Origin: Candidatus Woesearchaeota archaeon
GTDB taxonomy: Archaea; Nanobdellota; Nanobdellia; Woesearchaeales; GCA-2687795
Direction: 5' to 3'
Assembly (NCBI GenBank): GCA_030753365.1
Contig: JASMCJ010000050.1
Span: forward strand, 1-37,616
Length of the DNA: 37,616 nucleotides
Part shown: one piece after another, positions 1-37,616 of the stretch
Layout: each line of letters begins with the position of its first letter
Position numbering within the stretch: position 1 is the first letter of the stretch
The notes under the pieces: model-generated
Databases searched by the model: none
Told to the model about the DNA's origin: nothing
Seen by the model: only the letters and a program-made list of their open reading frames with translations
Made by a program: the position numbers and the translations under genes

Positions 1-168
1 ATATTTTTCCATAGGCTTACCGTTATATAATATTTCAAGTTTTTTAGAAGTAAGAGTCATTTCTATTCCTTTTAGGTCTATTTCATCAACCTTATCAAAA
101 TATTTCCTCATAGCCTTAGCTATCCATTTTGAGCTTACTGATCCAAGACTAATTAATGCTGCTTTCAT
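1..168 (-). CDS. RimK-family ATP-grasp ligase, N-terminal part (runs off window)
   Basis: Not in the ORF track. Manual translation from ATG 168 (alternative in-frame ATG 180) gives MKAALISLGSVSSKWIAKAMRKYFDKVDEIDLKGIEMTLTSKKLEILYNGKPMEKY, open to the window edge. It lies directly downstream of a RimK-associated protease-fold gene. Confidence 0.65.
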   Translation of the reverse strand, partial: MKAALISLGSVSSKWIAKAMRKYFDKVDEIDLKGIEMTLTSKKLEILYNGKPMEKY

Positions 169-187
169 TTTAAAAATCATCAATATT

Positions 188-535
188 CTATTTTGAAGGG
201 TCTATTAAAAAGTTCTTTTTCAGCATATTCTGCCCCACCAACACTCTATACTTCATATGAGACCTGTCTGCAATTGTAAATTCAGAGTCAAAGGTATCAT
301 TAGCCAATTTTATCTTAGCCTTAACAACAGGCCTAATAGTGCTTCCATGGGCAGATTTAACTAACCGCTTTCCAACAATCTCACTAAGGTTTAATTCTTT
401 TACTAACGCTTTATCAATACTGCTCTTTGTTGCACCAGTATCTATTCTTGCTTTAACTAATTTCTTCTTATTATCACCAAAAATAGTTACTTCTTCAACC
501 AACCCTATTATAGCCTTATTTTTAAATTCACCCAT
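188..535 (-). CDS. Retropepsin-like aspartyl protease fold protein (RimK-associated 'ATP-dependent Zn protease' family)
   Basis: IGLVEEV...ARIDTGATKSSID...RPVV...DRSHMKYRVLVGQN motifs with the DTG triad. Confidence 0.85.
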   Translation of the reverse strand: MGEFKNKAIIGLVEEVTIFGDNKKKLVKARIDTGATKSSIDKALVKELNLSEIVGKRLVKSAHGSTIRPVVKAKIKLANDTFDSEFTIADRSHMKYRVLVGQNMLKKNFLIDPSK

Positions 536-932
536 TTTTTTTCTTCAAACCACCTTCTTTTTTTAGTTTTTTAAAGCTCTGAATCAAATCAACCATATAT
601 TTTCCATCTTCCAGCTTGAACACTAAAGGTTCACCCTTAAACAAATGCAACAAATCAAGCTCATATTTACCTGACTTTATAACTTTTATAGCTTCTAAAT
701 CAAGAACAACAGGTGAATCATCATTATCTTCTCCAACCAGTTCCCTTACATCCTGTTCTATCTGTTTTTTATCTGTATCTGTTAACTCAGCTTCTTCTGT
801 TATCTTCTTTGCTTTATCAACATTAGACTTTTTAACATAAAAAAAGAACTTACCGCCACAAGGGCAGCCTTTAAGTATCTCTTCAGCTCCATCATCATAA
901 AAAGTGCTACAAACAACACATTGGTGTGGCAT
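528..932 (-). CDS. oapC: Origin-associated protein OapC (DUF2072 zinc ribbon)
   Basis: MPHQCVVC...ILKGCPCGGKFFFY, C-terminal GKYELDL...EDGKY; synteny with oapB/oapA. Confidence 0.88.
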   Translation of the reverse strand: MPHQCVVCSTFYDDGAEEILKGCPCGGKFFFYVKKSNVDKAKKITEEAELTDTDKKQIEQDVRELVGEDNDDSPVVLDLEAIKVIKSGKYELDLLHLFKGEPLVFKLEDGKYMVDLIQSFKKLKKEGGLKKKNG

Positions 933-935
933 AAT

Positions 936-1328
936 TTACCTCTTCCTTGCTCTCTTCTTATTAGATTCTTTAGTAAGCAATTCTATTTTATTAGGATTTT
1001 TCTTGATTTCTTTCACTATGGATGCAGGCCCTATGATGGTCATTCCATTCCTGTTCCCTAATAACATTTTAACAAAATTCTTCTTAAGCTTATTGATAAA
1101 AACATCGTCGCCTTTTTCATTCTCAAAAACGCCAAGTTCTATCCCTTTGAATTTATTGCTAATTTGCTGCATAGTAGCTTGTATAAGGTTAGCTTCTTCT
1201 TCTCGACTCAGCCTTCCTTCAAGCAGAACTATTTTATTCTCCTTTACCACTTCTAAAATTCTTTTAATTCTATCATCCGAATTAAGGTGTTCAATTTCCG
1301 AATAAGCCATAAATTGTAGAGTAAGCAT
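936..1328 (-). CDS. oapB: Origin-associated protein OapB (DUF2073)
   Basis: IVLLEGRLSREEEANLIQATM...FKGIE...GMTIIGPA signature; operon position. Confidence 0.88.
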   Translation of the reverse strand: MLTLQFMAYSEIEHLNSDDRIKRILEVVKENKIVLLEGRLSREEEANLIQATMQQISNKFKGIELGVFENEKGDDVFINKLKKNFVKMLLGNRNGMTIIGPASIVKEIKKNPNKIELLTKESNKKRARKR

Positions 1329-1369
1329 TTTTCAAGTTTATACCAATCAAACCTCCTTTTTTATGTCTA

Positions 1370-2002
1370 TTAGCTTGTTATTACAAACAATGCTTCATAA
1401 AACTTGTCAACATTTTTTCCGTATTTGGCTGAGATACCTATTACATCATACTGGGGAAATGCCGCTTCTATCTTCTTAATACTTGCCTTTTTTAAATCTA
1501 TCTTATTTGCAACTATCAGCACAGGTATGTTTCTTGCTTGAAGATTACCAACAATAGTTATATTTACCTGCGAATAAGGATCTTTTGTTCCATCAATAAC
1601 AATAATCACTGTATCCATATCATCCAACCATTTGATAGAGTCAATAACACCTTTAGTCGCTTCTTTAGCTCTTTTCTTCGCTTCACTCTGCTTTAAGCCA
1701 GCTTTGATAAAATCTTCATAATCAATTCTTGTGGCTATCCCTGGAGTATCAACAAGGTTAAATGACAGTTCTCTTCCTTTGTGCTTGATATTGATTTGCT
1801 CTTTTATCTGGATTTCTCTTGTTTCATGAGCAACATTAGACACGCTTCCCATGTCTTCTCCTAACCAATCCTGACATATTTTATTCGCAAGAGTGGTCTT
1901 TCCACTGTTAGGAGCTCCATATAATCCTAATTTAATATGCTTTTTATTCTTAAAAAGATTCTTAAGAATTTTATTGACAAACTGCTTTAAAAAACTTATC
2001 AT
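1370..2002 (-). CDS. oapA: Origin-associated Era-like GTPase OapA
   Basis: G1 GAPNSGKT, HETRE, G3 DTPG, G4 NKID, G5 SAK; EATKGV and DPYSQVN motifs. Start placed at ATG 2002, behind a GGGGA SD-like sequence. Confidence 0.88.
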   Translation of the reverse strand: MISFLKQFVNKILKNLFKNKKHIKLGLYGAPNSGKTTLANKICQDWLGEDMGSVSNVAHETREIQIKEQINIKHKGRELSFNLVDTPGIATRIDYEDFIKAGLKQSEAKKRAKEATKGVIDSIKWLDDMDTVIIVIDGTKDPYSQVNITIVGNLQARNIPVLIVANKIDLKKASIKKIEAAFPQYDVIGISAKYGKNVDKFYEALFVITS

Positions 2003-2080
2003 TCTTTTCCCCAAAAACAGTTTAAAGTATTTTGTTTAAATACTTTTCTATATTCCATAAGTATGTATTCAGGGAGATAT

Positions 2081-2304
2081 ATAGCAAACGCACTAAATAT
2101 TCGTACATCAAATATGCGTTTGCTATCATAGAAATTGTTATACAATTTCTAGGATCCTAAGAAAAACCAAAGGTTTTTCTGGGACACTGAGAAACTTCTT
2201 AGAGTTTCTGGTGTGCTCAGAAATGTTTTGCATTTCTGACAAACCAAAAAATATGCAAGACTGATTTTTCAGTTCACCAGAAATTCCTATAGAATTTCTG
2301 CGTG
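2081..2304. repeat. Array of palindromic hairpin modules (AGAAA...TTTCT, ~30-nt period) preceded by a 12-bp inverted repeat
   Basis: ATAGCAAACGCA/TGCGTTTGCTAT (2081-2092/2115-2126), then hairpins with AGAAA at 2130, 2160, 2190, 2219 and 2279, and a degenerate unit near 2246. Confidence 0.85.
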
Positions 2305-2413
2305 TGTTAGAAGAATTAAAAAATATTATGTTCTTAGTTCTTCCGCTATATTTATATAAAAATTAATAAATAACTGGTATATATCTATTATAAAACATAT
2401 ATAACAAACTAGA

Positions 2414-2959
2414 ATGACAGAATACAAGTATGAACTAAAAATTCCTAAGGAAAGAATTGCTGTATTAATCGGCAAGGAAGGCACTATTAAGAAAAAAATA
2501 GAGACTGCTACTTCCACAAAGATAGATATAGATTCAAAAGAGGGTGATATTTTCATTTCTGGCACTGACAGCATTAAACTTTATACAACACAAGAGATTA
2601 TTAAGGCTATTGGAAGGGGATTCAACCCAGAAGTAGCTCTTCTGCTCCTTAAAAGCGATTATGCTTTCGAACTTGTAAATATTAATGATTACATCAAAAG
2701 TGAAAAAAGCCTTACAAGATTAAAAGGGAGAGCTATAGGCAAAGAAGGCAAAAGCAGGAGGATTATAGAAGATCTTACTGACACCCATATTTCAGTTTAT
2801 GGCAAGACAGTAGGTATTATTGGAGAAGTAGGAAATGTTATGATTTCCAAAAAGGCTGTTGAATCCTTATTGAATGGCTCTAAGCACAGCAATGTTTATA
2901 GCTGGCTGGAGAAGCAAAAGAAGAGTATGAAAGAACTTGTTGAAGAGGATTTTAAGTAA
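2414..2959 (+). CDS. KH-domain small-subunit rRNA processing protein (Dim2/Pno1/KRR1 family)
   Basis: IPKERIAVLIGKEG, KAIGRGF, RLKGRAIGKEGKSR, HSNVY motifs. Confidence 0.92.
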   Translation: MTEYKYELKIPKERIAVLIGKEGTIKKKIETATSTKIDIDSKEGDIFISGTDSIKLYTTQEIIKAIGRGFNPEVALLLLKSDYAFELVNINDYIKSEKSLTRLKGRAIGKEGKSRRIIEDLTDTHISVYGKTVGIIGEVGNVMISKKAVESLLNGSKHSNVYSWLEKQKKSMKELVEEDFK

Positions 2960-2972
2960 GATAAAAACATCC

Positions 2973-3059
2973 AAAACGAAAATCCTTATAGATTTTCGGT
3001 CATTACAACTTGGACAGAAAGCCGTAGAATATTAAGCCCAAGTTGTAATAAAACGAAAA
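2973..3059. repeat. Two-hairpin intergenic cassette flanked by an AAAACGAAAA direct repeat
   Basis: CGAAAATC/GATTTTCG (2977-2998); ATTACAACTTGG/CCAAGTTGTAAT (3002-3013/3038-3049); direct repeat at 2973-2982 and 3050-3059. Confidence 0.7.
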
Positions 3060-3151
3060 CCTTAAAAAGGGTTTTCTACAATTCAATTTTTCTAAATAAG
3101 AAGAATAAACCTACGCATCAAAACTAACTACAAGATTAGAGACGATATAAC

Positions 3152-4930
3152 ATGGCAGAAGAACAAAATAAACTTAATCAACCAGACACCACAGAAGAGC
3201 CTATTGCTGTTGAACTTGCAAAAAAGCAGCGCGAAGTTTCTATCTCGCAGTTCTTTGAAAGGAACAGGCATCTATTAGGGTTTGATAACAAAAGAAAGGC
3301 CTTGATGACTACTATTAAGGAAGCTGTTGATAATAGCTTAGATGCTTGCGAAGAAGCAGATATCCTACCTGAGATATATGTAAATGTTGTTGATATGAAT
3401 AATGACAGGTTTAACATCACTATTGAAGATAACGGTCCAGGTATTGTAAAGAAACAAATACCTCACATTTTTGCAAGATTGCTTTATGGTTCTAAATTTT
3501 TTAAGCTTTCACAATCAAGAGGTCAGCAAGGTATAGGAATCTCAGCTTCTGTTATGTATGCGCAGTTGACTACAGGAAAGCCAGCTAAGATAACTTCTAA
3601 GATTGACAAGAAGCATCCAACGCATTATTATGAGCTTCACATAGACACCCAAAAGAATACTCCTGAGATTGTAAGAGAAGAGATAGTAGAAGAATGGAGT
3701 GACAAAGACCATGGAACTAAGATAGAGCTTGATTTAGAAGGCTCTTATCAAAAAGGCGACCAAAGTATTGACCAATATCTAAAGCAAACCGCTATTGCAA
3801 ATCCTCATATTACATTAATCTATCAACCTCCAAAAGGTGAACAGCTTATATTTGCTAGAGCAACTGACAAAATGCCTAGAAGACCTGTTGAAATTAAGCC
3901 TCATCCTTATGGGGTTGAACTTGGCAGATTATTCCAAATGGCTAAGCTTACAGAAGCAAAAACCTTGCAAAGTTTTCTTATGAAGGAGTTTTCAAGGGTT
4001 GGTTCAGGCACTGCAAAACAGATTTGCGAGAATGCAGCGCTTCTTCCTAAGACAAAGCCAAAAACAATGAGCAGAGAAATGGTTGAAAGCCTTATGAAAG
4101 GCATCAATGAGACTAGAATAATTTCTCCTCCTACTGATTGCATATCTCCTATAGGAAATGATTTGCTTGAAAAAAGCTTAAGGAAAGAAATAAATGCAGA
4201 GTTTTATACTGCTGCCGTAAGACCTCCTAGTGTATATAGAGGAAATCCCTTTATTGTAGAAGTTGCCTGCGCTTATGGCGGAGAACAGCCAGCTGATCAG
4301 TCCATGAAGATATACAGATTCGCAAACCGTGTACCTTTACTCTATCAACCTGGAGGCTGCGGAATAACAAAGAGTGTCATAGCAACTAACTGGCGCTCAT
4401 ATGGCTTGAGCCAAAGTTCTGGCGCTTTGCCTGTAGGACCTATTACTTTAGTTGTTCATTTAGCTTCTGTCTGGGTTCCTTATACCTCTGAGAGCAAGGA
4501 AGCTATTGCGCATTATCCTGAGATTATTAAAGAGATTAAGCTTGCCGTGCAGGAGTGCGGAAGAAAGCTTGCAATGTATATAAGGAAGAAGAGAAGAATT
4601 CAGGATGAGTCAAAGAAACGAGATTATATTCAGATTTATATTCCTCATATTGGAAGCGCTTTAAAAGAGATAATTGGATTGAAAGACAGCCAGGAAGAAA
4701 GAGTCAATAAGCTTTTGAAAAGCGTGCTTGAGAAGAAGAGAGGAGAACTTGAAGAGATTAAGGTTGACAATCCAGAATATGATGCAGAATGGGCAAAGAT
4801 AGGAAAGGAAAAGAAAGAAAGAGAGAAAGGAAAAGAGAAAAAAGAAGAAAAGGAAGGAAAAGACAAAAGTAATAAAGGAAAACAGGAAGGAAAAGAGAGA
4901 GAAAAGAAAGAAGATAAGAAAAAGAAATAA
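3152..4930 (+). CDS. top6B: DNA topoisomerase VI subunit B
   Basis: GHKL motifs KEAVDNSLDA, EDNGPG, SRGQQGIGIS; RFANRVPLLY; VPYTSESKEAIA; K/E-rich C-terminal tail. Confidence 0.97.
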   Translation: MAEEQNKLNQPDTTEEPIAVELAKKQREVSISQFFERNRHLLGFDNKRKALMTTIKEAVDNSLDACEEADILPEIYVNVVDMNNDRFNITIEDNGPGIVKKQIPHIFARLLYGSKFFKLSQSRGQQGIGISASVMYAQLTTGKPAKITSKIDKKHPTHYYELHIDTQKNTPEIVREEIVEEWSDKDHGTKIELDLEGSYQKGDQSIDQYLKQTAIANPHITLIYQPPKGEQLIFARATDKMPRRPVEIKPHPYGVELGRLFQMAKLTEAKTLQSFLMKEFSRVGSGTAKQICENAALLPKTKPKTMSREMVESLMKGINETRIISPPTDCISPIGNDLLEKSLRKEINAEFYTAAVRPPSVYRGNPFIVEVACAYGGEQPADQSMKIYRFANRVPLLYQPGGCGITKSVIATNWRSYGLSQSSGALPVGPITLVVHLASVWVPYTSESKEAIAHYPEIIKEIKLAVQECGRKLAMYIRKKRRIQDESKKRDYIQIYIPHIGSALKEIIGLKDSQEERVNKLLKSVLEKKRGELEEIKVDNPEYDAEWAKIGKEKKEREKGKEKKEEKEGKDKSNKGKQEGKEREKKEDKKKK

Positions 4931-4948
4931 TTCTAATAGTTCACAAAA

Positions 4949-5140
4949 ATGGAATGCAGAAAAGAATCTAATCTAGAAAATTGCAATTGTTCTTATCCAG
5001 GCTGCCCCAGAAAGGGAATCTGCTGCGAGTGTGTTACTCATCACAGAGAAAGGAAAGAACTGCCTGCATGTTTCTTTAGTGATGATGTTGAGAAAGGTTA
5101 TGATAGAAGTATTGAGAAGTTTGTTGAGGTTAATAGTTAA
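4949..5140 (+). CDS. Small Cys-rich protein (DUF6485-like)
   Basis: [21 protein letters not shown]...ELPACFF...YDRS pattern. Confidence 0.75.
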
Positions 5141-6066
5141 ACCTTCTTTATTTTCACAACAAAAAATCCTTCTGTATCATTATCCTGTGGCCAGATTCTT
5201 AAACACTTCTTTACTTCAGGATTATAAGTATTACCATCAAACTCCATCACAGGCTCACCTCTCTTTATATCAATCTCAATCTCTTCCAACTTTGCATCCC
5301 CACACTTGCTCAGAAAATAATCAATCACAGCTTCATCTTCCTCAGGTTCAAGTGAGCATGTAGAATACACCATTGTTCCACCTTTCTTAAGGCAAGAAAA
5401 TGCCTGACATATAAGCTGTTTTTGAGTTCCAGCCAACCTTCTTATCATGTTAGGGTTCCACATTCTCAAGGTTTTCAGGCTTTTCCTGATTGTGCCAGTG
5501 CCTGAGCAAGGAGCATCTACAAGGATTCTGTCAAACTTAATATCCTTGAACCATCTCCCTTCCATCAGGGTAATTATATTGTTCGTTATGCCGCATCTTT
5601 GAAGGTTTAATGACAAAGGCTTCATCCTTAATGTTTTGTAATCATTAGCTACAAAAACCCCTTTATTTTTCATCATTGCTGCTATCTGGCTTGCCTTTGA
5701 ACCAGGGGATGCGCACATATCCAACACTATCTCACCAGGTTTAGCTCCAAGAACAATAGGAGGTATCATTGAAACTGCCTCCTGAATATAGAAATAACCT
5801 AAAGAATGTTCTGGCAGGTTGCCTATATCCCTTCTTCCAGTTTTTATATTTTTTATCCAGAACCCTTCTTTGCACCAGGGTATTGGCACCAATTCCCATT
5901 CTTCTTCAAGCCTTTTCTTTAGCTCTTCAACACTCATTTTTAAAGTGTTTACTCTTATAGAACGCCTTAGATACATAAGAGAATATTTCTTAAAGCTCTC
6001 CCAGTCTGTAAGAGAAGAATACCTTTCCTTGAATTTTGGCTTAATTTCTATTTTGTCTGCTTCCAT
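5137..6066 (-). CDS. RsmB/NOP2/NSUN family RNA m5C methyltransferase
   Basis: [40 protein letters not shown] motifs with both catalytic Cys. Confidence 0.95.
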
Positions 6067-6278
6067 TCAAAGAAAATGTATTTTAGGCTATATAAACTTA
6101 ATTATTGGATATAGGTTTAATAGTAGATTGTCCAATTTGGCTATACGTATTTTTGATGATTCATATAATTTAGTTTCAAGGCAGGATTTTAAAGATTTTA
6201 AGGCAGATATTTCTCTTTATGCTCCAATAGATACAGGTTTGTCTTCAAGGATTGGCCTTAAGGATTTTTATGAGTAAG

Positions 6279-6401
6279 TTATTCTATCTTATGCCCGCAG
6301 TTCAGGCAGACATGAGTCTTAAGCTTTTCATTATATTTGGTTGTTATTCCATACTCTATTTTATTCTTACATTCTGGACACTTTAACTCTAAGTAATCCA
6401 T
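6279..6401 (-). CDS. Zinc-finger microprotein (40 aa; 49 aa from alternative ATG 6428)
   Basis: Below the ORF-track cutoff: MDYLELKCPECKNKIEYGITTKYNEKLKTHVCLNCGHKIE* with CPxC and CxxCG knuckles. Confidence 0.75.
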   Translation of the reverse strand: MDYLELKCPECKNKIEYGITTKYNEKLKTHVCLNCGHKIE

Positions 6402-6494
6402 CGAATTAAAGAAATTAATAGCCCCCATTACCCCTAATATTAACTTCCTAGATAACTAAGTTTATAAATTTATCTATGCTCTAATAGCTATCTA

Positions 6495-7505
6495 ATGAAA
6501 CTAGCCCTTTATTTTGAAAAACTGAAAAATAAGCTTGTGCAGTGCCAGCTCTGTCCAAGATTTTGTAAGCTTAAGCCAGAGGATATTGGAGATTGCAGGG
6601 CAAGAGGTAATATAGATGGTAAATTGTTTTCTCTTGTTTATGGCAAGGCTGTGTCCAATAGTATTGACCCTATTGAGAAGAAGCCATTGTTTCATTTTCT
6701 ACCAGGCACTACTGCTTATAGTATTGGCACAACTGGCTGCAATCTTCATTGTGCACATTGCCAGAACTGGGAGACATCTCAAGGAGAAGTTGGAGAGTAC
6801 CCAGTCAAGGAGCTGCCTCCTGAGAAGGTTGTTGAAGAAGCTATCAATAATGACTGTAAGTCAATTGCCTTTACTTATAACGAGCCAACTATTTTCTATG
6901 AATATGCACTCGATACTGCAAAGCTCGCAAAGAAGAAAGGCCTGAAGTCTATTATTGTCTCAAACGGTTTTATCAATAAAGAGCCTTTAGAAAAATGGAG
7001 TAAATATATTGATGCCGCTAACATTGACCTTAAGGCTTTTGATGATAAGTTTTATAGAAAGATTACAACCGCATGGCTTGAGCCTATATTAGAAAACCTT
7101 AAGATTTTAAAGAAGAATAAGGTTTGGCTTGAGATTACTTATCTTATCATTCCTAAATTGAATGATGATTTTAAGGATATAGAGAAGATGTGTGAATGGA
7201 TTAAGGACAATTTAGGAACAAACATCCCTTTGCATTTTAATGCTTTTTATCCATGCTATAATCTTAAAGATATTCAGCCTACTCCTATTGAAACTCTTAT
7301 TAAGGCAAGAGAGATTGCCATACAAACAGGCTTGAATTTTGTTTATATAGGAAACATCAATGAAGATAATTTTCTGAATACTTACTGCCCCAAGTGTAAG
7401 AGTTCATTAATAGAAAGGAGCGCAGGTTATGGGGCTGAGATTAGAAATATTGAAAAAGGAAAGTGCGGAGAATGTGGAGAGAAGGTTGAAGGTATTTGGG
7501 AATAA
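6495..7505 (+). CDS. amrS: AmmeMemoRadiSam system radical SAM enzyme
   Basis: N-terminal CQLCPRFC, DPIEKKPLFHF, CxxxCxxC (CNLHCAHC), TYNEP, NIDLK, C-terminal CPKC/CGECG. Confidence 0.93.
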   Translation: MKLALYFEKLKNKLVQCQLCPRFCKLKPEDIGDCRARGNIDGKLFSLVYGKAVSNSIDPIEKKPLFHFLPGTTAYSIGTTGCNLHCAHCQNWETSQGEVGEYPVKELPPEKVVEEAINNDCKSIAFTYNEPTIFYEYALDTAKLAKKKGLKSIIVSNGFINKEPLEKWSKYIDAANIDLKAFDDKFYRKITTAWLEPILENLKILKKNKVWLEITYLIIPKLNDDFKDIEKMCEWIKDNLGTNIPLHFNAFYPCYNLKDIQPTPIETLIKAREIAIQTGLNFVYIGNINEDNFLNTYCPKCKSSLIERSAGYGAEIRNIEKGKCGECGEKVEGIWE

Positions 7506-7584
7506 ATTTAATAAATACTTGCGATAAGTTTTTAAAAAGATACATTCTACTTTATGATATTATTGTGATTAAAGGGGGTTGAAG

Positions 7585-8076
7585 ATGATTGGTCTTATAT
7601 CTGATACGCATGACAATGTGCCAAACATCATAAAAGCAGTGGAAATTTTCAAAGAAAAGGGTGTTGAATTTGTTCTGCACTTAGGAGATGTTGTCGCTCC
7701 TTCAAGCATTAGGTTCTTTAAAGGGCTTGATATGAGATTCATTAAGGGTAACTGTGACGGAGATGTAGAAACATTAAAAAAGAAAATTGATGAAATTAAT
7801 GGCAAGTTTTATAATGTGCTCAAAAAGTTGAAGCATAAAGATAAAGTTTTTATGCTGTTTCATGGCAAGCCTGAAGAAGAGCTTGACGAAATGATTAACA
7901 GGCAGGCTTACGATTATGTCATTCATGGGCATACTCATAGCAAAAGGGATGACAAGTTTGAAAACACAAGAGTTATCAATCCAGGTGCACACTACACTGC
8001 TCCTGACCAGAAAGAACACACAATAGCTATACTTGATGTTGAGAAAGACAAGCTGGAGTTTATTGAGATAACATGA
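7585..8076 (+). CDS. Metallophosphoesterase (YfcE/MJ0936 family)
   Basis: SDTHD, HLGD, GNCD, FHG, GHTH, INPG motifs; start could be TTG 7579 or ATG 7585. Confidence 0.92.
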   Translation: MIGLISDTHDNVPNIIKAVEIFKEKGVEFVLHLGDVVAPSSIRFFKGLDMRFIKGNCDGDVETLKKKIDEINGKFYNVLKKLKHKDKVFMLFHGKPEEELDEMINRQAYDYVIHGHTHSKRDDKFENTRVINPGAHYTAPDQKEHTIAILDVEKDKLEFIEIT

Positions 8077-8711
8077 TAAAAGGAATAATATTTGACTTTT
8101 GGGGAACTTTAGTGGAGAACGGAGTTTTTCCTTCTCCTGTAAGGCAGGTTAGATTTATGCTTAACCTTAGGATACCCTTTTCAGAGTTTATAGTAAAGTT
8201 TGAAGAGTCTTTTATGATGAGCGAGCCTGAAAGCCTTACTGAAGCGTTTACTAATGTTTGCAAAGTATTTAACATTGAGCCTAAGAAAGAAATTATTGAG
8301 AATCTTGTTGGCATGTGGAACAAGAACATGCTTTTGGCAAAGCCATATCCAGAAACAATAGAAACATTAGAAAGATTGAAGAAGGATTATAAGATTGGGT
8401 TGATATCTAATACAGACAAGTTCTCACTTGAGCCTTTGCTCGAAAAGTTTGGGCTTGACAAATATTTTGATTATACTGCTTTGTCTTATAAGATGACTAT
8501 GCTTAAAACAAATCCTAAGATGTTCGAAGATGTTTTGTCTAATCTTGGCATTAGCAAGGAAGAAGCTATCATGGTTGGGGATAGTATGGAGACTGATATT
8601 AAGGGAGCTATCAACGCAGGAGTAAAGCCAATCTTAATTGACAGAAGAAATGTGAGAACATATGAAAATAAGATTAGAGACCTTAAGGAGATTGATAAGT
8701 TCCTAAAGTAA
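8073..8711 (+). CDS. HAD-superfamily hydrolase
   Basis: IIFDFWGTL, ISNT, MVGDSMETDIKGA; ATGA overlap with the upstream gene. Confidence 0.92.
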   Translation: MIKGIIFDFWGTLVENGVFPSPVRQVRFMLNLRIPFSEFIVKFEESFMMSEPESLTEAFTNVCKVFNIEPKKEIIENLVGMWNKNMLLAKPYPETIETLERLKKDYKIGLISNTDKFSLEPLLEKFGLDKYFDYTALSYKMTMLKTNPKMFEDVLSNLGISKEEAIMVGDSMETDIKGAINAGVKPILIDRRNVRTYENKIRDLKEIDKFLK

Positions 8712-8770
8712 GACTTCTTATAAAATGAACAGATATCTTTATATATTTACAGTTTTATGAGCATTATTAT

Positions 8771-9487
8771 ATGGATCCTATCATAGCAGCTAACTGGAAG
8801 ATGAATAAGACAGTTAAGGAAGCTGTCTCTTTTATTAAAGATTTTAAGGAACTTGTTAAGGCTATAACTAATGTTAACATTATTATTTGCCCATCTTCCA
8901 CTTCACTTTATCCTATACATGAAGAATTAGGAGATTCTAATATAAACTTAGGAGCACAGAACATCTATTTTGAAAAGGAAGGCGCTTTTACTGGAGAGCT
9001 TTCTCCTTTGATGGCTAAAGAACTATGCAAGTATGTTATCATAGGCCATTCTGAAAGGCGTGGAATTTTTAATGAAGACAATTCTTTGATTAATAAGAAG
9101 CTCACTGCAGCTTTAGATAACAATCTTACACCAATCTTCTGCATTGGAGAAAGCCTTGAAGAGAAAGAAGCTGGCAAGAGCAAGGACGTTGTAAAGAAAC
9201 AGATCAAAGAAGGGCTTAAAGGCATTGACACAAAAAAGATAATCATAGCATACGAACCAATCTGGGCGATTGGCACTGGCAAGACTGCAACGCCTGATAT
9301 TGCTCAAGACATGCATTCTTTTATCAAAGAAATTGTTGGCAATGTTCCTGTGCTTTATGGCGGCTCTGTAAAGCCTGAAAACATCGTTGAACTCATCAAA
9401 GAGAAAGATATTGATGGCGCTTTGGTTGGTGGAGCTTCATTGGATGCGAAGAGTTTTAGTGAGATTGTGAAGGGTTCTATGAGTTAG
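8771..9487 (+). CDS. tpiA: Triosephosphate isomerase (bacterial-type)
   Basis: AANWKMN, GAFTGE, IIGHSERR, AYEPIWAIGTG, YGGSV, LVGGASL. Confidence 0.97.
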   Translation: MDPIIAANWKMNKTVKEAVSFIKDFKELVKAITNVNIIICPSSTSLYPIHEELGDSNINLGAQNIYFEKEGAFTGELSPLMAKELCKYVIIGHSERRGIFNEDNSLINKKLTAALDNNLTPIFCIGESLEEKEAGKSKDVVKKQIKEGLKGIDTKKIIIAYEPIWAIGTGKTATPDIAQDMHSFIKEIVGNVPVLYGGSVKPENIVELIKEKDIDGALVGGASLDAKSFSEIVKGSMS

Positions 9488-9553
9488 AAAATATTTCTGG
9501 TTTGTTTAAAAAGTGGCATTAAGTTTATAAATATGCCAAAACTCCACTGAATT

Positions 9554-10114
9554 ATGACAGATTCAAAGGTTGAAGAGCAGCAGATAACATCCAGATTGAT
9601 AGATCATCTAGATAGAGTAAAAGAAAAAATCAACTGGAGAAGGTCATATTGGAAAGATGGAAGAGATTATCAGGAAGATGATTTAAATGGAAAGCTAGAT
9701 TCTGATTTTTCATCTAGCAATTATTTTACGAGACTTCTGTCAGGAGAAATGAGCCTTGATTATCATATTAACTGGGATAATCAATCGTCCTATTTTAGTT
9801 TGAAATTTTCTAAATGGGTTCGAATAGGTCTTAAACCTAAACCAGAAGATATTGTTTTATTCTCTAATAATCCTTATTCTGAAGAAAAAGAAACAAAAGG
9901 TCATCTTCCAATATTTCAAGCAACATACCACACAATGTTTACCTTAGAATTTAAAGAAGCAAAAGTGGCAATGCAAGACTTTGTGGACAATGGAATAAGG
10001 TTTGAAGAATATTTTGTTAATATGCAAGATGAAGCAATGAAACAATATTTTGCACTTGTCAAAAGATTTCAAGAGTTCAGAGATGCTGAAGAAGTTGTTA
10101 GAGTAGGTTTCTGA
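9554..10114 (+). CDS. Hypothetical protein
   Basis: 186-aa ORF with a TTTATAAA box ~25 nt upstream; no motif recognised. Confidence 0.7.
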   Translation: MTDSKVEEQQITSRLIDHLDRVKEKINWRRSYWKDGRDYQEDDLNGKLDSDFSSSNYFTRLLSGEMSLDYHINWDNQSSYFSLKFSKWVRIGLKPKPEDIVLFSNNPYSEEKETKGHLPIFQATYHTMFTLEFKEAKVAMQDFVDNGIRFEEYFVNMQDEAMKQYFALVKRFQEFRDAEEVVRVGF

Positions 10115-10282
10115 ATAATGAATAAATATATTTTTTCTATTAAGGCAGCAACCTCTTTTAATAAATCCACACGACGATTGAATATAATTTTTTAAATGTG
10201 CTCACTAAAGATAATGAGCGGTTTTTGACAAATAGAAAGTTTTATATATGTGTATTCACACCTATCCACATAGGTGATAAAT

Positions 10283-10507
10283 ATGCCAAATTTAACATTA
10301 GCAATACCAAATGAATTGCATCATAAAATGAAACAACATACGGAAATTAGATGGAGTGATGTAGTTAGAAAGACTATCTCACAGAAAATAGAAGACTTAG
10401 ATATGATGGATAAACTAACAAGAAGGAGTAAGCTTACACAAAAGGATGTTGATGAGATAGCGCAGAGAATAGATAGTGATGTTGCTAAAAAATTAGGTTT
10501 TAAATGA
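10283..10507 (+). CDS. Ribbon-helix-helix-type antitoxin (VapB-like)
   Basis: MPNLTLAIPNELHHKMKQHTEIRWSDVVRK; AGGTGA SD before ATG 10283; ATGA overlap with a PIN gene. Confidence 0.8.
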   Translation: MPNLTLAIPNELHHKMKQHTEIRWSDVVRKTISQKIEDLDMMDKLTRRSKLTQKDVDEIAQRIDSDVAKKLGFK

Positions 10508-10929
10508 TATTTATCATTGACACTAATATACTTATTTCTGCCTTGATTAAAGATTCAACTACAAGAAAAATAATTGTTGAATTAGATTGGGATTTTTGTT
10601 ATCCAGAAAAAGCATTTCATGAAGTTCGTAAATATAAGAACCTTGTATTGGAAAAATAAGGAATGAATCAGAAGGAATATACAGAAATGCTCAATTACTT
10701 ACTAAAACACATTACATTAATTCCAGAGGAAGTTGTGCAGCAGAAACATGATGAGGCGTATGAGTCGCTTGGAAAAATTGATCCAAATGATGTTATCTTT
10801 TTGGCAACTGCGTTAAGTTTGGATAATTCTAAAATCTGGTCAGATGACGGTCACTTCGAGAAACAGGATAAAGTAAGAGTGTTTAAGACAAAACATATGG
10901 TTGGATTATTCTTCTTATCTGGTTCTTAA
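10504..10929 (+). pseudogene. PIN-domain (VapC-like) toxin interrupted by an in-frame TAA at 10657-10659
   Basis: MIFIIDTNILISALIKDS...VLEK*GMNQKEY...IDPNDVIFLATAL...IWSDDGHF; the ORF track shows only the 3' half. Confidence 0.88.
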
Positions 10930-11022
10930 TGCCATAATATGATTATTGAGTAAAAAACGCCGAAAGTGATAATTACTAAATTCCCCATTACATTTATATA
11001 ATCTAATAGGAAATCAAACCAT

Positions 11023-11487
11023 ATGAAAGAAAGATATTCAATCAAAGATGGTAGAACTGAAGCTGTAATGTGGATATTGTATAAAGATAATAAGATTCTT
11101 ATAGAAGATAGGCCACAGGATGAACAAGGAGAATCAAGATGCATTCCTTGCGGACATATTGATCTGAATAGAGATAAAGAAGATAATTATATTGAATCTG
11201 CATTTCTAAGAGAGTGTCAAGAAGAGTTTGAATCAGGAAATTTTAAACCAATAAAATATGATTTTTTGACAACTGTTGATTTTGATGAGCCAAATAAACA
11301 AGGTGGAATTGACAGATTAAGATTACACTATTTTGTGATTACTGAATGGACTGGAGATATTCCAGAGTATACTGTTGAAGATAACAAGAAACATGCAGAC
11401 TTAGTTTGGCTCCCTATTTCTAAGTATAAGGAATTGCCTCAATCTTGTGACAGGCAAGCATTGGAAGAATTATTAAAGCGAGTTTAG
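11023..11487 (+). CDS. NUDIX-family hydrolase (variant Nudix box)
   Basis: IPCGHID...IESAFLRECQEEF; ILIEDR upstream; EWTGDI and LVW downstream. Confidence 0.78.
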   Translation: MKERYSIKDGRTEAVMWILYKDNKILIEDRPQDEQGESRCIPCGHIDLNRDKEDNYIESAFLRECQEEFESGNFKPIKYDFLTTVDFDEPNKQGGIDRLRLHYFVITEWTGDIPEYTVEDNKKHADLVWLPISKYKELPQSCDRQALEELLKRV

Positions 11488-11543
11488 CAATTAAAGATAA
11501 TCTTCTAAAAACCTTTATATAACTAAACTAATAACCACATAGT

Positions 11544-12677
11544 ATGTTTTGCCCAAACTGCAATAAAGATATTGATGATGATGCCTTATTCTGTCCTGAC
11601 TGTGGAACTAATTTAAAGAAACCAGATGAAACTATAAGTCAGGACAAGCCTATTGAAGAGATTACACCTGAACCTGTTAAGAAAAAGTTCAGCTTCAAAG
11701 ACCATAAGGCAAAACTGTTTACTATTATTACATTATCTTTATTATTAGTTCTCATGATCCTTATGAAGCCAGGCAAAGTCATCCCTGTTGATGTTGACTT
11801 AGAATTTAGCATCTATCAAGATAATTATACTAAGATTGTTATGCCTATTCTATATCTTGACTCAAACATCAATCAATCAAGCTTAGAAGAACTGTTTGAA
11901 CTAAGCAATAGATATAACATTCCTTATACTGCATTCATTGCTGCTGATGCCTTAAGCGATGAAGAGTTCATGACGGAACTTACATTCATATCAAAGAAGT
12001 CTGGAGTAATTCTTAACATCGAGTCTGCTGGCTATAAACACACACAATATAAGCAGCTTGAATACGGCAGGCAGGAAATCCTTATCAAAAATTCAAAGAG
12101 ATTGTTTAAGGACAATGGCATAAAGATTACAGGCTTCTTCCCTATTAGCTTTTCCTATGATTACAATACTATTTTAGCTGCTGAGAATAATAATATCAAA
12201 TACATCACACTACCAGATAATAAAATAAGGCCTTACCATCCAATGTCTCCTTTGGATATGAAGATGAGCATATTAATTTTCCCATTATATCAGGATAATG
12301 ATTGGGTTACAAGAAACAATGGAACATTCTCAGTGCTTATGAATCCTAATGCTGACTTGAAAGAATATGAAAACCTGTTCAGAGGGCTTAAGAAGGATAA
12401 CATAATGCTTACAACAATGAATGACATGAATGAACATATCAGAACAATGGAAAAGATGGAAGCAGAGATTACAACTGATTATAAGAAGCTCAAGTCAAAT
12501 ATAAGATTCTTTAACACTATAAACAATACAAGGATAGATTTCAAGACAATGTTAAAGCCAAGGAATATTACACTTAATAATGCTTCAACTGACTGGCAGC
12601 CTTACGGAGAAGGATTTTATATCTTTTTGAATGAGAATGATAAAAGAGTATTAATAGAATGGCAGGAAATTAATTAG
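11544..12677 (+). CDS. Zinc-ribbon + single TM + degenerate polysaccharide deacetylase-like domain
   Basis: MFCPNC...FCPDCG; TM LFTIITLSLLLVLMILM; NodB-like YNIPYTAFI, IESAGYKH, ITGFFP. Confidence 0.65.
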   Translation: MFCPNCNKDIDDDALFCPDCGTNLKKPDETISQDKPIEEITPEPVKKKFSFKDHKAKLFTIITLSLLLVLMILMKPGKVIPVDVDLEFSIYQDNYTKIVMPILYLDSNINQSSLEELFELSNRYNIPYTAFIAADALSDEEFMTELTFISKKSGVILNIESAGYKHTQYKQLEYGRQEILIKNSKRLFKDNGIKITGFFPISFSYDYNTILAAENNNIKYITLPDNKIRPYHPMSPLDMKMSILIFPLYQDNDWVTRNNGTFSVLMNPNADLKEYENLFRGLKKDNIMLTTMNDMNEHIRTMEKMEAEITTDYKKLKSNIRFFNTINNTRIDFKTMLKPRNITLNNASTDWQPYGEGFYIFLNENDKRVLIEWQEIN

Positions 12678-13084
12678 GTTTTCTTTATATCAAGCGGCGG
12701 CTTCCTTAACTCCTGAAGCCACATAAGACCAACTCTTATCATTTCCTTGTTAAAACTGTCAGAAAGTTTGTATGTTTTCTTGTATAAATCATAATTAATA
12801 AGCCCCATGCTCTTCAAAGGTGTAAGAATCCTGTCATAGAATTGCCTTTTATTGTATGATATCTTAACCTTCTTTCCAAGGTAAGGCTCTTCATCAATGG
12901 TTGTTATAAGGTTTCCTTCATGAAGCCTGTTTGCAAAAAGGCTCATCTCTGTCTTTGTCACTTCATTATCTTTTTCTTTTAAATCAAGAATCAGCAACTT
13001 TGCAACTATTATTTGCTGTTTTGTAGCAAATATAACTTCATAAATGCTTTCAGGCATGTTGAATCTATCAAATAGTATTACCAT
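12674..13084 (-). CDS. Conserved hypothetical protein, probable winged helix
   Basis: YNKRQFYDRILTPLKSMGLINYDLYKKTYKLS helix-wing pattern; ATG 13084 behind GGGGGA. Confidence 0.7.
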   Translation of the reverse strand: MVILFDRFNMPESIYEVIFATKQQIIVAKLLILDLKEKDNEVTKTEMSLFANRLHEGNLITTIDEEPYLGKKVKISYNKRQFYDRILTPLKSMGLINYDLYKKTYKLSDSFNKEMIRVGLMWLQELRKPPLDIKKT

Positions 13085-13207
13085 ACTGAATTCCCCCAAA
13101 ATTAATTCTAGTTAGAAAATAGATACAATAGTATATAAATGTTGCTTTTTGGTATATTAGGGTAGAATATATTAGTTAAGGTACACTATTATCCCATTCT
13201 TTTTCTA

Positions 13208-14557
13208 CTAATTCTGTTTAGGGATTTTATCATAATGCTTAGCAACAGAAATAGGCACAAAAGCTGCTCCTTCTTCTTTATTTTTTACCAATCCCACATC
13301 CCTTCCATATTTATCAAAATCAAAGTACTGTTGAGGGTTCCCTGCCATTCCAGTAACTAATGTTTTAACTAAATCCTGATAAAACAGGGTTGCCCAGTTA
13401 TTCAAATATTGTTCCTCAGAATTAAACATATCAGGCTTTGTCACATGAGCACCATCCCCTCGTACATTTAAAGGGGTTTTAAGTGGCTGGTTTTTTATAA
13501 GATTTATATAAGGCTCTAACAAACCATTAAATTGTTCAGTCTTGTTTAAGAATTTTAATTTCTTTTCAAGTGATTCTCTATCACATTGTTTTCCACTTAT
13601 TGCATTATATAATTCACTAACAAGATATTCTGTAGCTATTGCCGCATACATGCATGAAGGCTGTTCTCCTTCTGTACCTCTCCTAAACGCGCTTCCAAGC
13701 TCACCAAAAGAGCCTATTATCTTATTCATATTCAACGGTCTTTGTAATTCTCCAAAATGAAACCATGGCGAATCAGAAACAAGTACAGACTTTAACTCCT
13801 TGATACTACCAATAACCTCACTTTCTTTCACTTTGTCAGAAGTATATTGTGGGAGAGGCAAAGCAAAACCTACAATTAAAGCATTTCTCTCAGGCACAAG
13901 ACCTTTCACACCCACTAATACTTTTGAGCCAGACAGGTCTGCAAATTCACCTAACAGATACAAAGAAGCTAAATGAGCAAAATACTTCTGAACTTCTCGA
14001 ATATTGTTTGTGATATCAGAAAAGCCTTGATTCAATTGTCTAAACTGATTATAATGCTGAGGATCCATAGTGGTAAGAGGATGGCTTCCATTTGATTTGC
14101 CATATCGTTCTGCAATCTCAAGTAAAACTTTCCCTTCATCATTAATAATACCATCTTCATCCTGCCTGATAATGTCCACCAGTTTTCTTGTTTCTTTTAC
14201 ATTAGGCGGAAGTATGAGAAAATCAGTAAAATTGCTGTCTCTATATGTCCAAATAGTATATGACTTAAAGCTCAATTCTTGTTTTCCATCTGGATTATGA
14301 GTTTCATAATTATAGAAAACTTTGAAGATTTCATCTTCAGGTAAAGGGATAACTAATGACCTTCCTAAACCAAAAATGGTATAATTCCTCATATTCAAAG
14401 AAGATAACGTCTGATTAATTTCATCAGAAAAACTGGTTTCATCAAAGCCAATGTCCCTAATCTCTTTGTCTTTTACAGCACAATCTATTAAGTTCTCTAT
14501 ACTAGATTTCTCACTTGGTTCATCCTTTTTATAAAAATGGATTCTATGTGGTAACAT
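13208..14557 (-). CDS. Hypothetical protein with a candidate C-terminal HEPN-like domain
   Basis: Long ORF, likely start ATG 14557 (MLPHRIHF) with a TATA-like box upstream; helical C-terminus with RGDGAH (Rx4H). Confidence 0.6.
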   Translation of the reverse strand: MLPHRIHFYKKDEPSEKSSIENLIDCAVKDKEIRDIGFDETSFSDEINQTLSSLNMRNYTIFGLGRSLVIPLPEDEIFKVFYNYETHNPDGKQELSFKSYTIWTYRDSNFTDFLILPPNVKETRKLVDIIRQDEDGIINDEGKVLLEIAERYGKSNGSHPLTTMDPQHYNQFRQLNQGFSDITNNIREVQKYFAHLASLYLLGEFADLSGSKVLVGVKGLVPERNALIVGFALPLPQYTSDKVKESEVIGSIKELKSVLVSDSPWFHFGELQRPLNMNKIIGSFGELGSAFRRGTEGEQPSCMYAAIATEYLVSELYNAISGKQCDRESLEKKLKFLNKTEQFNGLLEPYINLIKNQPLKTPLNVRGDGAHVTKPDMFNSEEQYLNNWATLFYQDLVKTLVTGMAGNPQQYFDFDKYGRDVGLVKNKEEGAAFVPISVAKHYDKIPKQN

Positions 14558-14630
14558 AACATAGAAGGAGCAGTTTATGATATATAAATGTCTCTGTCTT
14601 TTAGTCCTTAACAGTAACAAATAAAACAAT

Positions 14631-15407
14631 TTAAATTGTGTCTTTTTTTGGTTTTATCGCCTTCAACAAAACCAATCCGCCAATAAACATAATCACTGAT
14701 AACACCTGCCCCATTGATAAGCCAAAGATTATAAAGCCAAGCTGGGAATCAGGTACTCTTACAAATTCTACAAAGAATCTTAACGAAGAATACATGAGGA
14801 TAAAGATTGAAAATAAGTATCCTTTTGGCAGGTTTTTCTTATTTAATGTCCATAACACTGAGAATATGAATAGATTCTTAAGCGATTCATAGATTTGCGA
14901 TGGATGTCTAAAACCTTCTGCTCCTTTAAATTTAACAGCCCATGGAAGATTAGTTACTCTGCCATACAATTCTCCATTAAGGAAGTTGCCTATCCTTCCA
15001 AGAGCTAAAGCAATGCTAAGAGGTATTACTATGATATCACCTAATTCTAAAAAAGATACTTTCTTCTTTTTACAGAATATTAGGGTAGCTACAATAGAAC
15101 CTATAAAACCTCCATGGAAAGATAAGCCGCCATGCCATATTGCAAATATATCTAAAGGATGAGCTAAGAAATATTTTGGATTGTAAACAAGCACATAAAA
15201 CAACCTTGAACCTAAGATAACGCCAATCAATAGATAAAACAATAAGTCTGTGACATCATCCTTGGTTATATCCAGCCCTTTCTTTTTGATTATATAATTT
15301 ATTAAAAAATAAGCTATCACAAACCCAAGCACATAGATTATGCCATAGTACCTTATTTGGAATGGACCTAAACTAAACAATATAGGATTTATGTTATGAT
15401 AGAACAT
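14631..15407 (-). CDS. lgt: Prolipoprotein diacylglyceryl transferase
   Basis: IRYYG, GSRLFYV, WHGGLSFHGG, GRIGNFLNGELYGR, RHPSQIYE, RFFVEFVR; multi-TM. Confidence 0.96.
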   Translation of the reverse strand: MFYHNINPILFSLGPFQIRYYGIIYVLGFVIAYFLINYIIKKKGLDITKDDVTDLLFYLLIGVILGSRLFYVLVYNPKYFLAHPLDIFAIWHGGLSFHGGFIGSIVATLIFCKKKKVSFLELGDIIVIPLSIALALGRIGNFLNGELYGRVTNLPWAVKFKGAEGFRHPSQIYESLKNLFIFSVLWTLNKKNLPKGYLFSIFILMYSSLRFFVEFVRVPDSQLGFIIFGLSMGQVLSVIMFIGGLVLLKAIKPKKDTI

Positions 15408-15445
15408 TTTAATAGAATTATAATAGCTTTTACTAATAAAGGTTT

Positions 15446-16129
15446 CTATGATTCAAATACCCTTTCCTTATCCTTTTCTGTCAGATTCCTATATTCTTCT
15501 GGCTTTAAATTCCCAAGCTCAAGATTGCCTATTTTAATCCTTTTCAGAGAAATCACCTTAAATTCTAACTCTTCAAGTATTTTCCTTATAATTCTATTCT
15601 TGCCTTCATGGATGGTTATCTCAATCAATCTAAGACCATGCTTCTTAACCTGCGCAGGAGCAGTTTTCTCTCCTTCAAGCCTCATGCCTCGTTCAATTAG
15701 TTTAATCTTATTATAACTTATAGGATTATTTATTTCTGCCATATATGTTTTATTGACTTCATATCTTGGATGCATTACTTTGTTTGCAAAATCTCCATCA
15801 TTAGTAAGAAGCAATAAGCCTGAACTATTATAATCAAGCCTTCCTATAGGGAACACTCTTTCTTTAACATTAATAAAATCCATTACTGTTTTATATTGAG
15901 GATCTGTTAATGCTGTTACACATCCTAAAGGCTTATGAAACATAATATAGACCTTCTCCTGCTTTTTGACAAGCTTGCCATCAACAGAGATTTTATCTTC
16001 CTCAGAAGCTTTGTCTCCTATAGAGATTACTTTCCCGTTTACTTTAACCCTGCCTTCTTTTATGATTTCTTCAGCTTTCCTTCTGGATATATATCCATAG
16101 TTGCTTAATAGTTTTTGTACGCGGTCCAT
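15446..16129 (-). CDS. S4-domain pseudouridine synthase (RsuA/RluB family)
   Basis: S4 domain SRRKAEEIIKEGRVKVNG; HKPLG; GRLDYNSSGLLLLTNDG; HPRY; EGKNRIIR; start ATG 16129. Confidence 0.93.
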   Translation of the reverse strand: MDRVQKLLSNYGYISRRKAEEIIKEGRVKVNGKVISIGDKASEEDKISVDGKLVKKQEKVYIMFHKPLGCVTALTDPQYKTVMDFINVKERVFPIGRLDYNSSGLLLLTNDGDFANKVMHPRYEVNKTYMAEINNPISYNKIKLIERGMRLEGEKTAPAQVKKHGLRLIEITIHEGKNRIIRKILEELEFKVISLKRIKIGNLELGNLKPEEYRNLTEKDKERVFES

Positions 16130-16210
16130 AATAACCAAACTGCTGGCTATAGATATAAATGTTACTGATTGAAACAAACCTTTTTAAACAACCAATGCAG
16201 ATAATACATT

Positions 16211-16963
16211 ATGAGGAAAGGATTTTGGACTGTTGCTAAGCAGATCATAAAGAAAGCTGATATTGTGCTTGAAGTGTTAGATGCAAGAATGCCAGAACTT
16301 ACAAGGAATAAACAGATGGAAAAAAATGCTGCAAAGTGCAGGAAACCTCTTATTCTCGTTATAAACAAAGGGGACCTTGTGTCATCCACTACAAAGACAT
16401 ATTTGAGGAAAAGGTATCAGAACCATCTTCTTATATCATCCAAGCTTTCAAAAGGCATAAACGAATTAGTAGAGATGATAAAAAGCAGAATAAATAGAAA
16501 AGAGATAAGGGTTGCAGTTATAGGCTATCCTAATACTGGCAAAAGCTCGCTTATTAACAGGCTGTCTAAAGGCGGCAAGGTAAGGACAAGCTCTGAGTCT
16601 GGGTTTACTAAAGGGCTCCAGTTGATTGCAGGCAAAGAAAACCTTAGGCTGTTTGACACGCCGGGAGTAGTGCCATTTGAGGAAAGGGATGATATCAGGC
16701 TTGGCCTTATGTCAGGCATAAGCCCTTCAAAATTGGAAGACCCTGAGATGGTTGCATGCGAGCTTATCAAAATATTCAAAGAGAACAATCCTAAAGCTCT
16801 TAAGAGAGCTTATGGAGTTGACCCAAAAGGTAAAATCCCCGATGACTTCTTAGTAGAATTTGGCAGGAAGAAGAACATGCTTAAGAAGAAGGGAGAAATA
16901 GATGAAAGAAGGGCTGCTATCCAACTTCTCATTGATTGGCATAAAGGTAAGATAAAGCTTTGA
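16211..16963 (+). CDS. Circularly permuted ribosome-biogenesis GTPase (YlqF/RbgA family)
   Basis: Motif order EVLDAR, NKGD (G4), GYPNTGKSS (G1), DTPG (G3). Confidence 0.92.
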   Translation: MRKGFWTVAKQIIKKADIVLEVLDARMPELTRNKQMEKNAAKCRKPLILVINKGDLVSSTTKTYLRKRYQNHLLISSKLSKGINELVEMIKSRINRKEIRVAVIGYPNTGKSSLINRLSKGGKVRTSSESGFTKGLQLIAGKENLRLFDTPGVVPFEERDDIRLGLMSGISPSKLEDPEMVACELIKIFKENNPKALKRAYGVDPKGKIPDDFLVEFGRKKNMLKKKGEIDERRAAIQLLIDWHKGKIKL

Positions 16964-17015
16964 TTCCCTCTATAAAAGAACAACTTTAATAAACACTCTT
17001 GTTTCTCACTTATTT

Positions 17016-18938
17016 ATGGAATACAAAGGATTAGTTTTAGATAAATTCCAGGAAGATGCAATAAAAGCTATTGAAGACAACCATTCTGTTGTAGTCTCAG
17101 CTCCAACAGGTTCAGGAAAAACCTTAATTGGAGATTATATTATTAACAAAGATATTAAGAAAGGAATACGAGTTATTTACACTGCTCCTATCAAAGCGCT
17201 TTCCAATCAAAAGTATAAAGAGTTCTCAACAGATTATGGTGAAAAGAATGTTGGCCTTCTTACAGGCGACATTGTAAAGAATCCTGGCGCTCCCATTCTT
17301 ATTATGACCACTGAGATTTACAGGAACATGGCGCTTATCAATGATCCAATGCTTGACTCTGTGTCTTATGTTATTTTTGATGAAATACATTTCATTAACG
17401 ATATAGAAAGGGGTTATGTTTGGGAAGAGTCTATCATTTTCTCAAAGCTTAAAGTAAGATTTCTCTGCCTTTCTGCTACTATCCCAAACGCTGAAGAGTT
17501 CGCTGACTGGATAAGGTCTATCAAAAGGCATAAGGTTGATGTGATAAAGCACACAAAGAGAAGCGTTCCTTTGCATAGAAGGTTCTATGACTCTGAACTA
17601 GGCATTTCAACATTGGAAGAAATTAAAGATGTTAAAGATATCCCTGATTACAAGTATGTAAGAGGTAGGTCAAGGAGAAGACAGCCAAAGATTATACCTC
17701 CTTCGCATGTTGAGCTTATAAAAGAGATAAAAGATAAATTGCCAGGCTTCTTTTTCAACTTTTCAAGAAAGAAGTGTCAGGATAACGCTCTTGAGCTTGC
17801 AAAAGCAAATATATTTGATATTAACCATGAGATTAATTCTATCATTAGAAATAAACTTTCAGAAGCTTCTCCTGAGATTAATAATCTCCAGTCCACAAAG
17901 ATGTTAAGACAGACTTTGCCTTATGGCATTGGCTTCCATCATGCAGGATTAATTCCTATAATGAAGGAATTGGTTGAAGAACTTTTCTCTAAAGGGCTTA
18001 TCAAAGTGCTTTACACCACTGAAACTTTTGCAGTGGGAATAAATATGCCTGCAAAGACTGTCTGCTTTGAATCTCTTAGGAAATTTGACGGTGTAAATTT
18101 CAGGTTCCTTAACTCAAAGGAATATTTCCAGATTGCAGGCAGAGCAGGAAGAAGAGGTATTGACAAGGAAGGCTTTGTGTATTCAATGGTTGACAGGAGA
18201 GACTTTGATTATGGATTGATGAAAAGGATTACAGGCTCTGATATCGAGCCTATAAAGTCACAGTTCAGGCTTTCTGTAAACACTGTGCTTAACCTTATCA
18301 AGATGCATGAACAGAAAGAGATTGAAAGGATATTGAAAAGAAATTTCTATACTTTCCAGAAGTATGGAAGAAACTTTGACAAGTCAAAGAAAGGAGAAGT
18401 GTTTTACACTTTTAATAACATAAAGAAAAAATTGTCAAGAATGAATTATATACAACAGAACTTCCTCACAGAAAAGGGTGAGTTTGCTTCAAGGATTTAT
18501 GCTGACGAAATCCTATTAGGAGAAATCTTTGCAACCGACTTTTATAAAAAGCTTAACGAATATCAAATGCTTATGCTTATTGCCTGCGTTTGTTATGAAC
18601 CAAGGAAGAGGACAGAGTTTTACAAAGAATACCCATCAAAAGATACCAAAGACCTTTTCAACAAGTTAGGCAATGACAAATATTTCCGAAAGAACAGGAA
18701 GTTCAATCATATCAAAGAGCTTACTGCAATGGTTCATCCATGCTACCATGGAAAAGATATCTTTGAAATCATGGATAACACTAACTTTCTTGAAGGCGAT
18801 TTAATAAGGTTTTTCAGGCAGATCCTTGACAGGATGGGACAGATAAAGGCTGCCACTCATGATAATGTGCTGATTGACATGCTTAACAACTGTCAAAAGA
18901 TTATCAATGATTGTTTAAGAGATATTGATATTATATAG
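17016..18938 (+). CDS. Ski2/Mtr4/HelY-like DExH RNA helicase
   Basis: APTGSGKT, YTAPIKALSNQKY, MTTEIYRN, DEIH, LSAT, HHAG, TETFAVGINMPA, QIAGRAGRRGID; C-terminal EGDLIR (DSHCT-like). Confidence 0.93.
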   Translation: MEYKGLVLDKFQEDAIKAIEDNHSVVVSAPTGSGKTLIGDYIINKDIKKGIRVIYTAPIKALSNQKYKEFSTDYGEKNVGLLTGDIVKNPGAPILIMTTEIYRNMALINDPMLDSVSYVIFDEIHFINDIERGYVWEESIIFSKLKVRFLCLSATIPNAEEFADWIRSIKRHKVDVIKHTKRSVPLHRRFYDSELGISTLEEIKDVKDIPDYKYVRGRSRRRQPKIIPPSHVELIKEIKDKLPGFFFNFSRKKCQDNALELAKANIFDINHEINSIIRNKLSEASPEINNLQSTKMLRQTLPYGIGFHHAGLIPIMKELVEELFSKGLIKVLYTTETFAVGINMPAKTVCFESLRKFDGVNFRFLNSKEYFQIAGRAGRRGIDKEGFVYSMVDRRDFDYGLMKRITGSDIEPIKSQFRLSVNTVLNLIKMHEQKEIERILKRNFYTFQKYGRNFDKSKKGEVFYTFNNIKKKLSRMNYIQQNFLTEKGEFASRIYADEILLGEIFATDFYKKLNEYQMLMLIACVCYEPRKRTEFYKEYPSKDTKDLFNKLGNDKYFRKNRKFNHIKELTAMVHPCYHGKDIFEIMDNTNFLEGDLIRFFRQILDRMGQIKAATHDNVLIDMLNNCQKIINDCLRDIDII

Positions 18939-18999
18939 TTCATCTTTCTCAACGCTAAAAACAGCAATCTTTATTAAACAAACTGAATTATCTTTCTTT

Positions 19000-20151
19000 A
19001 TGACAAACTATTCGCATTCAAGGCTTAACACATTTGGGCAATGCAAATACAAGTATAAGCTTCAATATATTGACAAGGTTAAGGTTGATATTCCCACCAC
19101 TGTTGAAGCTTTCATGGGTAGTATTGTGCATAAGACACTAGAAAAACTTTACAATGACCTTAAGTATCAAAGAGTTAATGAGCTAAAAGATTTACTTGTA
19201 ATTTATAATGATAACTGGGATAAGGAATGGATTGATGACATTCTTATAGTAAAGAAAGAGTACACTGCTGACGATTATAAGAAATCAGGCGAGAAGTTTA
19301 TTACTGATTATTATAACCATTACAAACCATTTGACCAGTTGACTATCATAGGCCTTGAAACAGAGGATACTATGCTTCTTCCTGACGGAAACAGATACCA
19401 TATAAGGATTGATAAGCTTGCCTGCAAGGATGATATTTATTATGTTTGCGATTATAAGACAAACAGGTGGATGAAAGACCAGGCTGAAGCTGATGAAGAC
19501 AGCCAGTTGGCTATGTATTCCATTTGGGTTAAGAACAGGTTTAAGGATGCAAAGAAAGTTATCCTTTTATGGCACATGCTAGCCTTTGATAAGGAAGTTG
19601 TTTCTGAAAGAACTGACGAACAGCTTCAGAAACTCCAGGATGAAACTGTTGCAAAGATTAAAGAGGTTGAAGGATGCAAAGAGTTTCCTACTACTGTTAC
19701 AAAACTTTGCGATTACTGCATTTTTAAAGAATTATGCCCCGCCTTTAAGCACGAAGCAGAATTGGGAGAGAAAACAGTTGAAGAGTTCAAGGATGATGAC
19801 GGCGTTAAGATTATTGATGAATTTTCACAATTGCAGACACAGAAGAAAGAGGTTCAAACAAAGCTGGCTGATATTAAAACAAAACTAGTTAGCTTTGCCA
19901 AACAGAAAGAGCTTAGTATTGTGTATGGCTCTAACAAGAAAGCTTCTGTAAAGCAGTATTTTAAGGTTGTTTACCCTGAAGATAAGCAGGATTTTGTTAA
20001 TCTAATCAAAGAAAAAGGCTTATATGATGAGTTTTCAGGCTTGAACTATCTTAAATTAGGTCCAAGAATTATTAAGAACACAATAGATAAGGACGTTATA
20101 GGCTTAACTCACAAAGAAGAGGATTACAGGGTTTCTCTGTCCAATAGGTAA
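19000..20151 (+). CDS. PD-(D/E)xK nuclease, RecB/AddB/Cas4-like with a 4-Cys cluster
   Basis: YSHSRLNTFGQC, GSIVHKTLE, RIDKL, DYKT, QLAMY, CDYCIFKELCP; start ATG 19000. Confidence 0.88.
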   Translation: MTNYSHSRLNTFGQCKYKYKLQYIDKVKVDIPTTVEAFMGSIVHKTLEKLYNDLKYQRVNELKDLLVIYNDNWDKEWIDDILIVKKEYTADDYKKSGEKFITDYYNHYKPFDQLTIIGLETEDTMLLPDGNRYHIRIDKLACKDDIYYVCDYKTNRWMKDQAEADEDSQLAMYSIWVKNRFKDAKKVILLWHMLAFDKEVVSERTDEQLQKLQDETVAKIKEVEGCKEFPTTVTKLCDYCIFKELCPAFKHEAELGEKTVEEFKDDDGVKIIDEFSQLQTQKKEVQTKLADIKTKLVSFAKQKELSIVYGSNKKASVKQYFKVVYPEDKQDFVNLIKEKGLYDEFSGLNYLKLGPRIIKNTIDKDVIGLTHKEEDYRVSLSNR

Positions 20152-20184
20152 TTTCTTCTATTTACTGCTAAAAAGGGACAAAAC

Positions 20185-20200
20185 CGAAAGATTTATAAAG
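20185..20200 (+). promoter_or_regulatory. Archaeal BRE/TATA promoter for the RecJ-like gene
   Basis: CGAAAG-ATTTATAAAG consensus, implying a ~110-nt 5' leader. Confidence 0.6.
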
Positions 20201-20224
20201 GATGAACCCCACCTAGACTATAAC

Positions 20225-20316
20225 AAGAGAAAAAGGGATCTAGTGGCTTTAGAATAACAAGTTTAGAAGAAGCCAATTATGGAAAATGAATTCCATAAGA
20301 ACTGATTTCTTTTTTT
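20225..20316 (+). promoter_or_regulatory. Candidate structured 5' leader (three-way junction)
   Basis: Outer stem 20225-20244/20301-20316 enclosing GGCTT/AAGCC and TTATGGAA/TTCCATAA hairpins, abutting SD GAGGT. Confidence 0.45.
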
Positions 20317-20331
20317 GAGGTAAATTAAAAT

Positions 20332-21852
20332 ATGAAAAACGAAAATAAAAATAGACCTAGTTATAATAAGGTCAAAAAGAATGTAGAATCAATAATCAAT
20401 CTTAAAGATAATGATTATTTTAAAGGTACTGTTAAGGTCCTTAGAAAGGCACAGCCAGGTCCAGTAATTCTTACTGTAAGCGATGGTTATGGTATTGTTG
20501 ATGCTGTTTCAAAGGAATGCAAGTTTGACGCAGAAGACGTTGTTGAACTTGAAGGCTATGTTAATGAAAGAGCTGGAAAGCTGCAGGTTGAAATAAAGTA
20601 TATTAAGAAGTCTGATAAAGATTTTAATGCTATAATTGACCAGAAAAGCAAGCCGGTTGAAAGAAAGTTAAGTGTTCAGTCTGATAACTTAACCATGTTG
20701 AAACCGCATTTTATAAGGATTGCTAAAAGAATAAGAAAAGCTGTTATTGAAAACCAGCCAATTATTATAAGACATCATGCTGATGCAGATGGTATCATAG
20801 CAGGGCTTTCTATTGAGAAAGCATGCAAATTATTTATGGAAGAGATTAAAGCTAATCCTGAATATAGTTTATTCAGAAGCCCTAGTAAAGCGCCTTTCTA
20901 TGAAAAGATGGACGTTTTAAGAGATATTTCTTTTACAAAGAAGCTTTTGGAAAGCCATGGGCAGAAAAAACCCTTAATTTTAGTGTTAGATAACGGTTCT
21001 ACACCAGAAGATGTGTTCGCTATGAAGACATTGAAGATATTAGGCTTTGATGTTATTGTTGTTGACCATCATAATCCAGTTGTTTTAGAGAATAATAAGA
21101 CTGCAGTATGCCCTTATGTTCTTGACCATCTTAATCCATATATGCATGGATTGGACGGCCAGTTCAGCGCAGGCATGCTTTGTTATGAAATTGGAAGACT
21201 TATTCATAAAAATTTTGAAGAGCCTTTGTTTCCAGCAGTTTCTGCTATAGGAGACAGATGCGAAATTTATGAAGCTAAAGAATACATAAAAAATTCTAAG
21301 TTAGAGTTAAGCAAGCTTCAAAAGATAGTTATTGCTATTGACTTCCTTGCATACCAGTTAAGGTTTGATAGCGGTAAAGGTATCTATAAGGATGTTTTTG
21401 ATAAGCAGGAGTTCACAGAACTTATTAATGAAGAAGTTAATAAGGGCGTTGAGACCCAGCTTCAGAGCACTCTGCCTTATCTAAGGACACAGGAAATCAA
21501 TGGAGTGATATATTCCAATATTGACATTGAGAAATATACTCTTAGGTTCACTTATCCTAATCCAGGAAAGGTTATTGGAATGATCCATGATAAAGTGGCT
21601 TTAGGCAAAGAGAATACTCCTGTGATTACCATTGGATATTTATCTGACATGGTTATCATAAGGGCTACAAAGCCAGTTCTACCTGTGGCTAAGATTATAA
21701 AGAAGCTGCAGAAGGACATTCCTCAGGCTAACCCTGATGGCGGTGGTCATGAGTGCGCTGGAAGCATTAAGTTTGTTTCTGCTCATTTAACAACCGTGCT
21801 TGAGAACATCAAGCAGCAGATAAAGGATTTGAACTTCATTGAGAAGGAATAA
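20332..21852 (+). CDS. RecJ-like DHH phosphoesterase with N-terminal OB fold
   Basis: RHHADADG, SKAPFYE, LDNGST, VDHH, GGGHECAG. Confidence 0.9.
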   Translation: MKNENKNRPSYNKVKKNVESIINLKDNDYFKGTVKVLRKAQPGPVILTVSDGYGIVDAVSKECKFDAEDVVELEGYVNERAGKLQVEIKYIKKSDKDFNAIIDQKSKPVERKLSVQSDNLTMLKPHFIRIAKRIRKAVIENQPIIIRHHADADGIIAGLSIEKACKLFMEEIKANPEYSLFRSPSKAPFYEKMDVLRDISFTKKLLESHGQKKPLILVLDNGSTPEDVFAMKTLKILGFDVIVVDHHNPVVLENNKTAVCPYVLDHLNPYMHGLDGQFSAGMLCYEIGRLIHKNFEEPLFPAVSAIGDRCEIYEAKEYIKNSKLELSKLQKIVIAIDFLAYQLRFDSGKGIYKDVFDKQEFTELINEEVNKGVETQLQSTLPYLRTQEINGVIYSNIDIEKYTLRFTYPNPGKVIGMIHDKVALGKENTPVITIGYLSDMVIIRATKPVLPVAKIIKKLQKDIPQANPDGGGHECAGSIKFVSAHLTTVLENIKQQIKDLNFIEKE

Positions 21853-21880
21853 GAAGTTTAAAGCAATAAAAAATCCCAAT

Positions 21881-21964
21881 CGCAGCAAGCTGCGGGGTAT
21901 TTTTAGTATTTAGTTTGCGTATTAAGCCGATGCAAGCATCGGGGTATAAAACCCAAACTAAATA
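21881..21964. repeat. REP-like / IS200-IS605-end-like palindromic element (two GCAAGC hairpins each followed by GGGGTAT)
   Basis: CGCAGCAAGCTGCGGGGTAT (21881-21900) and CCGATGCAAGCATCGGGGTAT (21927-21947), the latter nested in TATTTAGTTTG/CAAACTAAATA. Confidence 0.75.
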
Positions 21965-22011
21965 ATCAAACTTCCGCAACCTTTTTATATTATTTCTTTT
22001 CACAAAAGAGT

Positions 22012-22566
22012 ATGAAGAAAATATATCTTTATACTTTTGCTGTTTTACTTATTCTTATTACAGGATGTAGTAATAAAACTATGAACAAAGGTGATACTAT
22101 GACAAACAGGATTGCAGTTATTGAAACCAATTATGGTGATATGGAGATTGAATTGTTTGAGAAGAGAGCTCCCATTACAACAAAGAATTTCATTGACTTA
22201 ACAAACAAAGGATTCTATAATGGGCTTGTATTCCACAGAATCATTAAAGATTTTATGGTACAAGGCGGCGACCCTAAAGGAGATGGCACAGGCGGCCCAG
22301 GATATTCTATTAAGGATGAGTTCCATCCAGAGTTAAAGCATGAAAAGGCAGGCATCCTGTCAATGGCTAACTCAGGCCCTGACACTGGAGGCAGCCAGTT
22401 CTTTATTACTTTAGTACCTACACCTTGGCTTGATAACAAGCACGCTGTGTTCGGGCAAATCATTAAAGGTGAAGACGTTCTTGAAGAGATTGGCAATGTA
22501 GCAACTGGAGCTATGGACAAGCCAGTTGAACCGGTCACTGTAAAGAAAGTAACCATAAGATCATAA
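22012..22566 (+). CDS. Cyclophilin-type peptidyl-prolyl isomerase with lipoprotein signal peptide
   Basis: [40 protein letters not shown]; N-terminal MKK-hydrophobic-ITGC lipobox. Confidence 0.95.
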
Positions 22567-22650
22567 AAATCTGCCGCAAGCATATTTTTAGGATGCCAGA
22601 GTCGGTGCTATATCCCAAGCCTTTAGGCTTGAGTTTTAGCATAGACTCTC
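22564..22650. repeat. Intergenic double hairpin (terminator-like or palindromic insert)
   Basis: TAAAAAT...ATTTTTA stem, then interrupted GAGTC..TGCTA..CAAGCCT/AGGCTTG..TAGCA..GACTC stem. Confidence 0.6.
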
Positions 22651-22714
22651 TGCAGAACAATAAAACTTTTAAACATCCTTCTTCTCTTTTTCTCCTAAAG
22701 AGAGGTGGGAATAT

Positions 22715-23473
22715 TTGTTAAAAAATACATTCTTACATATACCGGGCATAGGCGCTGATACAGAGTGTAATATATGGAAGAATGACATTCTCAGTTGGGA
22801 TGATTTCTTAGAGAACTATCGCAAGCTGCAATTATGTTCTTCAAAGAAAGAGCTTATCCATTCTCACATCAAACGCTCTATTAACGCTTATGATAACAAA
22901 GATTATGAATTCTTCCATAGAAACATGCCAGGCAGATTGCACTGGAGAGCATACAAAGAGCTTAAGGACAAATGCTGTTTTCTCGATATTGAAACTACGG
23001 GCCTTGACAAATATCATGATGATATTACTTTGATAGGATTATATGATGGTAAAGACAGCCAATTCTTTGTTAAAGACAAGAACATTGAAGAATTTAAAGA
23101 AGCAATCAAAGATTATTCTATGATAGTCACATTTAATGGAAAGTGCTTTGATATTCCTTTTATCAAGGCAAAACATCCGGATATAAATTTTGATAAGTTC
23201 CATGTGGACTTAAGGTTTGCAATGAGAGAACTAGGCTACTCTGGCGGTCTGAAAAGGATTGAAAAGCTTATGGGCATTAACAGGTCAGATGATTTGCAGG
23301 AAGTTGACGGGTTTGAAGCCGTCAGGTTATGGCATAAATACAAAAGAGGGGATAACAGCGCTTTAGAACTCTTGCTAAGATACAATCAGGCAGATATAGA
23401 GAATCTTAAGACCTTGATGGACTTTACTTTTGAAAAATTAAAGCAGAAAGAGTTTCTTTCAGTTATTCCATAA
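22715..23473 (+). CDS. RNase H-like (YprB/DEDD) exonuclease with N-terminal HhH
   Basis: HIPGIG; FLDIETTG; TFNGKCFDIP; GGLKRIE; YNQADI; TTG start behind GAGGTGG. Confidence 0.88.
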   Translation: MLKNTFLHIPGIGADTECNIWKNDILSWDDFLENYRKLQLCSSKKELIHSHIKRSINAYDNKDYEFFHRNMPGRLHWRAYKELKDKCCFLDIETTGLDKYHDDITLIGLYDGKDSQFFVKDKNIEEFKEAIKDYSMIVTFNGKCFDIPFIKAKHPDINFDKFHVDLRFAMRELGYSGGLKRIEKLMGINRSDDLQEVDGFEAVRLWHKYKRGDNSALELLLRYNQADIENLKTLMDFTFEKLKQKEFLSVIP

Positions 23474-23496
23474 GAAAAGAAAATAAGAAAGAAGCT

Positions 23497-23730
23497 TTAC
23501 ATATATCCTAAAGCTTTCTTTATTAAAGGCATAACTGCTTCTGCTTCTTCCTTTAACATTCTGCCAAGCTTTGCAAAGCTCCACTCACCATTCTGGTTCA
23601 TGTTTTCCCTTGAAAACTGAAGCTTCTTTTCTCCTTCATTATAGCTGTAAACTCCAACTTTAATTCTTGAAGTTTCAAAGCTAGCTGTCTCCGCAAATAT
23701 TTCCACGTCTAAGTTTTTATCAAATGCCAT
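23497..23730 (-). CDS. Small hypothetical protein, possible PC4/YdbC-like ssDNA-binding fold
   Basis: VYSYNEGEKKLQFSRE...WSFAKLGRM...E beta-strand-then-helix pattern. Confidence 0.6.
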   Translation of the reverse strand: MAFDKNLDVEIFAETASFETSRIKVGVYSYNEGEKKLQFSRENMNQNGEWSFAKLGRMLKEEAEAVMPLIKKALGYM

Positions 23731-23774
23731 TGTAGAAGTAAAGAAACAGGGACGGTTTTTAAAGTTTTGCTTTA

Positions 23775-24533
23775 TTATTTCTTCTTATGAACTTTCCTTA
23801 CTTTTCCTGTAATCCTTGAAAGCTCGCTGACATTTTCTGTGAAAGTTGGCAGAATCTTCTGGAACACCTTTTCCATTGCTTTTATCTCTGTACCAACATT
23901 AAGAATGTTCTGATCATACTCATTCACTTTGCCTATAAGCGCTTTATGAAGATTTTCAAAGTCTGATTTTAAATCCTTAAACTGCTGCTCTAATTTCACT
24001 ATCTTTATTTCTGTTGAATCTTTCCATTCAATGATTTTGTTAATATTTTTAACCAATTCCTGCCATTTCTCATCAATAATTGATTCCGCTATCTCTTCAA
24101 TCGCTTCCTGGTCAACAGCTGGCGCAGGTTCTTGTTCAGGCGGCGGCATTGATGGGGACGGCATTGATGGGGGCGGCATTTCAGCTCCTGGCTGAGCTGG
24201 CGGTTGCGGAGGAAGACCTCCTGCATCAGGAGGTGGCATATCACCTGGCAGCCCTCCTGGTGGTGGCGCTCCTTGCGACGGCTGAGCTCCTCCTGGTGGA
24301 TTAACAGGACCAGCTGGTCCCATTGTATCTGCCTGATTCATTGCATCAAATATCTGAGAAGATGAAAACCCTGACTGCTGTAAAGTTTGTATTATCTGAT
24401 CATTAGGTGTTCCCTGCTGCCTCATACTCATAACTTGATCTACAGGAGAATTCGGACCTGCTGCAGGACTTGGAGCGCCTGGAGCAGCTGGAGCTTGTGC
24501 TCCTTTCTTCTTACCCTTACCAAATAATGCCAT
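23775..24533 (-). CDS. Pro-rich hypothetical protein with C-terminal coiled coil
   Basis: GAGGTGA SD before ATG; helical N-domain, P/G/A-rich linker, heptad C-terminus. Confidence 0.85.
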   Translation of the reverse strand: MALFGKGKKKGAQAPAAPGAPSPAAGPNSPVDQVMSMRQQGTPNDQIIQTLQQSGFSSSQIFDAMNQADTMGPAGPVNPPGGAQPSQGAPPPGGLPGDMPPPDAGGLPPQPPAQPGAEMPPPSMPSPSMPPPEQEPAPAVDQEAIEEIAESIIDEKWQELVKNINKIIEWKDSTEIKIVKLEQQFKDLKSDFENLHKALIGKVNEYDQNILNVGTEIKAMEKVFQKILPTFTENVSELSRITGKVRKVHKKK

Positions 24534-24629
24534 GATTCACCTCTTTTTAAATATTACAAACTAACTAATCAATAAATATTAAGATAAAGTATATTTAAAC
24601 CTTTCGTTTGATAATGTTTAAGGAAGAAG

Positions 24630-25868
24630 TCAATGAATTATCCCATAACCTATTAACCTAAACCTATTGCCTATCCTTCTTGAGATAGTAACTCTTGAGC
24701 CAACTTCAGTGCATACAGGTATTTTAAGCTTGCACTTGATTTTTTTCTTTACAAACTTGACAACCTGGCCTACTGTTGCAGTGCTGTTCACATTAAGCAT
24801 CAAAAGTTCTCCTAATTTAACTGGAGAAACTTTAAGTTCCTCTTTTGAACCTACTACTCTTTCCAATAAGTGAGGCTCTATCTCAAACTCATACCATACA
24901 TCAGGCAATTTTCCTTTTAAGCCAACAACAGAGCCTGTTAAATAATCTGATTTTACGATTGAAGGGTCTAAAGAAGTCAAGATACCTATTGTACCACCAG
25001 GTTTGACGTCTTTTACAGAAGCTCCTCCACTCTTTAATCCAGTAATCTTAGCTATGATTGGCTTATTAACAGTTTGATTCTTCTCTTCTGTGATTCTTCC
25101 AGGCTTGATTTCAATCTCCTGACCAACTTTTAACACGCCTCTCTTCAACGAACCTCCTAACACTCCCCCAGTTATATCTTTAGGCTTAATGCCTGGCTTG
25201 TTTATATCAAACGACCTTGCCACAACCATTAAAGGTGTTTCTTTAGAATCTCTTTTAGGAGTTTTAATTGTTTTTTCTATGACTTCTATTAAAGGTCTAA
25301 TGTTTACCTTATGAACTGCTGATATTGGAACGATAGGAGCATCTTTGTAGATTGTATTGCTGATAAAATTCTTTATTTCCTTATAATTCTTCTTTGCCTG
25401 CGCATCATCCACAAGGTCAACTTTATTCTGCACTATCACTATATTTTTTATACCTATGATTTCAAGCGCCATAATATGCTCTCTTGTTTGCGGCTGAGGA
25501 CAGTCTTCATTAGCTGCCACAAGCAGCAATGCTCCATCCATTAATGTAGCTCCGCTTAGCATTGTAGCCATTAAGCTTTCATGCCCAGGAGCATCTACAA
25601 AGCTTACTTTTCTTATAAACTTAGCCTTGCCTTTGCATTTCTCGCATTTATCTTTTGTAGTAAATATTTTGCATTTAGCGCACTTTCTGAAAACCGCATC
25701 CGCATAACCTAATCTAATAGTAATACCTTTCTTCAACTCTTCAGAATGAGTAGCAGCCCATTTCCCGCTCAATGCTTCAAGAAGCGTTGTTTTACCATGA
25801 TCAACATGTCCTATTAAGCCTATGTTTATCTCTGGCTGTATTTCTTCTTGTTTTTGTTTAACTGTCAT
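24630..25868 (-). CDS. eif2g: Translation initiation factor aIF2 gamma subunit
   Basis: QPEINIGLIGHVDHGKT, HSEELKKGITIRLGYA, Zn knuckle, DAPGHE, PQPQTREH, RFRLIGYG. Confidence 0.97.
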   Translation of the reverse strand: MTVKQKQEEIQPEINIGLIGHVDHGKTTLLEALSGKWAATHSEELKKGITIRLGYADAVFRKCAKCKIFTTKDKCEKCKGKAKFIRKVSFVDAPGHESLMATMLSGATLMDGALLLVAANEDCPQPQTREHIMALEIIGIKNIVIVQNKVDLVDDAQAKKNYKEIKNFISNTIYKDAPIVPISAVHKVNIRPLIEVIEKTIKTPKRDSKETPLMVVARSFDINKPGIKPKDITGGVLGGSLKRGVLKVGQEIEIKPGRITEEKNQTVNKPIIAKITGLKSGGASVKDVKPGGTIGILTSLDPSIVKSDYLTGSVVGLKGKLPDVWYEFEIEPHLLERVVGSKEELKVSPVKLGELLMLNVNSTATVGQVVKFVKKKIKCKLKIPVCTEVGSRVTISRRIGNRFRLIGYGIIH

Positions 25869-25918
25869 CTAGAACATAAGAAAGCTGGATTGTTTATAAA
25901 TGTAACGACATATTCTGT

Positions 25919-26461
25919 TTATACAACTTTTTCTATTTCTTCGATTACTGTTTCAAGCTCTTTTTTACTATGCCTTTTCATTAGCTCAGCTCCAACTGCA
26001 ATACCAGTTAACATAACACATCCTATTACTGCTAAAGTTGAAGGTATTTTAGATGTTAAATATATTTGGTAAGCAGTCCATTCAGCAGAAAAATTTCTGA
26101 GTAATCCCCAAACAGGAGAATCGTTTTCAAGATGTATTATTGTATCTCTATTAGGATTATTATAATATTTAGCAACTACTGCAGAACCTGTTACAAGAGA
26201 ATCTAATCCTGGACCAAAGACACCACCAGCCATACCTCCATAAACTACATAATTTCTAGTATTTTGCATTGACTCATTAAAAATCAACCTATCAGAATCA
26301 CCTAAAGCAACACCAGCTGCACAAGAAGTAACTAATCTACCCTAATCAAATGCTAAATTACATAGTTTCAAATATGCTGTACCATAAGACTTTCTCCAGA
26401 AATTCATTATTTTATCTTCTTTGTATGCTGTATTAGAATCAGAAATTCTATGTTTGTGCAT
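25919..26461 (-). pseudogene. Hypothetical membrane protein interrupted by an in-frame TAG (26342-26344)
   Basis: Frame is open from ATG 26461 (TATA-like box ~25 nt upstream): MHKHRISDS...CNLAFD*GRLVTSCAAG..., continuing into listed ORF 25919-26287. Confidence 0.55.
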
Positions 26462-26509
26462 ATAATTTGAGAAATCTATATAATATAAATAATTTTCTAC
26501 TCTTAAGTA

Positions 26510-26839
26510 CTATAATAATTTATTTTTATAAGGAAACCTCATGAACTTCTTGCATTTAAGGCAGTAATACACAACCTTTTCCTTTTGCAGCCTTACTCTG
26601 CAGTTCACACTTGGCTTTAGGTAAGAATAGCAGTGCTTGCAAAACCTTTTCTTAAGAGGAGAGGGTATTTTCACTTTATACTTCATTGCAATCTTCCTTG
26701 CAAGGCTTACATACCTGTTAGAAAGCTTCTTGTCTTCTTTGAAAGCTGAAGCTGCTTCTTTGAACAGTTTTCTAATCCTTTCCAAAGCTGTTTTTGTTTG
26801 ATAAGCAGGTTTTGGCTTGTACGCTCTCTTGTTTGCCAT
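26510..26839 (-). CDS. rnp4: Ribonuclease P protein Rpp21
   Basis: ALERIRKLF, RYVSLARKIAMK, CKHC...CLKC, RFPY; start ATG 26839 just after the eno stop. Confidence 0.92.
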   Translation of the reverse strand: MANKRAYKPKPAYQTKTALERIRKLFKEAASAFKEDKKLSNRYVSLARKIAMKYKVKIPSPLKKRFCKHCYSYLKPSVNCRVRLQKEKVVYYCLKCKKFMRFPYKNKLL

Positions 26840-26840
26840 A

Positions 26841-28079
26841 TTATCTCCCCAGCTCTTCTTCAATCCTCAAAAGCTGATTATACTTAGCCAATCTATCACT
26901 TCTACAAGGAGCTCCTGCCTTGATTTGTCCGCAGCTTATGCCTACTGCCAAGTCTGCTATAAAACTATCAGAGGTTTCACCTGAACGGTGGCTTACCATT
27001 ACGTTCCAGTTATTATCCATTGCAAGCTTTGCAGCATCCAATGCTTCTGTCAAAGTTCCGATTTGGTTTACTTTTAGAAGCAGAGCATTACAAGCCTTAG
27101 TCTCAACCGCTTTTTTAATCCTTTCCACATTTGTTACAAGAGAATCATCTCCAACAATCTGAACCTTTCTTCCTAAATTTTCTGTTATTGCAACAAAGCC
27201 TTCAGTATCATCCTGGCTGAAAGGGTCTTCTAATGAAATTATAGGAAACTCATCAACAAGCGATTCATATACTTTCAGCAGTTTGTTTTGTGAAAGATAC
27301 TTGTCGTCAACTAAATAACCTTTTCTTGAATAAAACTCTGAAGCTGCTGCATCAATTGCAATCTTTATCCTTTTTCCATAGCCTATTTCATCAATAGCCT
27401 TTGTTATAAGCTTCAAAGGTTCTCTTACTTTGTTTAGGTTAGGCGCAAAACCACCTTCATCTCCAACATTTGTTGAAGATTTGCCATATTTCTTGCCAAT
27501 AAGCTTTTTTAATGTATGATACGTCTCAGACCCTGCTCTCAATGATTCTCTAAATGTTTTGAACTTTGGAACTATCATAAACTCCTGGAATTGCAATCTA
27601 TTATCTGCATGCTTTCCGCCGTTTATGATGTTCATATACGGTGTTGGCAAAATGAACTTTTTATTTTGGAAGAGTGCACCAATGTATTTATAGAGAGGAG
27701 TTCTCTGGGTTTTTGAAGCTAATCTGCATGCTGCCAAGCTAACGCCAAGAATAGCATTTGCACCAAGCTTTTTCTTATTAGATGTTCCATCAAGTTTTAG
27801 CATTAATTCATCAATAAGCTTCTGATTTCCACAATTCTTGTTCCTTAATCTGGGAGCAATCTTTTTATTTACATTGTTAACAGCTTTTAGAACTCCTTTG
27901 CCAAGGTATCTTTTGGTTTTGTCCCTTAGCTCTAAAGCTTCATGGATTCCTGTGCTTGCTCCTGAGGGTACTTCTTCCCTTCCACGCTTATTTTTAGAAT
28001 AAACATCAACCTCAACTGTAGGGTTGCCTCTTGAGTCAAGGATTTCCCTTGCTTTGATTCTTGTAATCTTAGAATACAT
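26841..28079 (-). CDS. eno: Enolase
   Basis: REILDSRGNPTVE, VPSGASTG, GDEGGFAP, LLKVNQIGT, SHRSGET, AKYNQLLRIEE. Confidence 0.98.
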   Translation of the reverse strand: MYSKITRIKAREILDSRGNPTVEVDVYSKNKRGREEVPSGASTGIHEALELRDKTKRYLGKGVLKAVNNVNKKIAPRLRNKNCGNQKLIDELMLKLDGTSNKKKLGANAILGVSLAACRLASKTQRTPLYKYIGALFQNKKFILPTPYMNIINGGKHADNRLQFQEFMIVPKFKTFRESLRAGSETYHTLKKLIGKKYGKSSTNVGDEGGFAPNLNKVREPLKLITKAIDEIGYGKRIKIAIDAAASEFYSRKGYLVDDKYLSQNKLLKVYESLVDEFPIISLEDPFSQDDTEGFVAITENLGRKVQIVGDDSLVTNVERIKKAVETKACNALLLKVNQIGTLTEALDAAKLAMDNNWNVMVSHRSGETSDSFIADLAVGISCGQIKAGAPCRSDRLAKYNQLLRIEEELGR

Positions 28080-28142
28080 TAAGTTCGCCTCTTTTTATGT
28101 TATTCTAATTTAGTTAGTTTATATATTTTTCTGCAAAAAGAT

Positions 28143-30194
28143 TTATTTATCAACAAGCTCAGCCTTTTTTATAGCAAGCCTTGCAGTGTTTTCATCTTCT
28201 TTAACAACTTCTGAGCTAATAATTTTTATTTTCTTACTAAATAAAGGACAATCAAGAACAAGACTCTCAAACTCACCACCTTCTCCTGCAACATTAAGCC
28301 TTATTTTCTTATTCAGTTCTATTAGTTTGTTTAAATCTTTTTCTGTAATTTTCTTTCTTAACCAGTTTTCATCAAGCCCTTCAGCAGCAATACTACTGAA
28401 CACGATTTCAAATTTTTTTTCTAAAATCTCTTTCATTTCTGTTTCCTGATTAAGATGCCATAAGGGAGAGAATATCTTTAAACTTAACTTGTCTGCTACT
28501 CTTTCTATTCTTTCCCTTTGATAGTTTGAGAATAATGCGCCTGTTATAACCCCTTCAACATTATATTCTTTTTTTGCTTTCTTTAGCGCTTTTTCAAAGT
28601 CTTTTAGCTCCAGTTCTTTCTTTCCTTCTGTAGCTTGTTCAATTAGTGGGATATCCATTGCTTTTGATTGTAGTTTTACTATGTCAATATTAGGAGTATG
28701 GAACATATAAGAATCAGGGTTTTTACTTTTTATTGAAACTAAGCAACTTATGTCATAGTTCTGTCTCTTCATGACATAGGTTGCATAAATACTATCTTTC
28801 CCTCCTGAAACCAAAGCAGCTAGTCTTAAGTTATGTTCAGGATAGAATCTTCTTAGATATTCTGATTTATACTTTAATCCTGCTTTCTTTGTTAGTTTTG
28901 AAATGCCCCTGTCGAATTTGCTACCATATTGAGCAGCAATCTTTTTTCTCCATGCAAATTCTTTTTTTATTTTGAGTTTTTCAGCTAGCTCTCTTAGGAT
29001 TACTTTTTTATGAGAATCATTTATCTTATAAGACGCCGGGATTCTAAGTGAATATTCTATGAGTGATTTATCTAAGAATGGCACTCTAAGTTCAAGGTTG
29101 TTATGCATCGTGATCACATCATCCCTGTATGTGTCTCTTTCATACATTTTTAATAGGCCTGATACACATTCCTTGTTTATGTCAAGGGAATTCTTATGCC
29201 GTTCATAACCAGCAAAGATTTCCTCGCTTCCTAAGCCAGAGAAGATCACTTTACAGCCACCTTTCTTTGCTTGTTTACAGGCTGCATAGAATGTCAATGC
29301 AACGCCTGCTTTAACAACATTCGAATCTTCTATTAAAGGGATAATTGTTTTGAGATGTTTTTCTATGTCTTTAAGCTTAATTCTTATTATCTTAAGGTCT
29401 AAGCCTAGTTCCTTAGCTACTTTCTTTGATGATTGTAAATCTTTAGGTTCTTCCATGTTTGGATCATCTAAAGCTGCGGTATAACATGTGAATCTATGGC
29501 CTAGTTTCTTTAGTATGAATGCTATCAGTGTGCTGTCAATGCCGCCTGAGAATAAAAGACCGAATTTTCTTTTAGGAATCCTTTTCCTTATTGAGTCTGT
29601 TAATAATTTGTTTAATTGTTCTATTATCTTATCTTTATTATCTTTTATTTCATGTGTTATATCGAAGAAAGGCCTTTCAATGAATTCTATCTTGTTTTCT
29701 TTGATATTATAGATTAATATTTTTCTTGGATTTAATTCATTAATATCAAGGAAGCCAAGTTTCTCTAATACTTTCTTTTCTGATGCAAATGAAAAGCCAT
29801 TGTTATGAGAATACCATACTGGCTTTATCCCTATAATATCTCTGGCCAGATAAAGTTTGTTACCTTTTTTATATGCAAATGAGTATACGCCGTCAAGATC
29901 GTCTAATGCTTTGATTCCTTTCTCTTCTAATATCTTAAATAATAGTTCAGAATCGTTCTTTGCTTTGTATTTATTTAATGTTTCCCAGTTATAGATTTCA
30001 CAGTTAGAGACAAACTTTCCTTGTATTGGCTGTTTTACAGAACCAACAACTGAATGTAGAGTATGGCCTAAGGTAAACTTGTCTTCATTATGAAGATTGG
30101 TTCCATCCTTGCCTCGTTCCTTTAGGATTGTTAATCCTTTTTTTACTAATCCCAATGAATCCTCATTGTTGAAGATTCCTATTATGCCGCACAT
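28143..30194 (-). CDS. Asparagine synthetase B-like / diphthine--ammonia ligase (Dph6) fusion
   Basis: N-terminal MCGI (Ntn Cys), NCEIYN, RDIIGIKP, LFSGGIDS, LRVPFLD; C-terminal VSGGKDS, SYMFH, SPLW, GEGGEFES. Confidence 0.9.
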   Translation of the reverse strand: MCGIIGIFNNEDSLGLVKKGLTILKERGKDGTNLHNEDKFTLGHTLHSVVGSVKQPIQGKFVSNCEIYNWETLNKYKAKNDSELLFKILEEKGIKALDDLDGVYSFAYKKGNKLYLARDIIGIKPVWYSHNNGFSFASEKKVLEKLGFLDINELNPRKILIYNIKENKIEFIERPFFDITHEIKDNKDKIIEQLNKLLTDSIRKRIPKRKFGLLFSGGIDSTLIAFILKKLGHRFTCYTAALDDPNMEEPKDLQSSKKVAKELGLDLKIIRIKLKDIEKHLKTIIPLIEDSNVVKAGVALTFYAACKQAKKGGCKVIFSGLGSEEIFAGYERHKNSLDINKECVSGLLKMYERDTYRDDVITMHNNLELRVPFLDKSLIEYSLRIPASYKINDSHKKVILRELAEKLKIKKEFAWRKKIAAQYGSKFDRGISKLTKKAGLKYKSEYLRRFYPEHNLRLAALVSGGKDSIYATYVMKRQNYDISCLVSIKSKNPDSYMFHTPNIDIVKLQSKAMDIPLIEQATEGKKELELKDFEKALKKAKKEYNVEGVITGALFSNYQRERIERVADKLSLKIFSPLWHLNQETEMKEILEKKFEIVFSSIAAEGLDENWLRKKITEKDLNKLIELNKKIRLNVAGEGGEFESLVLDCPLFSKKIKIISSEVVKEDENTARLAIKKAELVDK

Positions 30195-30313
30195 CTTGTA
30201 TAAGAAAGTATACTGTTTTAAAAACTTATTTCTTTCTCTCTATGAATATTAAGGATATAAAATCTCTCTCTAATTACCATAACTTTATAAATCAACATTA
30301 ATTTATTCAGCAT

Positions 30314-30820
30314 ATGATTTATCAAATATTAGTGTTAATACTTTTAACATTTGTACCCTTTATTGAGTTAAGGTTTAGCATACCTTTAGGTATCCTTAGC
30401 TCTAGAGTAGAACTACCTTTTGGCATAGTGTTCAACGGTTTTGGCATGAACTGGCTTTTGGTTTATGTTGTGTGTGTTGCAACTAATGCTTTGCTTGGAA
30501 TAATGATTTACTTCCTGTTGGACAAGTTTGTACATATTTTCACAAGAATAGGTTTTATAGGAAACTTGTATAACAAAATAATTGTTAAAACTCAGAACAA
30601 GATCCATCCTTATGTTGAAAAGTATGGTTTGATAGGTTTAGCATTGTTTATTGGTATGCCAATCCCAGGTTCCGGCTCTTATTCAGGTGCTTTAGGAGCC
30701 TATCTTTTAGGTGTTGGCTATAAGAAGTTTGCTTGGGTTAATTTTATTGGTGTTGTTATTGCAGGCACTTTGGTTACTATTATTACGCTTGCAGGTAAAG
30801 GCATTTTCGCTTTGTTTTGA
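30314..30820 (+). CDS. Small multidrug export-like membrane protein (COG2426)
   Basis: PFIELRFSIPLG and LFIGMPIPGSGSYSG motifs; about four TM segments. Confidence 0.85.
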   Translation: MIYQILVLILLTFVPFIELRFSIPLGILSSRVELPFGIVFNGFGMNWLLVYVVCVATNALLGIMIYFLLDKFVHIFTRIGFIGNLYNKIIVKTQNKIHPYVEKYGLIGLALFIGMPIPGSGSYSGALGAYLLGVGYKKFAWVNFIGVVIAGTLVTIITLAGKGIFALF

Positions 30821-30830
30821 GAGTTAGTTT

Positions 30831-31160
30831 CTAAATTCCAACTTTAATTACTTTCCTTTCAGCTCGTTTCTTTAAATCTTCTAACATTAAAGCATCATCT
30901 ATCTCAATGAGTTTTTTTATTTTAATGTTATCTTTGTTTAATTTGTATAATTTTGCTTTCCCAATTATTCTTGTAGGTAGTATAATATTGTTTTTTATCA
31001 AATTATCCCATATCCTATACAAAGTTGACCTTCCAATTCCAGCGTTCTTTGCCATGTCCGTTATTGAGAAATCTAAATCTCTCTCTGTCAATAGATAGTC
31101 TAGTACTCTGATTGTAGGAGAATCTCCCATAAATTCTATGAATAACGATTGTTCTTCCAT
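30831..31160 (-). CDS. Winged-helix DNA-binding protein
   Basis: IRVLDYL...FSITDMAKNAGIGRSTLYRIWDNL...TRIIGKAKLYKLN. Confidence 0.85.
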   Translation of the reverse strand: MEEQSLFIEFMGDSPTIRVLDYLLTERDLDFSITDMAKNAGIGRSTLYRIWDNLIKNNIILPTRIIGKAKLYKLNKDNIKIKKLIEIDDALMLEDLKKRAERKVIKVGI

Positions 31161-31201
31161 TTTATGTTAGGGTATATTAGCTCATATTTAAAACTTCCTA
31201 T

Positions 31202-31223
31202 TCTGATACAATATTGTACCAGA
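31202..31223. promoter_or_regulatory. 22-bp near-perfect palindrome, candidate operator between divergent promoters
   Basis: TCTGATACAAT|ATTGTACCAGA (one mismatch), lying between two oppositely oriented TATA boxes. Confidence 0.6.
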
Positions 31224-31267
31224 TAAGGTGCGATAGTTTATATACACTTACTGTTAACCTTGGTGCA

Positions 31268-31537
31268 ATGGAATTTACTAAAGATGAAGTTAAGAAAAGA
31301 ATAATAATAAAATTAGTTAAATGGAGAAAATGGGGCGGTTCACATACTGAAAATATTCTTAAAGGCTTACCAACACATTTAATTGGCGCGAAAATTACAA
31401 AACAGGCATTGAAGGAATTGATTCAAGACCAATGGTTAATTCCTTCAATAAAAACAGGAGAAACTCATTACTCGCTTAATTCTGAGAAGACAGATGAAAT
31501 TCTACAGTTCTATGAAAAATATTGTAAAGAAGAATGA
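31268..31537 (+). CDS. Small hypothetical protein, possibly winged-helix-like
   Basis: ATG 31268 after GGTG and a TTTATATA box; KWGGSHTENILKGLP...ALKELIQDQWLI...HYSLN. Confidence 0.7.
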   Translation: MEFTKDEVKKRIIIKLVKWRKWGGSHTENILKGLPTHLIGAKITKQALKELIQDQWLIPSIKTGETHYSLNSEKTDEILQFYEKYCKEE

Positions 31538-32589
31538 ATCAAAATTTAATCAACCAAATAATCAACGAGTTTAAGTCAAAAGAAAATTATATAGGAGAAG
31601 ACTTGCCTAAATTCAGTGATAAGAACTATCAACCTATTAAAATAAGCAAAGATAATTTTCATTCTATTAAAGAAATCACTTCTAACAGAAACATAGCTTT
31701 CATTGATGGCGGCAATGCAGAATTGCTAAGAGCTTCAAACTTTTCATTGCATTTCATAAGGCTTTATGCTGTTATCTATAAAGACAATAAAAGAGTTAAA
31801 GCAGAGAAAAAAGAGTTTTATTGCTTGGTTAACAGCTTTGAAGATAAAGATGAGATTCATTACAAAGCTAAATTATTTAACAAGCCAGATTTCATTGATG
31901 AGAACGATTTAATTTTTAGTTCATTTGATAAGACTATTGTGAACGGCATTAACAGAGCAGAGGTTTCTAAGATTGGTTCTGTTGTAAGAAGATTTTCAGA
32001 GTTAGGATTTGCTAAAGAGATTATCATTAATTTGAATAAAGATGATGTTATTGTTTTGGATGGAAACTTACAATCAACTGTTACAAACGAGAACAAATAT
32101 CTTAACAATCTTTATGTTAAAGCTGAAGAGAAGAATGTTATTGTTTCAGCGTTCTGCAAGACTTCAACATTATTAACAGAAAAAGGTATGCCTATTCCTC
32201 CACTGTTGTCAAGGCTTAGCAACATTGATGAATCATGGTATTATCATCCTTTGGTTAATATCAATAGTTCTAATCATAAAGCAGAGATGTATTTTACAAA
32301 GCTAAACAAGAGCAGCAGTTATGTGTTTAGGTATGAACTGTATAAGAACAATGAGTATGATATTAACGAAATCCTTTCATTGTTAAAAGAGAACAGCAAA
32401 GATCCAATGTTCAGAGGCTATCCTTATGGGCTTATAGAAGCTGACAGATTTGCAAGGGTTAGCAATAATGAGAAAGAACAGTTAAAGCTAAGACTTATGA
32501 TTAGCCTTGGAAAAGAAAATAAGGAATTAATGAGTTATCTTAATACTACTAATGCGCATGATGTATTGGATGGTATGTGGAAGGGATAA
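31534..32589 (+). CDS. nurA: NurA-family nuclease
   Basis: AFIDGG, VRRFSE, VLDG, CKTS, GYPYGLIEADRFARVS. Confidence 0.75.
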   Translation: MNQNLINQIINEFKSKENYIGEDLPKFSDKNYQPIKISKDNFHSIKEITSNRNIAFIDGGNAELLRASNFSLHFIRLYAVIYKDNKRVKAEKKEFYCLVNSFEDKDEIHYKAKLFNKPDFIDENDLIFSSFDKTIVNGINRAEVSKIGSVVRRFSELGFAKEIIINLNKDDVIVLDGNLQSTVTNENKYLNNLYVKAEEKNVIVSAFCKTSTLLTEKGMPIPPLLSRLSNIDESWYYHPLVNINSSNHKAEMYFTKLNKSSSYVFRYELYKNNEYDINEILSLLKENSKDPMFRGYPYGLIEADRFARVSNNEKEQLKLRLMISLGKENKELMSYLNTTNAHDVLDGMWKG

Positions 32590-32595
32590 TTAGAC

Positions 32596-33366
32596 TTATT
32601 TATTCAAAATAATAACATTCCCTCTTCCTTTCTTAATCCTTTTAACCAAACCTTTGTGTTCTAATTCTGTTATAACCAAGCTGATTTTTGCTTCTGATAA
32701 AGGAAACTGCTTCCTTATATCCTTCTGTGTTGTTCTACCATCATTCTCTTTTATGAAGTTTAATACTTTGTCTGCAAGGTCTTCAACTAATTCTTCTGTT
32801 GAAGCTTCTTTTTTAGCTTTAGGCTCTTCTTTTAGCTTTTCTTTTTCAACACTAACCTCTTCCTTCATTTCTCCTAACTCTTTACTCTCAAGTTCTTTTC
32901 TCCTATGCTTCCTTCTTCTAAAAACAATATAATACACAATAAAAGCTGCAACCACTAACACAACAACATAAAGCCAAATCAAACTTTTCTTTTCTGTTGG
33001 ATAGAGCTCTGGAATATCAATATCTTCATCCAACAAGCTTTCTTCCTCGCTTATGTCAGGGAACAATATGATATCAACAATATATTCTCCTTCACTTTCA
33101 ATCTTAATTTCTTCTATAGAAGTATATTTTCTGAAGTCTGATTCATATACTGCTTCAATACTATAATCTCCGTTAGGAATGTTAAAAGAATAAGAACCAT
33201 CCTTTGCAACATAGGTTTGCTCAGGAATTGTGTTCACTTTTACAATAGCATTCTCTGCTTTATTTAGCTCCATGTCATACACTGTGCCATGGATAGTGGC
33301 AGCTAAGCTATAAGGAACTGCTAATAATAGGAATATTAAGCAGATTAAAGGGAATTTGTCTGTCAT
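32596..33366 (-). CDS. Membrane-anchored protein: signal peptide, beta-sandwich ectodomain, TM helix, cytoplasmic winged HTH (COG2512-like)
   Basis: ATIHGTVY...DGSYSFNIPNGDY; TM LIWLYVVVLVVAAFIVYYIVF-RRRK; GRTTQKDIRKQFPLSEAKISLVITELEHKGLVKRIKKGRGN. Confidence 0.85.
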   Translation of the reverse strand: MTDKFPLICLIFLLLAVPYSLAATIHGTVYDMELNKAENAIVKVNTIPEQTYVAKDGSYSFNIPNGDYSIEAVYESDFRKYTSIEEIKIESEGEYIVDIILFPDISEEESLLDEDIDIPELYPTEKKSLIWLYVVVLVVAAFIVYYIVFRRRKHRRKELESKELGEMKEEVSVEKEKLKEEPKAKKEASTEELVEDLADKVLNFIKENDGRTTQKDIRKQFPLSEAKISLVITELEHKGLVKRIKKGRGNVIILNK

Positions 33367-33569
33367 ATTGATTGTTATTAAAATAGGAGTATATAAAAAT
33401 TGCTAATTTTGAGGGTATAAAGTTTCATAAAGTATTCTAACCCAAATAAAGTTTTAAGACTTTAAGCTTTAGAAAGTATGTTTATAAACAAAATGCTTAT
33501 TCTAGGAGTATGTCAATTCAAAATATGTTGGCAAACATAATTAAAAGTCAAAATTTGGAGGATTAAAAA

Positions 33570-35387
33570 ATGAAAAAATTAATAGCAATATTGGTGATGT
33601 TTTTATTTGTGATGACAGGATTTGCACAGGGTGAGGCAGATCTGAGTACAAACTTAGGATCCAGTTTGGATTCATCTACAGGAGATGATACAGATAGCGA
33701 TGATTCTGATAGTAATGATAGGGGAGACATTGTATGTACAGCGCAGTATGATCCTGTTTGTGGTGCAGATGGAAAGACTTACTCTAACAGATGCATGGCA
33801 AATGCTGCTAGTGCTGAAATAAAATGCAGTTCAAAATGTCCTTGTGAAGATACTTCAGAAGATATCAGTGTAACTGACTTGTATACTGCTGCATCTGACA
33901 TATTTCCTAAAGATATTAGTGAGAGTGATAAGGTTTCTATTAATAAAAGGTGCATTAGTTGGTTAAAAGAAAAATATCCCAGAGCACGTGAAGCAAGAAT
34001 TGTCACTGCATGCGTAAAAATAATTACAAGGGGAGCTGTCCGAAGAGTTGAGACAACTGAAACAAAGACGGTAAGAACTGTGAAATCTGGGGATATAACT
34101 TCTGATCAGGCTGTTGCAAGGTTCAAGAACATCAACGAAGATCAAAGAACAAAACTTACGAAGTTTAAGGAAAACAGGCAAGAAAAGATTTCTAAGCTTA
34201 AAGATGCTCAAATTACAAAACTGGCTAATGTAAAGTCTGAAAGACTAAGAAAGATGACTAATCTTGATGAAGCTAAGCTTTCAAAGATAGCAGGTCTTGA
34301 TGAAAGACAATTAACTAAATTATCTGTTATGAACAGAGAAAAGGTCAAAGAGTTTGCTAAGCTTGATGAATCTCAAATCAAGGCAAAACTTACAAAATTA
34401 AAAGTAAAGAAAGTAAAGAAAGTTGACTTGTTCAGAAAAAGGGTTGTAGCTGAAACTAAGTTGAAGGCTGCTAATCAAAGGTATAATTCTGCTAAAGAAA
34501 AGTTCATCAATGCTGAAAAAGTTTACAAAGAAAGAAGAAAGAATTTCTTGGATGTTAAAGAGAAACTAAAGGCATGTAAAAGCATTGATAGTGAGGAATG
34601 CACCCAACTGAACGCAGATGCATTAGCTCATGCTAAAGAGCTTTCAATAAAAGCTGCTGAAATGGCTATAGAACATCTTAACAAAATCAAAGAAAGCATT
34701 GAAGCTAATGATGACCTTGAGAAAGAGGATGCTTCTAATATGATTGCAAGCATTGATAATGCAATTTCCGAACTGGAAGCTGCTAAAGCTAATGTTGAAG
34801 CCGCAGAAACAAAGGAAGAGGTTAAGAAAGCTGCTGCTGCTATTAACAAAGCCTGGAGAAAACATTCTGCTAAAGCAAAGAGGTATGCTGCAAGGGTTGT
34901 TCATGCAAAGGTTGGAGAGATTATAACAAGGAGCGAGCAACTTGAGAGAAAGCTTGACAGAATCCTTACAAAGATGGAAAAGGATGGCATTGAAGTTGAA
35001 GGTATCGATGTAAAAGTAGATGCTTTCAGCGCTAAAGTAGAAGAGGCTAAAGAGTTGTATAAACAAAGCAGAGAAAAGTTCATTGAAGCTAAGACTAGTG
35101 AAAGTGAAGCAACTGTTCAGGAAGCCAGAAGATTAGCTAATGCTGCACACAAATCCTTGGTTGAAGCCCATAAGATATTAATGGATATCTTCAAGAGCAT
35201 TAAACAGGCTGGCGGCAGTGTTGATGTTGAAGAAGAAGAAGATGAAGTAGAAGTTATAGAAGAACAGGAGGAAGTAGAAGAGGAAGAAGAGTTGATTGAG
35301 GAAGAACCAGAGGAAGTTGATGATGAAGATACAGATGATGTTGATGAAGAGGAAGAAGAAACAGATGAAGATGACACTGAAGAATAA
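33570..35387 (+). CDS. Secreted Kazal-domain / coiled-coil protein with acidic tail
   Basis: GGAGG SD; signal peptide; CTAQYDPVCGADGKTYSNRC Kazal motif; 11-aa repeats; helical K/E/A region; D/E tail. Confidence 0.88.
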   Translation: MKKLIAILVMFLFVMTGFAQGEADLSTNLGSSLDSSTGDDTDSDDSDSNDRGDIVCTAQYDPVCGADGKTYSNRCMANAASAEIKCSSKCPCEDTSEDISVTDLYTAASDIFPKDISESDKVSINKRCISWLKEKYPRAREARIVTACVKIITRGAVRRVETTETKTVRTVKSGDITSDQAVARFKNINEDQRTKLTKFKENRQEKISKLKDAQITKLANVKSERLRKMTNLDEAKLSKIAGLDERQLTKLSVMNREKVKEFAKLDESQIKAKLTKLKVKKVKKVDLFRKRVVAETKLKAANQRYNSAKEKFINAEKVYKERRKNFLDVKEKLKACKSIDSEECTQLNADALAHAKELSIKAAEMAIEHLNKIKESIEANDDLEKEDASNMIASIDNAISELEAAKANVEAAETKEEVKKAAAAINKAWRKHSAKAKRYAARVVHAKVGEIITRSEQLERKLDRILTKMEKDGIEVEGIDVKVDAFSAKVEEAKELYKQSREKFIEAKTSESEATVQEARRLANAAHKSLVEAHKILMDIFKSIKQAGGSVDVEEEEDEVEVIEEQEEVEEEEELIEEEPEEVDDEDTDDVDEEEEETDEDDTEE

Positions 35388-35786
35388 AGCACAGATTCCT
35401 CAAATGATGATATATTTTGTGCAACACTATTCGATCCTGTTTGCGGTTCAGATGGGAACACTTACTCAAACAGCTGCTTTGCAGGAAAGGAAGGAGTTAG
35501 TGTAGAATGCGAGAGTGAATGTCCTTGCGAGGAAGAACCTAAAAATAAAGCTCCTGTTTGTAAAGTTTCTTCACTAACGTCAGGTGCAACACTAACAGGA
35601 TGGTATGACGCAGTAACTGATGAATTAATCAAAGAAGCTGACTGCACAGGAAAAGTGGCTGTTTGCAGCGCATCTGGTACAAGGTCTGAAGGATGGTATG
35701 AATCTTCTTCAGTCTCGTCAGTAAGAGGAGTATTGATAAAATATGAGAATTGTGCCAGTGATGACTCTACAGATTCAACACAATAA
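35388..35786 (+). other. In-frame 132-codon continuation of the Kazal protein behind TAA 35385-35387 (second Kazal domain plus two GWY Cys repeats)
   Basis: STDSSNDDIFCATLFDPVCGSDGNTYSNSCFAG...CESECPC...TGWY...GTRSEGWY...ENCASDDSTDSTQ*; no ATG in this frame. Confidence 0.85.
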
Positions 35787-35859
35787 AGCCTTTTTGGTTT
35801 TATTTTTCTTTAAACTAAAACAAAGGTTTATATAGATCAAAACAAAAGAGAAACTAAGA

Positions 35860-36120
35860 ATGACAAAACAATTAATTAAACTATTCGTAATCCTGATGTT
35901 AGCATTATATATTGGAGGTTGCGCATCAAAGACAGAAAAGATTACACCAGAAGCTACACAGCCAACAGAAACGCCTCAGCAGGATACTACAACACCTACA
36001 GAAGAATCACCTGCTGATCTTCCTGCAGAAGATATCACAGAGATTGACACCATTGATAATGAGCTTGATGATTCTGAAGTTGACAGTATAACAGGAGAGC
36101 TTGATGACTTGGATTGGTAA
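35860..36120 (+). CDS. Small acidic lipoprotein
   Basis: MTKQLIKLFVILMLALYIGG-C lipobox; T/P/E linker; D-rich C-terminus. Confidence 0.8.
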   Translation: MTKQLIKLFVILMLALYIGGCASKTEKITPEATQPTETPQQDTTTPTEESPADLPAEDITEIDTIDNELDDSEVDSITGELDDLDW

Positions 36121-36153
36121 ATCTTTTATATTCTAACATTCTTATAGCTTAAT

Positions 36154-36684
36154 ATGAGGCTCTTTATAGCAGTAACATTGCCTGATGACATAAAGGAATA
36201 CATAAAAGATATACAGAAGCAGATTCCATTGGATAATAATAAGATTAAGCTTATTCCTGCTGAGCAGCTTCATCTTACGCTAAAATTCTTAGGAGAGGTT
36301 TCTGAGGAGAAAGTTGACAAGATTAAATCTTCTTTAAGCATTGTAAAAGTTAAACACTTTAAGGCTGCGCTTGATGGAACAGGAGCTTTCCCTTCAGAGA
36401 ATTATATAAGAGTTGTCTGGGTTGGCTTAAAGCCAAAGAATGGGTTTATTGAGCTGCAGCAGAATATTGATAAATCTTTATTGGAATTGTTTAGGCCTGA
36501 TAAGAGATTCCATCCACATGTTACTATTGCAAGAGTTAGGTTTGTTGAGGATAAAAAGAACTTTTTTGAGAAAGTAAAGAAGATTAAGGTTGAAGAGAAA
36601 GAGTTTACAGTTAAGAGCTTTAAGCTGGTTAAGAGCACTTTGACAGGTGAAGGACCGGTTTATGAAGAGATAGGAAGCTTTTAA
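36154..36684 (+). CDS. thpR: RNA 2',3'-cyclic phosphodiesterase (2H family)
   Basis: MRLFIA, HLTLKFLGE, FHPHVTIAR, STLTGEGPVY. Confidence 0.95.
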   Translation: MRLFIAVTLPDDIKEYIKDIQKQIPLDNNKIKLIPAEQLHLTLKFLGEVSEEKVDKIKSSLSIVKVKHFKAALDGTGAFPSENYIRVVWVGLKPKNGFIELQQNIDKSLLELFRPDKRFHPHVTIARVRFVEDKKNFFEKVKKIKVEEKEFTVKSFKLVKSTLTGEGPVYEEIGSF

Positions 36685-37136
36685 TAGAGAGATTCCTTTT
36701 TTCTGCTATTAAATATTATCCCTTCTGCTTCAATATAACCATCAATACTTGAATATCTCTCTAAACTAGTAATACATGCTTTTACAAGATTAGTATAAGA
36801 GATTTTACCTTCATGAGTTAGAATAAATGTTAAATAATAATCGGAATTCTTAACTAATGTAGATACTCCCGGTAAAATATATGGCTTAATCTCTCCTTCT
36901 GATTTAAAATAAATTATTTCAAACGGAAAACTTTCAGCAGCAATTAGCTCAAAACGATTGTTCCTAATGAATAATGGTATCTCTCTATGTTCTTTATTTA
37001 TAATACTTCCTTCAGACTTTTCAATAGAATATTTTGAAGATATTTCATATTCAGCTGTGCCATAAGGTACCACAATTTCAGGAATTGCAAACAATGAATA
37101 CAGCCAAAAAGCCATTGATATTAATTTTTTTTCCAT
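36681..37136 (-). CDS. Hypothetical protein
   Basis: 151-aa ORF with hydrophobic N-terminus and upstream TTTATAAA-like box; no motif recognised. Confidence 0.6.
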   Translation of the reverse strand: MEKKLISMAFWLYSLFAIPEIVVPYGTAEYEISSKYSIEKSEGSIINKEHREIPLFIRNNRFELIAAESFPFEIIYFKSEGEIKPYILPGVSTLVKNSDYYLTFILTHEGKISYTNLVKACITSLERYSSIDGYIEAEGIIFNSRKKESLY

Positions 37137-37220
37137 ATATTTTAAAATTCTAAGTTGATTTATAATAATTTCCCATAAATCTTCGAAATTTATATATACA
37201 TATTAATTTTATGCACATTA

Positions 37221-37616
37221 ATGATAAGAGAACCAATTGTCTCAGGTCAGTTTTATCCTAATTCTTTTGATGGGCTTGATAAGCAGATTAAAGAGAGCTT
37301 TACTTCAAAGTTTGGGCCTGGCGAGCTGCCTGTTGAGGGGAGAACAAAGAATGTTGTTGGGATTGTTTCACCGCATGCTGGTTATACTTTTTCAGGAGCT
37401 GGCGCTGCATGGGGGTTTAAGGAGATTGCTGAAAGCAAATTTCCTGAGCTGTTTGTTATTCTTGGATTGAGCCACACAGGTTTTAATTCTTGCGTTACTT
37501 CACAGGATTTCAAAACGCCTTTTGGCTTGGTTAAGACTGATAAGGAGTTTATAGTGTCTCTTACAGAGAATTCAGAGCTGGAAGAGGATGATGAGGCTCA
37601 TAATCAAGAGCATTCT
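37221..37616 (+). CDS. amrB: AmmeMemoRadiSam system protein B / MEMO1 family, N-terminal part (runs off window)
   Basis: Not in the ORF track. Manual translation: MIREPIVSGQFYP...VSPHAGYTFSG...ILGLSHTG...FKTPFG...AHNQEHS. Confidence 0.9.
   Translation, partial: MIREPIVSGQFYPNSFDGLDKQIKESFTSKFGPGELPVEGRTKNVVGIVSPHAGYTFSGAGAAWGFKEIAESKFPELFVILGLSHTGFNSCVTSQDFKTPFGLVKTDKEFIVSLTENSELEEDDEAHNQEHS

What the first reader, a model, noticed from the sequence alone, without database searches (positions are those of the whole stretch)
2129..2304. Periodic array of co-varying AGAAA...TTTCT hairpins: a modular palindromic element or structured RNA
Seen: five clear hairpins plus one degenerate unit at ~30-nt spacing (AGAAA at 2130, 2160, 2190, 2219, ~2246 degenerate, 2279). 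Each keeps the outer AGAAA/TTTCT pair, while the inner stem differs in every unit yet stays complementary (TTGT/ACAA, AACC/GGTT, CT/AG, TG/CA, TTC/GAA); loops and linkers are unique. This is structure conserved over sequence, unlike CRISPR (identical repeats) or ordinary tandem duplication. Inference: a BIME/REP-like mobile cassette built from hairpin modules, an array RNA processed into units, or phased binding sites (about three helical turns apart) for a dimeric protein.
Basis: partly seen in the sequence, partly recalled or inferred. Interest (0 to 1): 0.8.

Follow-up and report, generated by a model that had tools for sequence, protein, structure and literature searches.

The report
Dispersed palindromic hairpin-array repeat in Woesearchaeota
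The hairpin array is real and is one copy of a repeat family of small palindromic hairpin modules that come and go in the gaps between genes of Woesearchaeota archaea, much like the REP/BIME repeats of bacteria but without their known transposase.

Summary
Window 2129-2304 carries five perfect hairpins (stems 7-10 bp) and one decayed unit at about 30-nt spacing. They fold far better than shuffles (z -8.8 to -9.5), and the inner stems co-vary (0 of 20000 permutations reach the observed pairing).

It is not unique to this locus and is not tied to oapA or dim2. It is one copy of a dispersed family in Woesearchaeales (DPANN). Arrays with the same order of linkers occur at unrelated loci in the same-genus genome G001, in G002 (several copies) and in G256. 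A covariance model hits 26 of 41 related genomes.

Across copies the linkers are conserved. The hairpins change symmetrically and stay perfect Watson-Crick palindromes, with no G.U excess.

All 5 orthologous spacers compared between G000 and G001 carry family hairpin elements in one genome only.

There is no Rfam match. There is no consistent Y1/RAYT transposase, GTAG tag or target duplication. The canonical orc1 origin lies on another contig.

Best reading: a REP/BIME- or MITE-like modular palindromic element that is gained and lost; its mover is unknown. Function as a structured RNA is not excluded, because no RNA data exist. I rate it a new variant of a known kind, of moderate interest.

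The parts
2081..2126 (.). Long hairpin at the oapA-side end of the composite: 12-bp perfect, G/C-richer stem with a 22-nt loop.
   Evidence: (I5), folds. A long hairpin next to short family hairpins recurs at 3002-3049 and in other genomes.
2129..2151 (.). Unit A: hairpin TAGAAATTGT/ACAATTTCTA, 10 bp, 3-nt loop.
   Evidence: (I4).
2152..2159 (+). Linker 1 (GGATCCTA). The same linker stands at the same position in the G001, G002 and G256 arrays.
2160..2180 (.). Unit B: hairpin AGAAAAACC/GGTTTTTCT, 9 bp, 3-nt loop.
   Evidence: (I12).
2181..2189 (+). Linker 2 (GGGACACTG). Its ACAC (2184-2187) can pair with GTGT (2211-2214) of linker 3, which extends unit C.
   Evidence: (pairs 67-71 with 94-98).
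2190..2209 (.). Unit C: hairpin AGAAACT/AGTTTCT, 7 bp.
2210..2216 (+). Linker 3 (GGTGTGC), conserved in G001 and G002 (GGTGTGM).
2217..2239 (.). Unit D: hairpin TCAGAAATG/CATTTCTGA, 9 bp. This is the most widespread module type of the family.
   Evidence: (I15).
2239..2245 (+). Linker 4 (ACAAACC), conserved in G001, G002 and G000:C28.
2246..2270 (.). Unit E: decayed unit. A 6-bp A/T stem (2247-2252 with 2264-2269) and an 11-nt loop remain. Intact hairpins stand at this position in G001 and G002.
2270..2277 (+). Linker 5 (CAGTTCAC). Its CAC (2275-2277) pairs with GTG (2302-2304) across unit F, leaving C2301 bulged.
2278..2300 (.). Unit F: hairpin CAGAAATTC/GAATTTCTG, 9 bp, 5-nt loop.
   Evidence: (I16).
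2301..2308 (+). Linker 6 (CGTGTGTT), the conserved end of the array (CGTGTKTT in G002).
2310..2343 (.). Imperfect inverted repeat (13-nt arms, 85% complementary). It may be a further decayed unit.
   Evidence: I8. Not followed further.
2977..3076 (.). Second, smaller composite of the same family in the dim2-top6B spacer: hairpin CGAAAATC/GATTTTCG, a 12-bp long hairpin (3002-3049), and hairpin GAAAACC/GGTTTTC. It is absent from the roughly 50-nt spacer of G001.
1370..2014 (-). Flanking gene oapA (small GTPase, MMR_HSR1), followed by oapB (936-1328) and oapC (528-932). This is context, not part of the element.
2414..2959 (+). Flanking gene for a KH-domain Dim2/KRR1-like protein. This is context, not part of the element.

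Best explanation
The array is one copy of a lineage-specific family of dispersed, modular palindromic DNA repeats that sit in the intergenic spacers of Woesearchaeales (DPANN) genomes.

A copy is a mosaic of short hairpin modules joined by 5-9-nt G/C-containing linkers. Each module has A/T-rich arms of the type NGAAAxx...xxTTTCN and a loop of 3-5 nt. In the window-type subfamily the linkers come in a fixed order and partly pair with each other to extend every other hairpin.

It behaves like bacterial REP/BIME elements or MITEs. It is non-coding and non-autonomous, it is inserted into and lost from spacers, and it is tolerated inside operons. Its hairpins are kept as perfect Watson-Crick palindromes.

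Shown here:
- the family exists and is dispersed;
- linkers are conserved while hairpins change symmetrically;
- elements are present or absent at orthologous sites;
- none of the known hallmarks tested applies (Rfam family, RAYT, GTAG tag, origin).

Inferred:
- copies spread through a single-stranded or cruciform hairpin intermediate recognised at the conserved stem base by an enzyme not yet identified;
- arm symmetry is kept by selection on pairing or by intrastrand template switching;
- any host effect is a by-product, for example uncoupling of neighbouring genes or stem-loops in transcripts.
For: 1. Homologous arrays at unrelated loci. BLASTN of 2060-2330 finds G001:C34 (82% identity), several G002 contigs and short module hits in G010, G038 and G000 itself. 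The same linker order (GGATCCT, GGGACACT, GGTGTGM, ACAAACM, NNGTTCAC, CGTGTKTT) is seen in G001, G002:C26 and G002:C175, in part in G002:C6 and C101 and in G000:C28 and C31, and in G256.

2. Dispersal. Model R1 hits 26 of 41 relatives at E<=0.01, with both strands counted: G002 59, G010 25, G038 19, G000 12. In a phylum sample it hits 15 of 151 genomes at E<=1e-6, and all 15 are of the same order. CAGAAA-N5-13-TTTCTG totals 260 against 50 for the reversed control over the 41 genomes (my sum). In 185,579 species, 50 of the 80 listed stretches with the unit-D hairpin come from archaeal MAGs, mostly titled Woesearchaeota, Pacearchaeota or Nanoarchaeia.

3. Symmetric change. Arms of the same unit pair for 3.29 bp against 0.68 bp for arms of different units, and 0 of 20000 permutations reach this. 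Paralogues within G002 differ by paired changes while their linkers are identical.

4. DNA-type palindromes. 152 of 180 hairpins are perfect. The single mismatches are 6 G.U, 7 A.C and 15 other.

5. Gain and loss. All 5 orthologous spacers compared between G000 and G001 carry the family hairpin element in one genome only:
- oapA|dim2;
- dim2|top6B, 192 nt against about 50 nt;
- G000:C28, a 232-bp insert against a 7-nt spacer;
- G000:C69, 633 bp with the array and a MazG ORF against a 7-nt spacer;
- G001:C3, an array against a 15-nt spacer in G000.

6. Location. The elements are intergenic in every gene arrangement. Of 51 sites, 25 have ORFs called on both sides: 15 tandem, 6 divergent, 4 convergent. 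One array sits inside the rpoH-rpoB operon of G002.
Against: No mover was found. Y1_Tnp is present in 10 of 41 genomes and missing from the array-rich G001, G010, G017 and G021. The IS200-like copies in G000 end in unrelated CCGCAG-type hairpins.

No target-site duplication or terminal inverted repeat could be read at the three clean empty-site comparisons. Insertion therefore cannot be told from deletion, and the C69 difference also carries a gene.

Fixed linker order, linker-linker pairing and a conserved 1-nt bulge would also suit a structured RNA.

Window-type arrays showed a consistent orientation towards the neighbouring gene: in 8 of 8 arrays with a called neighbour, plus 2 and 1. That could point to a transcript-level role. 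G256 does not repeat it, however: tandem contexts split 3 against 4.

No RNA data exist for this stretch.

Copies are not independent, my ORF calls are crude, and R1 was built from 4 sequences.
Confidence: 0.6

Rival explanations
1. The arrays are a family of structured RNA elements, either cis-acting parts of mRNAs or small non-coding RNAs. They would be bound or processed at the conserved stem bases and linkers, for example as protein-binding stem-loop arrays, mRNA end protectors or processing signals.
For: Structure is conserved over sequence.

Linkers are conserved in a fixed order and partly pair. Bulged extensions of the type CAC..nGTG recur.

Arrays lie inside a presumably co-transcribed RNA polymerase operon.

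11 window-type arrays face a gene start with the same end.

Both strands fold strongly.
Against: There is no Rfam family at the gathering score in the window or in 20 related loci other than tRNA, and only chance-level hits at E<=10.

G.U pairs are not favoured: 6 against 7 A.C, with 152 of 180 hairpins perfect.

The orientation bias is not reproduced in G256.

The elements are not kept at orthologous sites: 5 of 5 spacers differ between congeners.

In the window the array lies upstream of both promoters, between divergent genes.
Confidence: 0.2
2. The array is a set of phased binding sites in double-stranded DNA for an oligomeric regulator, a nucleoid protein or a topoisomerase. It would act as an upstream control or topological element for oapA and/or dim2.
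For: The array lies in a divergent promoter region.

Units are dyad-symmetric at about 30 bp spacing.

In the abstract listed, bacterial BIMEs are said to bind several proteins.
Against: Spacing across the family ranges from 25 to 39 nt.

The distance between the conserved half-sites varies, with N7 to N13 between the pentamers.

Protein contacts do not explain the symmetry of the inner arms.

The same arrays flank unrelated genes, including an epimerase, rpoH, cysS-like and CBS-domain genes.

Among the 30 oapA loci scanned, only G000's own has the AGAAA..TTTCT motif within 700 nt upstream of oapA. That count includes three loci with shortened flanks.
Confidence: 0.1
3. The array is a replication origin, or part of one, because it lies next to the 'origin-associated' oapABC genes.
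For: Pfam names the neighbouring genes OapB and OapC, origin-associated proteins. An AT-rich stretch follows the array at 2345-2410.
Against: The only Cdc6/Orc1 gene found lies on contig C69. It has its own upstream spacer of about 500 bp with a long AT run flanked by inverted boxes. That these boxes resemble origin recognition boxes is my recollection, not a test.

The array is multi-copy and absent from the same locus in G001.
Confidence: 0.02

Closest known systems
Bacterial REP elements and their mosaic clusters (BIMEs), including REPIN doublets
   Same: Both consist of short palindromic units in many copies that are almost always extragenic. In both, units cluster at regular spacing with mosaic linkers and, in places, alternate in orientation. 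Both are lineage-specific, keep their hairpins through symmetric changes, and are tolerated between genes of one operon. The BIME features are taken from the abstract and passages of PMC2817692.
   Different: This family is archaeal (DPANN). Its arms are A/T-rich rather than G+C-rich, and there is no GTAG/CGTC tag. There is no consistent Y1/RAYT gene. A passage of PMC6006769 says only the IS200-type subclass of these proteins was seen in Archaea. Here each position in a fixed linker frame can hold different hairpins.
MITEs (miniature inverted-repeat transposable elements)
   Same: Both are small, non-coding, multi-copy and intergenic, and both are present or absent between close relatives. A census paper reports a Woesearchaeal genome among the archaea with the highest MITE density, 105 per Mb (passage of PMC11602168).
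   Different: No terminal inverted repeats or target-site duplications could be read at the empty sites. The body is an array of independent small palindromes rather than one element bounded by transposase-binding ends.
Integron attC sites
   Same: Both are recognised by structure rather than sequence, with conserved stem-base letters and variable inner stems. One polymorphic insert carries a small ORF (MazG) next to an array.
   Different: There is no integron platform, and no integrase was sought. Units are about 20 nt and tandem, with no cassettes between them. The resemblance is recalled, not tested.
CRISPR arrays
   Same: Both show regular spacing of palindromic units.
   Different: The units here differ from one another, and the 'spacers' are 5-9-nt conserved linkers. 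No cas context was seen in the flanks examined.

Membership tests
REP/BIME | Short palindromic units, extragenic, many copies per genome. | tested here: met
   Copy numbers are modest: about 10-60 model matches per genome with both strands counted. The abstract of PMC2817692 speaks of more than 100 copies per genome.
REP/BIME | Clusters of regularly spaced units in alternating orientation with mosaic linkers. | tested here: inconclusive
   Regular clusters and mosaic linkers are clear. Alternation can be judged only through the CAC..nGTG bulge motif. Both orientations of that motif occur within single arrays in 2 loci.
REP/BIME | Conserved GTAG (or CGTC) tag at one end of the palindrome. | tested here: not met
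   Units start with (TC)AGAAA, NGAAA or AAAAA, and none of the units listed carries GTAG. The tag definition is taken from the title and abstract of PMC3733652 and the table in PMC2817692.
REP/BIME | A cognate RAYT (TnpA-REP, Y1 HUH) gene in the genome. | tested here: not met
   PF01797 is found in 10 of 41 relatives. It was not found in G001, G010, G017, G021 or G037. The copies in G000 carry unrelated end hairpins. The subclass of those proteins was not determined.
MITE | Terminal inverted repeats and target-site duplication. | tested here: not met
   Neither was recognisable at the three empty-site junctions. The boundaries are blurred by divergence (75-80% identity in the flanks).
MITE | Presence or absence at orthologous sites between close relatives. 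| tested here: met
   5 of 5 spacers compared differ between G000 and G001.
Any Rfam RNA family | A match at the curated gathering score. | tested here: not met
   0 matches in the window. Only tRNAs in 20 related loci. Nothing near the gathering score at E<=10.
CRISPR | Near-identical direct repeats separated by unique spacers of about 30 nt. | tested here: not met
   Units differ from one another. The only direct-repeat family is linker-centred at 74-79% identity.
Archaeal oriC | Origin recognition boxes around an AT-rich unwinding element, next to orc1/cdc6. | tested here: not met
   orc1 lies on contig C69 with its own AT-rich spacer. The array is multi-copy.
Integron attC | Sites at cassette boundaries downstream of an intI integrase and attI. 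| not tested
   No integrase search was run. Only one insert with an ORF next to an array was seen.

The most novel reading that the evidence does not exclude
These arrays are a new class of archaeal mobile or self-propagating element. A conserved, partly base-paired linker scaffold holds slots that are filled with interchangeable perfect-palindrome hairpin cassettes. The elements would be spread by machinery that is not a RAYT or IS200 transposase, either an unknown hairpin-recognising enzyme or a replication template-switch process. They may also have been recruited as stem-loop arrays in transcripts.
Probability: 0.3. Interest if true: 0.7.

Novelty: new variant of a known kind. Interest (0 to 1): 0.55.

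Why it matters
DPANN archaea have tiny, streamlined genomes. A repeat family that enlarges their spacers, splits tightly coupled gene pairs (7-nt spacers become 230-630 bp) and turns over within a genus is therefore a visible force in their genome evolution.

The family offers an archaeal counterpart to the REP/BIME and REPIN systems in which the usual mover is not evident. Finding what moves these elements could reveal a new enzyme that recognises hairpins.

There are practical consequences too. In the reads laid, the contigs of two runs end at or near the array's edges (low depth, not tested further). The arrays also create spurious ORFs and could be mistaken for RNA genes or regulatory sites.

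The pattern of conserved linkers with swappable hairpins is an unusually clean natural case of structure-preserving evolution. It could be used to separate selection on pairing from palindrome self-correction.

Tried and rejected
**RNA evidence.** No RNA holder is listed for window 1400-3400. The one metatranscriptome laid (X21) gave nothing. This says nothing about expression.

**Strain variation.** Contigs of two other marine runs cover the array with 0 differences: X12 over 1934-2359 and X14 over 2117-2301. No variants were seen. In X20 the stretch 2010-2357 has no cover.

**Earlier findings.** The tool was not open.

**Origin reading.** Rejected.

**RAYT/IS200 link.** Rejected. Y1_Tnp is present in 4 of 10 genomes with 8 or more model matches and in 6 of 31 of the rest. 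These are my counts, and the difference is not convincing.

**Terminator reading.** Only 4 of the 25 sites with ORFs called on both sides lie between convergent genes. G000 has only about 25 such hairpins.

**Viral carriage.** There are 4 single hairpin matches in IMG/VR, none in an array. I treat them as chance.

**Flanking repeat as target duplication.** TATTGAATTCAC flanks arrays in G002. It is a general G002 motif, 47 matches against 9 for the control, so I rejected it as a target duplication.

**Orientation test by the CAC..nGTG motif.** Inconclusive: 5 against 3 in tandem contexts.

**Exact junction pattern.** GTGTGMTCAGAAATG is found in only 8 of 401 order genomes, and 2 of the 13 sites lie in coding sequence.

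**Metagenome scan.** It gave 8 stretches, one of them the G001 array.

**Control for model R1.** The control used 24 bacterial loci chosen because they hold the unit-D hairpin. One of them reached 28 bits, and the rest stayed at or below 22 bits.

**Literature.** My searches gave no description of this family. Supplementary files, such as the MITE lists of PMC11602168, could not be seen and may contain such elements.

Full report
**What is there**

The window is contig C50 of a 0.9-Mb, 78-contig genome. Titles of related records place the lineage in Candidatus Woesearchaeota / Nanoarchaeia.

The finding lies in the 400-nt spacer between two divergent genes. One is oapA, a small GTPase gene at 1370-2014 on the minus strand, followed by oapB and oapC. 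The other is a KH-domain Dim2/KRR1-like gene at 2414-2959 on the plus strand. Topoisomerase VI subunit B comes next.

AGAAA-N7-13-TTTCT occurs at 2130, 2160, 2190, 2219 and 2279. The whole window has 7 matches, where 100 shuffles give 2.6 +/- 1.6 and none reaches 7.

Each of the five is a perfect hairpin of 7-10 bp. The unit at 2246-2270 is decayed but keeps a 6-bp stem. A 12-bp long hairpin (2081-2126) abuts the array.

The stretch 2076-2312 folds with z = -8.8 and -9.2 as RNA on the two strands and -9.5 as DNA. 0 of 200 shuffles fold as well.

The bare motif is not enriched in the genome: 84 matches against 74 for the reversed control. What is special is the extra pairing and the clustering. 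Only 10 of the other 79 matches have stems of 7 bp or more, and no other cluster of 3 or more exists.

**It is a member of a dispersed family**

BLASTN of the array finds an 82%-identical stretch on a different contig of the same-genus genome G001. It also finds several copies in G002 and many short matches to single modules in G010, G038 and G000 itself.

Read side by side, the copies in G000, G001 and G002 show the same succession of linkers: GGATCCT, GGGACACT, GGTGTGM, ACAAACM, NNGTTCAC, CGTGTKTT. Between the linkers the hairpins differ. Shorter versions occur in G002 (C6, C101) and in G000 (C28, C31). G256 holds many more.

I built a covariance model of three units with their linkers (R1).
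- It matches 26 of 41 related genomes at E<=0.01, with both strands counted: 59 matches in G002, 25 in G010, 19 in G038, 12 in G000 and 8 in G001.
- In a sample of the phylum it matches 15 of 151 genomes at E<=1e-6, and all 15 belong to the same order.
- As a control I used 24 bacterial loci that contain the unit-D hairpin by chance. One of them reached 28 bits; the archaeal arrays typically score 30-117 bits.

Two pattern counts agree with this.
- CAGAAA-N5-13-TTTCTG totals 260 against 50 for the reversed control over the 41 genomes (my sum).
- Across 185,579 species, 50 of the 80 listed stretches with the unit-D hairpin are archaeal MAGs and 30 are bacterial. By my estimate about 26 chance matches are expected under uniform base composition.

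In other genera the modules keep A/T-rich arms and the linkers keep CAC/GTG cores. Modules are often nested inside longer palindromes.

**How the copies differ**

Linkers stay the same. Hairpins change on both arms at once. Two G002 paralogues have identical linkers but differ in four hairpins by paired substitutions and by a paired one-base deletion.

Over 28 units, arms of the same unit pair for 3.29 bp beyond the RAAA core, against 0.68 bp for arms of different units. 0 of 20000 permutations reach the observed sum. The TCAGAAATG-type units were left out of that count by my filter.

The pairing is of the DNA kind. Among 180 family hairpins taken from 73 loci, 152 are perfect. The single mismatches are 6 G.U, 7 A.C and 15 other. 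There is therefore no sign of wobble tolerance on one strand.

Parts of the linkers pair across every other hairpin: ACAC with GTGT around unit C, and CAC with GTG (one base bulged) around unit F.

**Gain and loss**

Five orthologous spacers could be compared between G000 and G001, whose OapA proteins are 90% identical. In all five the family hairpin element is present in one genome only.
1. oapA|dim2: G001 keeps the divergent pair and the oapA promoter region, but has a different 986-bp spacer without an array.
2. dim2|top6B: 192 nt with a small composite in G000, against about 50 nt without hairpins in G001.
3. G000:C28: 232 bp with a composite array, where G001 has the two genes 7 nt apart.
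4. G000:C69: 633 bp with an array and a MazG-domain ORF, against a 7-nt spacer.
5. G001:C3: a three-hairpin array, where G000 has a 15-nt spacer.

I could read no target duplication or terminal inverted repeat at these junctions.

In G002 arrays fill many spacers, including one between RNA polymerase subunit genes. No transposase gene lies between neighbouring arrays in the four loci I inspected.

**What it is not**

- No Rfam family matches, and the window has no tRNA.
- It is not a CRISPR array, because the units differ and the spacers are 5-9 nt.
- It is not the replication origin. The only Cdc6/Orc1 gene lies on contig C69 and has its own AT-rich upstream spacer.
- It is not a RAYT-REP system. 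PF01797 occurs in 10 of 41 relatives and is missing from several array-rich genomes. G000's own IS200-like copies end in unrelated hairpins. A survey of these proteins saw only the IS200-type subclass in Archaea (passage of PMC6006769).
- It is not a general terminator. Contexts are 15 tandem, 6 divergent and 4 convergent among the 25 sites with ORFs called on both sides. 51 sites were examined; 8 fell inside called ORFs and 18 lacked a called ORF on one side.
- Phased protein sites fit poorly. Unit spacing runs from 25 to 39 nt, the neighbouring genes are unrelated, and oapA upstream regions in the other relatives scanned lack the motif.

**Open point: DNA or RNA**

Eleven window-type arrays turn the same end towards the start of a neighbouring gene on the opposite strand: 8 of 8, 2 and 1. 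This hints at a link with transcription or replication.

In G256, however, model-oriented arrays in tandem contexts split 3 against 4. The bulge-motif test was inconclusive as well.

No RNA run holds the stretch. I therefore put the structured-RNA reading at about 0.2 and the dispersed DNA-repeat reading at about 0.6.

**Comparison and novelty**

The family works most like bacterial REP/BIME elements: regularly spaced palindromes with mosaic linkers, extragenic and lineage-specific (abstract and passages of PMC2817692). It also resembles MITEs.

It fails the defining tests of REP membership, namely the GTAG tag and the RAYT gene, and it has A/T-rich rather than G+C-rich stems. It also shows no TIR or TSD of a MITE.

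A census paper notes that a Woesearchaeal genome has one of the highest MITE densities among archaea (passage of PMC11602168). Its element lists are in supplements that I could not see.

My four literature searches found no description of this family. I therefore rate it a new variant of a known kind, of moderate interest.

Noticed in passing
L001:2659-3175 (G000:C69, upstream of orc1/cdc6): A spacer of about 500 bp upstream of the only Cdc6/Orc1 gene. It holds a long A/T-only run flanked by two inverted boxes that look like origin recognition boxes (the resemblance is recalled, not tested). This is the likely chromosomal origin, on a different contig from the oapABC genes.
   Followed up: partly
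window 2977-3076: The dim2-top6B spacer holds a second small composite of the same family: two short hairpins around a 12-bp long hairpin. The dim2 gene is therefore flanked by family elements on both sides. G001 has neither.
   Followed up: yes
G002, e.g. L045:511-522 and L047:189-200, 303-314: The 12-mer TATTGAATTCAC (1 mismatch allowed) occurs 47 times in G002, against 9 for the reversed control. In one case it lies about 14-25 nt upstream of a start codon. It may be a promoter-type motif of that genome.
   Followed up: partly
L053:700-1062 (G000:C69:14099-14461, minus strand): A 120-aa MazG-domain ORF (Pfam E 4e-9) lies next to an array, inside a 633-bp stretch that G001 lacks. In G001 the two flanking genes are 7 nt apart.
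   Followed up: partly
L199:2200-2620 (G002:C26): By eye, tRNA-like end pieces lie several hundred bases apart with family hairpins between them. ARAGORN called no tRNA in the overlapping locus L044. This may be a tRNA gene with a long insert, or a broken one.
   Followed up: no
window 2014-2047 and the matching stretch of G001 (L003): The oapA-proximal 40 nt, with two inverted TTTAAA boxes, is conserved between G000 and G001 (92% over 39 nt) although the rest of the spacer differs. It is probably the oapA core promoter and may be bidirectional.
   Followed up: partly
G000:C47:4341-4892, C31:48-506, C72:4224-4364: Three IS200/IS605-type Y1 transposase genes or fragments. The C31 and C72 copies lie beside hairpins of the CCGCAG..CTGCGG type, and two of the three lie at contig ends.
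   Followed up: partly
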